A stretch of DNA of 32,000 nucleotides from Vibrio vulnificus CMCP6. Its GTDB lineage: Bacteria > Pseudomonadota > Gammaproteobacteria > Enterobacterales > Vibrionaceae. A program made the position numbers and the translations under genes. The stretch is taken from assembly GCF_000039765.1 (NCBI RefSeq), contig NC_004459.3, forward strand, positions 1,200,001 through 1,232,000, written 5' to 3'. The notes under the pieces are model-generated. The model was not told the DNA's origin. It saw only the letters and a program-made list of their open reading frames with translations, and did not search any database. Below are positions 1 to 32,000 of the stretch, in pieces (position 1 is the stretch's first letter; each line of letters starts with the position of its first letter).

Positions 1-204
1 CAAGGCAATATGGATCCATCGATGCTCTACGCATCTCACGATCGCATTCGTGAAGAAGTGGCCTCTATCCTAGAAGGATTTGGCCATGGTGGTACTGGAC
101 ACGTGTTCAACTTGGGTCACGGTATCCATCTTGACGTTCCACCAGAAAACGCAGGTGTCTTTGTTGAGGCGGTTCACGAGCTTTCTAAGCCATACCACCA
201 ATAA
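1..204 (+). CDS. hemE: uroporphyrinogen decarboxylase, C-terminal fragment (5' end lies outside the window)
   Basis: The frame is open from base 1 to the stop at 202-204. The peptide ...[30 protein letters not shown] matches the conserved HemE C-terminus as I remember it. A strong hairpin terminator follows. Confidence 0.85.
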
Positions 205-226
205 AAAGCACTCTCTGTTAGCCATT

Positions 227-252
227 AAAAACCAGCTTCGGCTGGTTTTTTG
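227..252. terminator. bidirectional rho-independent terminator (hemE on +, UDG-family gene on -)
   Basis: AAAAACCAGC-TTCG-GCTGGTTTTT is a perfect stem with a tetraloop. It has an A-run on one side and a T-run on the other, and it lies between convergent genes. Confidence 0.8.
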
Positions 253-319
253 TTTGTCGGTTCTACCTCAGCGGTGTACAGCGAAAGGTGCTTTTGGGTT
301 GCCATGATCTCAATGCTTT

Positions 320-913
320 TTAGATCTCAACCTTGCTCGGGGAAAGTAGCTGATGCACTTGTTGGCGAAGGTAGGGCACGGTTTGTTCTTCAAACCAAGG
401 ATTCTTTCTCAACCACAGTGTATTTCTTGGCGAGGGATGAGGAAGTGGCAGGTAATCGGGTAGCCAAGCTTGCCAATTTTGTACCGTTTCAGTCAGTGTT
501 TTTGGTTTGTTCGACAGATAACGGTTTTGTGCATATTGACCAATCAACAGTGTCAGTTCGATATTGGGTAAGTGTTTCAGTAAGGCCTCATGCCACAGTG
601 GTGCGCACTCTTTTCGTGGCGGAAGATCGCCAGATTGCCCTCGTCCGGGATAGCAAAATCCCATCGGCATGATGGCGATCTGTTTTGGGTCATAAAAAGT
701 CGGCTTTTCAATGTCTAACCACACTCTTAAGCGATTACCACTGGCATCATTCCACGGAATGGAAGTGTGGTGGACTTTGGTGCCTGGCGCTTGTCCGATG
801 ATCAAAATTTTCGCCTCTGAGTGAGCTTGAACCACAGGGTTAGCACCTAGCGGCAAGGCGGAGGCACACACTTGGCAAGCCCGGATTTGAGTTAACAGCG
901 GCTCAAGTGGCAT
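320..913 (-). CDS. uracil-DNA glycosylase superfamily protein (family 4/5-like)
   Basis: 197-aa ORF with the UDG-superfamily motifs GQAPG (motif A) and HPSPRN (motif B). Its ATG lies 3 nt after the stop of the upstream gene, so the two form an operon. Confidence 0.75.
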   Translation of the reverse strand: MPLEPLLTQIRACQVCASALPLGANPVVQAHSEAKILIIGQAPGTKVHHTSIPWNDASGNRLRVWLDIEKPTFYDPKQIAIMPMGFCYPGRGQSGDLPPRKECAPLWHEALLKHLPNIELTLLIGQYAQNRYLSNKPKTLTETVQNWQAWLPDYLPLPHPSPRNTLWLRKNPWFEEQTVPYLRQQVHQLLSPSKVEI

Positions 914-916
914 GCA

Positions 917-1843
917 TCAATACCCTTTGGTGAAGCTGACTTGATGGTTGAGCGGGTACCCTTCAAGCCAACGATGGTAATTTTCTGCAAACAGCGCCAT
1001 CACTTTCTCAGGAAAGCTCAGCGCGGCAATATGCGGCGTGATAGTGATTTGTTTGAGCCCCCAAAATGGATGATCCGTGACGAGGGGTTCTTGTTCAAAT
1101 ACATCTAAGAACGCATGTTCAACCCAGTGATTTTTAATCGCCAAAAGTAGTGCCGCATTGTCAATAACGTCCCCACGTCCAACATTAAATAATAGAGCAT
1201 GACGACAGTGACTTAGGCTCGCTTGGTTCAACAAGTGGTGAGTGTGTTTTGTGCTAGGCAGAGTGTTGACTACGATGTGCGCTTGCTTCAAGGCCGCTGC
1301 CAGCTCATTGATGTGATAGGTTTGCTGAAAATGGCTACCGTTTGGCGGAATGCCTGTGCGATTGACGCCAATGGTGTGTAACCCCATCGCCGAGCAGGCA
1401 TGCGCAAGATGATTACCTATGCTCCCAGTGCCTAAGATGGTGATCGTTTTGCCCTCTAGGGAAGAGTAGGGATGCGGTTGCCAGAGACGTTGCTGTTGCT
1501 GCTCCGCATAGCGGGCCAAGTGGCGATAGTGTTGAATGGCGTAGCCGATGACGTATTCCGCAATCAAGGGGCCAAAAATCCCACGGACATTGGTTAGCTT
1601 GTAATCTCGTCGTAACTCAGGTTGCATGAGCGCGTTCACGCCAGCGTAAGTCGATTGTAGCCATTCGAGCTGATGGCACTCAGACAAGCGTGGGGCAATG
1701 TGAGGTGGCGCCGCGAGGATGATATTGGCTTGCTCGATGTCCTCAGTGAGTGCTAAATCGGGTAACGCGTGATCAGCAAGCAGTTGGCGATAGGTCTCGT
1801 TGTCTTCGGTAACAATGAAAATCTTGTGTTTTGACTGATGCAT
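917..1843 (-). CDS. NAD(P)-dependent D-2-hydroxyacid dehydrogenase family protein (glyoxylate/hydroxypyruvate reductase A-like)
   Basis: 308 aa. It has the Rossmann motif GTGSIGNHLA, then NVGRGD and a catalytic His context (TPHIAA), all typical of D-isomer-specific 2-hydroxyacid dehydrogenases. Confidence 0.75.
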   Translation of the reverse strand: MHQSKHKIFIVTEDNETYRQLLADHALPDLALTEDIEQANIILAAPPHIAPRLSECHQLEWLQSTYAGVNALMQPELRRDYKLTNVRGIFGPLIAEYVIGYAIQHYRHLARYAEQQQQRLWQPHPYSSLEGKTITILGTGSIGNHLAHACSAMGLHTIGVNRTGIPPNGSHFQQTYHINELAAALKQAHIVVNTLPSTKHTHHLLNQASLSHCRHALLFNVGRGDVIDNAALLLAIKNHWVEHAFLDVFEQEPLVTDHPFWGLKQITITPHIAALSFPEKVMALFAENYHRWLEGYPLNHQVSFTKGY

Positions 1844-1909
1844 TAACTTTTTTCCCTGTGGCGAATCAAGTACACTTCCGCTGTCTTTTTCCGCAATGAT
1901 TGAGTGATT

Positions 1910-2500
1910 ATGCTACAGAATCCCCTACAGGTCCGTTTAGAAAAACTGGAACCTTGGCAACAAATAACCTTCATGACGTGTTTGTGTGAACGTATGTACC
2001 CGAACTACGCCATGTTTTGTGATAGCACTGGTTTCGCGGAACCAAGAGGTTATCGCAACATTTTAGACAGTGTATGGGAAATTCTCACGGTGAAAAACGC
2101 TAAGGTGAATTTTGAGCGTCAACTTGAGAAGTTGGAAGAGATCTTCCCTAGCGCGGAAGAGTTCGATCTTTATGCGGTTTATCCGGCCATGGATGCGTGT
2201 CAATCTCTCTCCACCTTATTGCACGGTTTGCTTGATCGCGACTATCTGTTCGACTCTATGATTAAGATCAGTCAGCAGTCGGTGCAAACGGTGGTGGATT
2301 TAGAGCAAGCTCAAGGCAGTGAAGCGATCACCAATGAAAACCAGAAAGCGAACGAAGCGGTTTGTGCTGAATGGGATGTGCAGTGGGCGATTTTCCGTCC
2401 TTTACGTGAAGCACAAGAGCGTGATATCGACTTGATTAAAGATTTACGCCAAGAGTTGAGAGATGATCCGATCAGCAACTTGGGCATCACTCTGTCGTAA
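1910..2500 (+). CDS. yjaG: DUF416 family protein YjaG
   Basis: MLQNPLQVRLEKLEPWQQITFMTCLCERMYPNYAMFC closely matches the E. coli YjaG N-terminus as I recall it, and the yjaG-hupA-yjaH order is conserved. I chose the ATG at 1910 over the ORF-track GTG at 1904 because the homologue starts MLQNP. Confidence 0.8.
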   Translation: MLQNPLQVRLEKLEPWQQITFMTCLCERMYPNYAMFCDSTGFAEPRGYRNILDSVWEILTVKNAKVNFERQLEKLEEIFPSAEEFDLYAVYPAMDACQSLSTLLHGLLDRDYLFDSMIKISQQSVQTVVDLEQAQGSEAITNENQKANEAVCAEWDVQWAIFRPLREAQERDIDLIKDLRQELRDDPISNLGITLS

Positions 2501-2507
2501 TGATAAA

Positions 2508-2540
2508 CAAAAGGCTCCAATGGAGCCTTTTGTTGTTTTG
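2508..2540. terminator. bidirectional rho-independent terminator (yjaG on +, CNNM gene on -)
   Basis: CAAAAGGCTCCA-A-TGGAGCCTTTTG palindrome followed by TTGTTTT, with an A-run upstream. It sits between convergent genes. Confidence 0.75.
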
Positions 2541-2553
2541 ACACTTGAGTAAG

Positions 2554-3642
2554 CTACGACTTCGTTTTGTCGTTACTTCCTTCATCTTCATCGTCGTCGC
2601 GGCTTTCAATCATACCATGCTTGTTTTTCCAGCGTTCCCAACGTTGGTAAGCCAGTTCTTGCATGTCTTGGCTCTTGTCAGCTTCGTCGATGATCTCTTC
2701 CCCGAGTAGATATTCAAAAATATCTTCTAAGGTGACGAGGCCGAGCACGGTGCCATACTCGTCAACCACGATAGAAAGTTGCAAGCGTTTTGCCATCATT
2801 TGATCAAACGCTTTAGGCAAAGCAAGCGTGTTCATGATGACGTGAATAGGGCGCATCACGGAACCCAGTTGTTTCTCTCCTGCCCCAGATTGCTGCAGTT
2901 TGAATAGCTCTAAGCGGTGGACAAAACCAATGATGTTGTCTTTCTGCTCGCTGTAAACCAGTGGGCGTGAGAAAGGCGTTTCCTTGTGTTGTGCCAAAAA
3001 TTCGTTGATGGTCATGGTTGCTTCAACGCGAAAGACCACGGGTCGAGGCGTCATCACCTGTGTTACTGGCACATCTTGAATGCCGAGCAAGTTACTCAGA
3101 ATTTTAGACTCACCCTCGGCAAACTCGCCGCTTTCACGCGCCAAAATCGCCATGGCTGACAGCTCATCGCGCATTTTTGGGGTTTCTTGATTGCGAGCAA
3201 GACGCTTGGTGATTTGCTCAGAGAACCAGACAAAGGGTGTTAGGGCCCAGACCATCCAACGCAAGGTGCTGGCGGCTGAAGGCGCCAGTTGTCGCCAGTA
3301 AGTGGCTCCAATGGTTTTAGGGACGATTTCCGAAAGCACAAGAATACCGAGCGTTAGGACACCAGAGAATACCCCCAACCATTCGCTGCCGAAAACCACT
3401 GCCGCTTGCGCACCCGCTGTCGCAGCACCAATGGTGTGAGCGATGGTGTTCAGCGTCAGGATGGAAGCCAGTGGGCGATCGATATCCGCTTTGAGTTTCG
3501 TCAGTTGTGCCGCAGCTGGGTGCCCTTGTTGTCTGAGCTGGGCGATGTAACTCGGACTGATGCTGAGCAAGACGGCTTCTAGCACCGAACAAATAAAGGA
3601 AACACCAATAGCAATCGAAATATAGATAGTAAGCAGTAGCAT
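2554..3642 (-). CDS. CNNM/DUF21 transmembrane domain protein with a CBS pair (hemolysin/CorC-related family)
   Basis: 362 aa. The N-terminus has four hydrophobic helices (DUF21 pattern). These are followed by CBS-pair-like segments (VMTPRPVVFRV..., IVVDEYGTVLGLVTLEDIFE) and an acidic tail. Confidence 0.75.
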   Translation of the reverse strand: MLLLTIYISIAIGVSFICSVLEAVLLSISPSYIAQLRQQGHPAAAQLTKLKADIDRPLASILTLNTIAHTIGAATAGAQAAVVFGSEWLGVFSGVLTLGILVLSEIVPKTIGATYWRQLAPSAASTLRWMVWALTPFVWFSEQITKRLARNQETPKMRDELSAMAILARESGEFAEGESKILSNLLGIQDVPVTQVMTPRPVVFRVEATMTINEFLAQHKETPFSRPLVYSEQKDNIIGFVHRLELFKLQQSGAGEKQLGSVMRPIHVIMNTLALPKAFDQMMAKRLQLSIVVDEYGTVLGLVTLEDIFEYLLGEEIIDEADKSQDMQELAYQRWERWKNKHGMIESRDDDEDEGSNDKTKS

Positions 3643-3906
3643 AGTTGCCCTTGAAGAAATCCCTCAATCACATCTGCCGTGAGGTAAATCGTATTATAGG
3701 AGTATGGCAGCCCCTTATAAATAGGTGCTTTGAGGCTGAAATCCAAGAGCTTTATGTGGTTATTCGGTAACAATTTGTGAGTTATTACTCAGAAAACGGT
3801 TAAAAGTAAGGCATTGAAGCGAAAGAATGACGACAAACCTTTGCCAGACGGGGGCTTTATGCTTTAGAGTGAAATGAATTCGATAACCTATGAGAAGGGA
3901 AACCTA

Positions 3907-4179
3907 ATGAACAAGACCCAATTAATCGACTTTATCGCAGAGAAAGCAGACCTATCTAAAGCACAAGCGAAAGCTGCTCTTGAAGCTACTCTTAACGGTG
4001 TGACTGACGCACTAAAAGAGGGTGACCAGGTTCAACTAATTGGTTTTGGTACATTCAAAGTAAACCACCGCGCAGCACGTACTGGCCGTAACCCTAAAAC
4101 GGGTGATGAGATCCAAATCGCTGCAGCAAACGTTCCTGCATTCGTAGCAGGTAAAGCACTGAAAGAATCAGTAAACTAA
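3907..4179 (+). CDS. hupA: DNA-binding protein HU, alpha subunit
   Basis: 90-aa product [13 protein letters not shown]...[41 protein letters not shown] is canonical HU. The ATG at 3907 is preceded by GAGAAGGGAAA. The ORF-track start at 3874 adds 11 residues not found in HU proteins. Confidence 0.9.
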
Positions 4180-4186
4180 TTGCTCT

Positions 4187-4216
4187 GCACCGGAGATTCT
4201 CTCCGGTGCCTTTTTT
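4187..4216 (+). terminator. rho-independent terminator of hupA
   Basis: GCACCGGAG-attct-CTCCGGTGC followed by CTTTTTT. Confidence 0.8.
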
Positions 4217-4231
4217 AAATTGCCTGACATC

Positions 4232-4924
4232 ATGAAAAAACGACTGCTCTCCCTGACTGCCCTCCTAATCCTTGCTGGTTGTTCTTCAGCACCAAGACCA
4301 AACCTGGAACAATTCACTCATTTCTCTGGTGGCCAGACGATGGGCGATGCGACGAGTTTCTATTGGGTGACGGACAAACTGACAGGGCCGCATAAAGCGT
4401 CGGACTATGTTTTTTCTGGTGATTACGGTTGGTATCAAAGCGAATATCGCTGGGATGAAGGCGCATTACGAGAGTTGATTCGAGAAGGTGAGCAGCTTGA
4501 TAGCAAGTTAGGCTTAGTACCTTATCGAATCCACGTTCGATTTAATGTTGAAGGGGATGCGGTTTATCAGCAGTATCGCCTTAACGGGAAAGTTCTCCCT
4601 ATCCAAAAAGAACAGTTGCAGCGCTACCAATACGAAGCGGATGCATTGGTTAAAGAGACCAAGCAGCAAGCGCGCGAGGGCTTGGAGTTGGTCCAAGGGT
4701 ATTGGGATGGGGAAACGTTTGAAACCTGTAGTGGAGAGGAATATTCGAAACTTGAGTTTAATCAGACCCTCCCAGGATTTGTGGTTAACCGCTTGGCCAG
4801 TGTCGACAGCTATGTGGCGTTTTTAGGCAAAAAATCTTCACGTCGTTTGGAAGTAGAAACGTTACTGTTATTAGATGAAGACGATCGAGACTGCGTGGAA
4901 AAGCCCGTGTTGCTTGAAGAGTAA
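4232..4924 (+). CDS. yjaH: DUF1481 family lipoprotein YjaH-like
   Basis: From the ATG at 4232 the product starts MKKRLLSLTALLILAGCSS, a lipoprotein signal with an LAGC lipobox. Its position right after hupA matches E. coli yjaH. The ORF-track TTG at 4220 sits inside the hupA terminator tail. Confidence 0.7.
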   Translation: MKKRLLSLTALLILAGCSSAPRPNLEQFTHFSGGQTMGDATSFYWVTDKLTGPHKASDYVFSGDYGWYQSEYRWDEGALRELIREGEQLDSKLGLVPYRIHVRFNVEGDAVYQQYRLNGKVLPIQKEQLQRYQYEADALVKETKQQAREGLELVQGYWDGETFETCSGEEYSKLEFNQTLPGFVVNRLASVDSYVAFLGKKSSRRLEVETLLLLDEDDRDCVEKPVLLEE

Positions 4925-4951
4925 GACTTACTCCGTTAGACGAATGAAAAG

Positions 4952-4981
4952 ACAAAAGGCGCAAAATGCGCCTTTTGTTTT
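4952..4981. terminator. bidirectional rho-independent terminator (yjaH on +, purD on -)
   Basis: ACAAAAGGCGCA-aaa-TGCGCCTTTTGT is a 12-bp perfect stem with A/T runs on both sides. It lies between convergent genes. Confidence 0.8.
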
Positions 4982-5002
4982 CTTTGCCAACTGATGTTGT
5001 TG

Positions 5003-6292
5003 TTATTTTTGTTGCTCGCGAGCGATAGCACGGTAGCCAATATCGTTGCGGTGGAACATGCCTTCCCAACGGATCTGTTTTGCCAGCTCGTACGCGCGTT
5101 GCTGCGCTTCTGATACGCTGTTGCCCAGTGCGGTGGCACAAAGAACACGACCACCGTTTGTTACGATATCGCCCTCTTTATTTTCAGTGCCAGCGTGGAA
5201 GACTTTTTCGCCTTCAATTTCAACTTGAGGTAGGCCAGAGATCACGTCGCCCTTGTTGTACGCCGCTGGATAGCCACCCGCTGCAAGCACAATACCGATC
5301 GATGCGCGAGGGTCCCACTTGGACTCGACTTGATCCAGTTTCTTGTCGATGGCCGCGAGGCACAATTCCACAAGATCCGATTCCATGCGCATCATGATAG
5401 GTTGCGTTTCTGGGTCACCAAAGCGGCAGTTGTACTCGATCACTTTTGGTGTGCCATCTTTGTCAATCATCAAGCCGGCATAGAGGAAGCCCGTGTATGG
5501 GTTACCTTCGGCTGCCATGCCACGCACGGTAGGGAAGATCACCTCTTGCATAACACGGTTATGGATCTCTGGTGTCACCACTGGTGCGGGTGAGTAAGCG
5601 CCCATACCGCCGGTGTTTGGACCGGTGTCTTTATCGCCGACACGCTTGTGGTCTTGGCTGGTGGCCATTGGCAGTACGTTTTCGCCATCCACCATCACGA
5701 TGAAGCTCGCTTCTTCGCCATCAAGGAACTCTTCGATCACCACGCGGCTGCCTGCCTCGCCAAAGGCGTTGCCTGCGAGCATGTCTTTGATTGCTTCTTC
5801 CGCTTCTTCCAGCGTCATCGCGACAATCACGCCTTTACCTGCCGCAAGGCCATCTGCTTTCACCACGATTGGCGCGCCTTGTTCACGTACATAGGCCAGT
5901 GCTGGCTCGATGTCCGTAAAGTTTGCGTACGCCGCCGTCGGGATTTGGTGACGAGCAAGGAAGTCTTTGGTAAATGCTTTAGAGCCTTCAAGTTGCGCAG
6001 CCGCTTGGGTAGGGCCAAAAATTGGCAGGCCTGCTTCATAAAACGCATCAACGACACCCAGTACGAGTGGCACTTCAGGACCGACGATGGTCAGTTCAAT
6101 GGCTTTCTCTTTAGCAAACGCCACTAAACCGGCAATGTCTTCAACGGCGATGTTGACGTTTTCTAGCTTAGGCTCAAGTGCGGTACCAGCGTTACCCGGC
6201 GCGACGAAGATTGTCTCCACATTGGGGTTTTGCGCGGCTTTCCAACCTAGAGCGTGTTCACGACCGCCGGAACCAATTATCAATACATTCAT
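5003..6292 (-). CDS. purD: phosphoribosylamine--glycine ligase
   Basis: The 429-aa product from the ATG at 6292 starts MNVLIIGSGGREHALGWK, as PurD does, and carries ATP-grasp motifs. The 15-codon ORF-track extension to 6337 runs through the purH-purD intergenic hairpin. Confidence 0.95.
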   Translation of the reverse strand: MNVLIIGSGGREHALGWKAAQNPNVETIFVAPGNAGTALEPKLENVNIAVEDIAGLVAFAKEKAIELTIVGPEVPLVLGVVDAFYEAGLPIFGPTQAAAQLEGSKAFTKDFLARHQIPTAAYANFTDIEPALAYVREQGAPIVVKADGLAAGKGVIVAMTLEEAEEAIKDMLAGNAFGEAGSRVVIEEFLDGEEASFIVMVDGENVLPMATSQDHKRVGDKDTGPNTGGMGAYSPAPVVTPEIHNRVMQEVIFPTVRGMAAEGNPYTGFLYAGLMIDKDGTPKVIEYNCRFGDPETQPIMMRMESDLVELCLAAIDKKLDQVESKWDPRASIGIVLAAGGYPAAYNKGDVISGLPQVEIEGEKVFHAGTENKEGDIVTNGGRVLCATALGNSVSEAQQRAYELAKQIRWEGMFHRNDIGYRAIAREQQK

Positions 6293-6310
6293 CTCATCAT
6301 CCTCAAATCT

Positions 6311-6341
6311 TGCAAAAAGAGGTGCCTGATAAGGCACCTCT
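6311..6341 (-). terminator. terminator-like hairpin between purH and purD (candidate intra-operon attenuator or 3'-end stabiliser)
   Basis: On the minus strand: AGAGGTGCC-ttatca-GGCACCTCT followed by TTTTGC. This 9-bp perfect stem lies in the 57-nt purH-purD spacer. Confidence 0.45.
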
Positions 6342-6349
6342 GATAAAAA

Positions 6350-7942
6350 CTAGTGGCGGAAGTGGCGCATGCCCGTAAAAATCATCGCCATACCGTGTTC
6401 ATCTGCGGCGGCAATCACTTCGTCATCACGCATCGAACCACCAGGCTGAATTACACATTTAATGCCAGCTTCTGCTGCTGCATCAATACCGTCACGGAAT
6501 GGGAAGAAGGCATCAGAGGCCATGACGCAACCCTCAACTTGTAGGCCTTCGTCTGCCGCTTTAATGCCAGCAATCTTCGCTGAGTAGACGCGGCTCATTT
6601 GGCCAGCGCCCACACCAATAGTCATATCGCCTTTAGAGTAAACAATCGCGTTCGATTTTACGTACTTCGCCACTTTCCAGCAGAATAACGCGTCTTTGAG
6701 TTCTTCTTCCGTTGGCTGGCGCTTAGACACGACTTTAAGGTCATCTAGGCTGACCATGCCTTGGTCGCGATCTTGAACCAGTAGGCCGCCGTTCACGCGT
6801 TTCACGTCAAAGCCCGTTGTCTTCGTTGTCCACTCGCCACACTCAAGCAGACGAACGTTTTTCTTCGCTGCCACCACTTCCATCGCTTCAGCCGATACCG
6901 AAGGGGCAATGATGACTTCAACAAATTGGCGCTCAACAATAGCGGTGGCCGTTTCTGCGTCTAGCTCTTGGTTGAAGGCGATGATGCCGCCAAATGCGGA
7001 TGTCGGATCGGTTTGGTAAGCGCGGTTGTACGCCTCTAGGATGTCTTTACCTAGCGCTACGCCACATGGGTTAGCGTGCTTAACAATGACACAAGCTGGC
7101 TCATTAAACTCTTTCACACACTCAAGCGCTGCGTCCGTGTCTGCGATGTTGTTGTAAGAAAGGGCTTTGCCTTGGATTTGGCGAGCGGTAGCAACCGATG
7201 CTTCTTGTGGGTTGGCTTCAACATAGAAAGCGGCTGCTTGGTGGCTGTTCTCACCGTAGCGCATGTCTTGTTTTTTGATGAACTGCTGGTTGAAAGTGCG
7301 CGGGAATTTGCTCTCTTCATCACCTTCTTTGTTCTCTCCGTATGAAGGAACCATAGTGCCGAAGTAGTTCGCGATCATGCCGTCGTAAGCAGCGGTGTGT
7401 TCAAAGGCTGCGATAGCGAGGTCGAAACGCGTTTCTAGAGTAAGCGACGTGTCGTTGGCGTCCATTTCTGTGATGACGCGATGGTAGTCTGAAGCGTTGA
7501 CAACGATAGTCACGTCTTTATGGTTTTTCGCCGCAGAGCGAACCATGGTTGGGCCACCGATGTCGATGTTTTCAACCGCGTCAGCCAGTGTGCAGCCTTC
7601 TTTAGCGACAGTTTCTGCGAATGGGTAGAGGTTAACCACCACCATGTCGATCGGGTTAATGCCGTGTTTTGCCATGACCTCATCGTCTTGGCCACGACGA
7701 CCGAGCACACCACCGTGAACTTTCGGGTGAAGCGTTTTAACGCGACCGTCCATCATTTCTGGGAAACCAGTGTAGTCAGAGACTTCAGTGACTGCGATGC
7801 CTTGCTCTGCAAGTAAACGAGCAGTACCGCCAGTCGATAAGATATCGACACCGCGCTCAGCAAGAGCTTGCGCAAACTCAACAATACCGGTTTTGTCTGA
7901 TACGCTGATAAGCGCACGGCGAATAGGACGAGCGTTGTTCAT
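6350..7942 (-). CDS. purH: bifunctional AICAR formyltransferase / IMP cyclohydrolase
   Basis: 530 aa. [27 protein letters not shown]...[13 protein letters not shown] (MGS-like IMPCH domain) plus a C-terminal AICARFT domain ending FTGMRHFRH. Confidence 0.95.
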
Positions 7943-8127
7943 GCTTCCAATTTCCTCAAATTCACGGAGTTAAACTAAAGATATTTGCCAAAAATGAACT
8001 TGTTTTTACCTCTTGGGGTAAAATATTGGCCAGTTTTGGAAAAGACCTTTGTCTCGCTTTTCTGGTAAGAAGACAGTCTCCCTCATTTGATGGCGCGTAT
8101 TCTAACCAATTTATTACATAAAAGCTC

Positions 8128-8143
8128 GCGCAATCGTTTGGCA
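8128..8143. promoter_or_regulatory. candidate PurR operator upstream of purHD
   Basis: GCGCAATCGTTTGGCA matches the idealised palindromic form of the PurR box (ACGCAAACGTTTGCGT) at 11 of 16 positions, and the core GCAA.CGTTTG is intact. It lies 186 bp upstream of the purH ATG in the purH/zntR divergent region. Confidence 0.35.
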
Positions 8144-8212
8144 TCTCAAAAATAATTGCAAAAAACTCGAACTTTAAGAGAAAAAGTAACGAGATAGTTA
8201 ATAAGGAAAGTT

Positions 8213-8611
8213 ATGTTTCAGATAGGTGAATTGGCGAAACGTTGTGGTGTGAGCGCGGATACGCTGCGTTTTTATGAAAAAAATGCCCTGATCAAGCCAG
8301 CTGGTCGCAGTGAATCCGGTTACCGTCTTTACAATTACGAAAACCAGAAGCAGGTGGGGTTCATTCTAAAAGCCAAAGAACTCGGTTTGAGTTTGGAAGA
8401 GATCAAAGAGCTGCTGGAGATCAAACTCGAAGCAACAGAACACAGTTGCGCCGAGGTGAAAGCGATCACTTCTGCTAAGTTGGCACTCATCGATGAGAAA
8501 ATTGCCGAATTAAACAAAATTCGTCGGGCACTGAAAAAAATTAACGACGCGTGCTGTGGCCATGTGGAAGACAATGCCAGCCACTGTTCCATTCTTGCTG
8601 CTTTAGAATAA
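8213..8611 (+). CDS. zntR: MerR-family Zn(II)-responsive transcriptional regulator
   Basis: 132 aa. It has a MerR HTH (IGELAKRCGVSADTLRFYEKNALI), a coiled-coil dimerisation helix, and the C-terminal metal ligands CCGH...HC typical of ZntR. Confidence 0.8.
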   Translation: MFQIGELAKRCGVSADTLRFYEKNALIKPAGRSESGYRLYNYENQKQVGFILKAKELGLSLEEIKELLEIKLEATEHSCAEVKAITSAKLALIDEKIAELNKIRRALKKINDACCGHVEDNASHCSILAALE

Positions 8612-8615
8612 CAGA

Positions 8616-8643
8616 CGGCTTAGGCCATTAATGACCTAAGCCG
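8616..8643. terminator. hairpin between convergent zntR and the chemoreceptor gene (weak terminator)
   Basis: CGGCTTAGG-(10 nt)-CCTAAGCCG is a 9-bp stem. The T-tracts are poor on both strands. Confidence 0.4.
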
Positions 8644-8670
8644 ATCGTAAGTTTGCTCATTCTATTGGCG

Positions 8671-10311
8671 TTACACCTTGAACGCAGCAAAGTTGACTTG
8701 CAATTGGTTACCGCTAGCCATCAACTGCTCGCTCGCTGCAGCGACTTGATTGGCTTGTGCTGCCGTTTGTTCACTGTGATCGACAATTTGCAGCAGATTG
8801 TGGTTAATGAGCTCAGTGGCCGATGTTTGCTCTCCGCTGGCAAGAGCAATGTGCTGGTTGAGCTGCAGAATCACAGCAATTTGCGCATCGATATCACTTA
8901 GGGCTTGCTGTGCCAAGCTGGCTTGTTGTTGGGTTTCGGTGGATTGACGCTGTGTTTGTTCCATCGATAAACAGACATCGTTGGCGCGTTGTTGCAACTG
9001 CGCGATGATGTGTTGAATTTCATCGGTACTGCTGCTGGTGCGCGTAGCCAATGTGCGTACTTCGTCAGCGACCACTGCAAAGCCACGGCCTTGCTCACCC
9101 GCTCGGGCGGCTTCTATTGCAGCGTTGAGCGCAAGTAAATTGGTTTGCTCGGCCACACCCCGGATAACTTCCAACACTGAGCCTACTTTTTGGGTTTCTT
9201 TGGCTAGCTCTTGCACATTGAGCTCTGTTTGGGTCACGGTGTGTGACAAGGCATGCATGTAGCCAGAGGCTTTTTCAATGATGGCACTGCCTTCTTTGCC
9301 TTTCTCTGCGGCAGTCTGCGCTGCACTGGCTGCCTCTTGAGCCGAATCGGCCACTTGCATATTGCTGTCGTGCAGTTGCTTCATGGCACTGGCAACGGAA
9401 TCGACCGAGTGCTGCTGGGCGGTGGCTTTTTCGAGTGCATTTCTTGCCACTTGGGTCAGCTCAGAGGCAGAGCCGGTGACATCACGTGTGACAGGGGCAA
9501 TGCCTTGTACGATGAGGCGGATCTTGCTGGTGAATTGGTTAAACGCACGGGCGATTTGTGCTAACTCATCTTGGCCGTCGGCAGGCAGTTGCTTGGTCAG
9601 GTCGCCATCTCCTTGTGCAATATCCTCTAAAGCGCGCTGCGTCGCTCTACAAGGCTGGGTAATGCTGTTGCCTATCCAGCCAGCCAGTAACAACATCACT
9701 GCGCCTGTAAGGCTCAACTGGAGAAGGGAGGCGCGAATACGCTGCCACACCAGCGCTTCGACATCATCGATATAAACGCCACTGCCGGTAATCCAACCCC
9801 ACGGCTGGAACATTTGCACATAAGAGACTTTTTCCACATCGACGTCTGAACCCGGCTTTGGCCACATGTAATGGACAAAGCCAGCCCCGGATGTTTTTGC
9901 CACCGAAACCATTTCAACAAACAGCGCCTTGCCAGTCGGATCTTTCACTGCGCTTAAACTCTTGCCGTTCAGTTGCGGTTTCATCGGGTGCATGATCATA
10001 TTGGGCTGATCATCGTTAATCCAAAAGTAATCTTCTTTTTCATAGCGCAGCTGGCTAATGGCCGCCTTGGCTTGCGTTTGCGCCTCTTCGCGAGACAAGC
10101 GCCCGGCTTGTTCTTGCTGATAATAGTGCTGCTGCAAACTCACGGCCGCTTCGACCAAGTGGCGTGTTTTGACCTGCTTGGCTTCCATCAAATCACTTTG
10201 ATAGGCGTAGAGCAGAGCGATAAATGGAAGCAGCAATAGTGATGTAATCACGAAGGTGAGTACATAAAGTCGCTGTTTGATGTTAATGACGCGCAAGCTA
10301 GAACCGACCAT
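8671..10311 (-). CDS. methyl-accepting chemotaxis protein with a periplasmic single-Cache (sCache_2-like) sensor domain
   Basis: Domain order is TM1, a ~150-aa periplasmic domain ([21 protein letters not shown]...[13 protein letters not shown]...[13 protein letters not shown], a Cache pattern), TM2, HAMP, then the MCP signalling domain ([31 protein letters not shown]). The ATG at 10311 has AAGGAG 8 nt upstream. The ORF-track GTG at 10320 overlaps that SD. Confidence 0.9.
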
Positions 10312-10500
10312 ACCAATCACTCCTTGAAGGGTTGGGAAACATTTGTTGATTGTTATTGTTTTTTCAATGTAACAAATTGATAACAGCTTCGTATATGCGA
10401 CGAAAGGCGAGATTTGAAAGTGATGACGGTTTTAAAGCAAAGGTTGGGTAGCGTTACAGGAGAAATGTGCTACTGCGTAGAAAAGAGGGCATAAGAATCG

Positions 10501-10541
10501 ATAAAAGAAAACCGCCCGCGGGAAACTCCAGCGGGCGGTTT
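10501..10541 (-). terminator. rho-independent terminator of dusB-fis
   Basis: On the minus strand: AACCGCCCGC-(11 nt)-GCGGGCGGTT followed by TTCTTTT. It lies 25 nt past the fis stop. Confidence 0.85.
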
Positions 10542-10565
10542 GAAAGCGATCAAACTAATCAGGGA

Positions 10566-10862
10566 TTAGTTCATGCCGTATTTTTTCAGTTTCTTACGAA
10601 GAGTACCGCGGTTGATGCCCATCATGGTTGCTGCGCGAGTTTGGTTACCGCGAGTGTACTGCATGATGGTATCTAGTAGTGGCTGTTCAACTTCAGCTAG
10701 AACTAATTCATAAAGTTCAGTGACTTCTTGACCGTTTAGTTGAGCCAAGTAGTTTTTAAGAGACGCTTTAACAGAATCACGTAGTGGCTTTTGCGTGATC
10801 TGATCTTGTGATGTTACGGTAGTTACTGTTAAAGCTTCTGAAGTCAGATTTTGTTCGAACAT
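10566..10862 (-). CDS. fis: nucleoid-associated protein / global regulator Fis
   Basis: 98 aa. ...[42 protein letters not shown] matches my recollection of the enterobacterial/vibrio Fis C-terminus essentially exactly. Confidence 0.97.
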
Positions 10863-10885
10863 ATTCGGTCTAGCTCTTCTCTTAA

Positions 10886-11854
10886 TTATGATGCAACGTT
10901 ATCAAAATAACCTTCGAGCGCTTCAAGTTGCAGCATAGCTGCGTCGATAGCGTTGAAGGTACGGCGAAACTCACTCGCTTGCTCATGTTCTTTTAGATAC
11001 CAACCCACGTGCTTACGCGCGATGCGAGGGCCTAAATACTCACCATAAAACTCATGGAGAGCCTGAACATGACCGAGCATAATGCTTTTTACTTCCTCAA
11101 TCGGAAGTTCAGGCATTGTGGTGCCGTTTTCCAAATAGTGATGGATTTCCTGGAAAATCCAAGGACGACCCTGGGCAGGGCGTCCAATCATTAAAGCGTC
11201 TGCGCCGGTGTACTCCAGTACATACTTGGCTTTTTCCGGGCTATCGATATCACCGTTTGCGATAACCGGAATGGAAACTGCCTGTTTAACGGCTTTAATG
11301 CTGTCGTATTCGGCCTCACCTTTGTACATACAGGCTTTGGTTCTGCCATGCAGAGCAAGAGCTTGTATGCCGCAGTCTTCGGCTAATTTAGCGATGTGAA
11401 TACAGTTTTTGTTTTCTGTATCCCAGCCAGTGCGGGTTTTCAACGTTACAGGAACGTCCACTGCGTCAACCACCGCTTTCAAAATCTGTTCGATAATGTC
11501 CGGGTATTTGAGCAGCGCGGAACCCGCCAGCTTTTTATTCACTTTTTTTGCTGGGCAACCCATGTTGATATCGATGATTTGCGCACCATTTTCAACACTG
11601 AATTGCGCAGCATCTGCCATCAGCTGTGGATCGCTGCCCGCGATTTGTACAGAGCGAATGCCCGATTCGCCTTCATGCACCATGCGTTGCTTCGACTTCG
11701 ACGTTTTCCATAGCTGCGGATTAGAGGACATCATTTCACTGACGGCCATTCCCGCACCATAACGAAGGCACAACTCTCGAAACGGTCTATCCGTTACTCC
11801 GGCCATCGGCGCTACGATTAGTTTGTTCTTAAGTTGATAATTTCCGATCTTCAA
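10886..11854 (-). CDS. dusB: tRNA-dihydrouridine synthase B
   Basis: 322 aa. [29 protein letters not shown]...[11 protein letters not shown] parallels E. coli DusB, and the gene sits 23 nt upstream of fis as in the conserved operon. Confidence 0.95.
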
Positions 11855-11881
11855 AACGTCGTCACAGCTTCATACCAGCAA

Positions 11882-11918
11882 GGGCGCGCATTTTACGCAT
11901 TTTTTTTCTGCGTGAAAA
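11882..11918 (-). promoter_or_regulatory. candidate sigma70 promoter of dusB-fis with a GC-rich discriminator
   Basis: On the minus strand: TTTTCA (11918-11913), a 17-nt spacer, TAAAAT (11895-11890), then GCGCGCCC. The E. coli fis promoter is known for a GC-rich discriminator under stringent and growth-rate control. Confidence 0.4.
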
Positions 11919-11993
11919 GACTAATATTTGAGCATTGACAAATTGTTTTTGCAATTTGTATGAATTTCAAACAATTACCCCTGAAAGTCTTGT

Positions 11994-12881
11994 CTAGCCT
12001 TGCTTGCGACCAGAGATGCGACACCATTCACTTTGCTCAACGATTGGATCAATGTGAAGCTCATCACGGTAATAGTTGGCCACATCTTCTGCTTGGGTAT
12101 CCAATACGCCCGACATCGCTAATTGGCCATTTGGTTTGACAAGCCCCTTGATGATCGAAGAAAGCTCACGCAGTGGTGCCGCCAAAATGTTTGCGACAAC
12201 AACGTCAGCAAGCAGACCTTCCGGTTGATCTTGAGGCAGATAAACATCCAGTTGATCGGCAACGCCATTACGTTGGGCGTTGTCTTTCGAAGCGAGAAGT
12301 GCTTGAGGATCAATGTCGATCCCGATGACTTTTTCTGCACCCAGTTTGATCGCTGCGATCGCCAAGATGCCAGAGCCACAACCAAAATCGATAACGGTTT
12401 TACCCGAAAGATCAAGGCTCTCTAGCCATTCAAGACACAGTGCTGTGGTTGGGTGAGTACCCGTACCAAACGCAAGGCCAGGATCCAGCATCACGTTCAC
12501 TGCGGTGGGATCGGGAATGTCACGCCAGCTTGGGCAGATCCACAAACGCTGACCAAATTTCATTGGGTGGAAGTTGTCCATCCACTCGCGTTCCCAATCT
12601 TTATCTTCTAGCTGCTCAATTTTGTAAGCAAAGCCTTCAGCCAGCATGTTGCTTGCTTTGATTTGCGACATGATGAGCTGAGTGTCCGCCTCTGCGTCGT
12701 ACAGTGCCAGGACATCCGTATCACCCCAAAGACGCGTTTCACCAGGCAGTGGCTCGAAGACAGGGGTATCGTGCGCATCTAGGAAAGTCACCGATAGCGC
12801 GCCAGTCTCTTCCATAAGCATATCGCCGATAAGCTCAGCGTTTTCGTTGGTCGCATTGAGTTTGATTTGAATCCAAGGCAT
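11994..12881 (-). CDS. prmA: ribosomal protein L11 methyltransferase
   Basis: 295 aa. It has the PrmA N-terminus [11 protein letters not shown] and the SAM-binding motif [15 protein letters not shown]. Confidence 0.95.
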
Positions 12882-12954
12882 GAGTGCATACTCTTAATGT
12901 TTAAATTTGGCGCAGAGTTTAGCAGACTTTCCCTGCAAACGAAAAAATCCGCTC

Positions 12955-12982
12955 AATGAAAAATGCCCACCGAAGTGGGCAT
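12955..12982 (-). terminator. rho-independent terminator of accBC
   Basis: On the minus strand: ATGCCCAC-TTCG-GTGGGCAT followed by TTTTC. It lies 20 nt past the accC stop. Confidence 0.8.
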
Positions 12983-13001
12983 GGTAACCAGTGCGCTGCG
13001 C

Positions 13002-14348
13002 TTAGTGCTGAAGGCCGAGTTTTTTCTCTAGGTAGTGGATGTTGGCACCACCGTGCTGGAAGTTTTCATCGTTCATGATGCTCACTTGCAGCGGAATGTT
13101 GGTCTTGATGCCTTCAATGAACATCTCACCCAGGGCGTTCTTCATACGTGCAATCGCAACGTCACGGTTTTCACCGTAAGTGATCAGCTTACCGATCATT
13201 GAGTCGTAGTGCGGTGGCACGGTGTAGCCGCTGTAGATGTGCGATTCCCAACGAACACCCATACCGCCTGGTGCGTGGAAGCGTTCAATCTTACCTGGAG
13301 ACGGTAGGAAGCGTTCTGGGTCTTCCGCGTTGATACGACATTCAATCGCATGGCCACGGATCTTAATGTCGTTCTGCGTGAATGACAGAGGCTGACCCGC
13401 CGCAACGCGCAGCTGTTCTTTGATCAGGTCAACACCAGTCACCATTTCAGTCACTGGGTGCTCAACCTGAATACGGGTGTTCATTTCAATGAAGTAGAAC
13501 TCACCGTTTTCGTAGAGGAATTCGAATGTACCTGCACCGCGGTAACCGATCTCTAGACATGCACGAGTACAACGTTCGCCGATGTACTTACGCATCTCTT
13601 CAGTAATACCTGGAGCTGGTGCTTCTTCAACAACCTTTTGGTGACGACGCTGCATTGAACAATCACGCTCACCTAGGTGGATAGCGCCGCCTTGGCCATC
13701 TGCAATCACTTGAACTTCAACGTGACGTGGGTTTTCTAGGAATTTCTCCATGTAAACCATGTCGTTGTTGAATGCTGCTTTTGCTTCTGCACGCGTCATG
13801 GCAATTGCTTGAACGAGGTCTGCTTCTTTACGAACCACACGCATACCACGACCACCACCGCCACCAGAGGCTTTGATGATCACTGGGTAACCAATACGTT
13901 TCGCGTGTGCTCGGTTTTTCACTTCGTCGTTATCAAGTGGACCATCAGAACCAGGTACACATGGAACGCCCGCTTTTTTCATTGCAGTGATAGCCGATAC
14001 TTTGTCACCCATCATGCGGATGGTGTCCGCTTTTGGACCCACAAAGATGAACCCGCTACGTTCTACTTGTTCAGCAAAGTCTGCGTTTTCAGACAAGAAA
14101 CCGTAACCTGGGTGGATCGCCACCGCGCCAGTCACTTCTGCTGCTGAAATAATGCGAGGAATGTTCAGATAGCTGTCGATACCACGAGCAGGACCGATAC
14201 ACACAGTTTCATCTGCCAGCAGTACGTGTTTTAGATCGCGATCGGCGGTGGAGTGCACGGCAACGGTTTTGATGCCGAGTTCTTTACACGCGCGAAGGAT
14301 ACGAAGTGCGATTTCACCTCGGTTCGCGATGACTACTTTATCTAGCAT
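13002..14348 (-). CDS. accC: acetyl-CoA carboxylase, biotin carboxylase subunit
   Basis: 448 aa, near-colinear with E. coli AccC as I recall it ([33 protein letters not shown]...[12 protein letters not shown]). Confidence 0.97.
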
Positions 14349-14360
14349 AGCGAACTCCGC

Positions 14361-14825
14361 TTATTCGATAACTACAAGTGGTTGGTCAAACTCAACAGGC
14401 TGGCCGTCTTCAACAAGGATTGCTGTTACCACGCCAGATTTGTCGGCTTCGATTTGGTTCATCATCTTCATCGCTTCAACGATGCACAGTGTTTGACCTG
14501 CAGTCACAGATTGGCCCACTTCGATGAATGCTTTCGCATCTGGACTTGGAGAGCGGTAGAAAGTACCGACCATTGGAGAAAGAACTTGGTGGCCTGCAGG
14601 TACTGCCGCCGCAGCTGGCGCTGCTTCTGCGGTTGCGACAGGTGCTGCTGCAACTGGCGCAGGTTGCGCGACAGGTGCCGCAGCGTAGTGCATTGGAGCA
14701 GGCGCTGCCATCATTTGACCGTGACGACTGATGCGTACCGACTCTTCGCCTTCAGAGATTTCTAGCTCAGCAATGCCAGATTCTTCAACTAGTTCGATAA
14801 GCTTTTTGATTTTACGAATATCCAT
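14361..14825 (-). CDS. accB: acetyl-CoA carboxylase, biotin carboxyl carrier protein
   Basis: 154 aa. It has an Ala/Pro-rich linker and the biotinylation motif [13 protein letters not shown]. The gene lies 12 nt upstream of accC. Confidence 0.95.
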
Positions 14826-14885
14826 CTTTTCTTTCTCTTTTATCTTGTGAGTAAGACAACCCTAAAGGGTTGCAGAGTGTTGGGT

Positions 14886-15335
14886 TTACTTTGCCTGCAG
14901 ACGAGCAATGGCTGCCGACAGAGCGAATTCATAGCCTTGCGCCCCTAAGCCACAAATCACGCCGAGCGCTTTGTCCGACAGATAAGAGTGATGTCGGAAC
15001 GGCTCACGAGCGTGTACGTTGGAGAGGTGCACTTCAATAAAAGGGATGGCAACACCCAGTAGCGCATCACGTAGCGCAACACTGGTGTGAGTAAAAGCCG
15101 CCGGATTGATGATGATGAAGTCGACGTTGCCGTGTGCGGCATGGATGGCTTCAATCAATTCATACTCACGATTCGATTGCAGGTGTTCGAGCTCGATGCC
15201 TGCAGTTTGCGCCTGTTGTGTCAGCGTATCGACGATTTGCGGCAAAGTTTGGTGACCGTAATGACCCGGCTCACGCAAACCCAGCAGGTTAATATTTGGA
15301 CCGTTCAGGACCAGAATTCGTGATTTTGCAGACAT
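14886..15335 (-). CDS. aroQ: type II 3-dehydroquinate dehydratase
   Basis: The 149-aa product from the ATG at 15335 ([27 protein letters not shown]) has the AroQ N-terminus, with AAGGAAG upstream. The ORF-track start at 15434 adds 33 residues not found in AroQ. Confidence 0.93.
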
Positions 15336-15575
15336 GTTGACGCTATCTTCCTTTAACGTGAGTGGAACCAGCATATTCCCAAAAATACGAGAAATCGGCA
15401 CGAGATTTTTGTAAAAAACGCGCAAATTTTTCAAAATCGACCAAGATTATAGCCAATTCATTACAATTAGCAGCAATTTACTGGTCTAATCTCCCTGTTT
15501 GCCGTGGATTTTCTGTAACCAGCTTAACAAAAAACAAGATTAACCTTTCTTACAGTATGGGTAATGATAACGGCA

Positions 15576-15608
15576 AACAAAAAAGCCACTCTTATGTAGA
15601 GTGGCTTT
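15576..15608 (-). terminator. rho-independent terminator of acs
   Basis: On the minus strand: AAGCCACTCT-acata-AGAGTGGCTT followed by TTTTGTTTG. Confidence 0.85.
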
Positions 15609-15631
15609 GAGGGTGTTTTGTTTAAAACGGA

Positions 15632-17584
15632 TTAAACCAGTTCGGCTTTTTCTGCGATCAGCTTATCAACTACGCTTGGGTCGGCCAGTGTTGAGGTGTC
15701 ACCCAAGTTGCTGGTGTCTCCCGTGGCGATCTTGCGCAAAATGCGGCGCATGATTTTACCTGAACGAGTTTTCGGTAGTGCATCTGTCCAATGCAGTACG
15801 TCTGGTGTTGCGATGGGGCCAATCTCTTTACGTACCCAATCTTTCACTTCTTTATGCAGCTCTGCGGTTGGATACTCGCCCGCATTGAGGGTGACGTAGG
15901 CGTAAATTGCTTGGCCTTTGATGTCGTGTGGAATGCCAACAATCGCCGCTTCAGCAATTTTCGGGTGTGCCACTAGGGCGGATTCAATTTCCGCTGTACC
16001 CATACGGTGGCCAGAAACGTTTAATACGTCATCCACACGGCCTGTGATCCAGTAGTAACCATCTTCATCGCGGCGCGCACCATCTCCGGTAAAGTACATG
16101 CCTTTAAAGGTTGAGAAGTAGGTTTGTTCGAAACGTTCATGGTCACCATAAACCGTGCGCATTTGACCTGGCCAAGAATCGAGGATAACGAGGTTACCTT
16201 CTGCGGCTTGGTCTTCGATCACATTACCCATGTTGTCCACCAGTGCAGGCTGAACACCAAAGAATGGGCGCGTTGCAGAACCCGGTTTCAGCGCGGTGGC
16301 GCCTGGCAGTGGTGTGATCAAAATGCCGCCAGTTTCGGTTTGCCACCAAGTATCGACAATCGGTGATTTCTCGTTGCCGATGGTTTTGTAGTACCACTCC
16401 CACGCCTCTGGGTTAATAGGTTCACCCACAGAGCCCATGATGCGTAGGCTGCTACGATCTGTACCTTCGATCGCTTCGTTGCCTTTTGCCATCAGCGCAC
16501 GAATGGCCGTTGGTGCGGTGTAAAGAATGTTGACTTGGTGCTTATCGACCACTTCACTCATGCGGCTGGTGTTTGGATAGTTTGGCACGCCTTCAAAGAG
16601 AATGGTTTTCGCGCCGTTTGCCAGTGGACCGTAAACCAGATACGTGTGGCCAGTGATCCAACCCACGTCGGCCGTACACCAGAAAGTTTCGCCTGGCTGG
16701 TAGTCAAACACGTACTTAAAGGTCATGGTCGCGTAGACCAGATAGCCGCCCGTGGTGTGCAGCACGCCTTTCGGTTTGCCGGTTGAGCCTGACGTGTAGA
16801 GGATGAACAGCGGATCTTCAGCTTTCATCTCTTCTGGTGGGCAAACGTCAGAGACTTTTGCTGTCGCTTCGTGCCACCAAACATCACGATGTTCGTGCCA
16901 ATCAATGTTGCCGCCAGTGCGCTTGAACACCACCACTTTGCTGATGGTTTTCACTTCTGGGTTGGTTAGTGCTTCGTCCACATTCTTTTTCAGTGGCACC
17001 GCGCGACCACCACGAACGCCTTCGTCGGCCGTGATGACGACTTTGGCATCGGAGTCGATGATGCGGCCAGCCAGTGCTTCTGGTGAAAAACCACCAAAGA
17101 CGATGGTGTGCACCGCACCAATACGGGTACAGGCCAACATCGCAACCGCTGCTTCAGGGACCATTGGCATGTAGAGACACACCACGTCGCCCTTGCGTAC
17201 GCCTTGCTCTTTGAGTGCATTCGAAAAACGACACACTTCGGTATAGAGTTCGTTGTAAGTCAGAGTTTTGTCGTCCTCTGGGTTGTCGCCTTCCCAAATG
17301 ATGGCGACATCATCGCCGCGCTCTGCTAGATGGCGGTCAATACAGTTTGCTGAGACATTGAGCGTGCCATCTTCAAACCAGCGAATATCAACGTGGCCAG
17401 TATCAAAAGACGTTTGTTTGACTTTGGTGAAGGGCTTAATCCAGTCAACAATTTTGCCGTGTTCACTCCAGAAACGTTCTGGGTCAGTGACGGACTGCTG
17501 GTACATGGCTAGGTAGGTATCATTATCCGCATGGGTATGGGCTTTGATGTTCTCTTTTACCGGATAAATGTGGGCTTCACTCAT
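15632..17584 (-). CDS. acs: acetyl-CoA synthetase (AMP-forming)
   Basis: 650 aa. It shows the Acs hallmarks MSEAHIYPV..., the AMP-binding motif [11 protein letters not shown], and the C-terminal [17 protein letters not shown] with the acetylatable Lys context. AAGGAG lies 8 nt upstream of the ATG. Confidence 0.97.
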
Positions 17585-17670
17585 TGTCTTTCTCCTTGTG
17601 CCTTTGTCTTCGCGATGCGGTTTTATGATGTTTTAAACACGCCTCAATCACGAAAGGGGGAATCCGTATG

Positions 17671-17695
17671 CCTCTAACTGTCAATCAGTTGGAGG
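17671..17695. promoter_or_regulatory. 25-bp near-perfect palindrome in the acs upstream region (candidate operator or activator site)
   Basis: CCTCTAACTG-TCAAT-CAGTTGGAGG, with 9 of 10 arm positions complementary. Its centre is about 99 bp upstream of the acs ATG. Confidence 0.45.
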
Positions 17696-17758
17696 CTTTC
17701 GACAATTAGACTTTAGGATATAGCGAGTGCTGATGGGGTGTTTTTTCTCCGACCACGA

Positions 17759-18394
17759 TCACGAAGAAGCATAGGGCAATGACAGGCTCGGCAAATCGCC
17801 ACGAGTGAGTCGCACAAACACCAAAGCCGCGGCAATGGCATCTTGCAGCGCATCGTGTTTGTCTTGGATGGGCAAGTCGAGATGGCGACAAATGGCGTCC
17901 AAACTCAAATCGAAATAGGCGTTGGGTAGATGTTTTTCCAGCTTGTCATGGTAGATCTGGCTGACTTCCACCAGTGGATTGGCCAAGGGAAAACCGAGGT
18001 GGCGTAAGCAGGCTAAATCGAGGATCTTCTTATCGTAGCGGATGTGGTAGCCCACCAAGGGGCGATTACCGATGAAATCAATCAGTTTGAGCAGTGCTTC
18101 TTTCTCGCTCAACCCATCGACCAAGTCTTGGTGGCGGATCTTGTGAATTTTCACTGAACCAGAATCGAGAGACTGTGGCGCACGCAAACGCACCTCGAAC
18201 GGTTTACTGGTGATGATGCGATTGTCGATGATCTTGGTCGCGGCAATGGTGACGAGTTCTGCGCGGTTGGGGTCAAGGCTGGTGGTTTCACAGTCGAGAG
18301 AGACATACTCTTTATTGTTTGGCGCACAAAACAGCGACTGATAGGGCGAGCCTTTCAATCGGTAGTACCAGTAGTTGCGCCGAAACCAGTTCAT
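17759..18394 (-). CDS. DEDDh-type 3'-5' exonuclease (DnaQ/epsilon-like domain protein)
   Basis: 211 aa. Exo I is VSLDCETTSLD, Exo II is LVGYHIRYDKKIL, and Exo III is KHDALQDAIAAA (H-x4-D). The gene lies 66 nt downstream of the nucleotidyltransferase gene on the same strand. Confidence 0.8.
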   Translation of the reverse strand: MNWFRRNYWYYRLKGSPYQSLFCAPNNKEYVSLDCETTSLDPNRAELVTIAATKIIDNRIITSKPFEVRLRAPQSLDSGSVKIHKIRHQDLVDGLSEKEALLKLIDFIGNRPLVGYHIRYDKKILDLACLRHLGFPLANPLVEVSQIYHDKLEKHLPNAYFDLSLDAICRHLDLPIQDKHDALQDAIAAALVFVRLTRGDLPSLSLPYASS

Positions 18395-18460
18395 AGAGAT
18401 TCCTATTTCATTAAGACCTTAGCCGTATAGCCTTTGGTCGTGATGGTCAATTGAGCCAAG

Positions 18461-20287
18461 TTAATCTTTGATTTGATAGTGATAACCCAGCCACTGTTTG
18501 AACTTTTTCACCACGTGCAAACTGTGGCGCAGTAAATCTCGCTCGGTGCGATCCAGCAGTTTTAAGTTGAGTTTGTTATTACTGTGCTGCTCTGTCAGTT
18601 GCTGTGCTAGGCGCAATTTAAAAAACAACTTGAGTGCTTCGCTTAGGTTTGCGGCCGTGCTTTTTTCCAACACGTTGCGTGCCACTAACCCCTCAATGCG
18701 GTCGAAGGTGTTGTTGTCGTGTAAGGCGTATTCCAAGCTCAAAGCGCGAATGCCGTGCACGATAGGAAAGATGCCGCCTTGTTTGATGTCGAGGCCGCTT
18801 TTGTCGGCCTTGACGTTGCCAAAAAGGGTGAGGGGAACTGAAAAGTTCAATGCAGGCCGAGTGAACTCGGTCAAAATCAGTTCTTGATCCGCCATCAACT
18901 CGGAGAGGTGCTGTTTCACGGGCTCAAGCAATGCCTTATTGCCCGCAACGGCATGTGCATCGGCAAAAATCGCTAAATCCATCACCGTTTCTGGTTTGGC
19001 ACTGCGTACCCATGCGGTGAGGGTTTTGCGCCAATCACTCTGACTTTTGACCCACTTAGGGTTATTGACCATCACATTGCCAGGGCAAAGCGGATAGCCA
19101 AGTTGCTGCAAGGTGTGTGTCAGTTGTTGCATCACCACGCCGCTTTGTTGCCATTCCAAACCATCTTTGATGATCAGCGCGTTGTCTTGGTCGGTTTTGA
19201 GGATTTGTTCCCCACGCCCTTCTGAGCCTAAAACGATCAAACAACAGTGATCGTGAAGGGCGGGTGGAACAACCAACTCAAAGGCTTTCTCGATGATCTG
19301 TTCATTGACGGCAGAAATCAGCTCCATGATGAAGCGAGTGCGAATGCCGTTTTTCAGCAAACTTTCCACTAACTGACGCTGGCGATTGGACGCTAAGGCC
19401 AGCTCTTCAACACTGGAGGCGCGCGCGATGCTCAAAGTGAGCACGTGGGAATGGGTGGAGAAGGCGCTGAGAATTTGCGTCATGTCCAACATGCCCACAG
19501 CTTGATGGCCATCGCACACCATGAGGCGCTTCATACGATTGCGCGTCATGGTGATCATCGCATTAAAGAGAAAATCACCATCATCGACGTGGAAGACGGG
19601 GAAGGTGGCAATATCACCCACCGGAGTGTCGAGCGGCTTATCATCGAGCATCACCGAGTGGAGCATATTGGTGCGGGTGACAATCGCATAAGGGTGTGCA
19701 TTGGGATGATTGAGTAGCCGCCCATCGTCATCATGGAGGCGTACCAAGGCGGCATCGATACCGTTCTCTTTAAGTGTGCGCGTGACCTGATTGATCGGCA
19801 TCTCAGGCGACAAAATCTTCGGTGGATGATAGATGGCTTTATCAACTTTGGTGAGAATGAACTCAGCAAGATTTTGTTGCTGCTGTGCCGCCTCTATCAG
19901 CTCTTGGCGCTTGGCGAGGTTGTTATCAAAATAAGCGGCGAATTGGCCATTTTCATTGTATAGCTCGAGAAAAATGGCCTTGGGCAGCAAATAGCTTAAG
20001 GTATCTTCGAGCGCGACATACTGATGACGTACGGTTGGTTCAAATAAGGCGCGCACATCAAACATATCGTCATTGGCATAGTGAGCAAACACTTCTTGCT
20101 GGTTGGCAGAACGCTCTTCAACCGCGCCTTTGATTAAGATATGCAGATGCGGTGACGGTTGCCCAGCGGCGAGCACCACATCTTTAGTGCGAAAATAGGC
20201 CACATCAAGTGAAGAACGTAAAAGGTGTTGTTGCCCCTCGCTCAAGCGATCAAACGGGGGAGATTGCATATTAAATTTATCAGGCAT
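18461..20287 (-). CDS. cNMP-binding-like / CBS-pair / DUF294 nucleotidyltransferase / DUF294_C multidomain protein
   Basis: About 608 aa. It has an N-terminal cyclic-nucleotide-binding-like fold, a central CBS pair, a pol-beta-type NTase signature (LGSEGRGEQILKTDQDNALII), and a C-terminal helical substrate-binding-type domain. The start is uncertain: ATG at 20287 (chosen), TTG at 20308 (ORF track) or ATG at 20269. None has a strong SD. Confidence 0.75.
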   Translation of the reverse strand: MPDKFNMQSPPFDRLSEGQQHLLRSSLDVAYFRTKDVVLAAGQPSPHLHILIKGAVEERSANQQEVFAHYANDDMFDVRALFEPTVRHQYVALEDTLSYLLPKAIFLELYNENGQFAAYFDNNLAKRQELIEAAQQQQNLAEFILTKVDKAIYHPPKILSPEMPINQVTRTLKENGIDAALVRLHDDDGRLLNHPNAHPYAIVTRTNMLHSVMLDDKPLDTPVGDIATFPVFHVDDGDFLFNAMITMTRNRMKRLMVCDGHQAVGMLDMTQILSAFSTHSHVLTLSIARASSVEELALASNRQRQLVESLLKNGIRTRFIMELISAVNEQIIEKAFELVVPPALHDHCCLIVLGSEGRGEQILKTDQDNALIIKDGLEWQQSGVVMQQLTHTLQQLGYPLCPGNVMVNNPKWVKSQSDWRKTLTAWVRSAKPETVMDLAIFADAHAVAGNKALLEPVKQHLSELMADQELILTEFTRPALNFSVPLTLFGNVKADKSGLDIKQGGIFPIVHGIRALSLEYALHDNNTFDRIEGLVARNVLEKSTAANLSEALKLFFKLRLAQQLTEQHSNNKLNLKLLDRTERDLLRHSLHVVKKFKQWLGYHYQIKD

Positions 20288-20500
20288 GGCAGCGTCCAAA
20301 ACCAGCAAGGCATATGCTCTAAGTCTGACAAAATTCTCCTGACTCTCCAGACGACTTTGGTCTAATTCACTCCAATTAGGCCGATTAGAGGAAACAATCT
20401 GTCGCGGAGAATTCCCTTTTTCTCATCTGCAAGGCAAGTCATAATGGCGCCGATTTTTCTCTCGTCAGTTTTTAGGTCAACAGACCCTAGGATCACCATC

Positions 20501-21691
20501 ATGTTCAAACCGTCTCCTTATGGATGGATATCGCAGTATTTTCTCGGTTTCTTTTTTGCCTATGGCGTCTATCTGCCATTTTGGTCGCTGTGGTTTAAAG
20601 AACAGGGCGTCTCCTCCACTGACATCGGTTTGCTGGTCGGTATCGGCTTAGCGACACGCTGTGTGGCGAACATGGTGATCACGCCACGTATCCATAAGGC
20701 TGAGCACATTATGCCGGCGTTACGTTGGCTCAGTTTTGCGGCGTTGATTTTTGTCGGCTTCCACTTCTTTACCGGTGGCAGCTTTTGGCTGATGGCGTTA
20801 GCGACGGTACTGTTTAACTTGTGCTGTGGCCCCGTCGTGCCGCTATCCGATGCGCTTGCCAACTACTACGCAAGATTGAAGATGCTCGATTATGGTCGCA
20901 CCCGTTTGTGGGGCTCGATCGCCTTTATCGCGGGCTCGACCGTGGTGGGGTATCTGATTGCTCTCTATGGCACCGACATGATTCTATACACCGCCTTGGT
21001 GGGGGTGTTTATTTCCTTACTGCTGAGTATGCGCAGTGCCAATGTGATGCCGGTGACGCGCAGCGAACATCACAGTGAAAGACCGAAACTGACGCAACTG
21101 CTGACCGACGGCCCTGTGGTGAAATTTTTGCTACTAGCGGCTCTGATTCAGGGCAGTCACGCCGCCTATTACAGCTTTAGTGCGATTTACTGGCAGCAAG
21201 CGGGCCATTCGGAAGAGATCATCGGCTATTTGTGGAGCCTTGGTGTGGTATCGGAAGTGGCGGTGTTTGCGTTGAGCAAGCGCTTGTTTGCGGGCTGGTC
21301 GCTGCGTGCGTTGTTTGTCGCGGCATCGATTGGCGTCATGTTGCGCTGGGGGATCACCGCCTCGACCACGTTGTTGTTGGGTTTGGTGTTGGTGCAGTTG
21401 CTGCACGGCGTGACGTTTGCGATGGCGCACATCGCAGCCATTCAATACATTCAAAATTCAGAAGAGCACAAAATGGTGGCGCTACAAGCACTGTACAATG
21501 CGCTGCCACTGGGGGCCTTTATTGCGGCGATGACGGCCTTTAGTGGTTGGGGCTTCGAGCATTGGGGCGCGAACGTATTCTGGGTGATGGCGGCCATGGG
21601 GCTGGTGGCACTGTTCATCAAAGTCGCGCCTGTCACCAGCCAGGTTCAGGACGTTAGCGTGGTGAAAGCGGAGCCCAATGCACAGAATTAA
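20501..21691 (+). CDS. MFS transporter, HcaT (3-phenylpropionate permease)-like / MFS_1_like family
   Basis: The 396-aa product from the ATG at 20501 (MFKPSPYGWISQYFLGFFFAYGVYLPFWSLWF) has 12 predicted TM helices. The 19-codon ORF-track extension is non-hydrophobic and has no support. Confidence 0.7.
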   Translation: MFKPSPYGWISQYFLGFFFAYGVYLPFWSLWFKEQGVSSTDIGLLVGIGLATRCVANMVITPRIHKAEHIMPALRWLSFAALIFVGFHFFTGGSFWLMALATVLFNLCCGPVVPLSDALANYYARLKMLDYGRTRLWGSIAFIAGSTVVGYLIALYGTDMILYTALVGVFISLLLSMRSANVMPVTRSEHHSERPKLTQLLTDGPVVKFLLLAALIQGSHAAYYSFSAIYWQQAGHSEEIIGYLWSLGVVSEVAVFALSKRLFAGWSLRALFVAASIGVMLRWGITASTTLLLGLVLVQLLHGVTFAMAHIAAIQYIQNSEEHKMVALQALYNALPLGAFIAAMTAFSGWGFEHWGANVFWVMAAMGLVALFIKVAPVTSQVQDVSVVKAEPNAQN

Positions 21692-21730
21692 TCCTAAGAG
21701 ATTGAGATTAAAAACTATCCTTAGTTAAAT

Positions 21731-21760
21731 GAAACCTCTCCCGTATGGAGAGGTTTTTTA
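21731..21760 (+). terminator. rho-independent terminator of the MFS gene
   Basis: AAACCTCTCC-cgtat-GGAGAGGTTT followed by TTTATT. It overlaps the ORF-track start of the next gene (21745), which argues against that start. Confidence 0.85.
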
Positions 21761-21783
21761 TTGAGCAAGAGAAAGGATGTCAC

Positions 21784-24700
21784 ATGCAAGGATGGTTGGT
21801 GATACCCGTATCGTTAGCGTATTTAGGAGTGTTGTTCCTCATCGCTTGGTATGGAGATAGGCAAAAAAATTGGTTGGCACGTTGGCGGCCTTGGATCTAT
21901 AGCCTATCGATTGCGGTTTACTGTACCTCTTGGACGTTTTACGGCACGGTGGGGCAGGCGAGCAATAATCCTTGGTCTTTCTTGCCGATCTACATTGCAC
22001 CGATTCTGGTCTTTACTCTTGGTTGGCGCGTCTTGGCGCGGCTCATTCTCGTTGCCAAGCGCGAGCACATTACCTCGATTGCGGACTTCATTGCTGCGCG
22101 CTATGGCAAATCGCAAGGGCTTGCGGTGGTGGTGACTTTAATCGCTGTGGTGGGAATTTTGCCCTATATCGCCCTGCAATTGCGTGGCATTACGATGGGG
22201 CTTGAGATCATCGCGCCAGATCTCTCAAGCCGTTTTGGCTATCAAGACTCAGGCGTTTCTTGGTTTGTGGTGGGGGCACTGGCGATATTCACCATGCTGT
22301 TTGGCACCCGTCATATCGACAACACCGAGCATCACCGCGGCATGATGATGGCGATAGCTTTTGAATCGATCGTTAAGCTGGTGGCGTTTCTCGTGGTGGG
22401 AATGTTTATCGTCTGGCTGGCGATGCAGCATCAAGAGGTCGATCTCAGCCGTGTTGCCGCCGCCACGTACCAATCGCCCAATATCGCGACCTTGCTGATC
22501 CACACCTTGCTGACCATGCTGGCGATTGTCTGTTTGCCGCGTCAGTTTCACACCATGGTGGTGGAAAATGAACGCGCGCAAGATCTGCATACCGCGCGCT
22601 GGCTCTTCCCGCTGTATTTGATTTTGATGGGCATTTTTGTGCTGCCGATTGCGTGGGCGGGGCAAAGTTTGCTCTCTGGCAGCCCTGCCGATACTTATGT
22701 GATCAGCTTGCCGATGGCGTTTGGCGCCAATGACATTGCTTTATTGGCCTTCCTTGGTGGCACGTCCGCTGCCAGTGGCATGGTGATTGTGTCCACCATC
22801 GCGCTCGCCATTATGGTCTCCAACGATTTGGTGATGCCATTGCTACTGCGCCGCATGCGGCTGTCTAACCGTAATCACCACCATTTTTCAGGTTTACTGC
22901 TGCGTATTCGTCGAGCGTTAATTCTGGTGTTGTTAATTGGCGCATGGGGTTTCTATCAAGCGCTGGACGCAATTCATTCGCTCTCAGCAATTGGCTTTCT
23001 CTCATTCGCTGCGATCACCCAGTTTGCTCCAGCTTTGATTGGCGGCATGTACTGGCGCCAAGGTAACCGCAAAGGGGTGTATGTTGGGCTGGCGGCGGGT
23101 TTTACTTTATGGCTGATTACATTGATGAGCCAAACCGACATGTTGGCCGGCGATGCGCAGAGCAACTTGCTGATTTGGCTGATTACACCACCAGAGGTAT
23201 TAGGGGAGATGGGCGTGAAGGCCTCTGACTGGGGGATGTTCCTCAGTGTCACCGTCAATGCGCTCTGCTTCCTTGTCGTCTCGATGCTAACGCGTCCAAG
23301 CCTAAGTGAGCGCTTACAATCGGCGTCGTTTGTTGGTACGCCATTGCCCGAAAATGAAAACATCAGCCTCTATCAAAGCCGCGTCACCGTGGGTGAGTTG
23401 GAGATGCTGGCCTCACGCTTTGTTGGGCGCAATCGGGTGAAAAATGCCTTTGCTCACTATTGGTCGCAGCAAAGAGAAACCTTATTGCCGAACCAACAAG
23501 CTCCCTCGACCTTGATTCGTCATACTGAGCGGGTATTGGCGGGGGTGTTTGGTGCTTCGTCGGCGAAGTTAGTCCTTACTTCGGCGCTGCAAGGCAGAAA
23601 CATGCAATTGGAGGAAGTCGCAACCATCGTGGATGAAGCGTCTGAGTTGTATGATTTTAGCCGAGGCTTATTGCAAGGGGCGATTGAGCATATTGGTCAA
23701 GGCATTGCCGTGGTGGACAAACAGCTTCGGCTGGTGGCATGGAACCAACGCTATTTGGAGCTGTTTGAGTTTCCGCCTGGGCTGATACAAGTGGGCCGGC
23801 CGATTGCCGATGTGATTCGCCATAATGCCGAGCAGGGTTTATGTGGCCCGGGAGACCCAGAAGATCATGTGCGTCGCCGAGTCTATCATTTGGAACAAGG
23901 CTCGCGGCATACCTCGTCACGCATTCGCCCCGATGGACGCGTGATTGAAGTGCAAGGTAACCCCATGCCCGGCGGCGGCTTTGTGATGAGCTTTACCGAC
24001 ATCACTGTGTTCCGTGATGCAGAACAAGCATTGAAAGAAGCCAATGAAACGCTCGAAGAACGTGTTCATTTACGTACAAGAGAGCTTGAGCAGTTGAATA
24101 AACAGCTGGTGGTGGCAACGCAGCGTTCGGAGCTGGAATCACGCTCTAAATCGCGTTTTTTGGCTGCCGTGAGTCACGACTTGATGCAACCACTCAACGC
24201 AGCGCGTCTGTTTGCCTCATCACTCTCGGAAGTGGCCAAGGACGATGAAAGCCGCAAGCTGGCGCATCACATTGAAAGTGCCCTCGGGGCTGCGGAAGAT
24301 TTGATTGGTGATTTGTTGGATATCTCGCGACTGGAATCGGGTAAGTTGGATGTACACGTGCACGGTTTTGCCATCAATGATGTGTTATCGAATTTGAATG
24401 CGGAATTTAGCGCACTGGCCAAACAGCAAGGCATCGAGTTCTGCATGATCCCGTCGTCACTCAATGTCACGTCTGATCCAAAATTGCTGCGCCGTGTGGT
24501 GCAGAACTTCCTGACCAATGCGTTTCGATATAGCCCTAATGGCAAGGTAGCGCTTGGGGTGCGCCGAGTCGGTGAGCGGGTGCGTATCGACGTATGGGAT
24601 AACGGGATGGGCATTGAAGAAGATAAGCAGCAAGAGATCTTCGAAGAGTTTAGCCGTGGTACCCAAGTGCGCTCCGATCAAGGATTGGGTTTAGGGCTCG

Positions 24701-25215
24701 CGATTTCCAAAGGCATCGCGCAAGTGTTGGGGCATGAGATTTCGATGCGTTCATGGCATGGCCGCGGCAGTGTGTTTTCTATTACTCTGGATCGTGCTCA
24801 GCAAGTGCAAGCGTTGCCGACGGCAGAGCCTGCCCAAGCGCACTCTGAGTTAAGTCACTTACGTATTTTGTGTGTCGATAATGAGCCCGATATTTTGGTT
24901 GGCATGGAGAATCTGCTGGCGCGTTGGGGGTGTGAAGTGAAAACCGCTACTGACATTGTGCAAAGTTTGAAAGCACTGGACGGTGGTTGGCATCCGGATG
25001 TGATTTTCTCCGACTATCGTCTTGATGAAGGTCGCACAGGTTTAGAAGTGCTCCAGCAATGTAAGCTTAGATTAGGCAGCCGTTTTGAAGGGGTGATCAT
25101 CAGCGCCGATCGCACCGATGACATGATGCAAGGCATCAAAGCCAATGGTTTTAGCTTTATTGCCAAACCCGTTAAACCGCTCAAGCTGAGAGCGGTGTTG
25201 AACCGAGTGGCGTGA
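21784..25215 (+). CDS. crbS: hybrid sensor histidine kinase with an N-terminal sodium:solute-symporter (SSS/SLC5)-like transporter domain, then PAS, HisKA, HATPase and a C-terminal receiver (CrbS/CbrA-type)
   Basis: The 1143-aa product from the ATG at 21784 has AAAGGA 6 nt upstream. About 13 TM helices carry SSS motifs, followed by a PAS region (GIAVVDKQLRLVAWNQRYLELF). Next come the H-box FLAAVSHDLMQPLNA, the N/G boxes (DNGMGI, GLGLGLAI), and REC (ILCVDNEPDIL...SDYRLDEG). The architecture and the nearby acs match the V. cholerae acetate-switch kinase CrbS. Confidence 0.85.
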   Translation: MQGWLVIPVSLAYLGVLFLIAWYGDRQKNWLARWRPWIYSLSIAVYCTSWTFYGTVGQASNNPWSFLPIYIAPILVFTLGWRVLARLILVAKREHITSIADFIAARYGKSQGLAVVVTLIAVVGILPYIALQLRGITMGLEIIAPDLSSRFGYQDSGVSWFVVGALAIFTMLFGTRHIDNTEHHRGMMMAIAFESIVKLVAFLVVGMFIVWLAMQHQEVDLSRVAAATYQSPNIATLLIHTLLTMLAIVCLPRQFHTMVVENERAQDLHTARWLFPLYLILMGIFVLPIAWAGQSLLSGSPADTYVISLPMAFGANDIALLAFLGGTSAASGMVIVSTIALAIMVSNDLVMPLLLRRMRLSNRNHHHFSGLLLRIRRALILVLLIGAWGFYQALDAIHSLSAIGFLSFAAITQFAPALIGGMYWRQGNRKGVYVGLAAGFTLWLITLMSQTDMLAGDAQSNLLIWLITPPEVLGEMGVKASDWGMFLSVTVNALCFLVVSMLTRPSLSERLQSASFVGTPLPENENISLYQSRVTVGELEMLASRFVGRNRVKNAFAHYWSQQRETLLPNQQAPSTLIRHTERVLAGVFGASSAKLVLTSALQGRNMQLEEVATIVDEASELYDFSRGLLQGAIEHIGQGIAVVDKQLRLVAWNQRYLELFEFPPGLIQVGRPIADVIRHNAEQGLCGPGDPEDHVRRRVYHLEQGSRHTSSRIRPDGRVIEVQGNPMPGGGFVMSFTDITVFRDAEQALKEANETLEERVHLRTRELEQLNKQLVVATQRSELESRSKSRFLAAVSHDLMQPLNAARLFASSLSEVAKDDESRKLAHHIESALGAAEDLIGDLLDISRLESGKLDVHVHGFAINDVLSNLNAEFSALAKQQGIEFCMIPSSLNVTSDPKLLRRVVQNFLTNAFRYSPNGKVALGVRRVGERVRIDVWDNGMGIEEDKQQEIFEEFSRGTQVRSDQGLGLGLAISKGIAQVLGHEISMRSWHGRGSVFSITLDRAQQVQALPTAEPAQAHSELSHLRILCVDNEPDILVGMENLLARWGCEVKTATDIVQSLKALDGGWHPDVIFSDYRLDEGRTGLEVLQQCKLRLGSRFEGVIISADRTDDMMQGIKANGFSFIAKPVKPLKLRAVLNRVA

Positions 25216-25230
25216 GGTGCCTTCTCCAAA

Positions 25231-25267
25231 AAGAGCTGCCATGGTTGGTATTAAAATGGCAGCTCTT
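25231..25267. terminator. hairpin terminator shared by crbS (+) and the AT-rich islet genes (-)
   Basis: AAGAGCTGCCAT-(13 nt)-ATGGCAGCTCTT is a 12-bp perfect stem. The T-run is better on the minus strand (CTCTTTTTGG) than on the plus strand (CTCTTTGTG). Confidence 0.65.
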
Positions 25268-25324
25268 TGTGAATGTCTTGGCTAAGAAAAAAGTTGTGTT
25301 GATACGCCAATAATGATCACCTGC

Positions 25325-25786
25325 TTAATTCTCTATATATCCTGACTCTAATGCACCATGAAGGTCGCAGATAGTATGAACTTCATACCCATCATGATCT
25401 TTTTTCTTAGCATCAAATATAAAATATTTCTCTTTTGAATTAATGTCGCAAGTGAGATTGGATAAATTTTCTGACATGAAAGTAAATATGCTATATCCAG
25501 GTAAATATGAACGCCATAAGTATTTGTATTCAAGGTCACGTTTTATGCTTAATGATGTGCTGACCATTTTGGGGTCAAAAATGCTTGGTGTCTTTATTGT
25601 TGAAATACTGACAGCTTCAAAAAAGAACTCACCATTTTGATTAGTATATGCCTTTAATTCTTTTGTGTCATTCAGAGCACTGATTTCAAGGGTGACTTCA
25701 ATATTTGCCGCAAGGATACCATGATTAAAAATTCTCCCGTGAATTTTTGGTGTTAAGTCATATGTTTTTTGTTTAAATATGTCCAT
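25325..25786 (-). CDS. islet paralogue C: small protein of unknown function (no signal peptide)
   Basis: This 153-aa ORF stays open in ~30% GC DNA. It aligns with paralogues A and B at DIFKQKTYDLTPKIHGR, NGEFFFE, YLWRSYL and NLSNLTCDI. Its only two Cys are at the homologous positions. Confidence 0.7.
   Translation of the reverse strand: MDIFKQKTYDLTPKIHGRIFNHGILAANIEVTLEISALNDTKELKAYTNQNGEFFFEAVSISTIKTPSIFDPKMVSTSLSIKRDLEYKYLWRSYLPGYSIFTFMSENLSNLTCDINSKEKYFIFDAKKKDHDGYEVHTICDLHGALESGYIEN
25727..25748. repeat. inverted repeat inside paralogue C at the position homologous to the A/B palindrome
   Basis: AAAAATTC-tcccgt-GAATTTTT has 8-bp perfect arms. It encodes K-I-H-G-R-I-F, which aligns within two codons of the SPEISGH site. 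Confidence 0.6.
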
Positions 25787-25846
25787 GACGTAGACCTGGT
25801 AGGAGACGGTTAAGAAAAAAGTATTATTAAATGATGTATTGCCTTT

Positions 25847-26326
25847 TTAATCCTTTTGCCTTTTTTCTCTACGCTTATATCCATTAATTTTACATCTACT
25901 TAGTACCATCAAATCGACACCATGTGGAACAACAGGGTTTTTAAAATAGTATTGATATTGATTAGAGTTTATCTCGCATTTTGTGTTTTTAAGATTGTCA
26001 ACAATAAGATCAAGTGGCTCATCGTAATCTAGTATTGAATGCCATAGATATATTCTCTCTTCTTCATTTACTAGGTAAATACCAAAGTAAGAGTAAGCCT
26101 GATTTAACGAGAATTTCTTCAACCATTGAGAATGAATCATGGGTTCAAAATGAAAATATCCATTCAGATCAGTTTTGGTTTTATCTTCATATCGATGTTT
26201 TAAAAAACTACCCTCAAGATAAATCTCTTTATTTGCTAAGATTTTTCCATCCTGAGTAAGATGTCCAGAGATCTCTGGACTTAAGATGTAATCATTCTTT
26301 TTTAAGAAACCCAAAATATTTATCAT
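25847..26326 (-). CDS. islet paralogue B: small protein of unknown function (signal peptide truncated)
   Basis: 159 aa from the ATG at 26326, or 164 aa from the ORF-track TTG at 26341. By my hand alignment, 101 of 143 residues are identical to paralogue A. A TAA at 26356-26354 closes the frame upstream. Confidence 0.7.
   Translation of the reverse strand: MINILGFLKKNDYILSPEISGHLTQDGKILANKEIYLEGSFLKHRYEDKTKTDLNGYFHFEPMIHSQWLKKFSLNQAYSYFGIYLVNEEERIYLWHSILDYDEPLDLIVDNLKNTKCEINSNQYQYYFKNPVVPHGVDLMVLSRCKINGYKRREKRQKD
26263..26280. repeat. 18-bp perfect palindrome inside paralogue B (identical copy at 26802-26819 in paralogue A)
   Basis: GTCCAGAGATCTCTGGAC equals its own reverse complement. It encodes S-P-E-I-S-G-H. 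Confidence 0.9.
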
Positions 26327-26385
26327 GTTATTTATACTCAATATTGGTGAGATTTAAATTATGATCGCTTTATATGAGACGTTTT

Positions 26386-26931
26386 TTAAATACTCTCGTA
26401 TTTTTCTCTACGCTTATATCCCTTAATTTCACATCTGCTTAGTAGCATCAAATCAACGCCATTAGGTACTACAGGGTTTTTAAAATAGTAGAGATAATCA
26501 GGTGTTCTGATGTTGCAATTAAGGTTATTTAAGTTGTTTTTAATGAAATTAAATGGTTGTTCGTATCCCAATATGGATTCCCATAGATATGTCTTTTCAT
26601 TTTCAATTAAAATGTAAATACCAATATAAGAATAAGCTTGATTTAACGGGGATTTCTTCAACCATTGAGAATGAATCATGGGATCAAAATGAAAATACCC
26701 ATTCAGATTAGTTTTGGTTTTATCGTTATATCGATGTTTTAAGAACCCGCCTTCAAGATAAACGTCTCTATTCGCAAATGCTTGTCCGTCTTGAGTCAGG
26801 TGTCCAGAGATCTCTGGACTTAAGACATACTCATTTTTTTTAAATAAATCAAAAATGCTCAACATATTACCTTTGCTTACTATTGGGAAAGAAACTAAGA
26901 GCAGGGTTAATATTATCTTAGTGATTTTCAT
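26386..26931 (-). CDS. islet paralogue A: exported small protein of unknown function (Sec signal peptide)
   Basis: 181 aa. The N-terminus MKITKIILTLLLVSFPIVSKG is a classic signal peptide. The following pattern ISGHLTQDG....A..DVYLEG.........TKTNLNGYFHF resembles carboxypeptidase-regulatory-like / transthyretin-like beta-sandwich domains. The protein has only two Cys, with 27 residues between them. Confidence 0.75.
   Translation of the reverse strand: MKITKIILTLLLVSFPIVSKGNMLSIFDLFKKNEYVLSPEISGHLTQDGQAFANRDVYLEGGFLKHRYNDKTKTNLNGYFHFDPMIHSQWLKKSPLNQAYSYIGIYILIENEKTYLWESILGYEQPFNFIKNNLNNLNCNIRTPDYLYYFKNPVVPNGVDLMLLSRCEIKGYKRREKYESI
26802..26819. repeat. 18-bp perfect palindrome inside paralogue A (identical to 26263-26280)
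   Basis: GTCCAGAGATCTCTGGAC lies 539 bp from the other copy. Confidence 0.9.
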
Positions 26932-27053
26932 TTTTAGTCCGAAAACAAATGGTGACTAATATATAGGATGTTTTTTTCTTGATAAGAAAGAATGTTTTTT
27001 TTGAGATTAATATCGTGTTTGTCGTGTAATTAATAAGTTTGATACTTTGTGCA

Positions 27054-27091
27054 CAACAAAAAGCCGATGCAGTTGCATCGGCTTTGCTTTT
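27054..27091 (-). terminator. rho-independent terminator of the DUF4212/symporter operon
   Basis: On the minus strand: AAAGCCGATGCA-ac-TGCATCGGCTTT followed by TTGTTGTG. It lies about 45 nt past the symporter stop. Confidence 0.8.
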
Positions 27092-27132
27092 CCTCGGAGC
27101 TCAATCCCTACAATAAAGCTCTAAAGTGTGGA

Positions 27133-28836
27133 TCAATGGTCGTGAGCTGCGCCAGCGCCTTTCGGGTAGCGGATAGACTCAACCATTTCTTGTACATCTG
27201 ACGGTACTTCGGCAGTGAACTTGTTCACGACAATTGCTACCACAAAGTTCAGACACATACCTAGTGTACCAATGCCCTCAGGGCTGATACCGAACAACCA
27301 GTTATCCGGTGTGCTCGCAGCTGGGTTAATGAACTTGAAGTACACGATGTAAGCCGCAGTAAAGGTAATACCTGCCAACATACCCGTGATAGCGCCTTCT
27401 TTGTTCATCTTCTTATAGAAGATACCCAAGATAATCGCAGGGAAGAAGGATGAGGCTGCCAATCCGAAGGCGAATGCCACAACCTGTGCTACAAAGCCTG
27501 GAGGGTTAATACCCAAGTAGCCCGCACCGACGATGGCAATCGCTGACGCAATCCGCGCGGCCATTAACTCCTGTTTATCGGTCATATTGGGCCTAAAGCC
27601 TTTCTTCAACAAGTCATGCGAAATGGCGGTTGAGATAACCAATAGTAGGCCTGCTGCGGTAGAGAGTGCTGCTGCCAGACCACCCGCTGCCAATAGTGCC
27701 ACAACCCAGTTTGGTAGTTTTGCTAGTTCTGGAGAAGCCAGTACGATGATATCGCGGTTGATCTTCATCTCGTTGCGCTCATCGCCAGAGTAGAACATCT
27801 TGCCATCGCCATTCTTGTCTTCCCAAGCCACTAGGCCAGTGCTTTCCCAGTTTTTGTACCAGCTCGGTGCTTCTGTGCCTGCGACACCTTGCATGTCTGG
27901 ACCATTGATGGTGTCGATCATGTTAACGCGTGCAAACGCTGCCACAGCCGGTGCGGTGGTATAAAGAATCGCGATGAACACCAATGCCCAACCAGCAGAG
28001 ATACGCGCATCAGATACTTTCGGTACGGTAAAGAAGCGAATAATAACATGTGGAAGACCGGCAGTACCTACCATGAGCGCCGCACAGATGAAGAAGACGT
28101 CAACCATGCTCTTCGATCCATCGGTATAGGCGGTGAAACCGAGCTCCTGTGTTAGACCATCCAGTTTGGTGAGTAGATACTCATCGCTACCTGCCATGGT
28201 CGAACCGAAGCCAAGCTGAGGGACAGGGTTACCAGTCATCATCAAGGAAGTGAAGATCGCTGGAACCATGAAGGCAAAGATAAGCACACAGTATTGCGCT
28301 ACCTGCGTATAGGTGATGCCCTTCATGCCGCCCATAACCGCGTAGAAGAACACGATCGCCATACCGATGATGATACCCATGTTGATGTCAACTTCGAGGA
28401 AGCGTGCGAATACCACACCCACACCACGCATTTGACCAGCAACGTAAGTAAACGATACGAAAATAGCACAGAATACCGCAACCAAACGCGCCGTTCTTGA
28501 GTAGTAACGGTCGCCGATGAAATCTGGCACGGTGAACTTACCAAACTTACGTAGATAAGGGGCTAAACAAAGGGCGAGAAGTACGTAGCCACCGGTCCAA
28601 CCCATCAGGTATACCGTACCATCGTAGCCGATGAACGAGATAATACCTGCCATAGAGATAAATGATGCCGCAGACATCCAGTCCGCTGCGGTTGCCATGC
28701 CGTTGGCGACTGGGTGAACACCACCGCCAGCAACATAGAATTCACTGGTTGATCCCGCACGGGCCCAGATTGCGATGCCGATATACAGAGCAAAAGTGAT
28801 ACCGACAAGAATAAACGTCCAAGTTTGAATATCCAT
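27133..28836 (-). CDS. sodium:solute symporter family transporter, cation/acetate symporter (ActP)-like
   Basis: 567 aa with multiple TM helices. ActP-family blocks are present: FYVAGGGV...NGMATAADWMSAASFISMAGI, YDGTVYLMGWTGGY and GTAGLPHVIIRFFTV. The gene lies 12 nt downstream of the DUF4212 gene. Confidence 0.85.
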   Translation of the reverse strand: MDIQTWTFILVGITFALYIGIAIWARAGSTSEFYVAGGGVHPVANGMATAADWMSAASFISMAGIISFIGYDGTVYLMGWTGGYVLLALCLAPYLRKFGKFTVPDFIGDRYYSRTARLVAVFCAIFVSFTYVAGQMRGVGVVFARFLEVDINMGIIIGMAIVFFYAVMGGMKGITYTQVAQYCVLIFAFMVPAIFTSLMMTGNPVPQLGFGSTMAGSDEYLLTKLDGLTQELGFTAYTDGSKSMVDVFFICAALMVGTAGLPHVIIRFFTVPKVSDARISAGWALVFIAILYTTAPAVAAFARVNMIDTINGPDMQGVAGTEAPSWYKNWESTGLVAWEDKNGDGKMFYSGDERNEMKINRDIIVLASPELAKLPNWVVALLAAGGLAAALSTAAGLLLVISTAISHDLLKKGFRPNMTDKQELMAARIASAIAIVGAGYLGINPPGFVAQVVAFAFGLAASSFFPAIILGIFYKKMNKEGAITGMLAGITFTAAYIVYFKFINPAASTPDNWLFGISPEGIGTLGMCLNFVVAIVVNKFTAEVPSDVQEMVESIRYPKGAGAAHDH

Positions 28837-28848
28837 TTCCTAAACCTC

Positions 28849-29115
28849 TTAGTCTTCCTGCACGTTGTACTTCTTGTCCAGCGCATTCATGCGGACAACG
28901 TAGACAAAGATCAGCGCCACAAAGGTGTAGATCGACCCTTGCTGAGCGAACCAAAATCCGAGCTTGAAGCCACCAAACTGAATGGCATTAAGTGCATCGA
29001 CAAATAAAATTCCAGCGCCGTATGACACTAAAAACCATACTGCTAGCAGTGATCCCATGATCCCCAAGTTTTCCTTCCAGTAGGCTTGAGCATGTTCTGT
29101 TGATTCGAACGCCAT
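28849..29115 (-). CDS. DUF4212 small membrane protein (putative solute:sodium symporter small subunit)
   Basis: The 88-aa product from the ATG at 29115 (MAFESTEHAQAYWKENL...) has AAGGAG upstream and two TM helices. The ORF-track extension to 29196 has no RBS and its sequence looks non-coding. Confidence 0.75.
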   Translation of the reverse strand: MAFESTEHAQAYWKENLGIMGSLLAVWFLVSYGAGILFVDALNAIQFGGFKLGFWFAQQGSIYTFVALIFVYVVRMNALDKKYNVQED

Positions 29116-29223
29116 GGCCTTCTCCTTGTGTTTATCGTCTGAATAGATAAGTGTTAACGTAATGTTGCATTTCCTAAGATAGCAGTGTTGAGTCAAGGGA
29201 TCTGTGCAACTTTAGTCGGGGCG

Positions 29224-29258
29224 ATAAAAAGCAAAAACGCCCGAAAAATGGGCGTTTA
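29224..29258 (-). terminator. rho-independent terminator of the MarC-family gene
   Basis: On the minus strand: AAACGCCC-attttc-GGGCGTTT followed by TTGCTTTTT. Confidence 0.75.
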
Positions 29259-29330
29259 GTGAGATGGATAGCAGATTTGAGGATGTTAATTTGATGTTAA
29301 ATTAGCCAAAGGTCTAAAACATCGCACGTG

Positions 29331-29954
29331 CTACAGGTAAAAATCTTTAATTCCTTGCAGCAAATTGTTGAGTGCGACGGCGGCGAGGATCAAACCCATC
29401 ACACGGCTGATGATGGCAGCGCCAACATTGCCAATCCATTTTTGAATCGTGTTGGCTCCGAGTAACAGAACCAGTGTGATCAGCAAGACCGCCAACATGA
29501 CGCCCGCGGTAATCGCTTGATCAGCAAAGGAATAGCGATGGTTGTCTGTCAGCATCACCACCGCCATCATGGCGCCAGGTGACGCGATGGAAGGAATGGC
29601 CAGCGGGTAGACGGCCAAATCTGCGAGGGCGGATTTATCCAACTCTTCGCTTAGCTTCTGCTCTTGCTCAGGTTTACTTTCACCGAAAATCATACTCAGT
29701 GCGAATAGCAATAAAACCAGCCCACCCGCAGCCTGAAAGGCGGGTAGTGGGATCTGCATCGCTTCAAGCAGCATTTGCCCGGCGATTAAGAAAAACAGCA
29801 ATACCCCTGCTGAGATACCAACCGCTTTGAGCGCGACGAGACGACGCTGCTTGGCGGTCAGATGTTGGGTTTGCGAAAGATAAACAGGCACTGAACCAAC
29901 AGGGTCAATCACGGCCCAAAGAACAACAAATTGAGTGATGAGAATACTGAGCAA
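29331..29954 (-). CDS. MarC family (UPF0056) integral membrane protein
   Basis: 207 aa with six hydrophobic helices. The N-terminal motif VLWAVIDPVGSVPVYL is typical of MarC/YhgN proteins. The start is a TTG preceded by GGGAGG at a 7-nt spacing. Confidence 0.75.
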   Translation of the reverse strand: MLSILITQFVVLWAVIDPVGSVPVYLSQTQHLTAKQRRLVALKAVGISAGVLLFFLIAGQMLLEAMQIPLPAFQAAGGLVLLLFALSMIFGESKPEQEQKLSEELDKSALADLAVYPLAIPSIASPGAMMAVVMLTDNHRYSFADQAITAGVMLAVLLITLVLLLGANTIQKWIGNVGAAIISRVMGLILAAVALNNLLQGIKDFYL

Positions 29955-30102
29955 GGTATGGCCTCCCAGAGTTAATAACAGAGGGATGAAAAAGACAGCC
30001 CATTTGGCTGCCGAGGTATTTTACTCAAGGTATTAAAAATTTGCGTCATTAAAATGTGAACTAATATAACGAAAACTTCTGAATACCGAGTTTGGCGTTG
30101 AG

Positions 30103-30750
30103 TTATTGCTCGGGCTCTAGCTGCTGTAACAAGATCACCGCTTGGGTACGATTTTTCACCCCAAGTTTGCGGAAAATAGCCGTCATATGTGCTTTGATGG
30201 TGGCTTCAGAAACATTCAGCTCATAAGCAATTTGCTTGTTGAGCAAACCATCGGAAAGCATCCCCAGTACTTTGTATTGCTGTGGTGTTAACGCGGCGAT
30301 TTTCTCGGCCAAGTCATTACAGGCGGCGTTATTGGTGATCAATCCTTCAGGGAAATAAGGATCGCCATTGAGAACTTGGTTAAGTGCGGAAACCAGTGTG
30401 CGCATATCACTCGATTTAGGAATAAAGCCAAAAGCACCGTGGCTTTTTACTTGTGTGACCACCGCAGGTTCTTCACTAGCAGAGACCACAACGATGGGCA
30501 GGTCGGGATACTCTGCACGGAGATGGATCAAACCTGACATGCCATTGGCTCCAGGCATTTTGAGGTCAAGCAGCAGTAAATCCGGCTCTTCTTCGCGTAT
30601 AAGAAGGTTCAGCAACGCATCGAGTGAGTCCGCTTCTAGCAAGTTGGCCCCACTGACCGCCATATGCACAGACTGAAACAGCGCATTACGGAACAGGGGG
30701 TGATCATCAGCGATGATGATGGTGTAGGTCGAATCCATGACGTTAAACAC
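30103..30750 (-). CDS. crbR: NarL/FixJ-family response regulator (REC + LuxR-type HTH), CrbR-like
   Basis: 215 aa. REC: IIIADDHPLFRNAL...LLLDLKMPG...PIVVVSAS. HTH: LTPQQYKVLGMLSDGLLNKQIAYELNVSEATIKAHMTAIFRKLGV. The start is GTG at 30750 (ORF track) or ATG at 30738, and neither has a clear SD. I assign the symbol from context (crbS, acs and the symporter nearby, dsbD adjacent). Confidence 0.75.
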   Translation of the reverse strand: MFNVMDSTYTIIIADDHPLFRNALFQSVHMAVSGANLLEADSLDALLNLLIREEEPDLLLLDLKMPGANGMSGLIHLRAEYPDLPIVVVSASEEPAVVTQVKSHGAFGFIPKSSDMRTLVSALNQVLNGDPYFPEGLITNNAACNDLAEKIAALTPQQYKVLGMLSDGLLNKQIAYELNVSEATIKAHMTAIFRKLGVKNRTQAVILLQQLEPEQ

Positions 30751-30884
30751 TTTTAACTATTTCGTTAATGGAATTATTGCAGCTTTAAGAGTGTGGACAA
30801 TCTTTATACGCTAAAAGTCTGATGTAAATCGACTTTTATTAGAGAGTTTGCATATACCTCCGTTGTGAAGGTGAGAATGTGGTA

Positions 30885-30917
30885 AGAAAAAACGCCAGCA
30901 AGGTTTGCTGGCGTTTG
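30885..30917 (-). terminator. rho-independent terminator of dsbD
   Basis: On the minus strand: AACGCCAGCA-aacctt-TGCTGGCGTT followed by TTTTCTT. Confidence 0.85.
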
Positions 30918-30923
30918 AATCGG

Positions 30924-32000
30924 TTAGTTGGAAATTCGTTGAATATGCTCCAAGAAAGGCGCCGCTTGCATAAAGCCAGTGAGTCGAGCGTTTGAAACCG
31001 GATTACCTTGCGCATCCCAAAAATCGATCGTTGGTAGGCCGAGCACTTGTTGGGCCTGTAGCAGCTCAATGTCCTGTGCTTGGTTACGCGTCACGTCGGC
31101 TTGAAGCAACACAAATTGTTTGAGTTGAGCTGCCACGGCTGGGTCGTGGAAAGTGTATTTCTCGAACTCTTTACACGCCACACACCAATCGGCATAAAAG
31201 TCGAGCATTACAGGTTTTTTGGCTTGCTTGGCTAACGCCAATTGTTGTTGAAGCTCTTCGACGTTGCGGATTTTAATAAAGCTCACTTCACTGGTTTGAG
31301 TCTGTTGAGAGCTGTCAGTAAACCAATAATTGAGGGCAGGCTGAGCGGACGCAAACAGACCCAGCACGGCAATGATGCCCACCGCGCTTTGCTTCCAACC
31401 ACCAAACTCCAAACTATTTTTCACATGGTAAAGCCAGCCAAACGCCGCGATACCCAAGGCAGACCACAGCGCGGTTGACCACATTTCAGGAAGGATGCGC
31501 TCCAATAGGAAGATTGGCGCTGCCAGCAATACAAAACCAAACAGCGTTTTAACGCGATCCATCCAACCGCCCGCTTTGGGGAGCAGTTTATTTCCAAACA
31601 CCGCGACTAAAATTAAAGGGATACCCATGCCCATGGCTAAGGCATACAGCGCAACGCCCCCCGTTAAGAGATCACCACTTTGTGCCACGTACAGCAGTGC
31701 CCCAGAAAGTGGGGCGGTGGTACAAGGCGAGCACACCAAACCGGAAATGGCACCCATGGCAAAAACACCTGCACTGCTGCCCCCTTGCTGCTTATTGCTC
31801 AAATTGTTCAGCCAAGTTTGTACGCTGCTAGGCAGTTGTAAGGTGTACACCCCAAACATCGAGAGCGCTAAGGTGACAAAAAGAATACTCAGGCCGATCA
31901 ACACATAAGGGTGCTGCATGGCGGCTTGGAACTGTAAGCCAGCGGAAGCGACAACCAGACCCAGTAAGGTATAGGTCAATGCCATGCCTTGAACATAGAC
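30924..32000 (-). CDS. dsbD: thiol:disulfide interchange protein DsbD, C-terminal part (5' end outside the window)
   Basis: The frame stays open to base 32000. It encodes the DsbD transmembrane core ([12 protein letters not shown]) and the C-terminal thioredoxin-like domain with the active site [14 protein letters not shown]. Confidence 0.9.

Follow-up and report, generated by a model that had tools for sequence, protein, structure and literature searches.

The lipase effectors of the T6SS are said to fall into the families Tle1 to Tle5, which, in a 2013 study by Russell et al., reportedly were GxSxG lipases acting in the periplasm, with Tli immunity proteins often encoded in tandem beside the effector. 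The T6SS auxiliary clusters of V. cholerae reportedly carry arrays of orphan immunity genes, in an account by Kirchberger et al. dating from 2017. Orphan immunity has been discussed elsewhere as well (PMC7702109, PMC9711863). In V. parahaemolyticus BB22OP, T2LipA (Lipase_3, 43.88 kDa) is a secreted T6SS2 effector, and the genes for T2LipA and its immunity protein T2LipA-i are VPBB_RS22630 and VPBB_RS22625, respectively; prey lacking both T2LipA and the upstream VPBB_RS22625 is killed in an hcp2- and effector-dependent manner, and VPBB_RS22625 alone, expressed from a plasmid, rescues prey from T2LipA (Tchelet et al. 2023, PMC9980498). For the homologous T2LipB/VP0625 pair no immunity phenotype was obtained; T2LipA-i and VP0625 are 27.7% identical, and no family or fold was assigned to them (PMC9980498). 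In V. vulnificus, T6SS2 is present in all strains studied (PMC5087951). A different lipase pair is that of E. cloacae, where Tli consists of six ankyrin repeats and the lipase domain of Tle is located at about residues 172-472 (Nat Commun 2024, PMC11470151); a cytosolic form of Tli is needed to arm Tle, and Tli is also the immunity protein (Jensen et al. 2023, bioRxiv 10.1101/2023.03.28.534661).

The locus described here is most probably (we put the probability at about 0.78) a two-gene antibacterial cassette (DUF6795 and lipase) in its effector-less form, of which three immunity homologues are left. It lies in a window of 32,000 nucleotides of the V. vulnificus CMCP6 genome, as an islet of about 1.8 kb between crbS and actP with a GC content of 0.312 against 0.497 in the rest of the window, and is laid out as follows:

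21745..25215, plus strand: crbS-like hybrid sensor kinase whose N-terminal domain is of SSF type; core flank, outside the cassette
25227..25271: hairpin (inverted repeat) common to the converging crbS and DUF6795 genes; right boundary of the islet
25269..25324: 56-nt filler in the place of the 1,128-bp Lipase_3 gene of V. navarrensis
25325..25786, minus strand: copy C, DUF6795, 153 aa, diverged, its start coinciding exactly with the mature N-terminus
25787..25846, minus strand: degraded signal-peptide remnant of C, in frame, reading KGNTSFNNTFFLTVSYQVYV, without a start codon
25847..26341, minus strand: copy B, DUF6795, 164 aa, TTG start, without a signal peptide
26342..26385, minus strand: spacer between A and B, holding a truncated signal-peptide remnant of B with an in-frame stop upstream
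26386..26931, minus strand: copy A, DUF6795, 181 aa, whose Sec-type signal peptide (MKITKIILTLLLVSFPIVSKG, followed by NM) is intact
26932..27048, minus strand: upstream leader of the cassette, kept in DUF6795-lipase cassettes of other species and at other genomic sites
27060..27085: actP terminator hairpin, scoring on both strands; left boundary of the islet
27133..28836, minus strand: actP-like SSF symporter; core flank, outside the cassette

Much of this outline had been drawn in a first-pass annotation made from the bare letters, and it held up well. Its 60-nt GC counts (18/60 and 28/60) are reproduced exactly upon recounting, the three same-strand paralogous genes are real (ORFs of 181, 164, and 153 aa, all on the minus strand), and its argument that such frames stay open beyond noise is confirmed by shuffling, as 0 of 1000 islet shuffles gave a stop-free stretch of at least 150 codons (the maximum being 144). 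The two hairpins are found where it had put them, and the flanking genes are as it had named them: a crbS-like hybrid kinase, an actP-like SSF symporter with DUF4212, acs, and a LuxR-type response regulator. No tRNA, no long flanking repeats, and no T6SS gene occur in the window, and a scan of 20 long ORFs outside the islet, crbS, and actP turned up neither an integrase nor a transposase. The view of the islet as accessory and compositionally foreign was borne out.

The three proteins, which had been left unplaced without a recognised family, all exceed the gathering cutoff (27.4 bits) of PF20598 (DUF6795): A scores 40.8 bits (E 2.9e-10), B 39.7, and C 41.5, the matches covering positions 1-101/102 of the 103 in the profile. 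Their database homologues are annotated as DUF6795, the profile search also retrieves large multi-repeat proteins, and the literature searched held no mention of DUF6795. The beta-sandwich fold suggested earlier agrees with an AF2 model of A, which is all-beta with a sandwich core at residues 33-150. For the accompanying guess at a transthyretin- or carboxypeptidase-regulatory-like domain there is a DUF4198 match in B only (E 0.036, weak and below the cutoff), and some database names read "carboxypeptidase regulatory-like"; in Foldseek, C2 domains head the matches and TTR-52 ranks 40th, every TMq being about 0.3-0.37. No known immunity-protein fold was matched in the Foldseek search, and there was no Pfam Ank match to the window copies. 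The NCBIfam search of the window proteins gave no meaningful match and PADLOC-DB gave none at E <= 1, whether for the three window copies or for the partner lipases; the idea of an anti-phage defence was therefore dropped.

Signal peptides or lipoboxes are near-universal in the DUF6795 family and the Cys pair is conserved, as is, immediately past the signal peptide, a Met (consensus MFxxFKK) that is kept across subfamilies sharing only about 20-25% identity and at which many database entries begin. Each of the three proteins has exactly two cysteines, as had been noted, and a recount gives 27, 27, and 26 residues between them in A, B, and C, respectively. When inspected by eye and aligned with full-length homologues and with members that bear a lipobox, A shows a typical n/h/c signal sequence. 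By the same criteria B and C are without signal peptides and keep remnants only, a loss missed in the first-pass annotation. The C remnant begins directly after the stop of B and corresponds to ...LSLTFSYQVYA in the homologue P0020; that of B is made up of ISPI and LSINNM, against FPIVSKGNM in A. Copy A is likely, as far as its sequence tells, to be the only one that reaches the periplasm. Identity amounts to 67.5% over 160 aa between A and B, and to 32.5% over 123 aa (E 6e-15) between A and C. Of the three, A is 88% identical to V. vulnificus P0001/P0002; B is the copy closest to lipase-linked alleles (82% to L018 of V. vulnificus and 80% to L002 of V. cincinnatiensis, with about 87% identity to both at the DNA level); and C shares 66-68% identity with the protein partnering the 375-aa lipases in V. 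navarrensis and V. cincinnatiensis. A and B represent the type paired with 394-397-aa lipases, C the type paired with 375-aa lipases. Relative to V. floridensis and V. vulnificus, A and B are a local tandem duplication, which had likewise gone unnoticed.

A Lipase_3 gene follows immediately 3' of the DUF6795 gene in V. cincinnatiensis, V. metschnikovii, V. navarrensis, V. vulnificus, V. parahaemolyticus, Pseudoalteromonas, and Marinobacter. In metagenomes it lies upstream on the same strand in 61 of the 63 testable loci with a family lipase, and 9 of these 61 hold two to three tandem copies. The metagenomic loci were collected by lipase alignment, the alignment of diverse DUF6795 proteins being too variable for a pattern scan; a scan of genome contigs with the Vibrio alignment yielded only 3 loci, too few for a map of presence and absence across species. 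The two genes overlap or are separated by 2-nt gaps, often with overlapping stop and start codons, and the identities of DUF6795 and lipase partner correlate (Mantel 0/999), DUF6795 being the faster-evolving of the two. The partner is a class-3 lipase of about 375-400 aa without a signal peptide, free-standing with a C-terminal helical domain, and resembles fungal class-3 lipases and plant PLA1. The genomic site of the cassette differs in V. cincinnatiensis, V. metschnikovii (where it adjoins an integrase and phage-like genes), V. parahaemolyticus, Pseudoalteromonas, and Marinobacter; in the latter two, Rhs toxin loci with immunity-like ORFs adjoin the DUF6795-lipase pair. The family is linked to T6SS and polymorphic-toxin genes, some loci holding ClpV, VgrG, Hcp, or DUF4123: the order is ClpV - DUF6795 - lipase - VgrG - DUF4123 in L058, and lipase - ShlB - Hcp - VgrG in L049, L051, and L087. 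Extra DUF6795 copies without an effector occur beside complete pairs, and the lipase genes of V. parahaemolyticus are often split. V. floridensis carries the lipase P0224.

In sister taxa, the cognate lipase gene occupies the very junction seen here, which the first-pass annotation had missed: V. navarrensis has the order actP - DUF6795 x2 - 375-aa lipase - crbS, and V. vulnificus CP060047 has actP - DUF6795 - 394-aa lipase - crbS. Homology of the window to these lipase-bearing junctions is interrupted precisely at the start and the stop of the lipase gene. In the window, no same-strand Lipase_3 partner of about 375-400 aa has the DUF6795 genes directly upstream of it; 56 nt stand there instead, which were checked for remnants of a lipase gene and gave none, and the same filler is present in V. 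floridensis and in L001 of V. vulnificus. The hairpin at 25227..25271 is kept 3' of the lipase stop in L013. Since the lipase is missing here and linked homologues occur elsewhere, the window genes are orphan homologues and not members of a complete pair. The lipase-less allele, also new with respect to the earlier reading, is common to V. floridensis, V. vulnificus, and this window, and is therefore no recent insertion in this strain. With the lipase at the same spot in sister species and missing here, the islet is therefore of the known orphan-immunity kind and not a new system; the early guess at orphan T6SS immunity genes is favoured by the lipase linkage, the T6SS neighbourhood, and the anatomy of the junction.

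Both T2LipA and T2LipB are, like the partner lipases, Lipase_3 effectors (about 44 and 41 kDa, respectively) without a signal peptide that are encoded outside the T6SS cluster, and their immunity gene is the upstream neighbour, as DUF6795 is to its lipase. The T2Lip lipases are of two types with diverged paralogues as partners, and A and C of the window, at 28-32% identity, are likewise diverged. In V. parahaemolyticus, a cluster of 397-aa lipases that is 66% identical to the junction lipase, and whose start is overlapped by DUF6795, includes a member with a monoisotopic mass of 43.879 kDa, the reported value for T2LipA being 43.88; VP0625, at 21.8 kDa, has the size of a DUF6795 protein. The accessions AGB12846 and WP_015313641 are not among the accession lists of the clusters examined. 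From gene order, species, size, and mass we infer that DUF6795 is the published T2LipA immunity family. The earlier statement that no characterised family could be recognised gives way here, as a probable homologue in V. parahaemolyticus has been validated by experiment as an immunity protein of T6SS2 (PMC9980498). The first-pass annotation had itself held that placement in a well-characterised family of known function would tell against it, and this has come about in part, because of the DUF6795 placement and the probable validated homologue. The window differs from the T2LipA pair in that the lipase is absent, three immunity homologues are present, and two of these lack export signals. The VP14460-VP14465 module (2026 JBC) is an unrelated DNase module.

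With the orphan arrays of V. cholerae the window shares tandem diverged immunity genes without effectors, a fixed place on the chromosome at which related strains hold different alleles, a low GC content, and traces of allelic replacement; however, those arrays lie behind hcp-vgrG-effector modules, whereas the site in the window is between acetate-switch housekeeping genes with no T6SS structural gene nearby, and their immunity family differs from DUF6795. The Tle1-Tle5/Tli systems resemble the cassette in their GxSxG lipase effectors acting in the periplasm and in their periplasmic, often tandem immunity proteins; the partner lipase is unlike the solved Tle1 and Tle4 structures and closer to the fungal class-3 lipases and plant PLA1. 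Tle2 (TseL of V. cholerae, with TsiV1 as its immunity protein) is also a Lipase_3 protein, a domain that it shares with the partner lipase. The Tle/Tli pair of E. cloacae has in common with the DUF6795 cassette a fungal-type class-3-like lipase and an immunity protein exported to the periplasm, and in both Tli and DUF6795 internal start codons past the signal sequence could yield a cytosolic form. Tli, however, is an all-helical ankyrin-repeat lipoprotein, while copy A is an all-beta sandwich in the AF2 model without the ankyrin feature, and Tle is a larger effector than the free-standing partner lipase of about 390 aa with its C-terminal helical domain. No Tle chain was among the matches of the sequence and fold searches.

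A complete cassette consists of one to three DUF6795 genes followed by a class-3 lipase of about 375-400 aa, the lipase being a T6SS cargo effector, as shown for T2LipA of V. parahaemolyticus and as is most likely in related vibrios. By analogy with other Tle-type lipases, it would attack membrane lipids of the recipient from the periplasm, where DUF6795, presumably the cognate immunity protein (a Sec-exported beta-sandwich, in some species a lipoprotein, with one conserved Cys pair), would bind and block the incoming enzyme. Copy A, whose signal peptide and leader are intact, could still protect against lipase-armed relatives that have the effector at the same locus, and plausibly is still active as an immunity protein; B and C probably cannot act in the periplasm, and would be either recent relics or proteins with some cytosolic role.

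How far the orphans are still maintained is a matter of constraint. The DUF6795 copies are constrained (dN/dS 0.15-0.42, and about 0.2-0.4 for B and C), at values 10-30 times above those of the flanks (0.015 for crbS, 0.00-0.03 for actP), with an islet dS of 0.13-0.45 among V. floridensis, V. vulnificus, and this window. Orphan and lipase-linked copies show no clear difference, and therefore dN/dS is no proof of continuing selection on the orphans. As B and C are without signal peptides and the V. vulnificus C copy P0023 is frameshifted, the array is decaying in part. These same losses, together with the missing lipase, the raised dN/dS, and the frequent splitting of lipase genes in V. parahaemolyticus, would suit the notion that A, B, and C are all non-functional relics of a lipase-deleted cassette that have had too little time to gather stops. 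We consider this unlikely: the lipase-less allele is common to V. floridensis, V. vulnificus, and the window at the above dS, yet the ORFs stay open (at 31% GC, where none of the 1000 shuffles attained 150 codons), dN/dS is well below 1, A retains its signal peptide and the conserved leader, and A and B underwent duplication, not erosion.

The tight coupling of translation to that of the lipase, the conserved Met and the many database entries starting there, and the open frames of B and C in spite of their lost signal peptides might instead point to a protein that mainly helps the lipase, as a cytosolic chaperone or activator or as a secretion adaptor, and does not inhibit it, on the model of the dual-role Tli of E. 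cloacae (bioRxiv 10.1101/2023.03.28.534661); window copies without a lipase would then have no role. This is very doubtful, as signal peptides or lipoboxes and the conserved Cys pair indicate a periplasmic protein, the upstream gene alone on a plasmid shielded prey from T2LipA (PMC9980498), and effector-less extra copies beside complete pairs fit immunity better than a chaperone; besides, a helper role is compatible with immunity, since E. cloacae Tli does both. Quite improbable, too, is a dual localisation of DUF6795, in which the conserved Met would serve as an internal start for a cytosolic isoform arming or stabilising the lipase before T6SS loading, as with the unrelated ankyrin Tli of E. 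cloacae, and the constrained copies B and C would not be relics. They would then either be specialised for the cytosol or form a reservoir from which immunity specificity is switched by recombination, actP-crbS becoming, in the reservoir version, a hotspot of effector swapping. A role outside the T6SS (a periplasmic inhibitor or decoy for another enzyme such as lysozyme or a protease, an anti-phage component, or an accessory to acetate metabolism recruited at the crbS/actP locus) could be read from the site inside the acetate-switch locus, the integrase and phage-like genes by the V. metschnikovii cassette, and the generic nature of the beta-sandwich fold. It is hardly credible, given that the family travels with the lipase (61/63 loci) and not with actP/crbS, at genomic sites differing between taxa, that terminator hairpins separate the islet from both flanking genes, and that neither DUF6795 nor the lipase has a match in PADLOC.

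As an effector-less immunity cassette, the islet would give DUF6795 a working annotation, namely as the partner, and probably the immunity protein, of a T6SS class-3 lipase effector widespread in marine bacteria, and would make the actP-crbS junction of the V. vulnificus/floridensis/navarrensis group a site of effector-immunity allele exchange and effector loss. In oysters and estuaries, such exchange would bear on how far strains of V. vulnificus-group populations are compatible or compete. No new kind of system is involved; both orphan immunity arrays and lipase/immunity pairs are already well established. A and B contain an 18-nt palindrome, which was weighed as a recombination or regulatory site and rejected; as most alleles lack it, we judge it a codon-level coincidence. 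The leader upstream of A contains a sigma-70-like site, TTATCA-16-TATATT at 26985-26958 (a consensus match only), and its DNA is 71-74% identical to that of L003/L006 as far as 27048, not beyond.

The AT-rich islet between crbS and actP is best explained as a T6SS lipase effector/immunity cassette in an allelic form that lacks the effector; in the complete cassette, one or more DUF6795 genes precede a class-3 lipase gene. Its array consists of three orphan immunity homologues, two of the T2LipA-like 394-397-aa lipase type and one of the 375-aa type. The features concerned are:

21745-25215, plus strand: crbS-like kinase gene, flanking the islet
25227-25271: hairpin, one islet boundary
25325-25786, minus strand: C, ORF of 153 aa
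25784-25786 (start of C) and 26869-26871 (Met23 of A): conserved Met in A3, an alignment of diverse DUF6795 proteins
25847-26341, minus strand: B, ORF of 164 aa with a TTG start
26386-26931, minus strand: A, ORF of 181 aa
up to 27048: leader of about 117 nt, within the cross-species similarity and containing a sigma-70-like site
27060-27085: hairpin, the other islet boundary
27133-28836, minus strand: actP-like symporter gene, flanking the islet

The G+C content is 0.29-0.33 over 25250-27050 against about 0.50 on both sides (0.312 for the islet, 0.497 for the remaining window). A shares 67.5% identity with B over 160 aa and 32.5% with C over 123 aa (E 6e-15), and each protein has two cysteines and no more, spaced by 26-27 residues. 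The ORFs, composition and alignments bear out the islet with three same-strand paralogues described in the first-pass annotation, as well as its cysteine spacing; its two 60-nt G+C counts were exact on recount. Its argument that the ORFs are too long for noise also stands: none of 1000 islet shuffles gave a stop-free run of at least 150 codons (maximum 144). As it had further stated, there is no tRNA in the window, no long repeat was found flanking the islet, and no integrase or transposase occurs among the 20 long window ORFs scanned (those outside the islet, crbS and actP). The neighbouring genes are acs, an RNase_T exonuclease, a DUF294 protein, an MFS transporter, crbS, actP with DUF4212, MarC, a LuxR-type response regulator, and dsbD, a setting that makes "acetate-switch locus" a fair name.

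The three proteins had been called unplaced, which proved wrong: all exceed the gathering threshold of Pfam PF20598 (DUF6795), with E about 1e-10 and the whole domain covered. NCBIfam and PADLOC gave no match for them, and the term DUF6795 found no mention in the literature searched. The family is small, its profile retrieving from 1.84 billion representative proteins 152 clusters at E <= 1e-3, which include some large multi-repeat proteins matched over a short stretch only. Named members belong to Vibrio and Photobacterium and are labelled hypothetical, DUF6795, DUF4198, "carboxypeptidase regulatory-like" or "conserved exported". Conserved family-wide are G43, G78, F80, F82, W117, L134, L137 and the cysteines C139 and C167. 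Nearly all full-length members begin with a signal sequence, and members from V. harveyi and V. parahaemolyticus carry a lipobox (LLSTGC). The AlphaFold2 model of A is a beta-sandwich (residues 33-150; pLDDT 75, core above 85), so that the transthyretin-like sandwich suggested earlier was roughly right, albeit not diagnostic: the Foldseek comparison also proposed there, run with the model of A against the PDB, returned nothing beyond generic sandwiches (C2 domains, with TTR-52 at rank 40; TM about 0.35).

V. floridensis IRLE0018 (locus L010) shares 95.8-96.4% identity with the window, two V. vulnificus genomes share 92.8-94.9%, and V. navarrensis shares about 78-84%. At the same junction, V. 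navarrensis has the order actP - DUF6795 (189 aa) - DUF6795 (178 aa, with signal peptide) - Lipase_3 (375 aa) - crbS, and V. vulnificus CP060047 the order actP - DUF6795 (181 aa) - Lipase_3 (394 aa) - crbS. Homology between the window and V. navarrensis extends up to the stop codon of C (25325) and restarts at 25268, one base past the lipase stop. In place of the 1,128-bp V. navarrensis lipase gene stand 56 nt (25269-25324), in which no lipase remnant was found. These 56 nt are also present in V. floridensis and in V. vulnificus L001; the lipase-less allele is thus common property and no private deletion. The latter two have two copies at the junction, one A/B-type and one C-type, and since A and B of the window both align to the one A/B-type copy, they represent a tandem duplication of about 540 bp. 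A V. vulnificus strain with three copies is also known (P0008 and P0019, with the locus tags I7684_18525 and I7684_18535). On the actP side, likeness to cassettes of other species stops at 27048. Within the vulnificus clade, dS is higher for the islet genes (0.13-0.62) than for actP and crbS (0.06-0.26), a difference at sequence level that points to allelic replacement of the islet. The actP-crbS junction is a site of effector swapping and effector loss in the vulnificus clade, a description that is new.

The DUF6795-lipase order recurs in V. cincinnatiensis (chr1 and chr2), V. metschnikovii, V. parahaemolyticus chr2, V. navarrensis chr2, Pseudoalteromonas and Marinobacter, and the pairs at these other sites are separated by 2-nt gaps or overlap. 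The lipase family has 1,211 database matches in marine Gammaproteobacteria (about 388 aa, 45-55% identical over full length), all annotated just as "lipase family protein". A metagenome scan with the lipase alignment yielded 80 loci, which were searched with HMMs from our own alignments; 63 were testable (family lipase cut-off E < 1e-50), and 61 of these have a DUF6795 ORF directly 5' of the lipase on the same strand. Upstream copies number one (n=53), two (n=8) or three (n=1), with an additional downstream copy in two loci, and five of six more distant Lipase_3 proteins have no DUF6795 partner. This near-obligate linkage across marine Gammaproteobacteria is new. The identities of the two partners co-vary (Mantel, 0/999 permutations), DUF6795 diverging much faster (median identity 31% where lipases share 50-70%). 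Pairing is type-specific: A/B-type genes adjoin those of 394-397-aa lipases, C-type genes those of 375-aa lipases. Window B is 82% identical to a lipase-linked V. vulnificus allele and C 66-68% identical to partners of 375-aa lipases; the nearest relatives of A are other orphan alleles.

The partner lipase lacks a signal peptide. A GHSLGG nucleophile elbow lies within its Lipase_3 domain, the candidate Asp and His residues are invariant, and conservation extends to the N-terminus (M..LTPKLAS) and to a helical domain of about 110 aa at the C-terminus. The core matches, in both sequence and fold, class-3 lipases of fungi and PLA1 of plants. That DUF6795 has a function unrelated to T6SS is one rival reading. 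The gene neighbourhoods tie the lipase to contact-dependent antagonism. Among 145 neighbour ORFs from about 30 metagenomic loci, VgrG is the joint most frequent family (5 ORFs) and Hcp (3 ORFs) is among the commonest. One locus (L058) reads ClpV - DUF6795 - lipase - VgrG - DUF4123 adaptor, and three others (L049, L051, L087) DUF6795 - lipase - ShlB - Hcp - VgrG. In Pseudoalteromonas and Marinobacter the pair adjoins DUF6531-Rhs toxins (Zeta toxin, colicin-DNase/WHH and EndoU tips), whose loci also carry Imm49- or ankyrin-type immunity ORFs and a Peptidase_M15_4 pair. A further rival makes DUF6795 a chaperone or activator of the lipase. The T6SS2 secretome of V. parahaemolyticus includes two Lipase_3 proteins, T2LipA (43.88 kDa, accessory) and T2LipB (VP0626, 41.06 kDa, core); prey without T2LipA and the upstream VPBB_RS22625 became sensitive to the parent, an effect that depended on hcp2 and on the effector, and VPBB_RS22625 by itself brought back protection, while T2LipB and the upstream VP0625 (21.8 kDa) are homologues (36.6% and 27.7% identity) that gave no phenotype (Tchelet et al. 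2023, PMC9980498). On chr2-sized V. parahaemolyticus contigs, a 397-aa lipase 66% identical to the junction lipase has its start overlapped by a DUF6795 gene, and one member of its cluster has a monoisotopic mass of 43.879 kDa, compared with the 43.88 kDa reported for T2LipA. We strongly infer that DUF6795 is T2LipA-i, the immunity protein VPBB_RS22625. Both orphan immunity arrays and pairings of a lipase with an immunity protein are well known, and experiments have probably already validated one DUF6795 member; new here is the assignment of DUF6795 to a lipase-immunity role. T6SS2 is present in every V. vulnificus strain that Church et al. (2016, PMC5087951) examined.

The third rival regards A, B and C as pure relics. 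Signs of decay are the signal peptides lost from B and C and a C-terminal frameshift in the C copy of V. vulnificus L001. Nei-Gojobori dN/dS is 0.15-0.42 for DUF6795 pairs compared with 0.00-0.03 for actP and crbS, and the DUF6795 genes are therefore constrained and fast-evolving. Orphan copies (A vs L001 0.39; C vs L010 0.19; B vs L018 0.21) do not clearly differ from lipase-linked pairs (0.15-0.30); pairwise values of this kind cannot tell whether the constraint lasted beyond lipase loss. Only A has an intact N-terminus, a typical Sec signal (MKITKIILTLLLVSFPIVSKG|NM). The frame 5' of B (...II*ISPILSINNM) is homologous to FPIVSKGNM of A and interrupted by a stop; that 5' of C, starting from the B stop codon (KGNTSFNNTFFLTVSYQVYV-M), has its homologue in the signal peptide of the V. 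navarrensis proteins of 178 aa (...LSLTFSYQVYA-MD), relative to which it is shortened, and it lacks a start codon. As an orphan immunity homologue, A plausibly works as a periplasmic protein against relatives that have a lipase effector at this very locus; B and C are probably unable to act in the periplasm. From the export signals, from the Cys pair that the family conserves and, by analogy, from how other Tli proteins behave, we infer that a disulfide-stabilised beta-sandwich would bind and block the lipase in the periplasm. E. cloacae Tle/Tli shows that an immunity protein against a lipase can act in one way in the periplasm and in another in the cytosol (bioRxiv 10.1101/2023.03.28.534661); this system is an analogue only, Tli being an ankyrin solenoid.

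The Met right behind the signal peptide is kept across DUF6795 subfamilies sharing only about 20-25% identity (contexts GNM|L, YAM|D, NADM|F, NSEM|L, GSDM|F; consensus MFxxFKK), and it is the first residue of many database entries. It may have a structural role or serve as an internal start. The forms without signal peptide seen in B and C are also present in V. vulnificus (P0008, P0011, P0018, P0019). Dual localisation of DUF6795 via this Met is improbable; if true, the copies without signal peptide would be functional.

In V. parahaemolyticus (L025/L026; clusters P0216, P0398-P0400) the DUF6795 gene is found on 442, 401 and 212 contigs (three start variants), whereas the adjacent lipase is found on fewer contigs and is often split, into fragments of 181 aa (165 contigs) and 191 aa (245 contigs); in that species, too, decay of the effector and retention of its partner seem common. 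In the 90%-identity cluster P0217, whose representative is a 398-aa lipase, many members are DUF6795 proteins of 182-189 aa, probably an artefact of clustering due to a fused or read-through ORF. A second pair, DUF6795 (174-177 aa) with a 387-aa lipase, is apparently conserved on the small chromosome of the vulnificus clade (V. navarrensis chr2, L107 8471-10164; V. floridensis, P0205 and P0224), and the organism of the window probably has it elsewhere too. In the metagenome contigs L049, L051 and L087 the pair has a >900-aa repeat protein (DUF5649) on one side and a ShlB/TpsB-type transporter on the other, with hcp and vgrG coming next; genes of two-partner secretion and of T6SS are intermixed at a single locus.

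On V. cincinnatiensis chr2 (L006 8271-8308), a 38-nt piece 84% identical to the crbS 3' end (window 25180-25217) lies just 3' of the 375-aa lipase, with a crbS-type terminator hairpin, at a different site (panF-like SSF ... cellulase); judging by this fragment, the cassette appears to have moved there from an actP-crbS junction. The cassette stands just 3' of a Na+/solute symporter gene in three contexts (window actP 27133-28836; L006 panF-like SSF 4132-5553; L025 SDF 5819-7123), and in L107 an SDF gene (12231-13535) is located some 2 kb downstream and on the other strand. Chance may account for this, or insertion may favour such a context. In V. metschnikovii (L003 4552-12516, also L004 and L005), DUF6795 and a 395-aa lipase directly follow a tyrosine integrase and precede a 195-aa acidic protein (signal peptide, no Pfam match) and phage-like genes (Dam, DUF2303, YfdP), a context that could be a mobile vehicle for the cassette. 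Directly 5' of the pair on V. cincinnatiensis chr1 (L002 1989-5202) are a DDE_3 transposase, a 406-aa DUF900 alpha/beta-hydrolase and a 279-aa domainless ORF, which may be a second hydrolase effector/immunity pair. The 18-nt perfect palindrome GTCCAGAGATCTCTGGAC (containing AGATCT, coding SPEISGH) is the same in A and B (26263-26280 and 26802-26819) despite 78% identity of the flanking DNA; it is present in L001 and L013-15, and is probably a codon-level coincidence because it is absent from other alleles.
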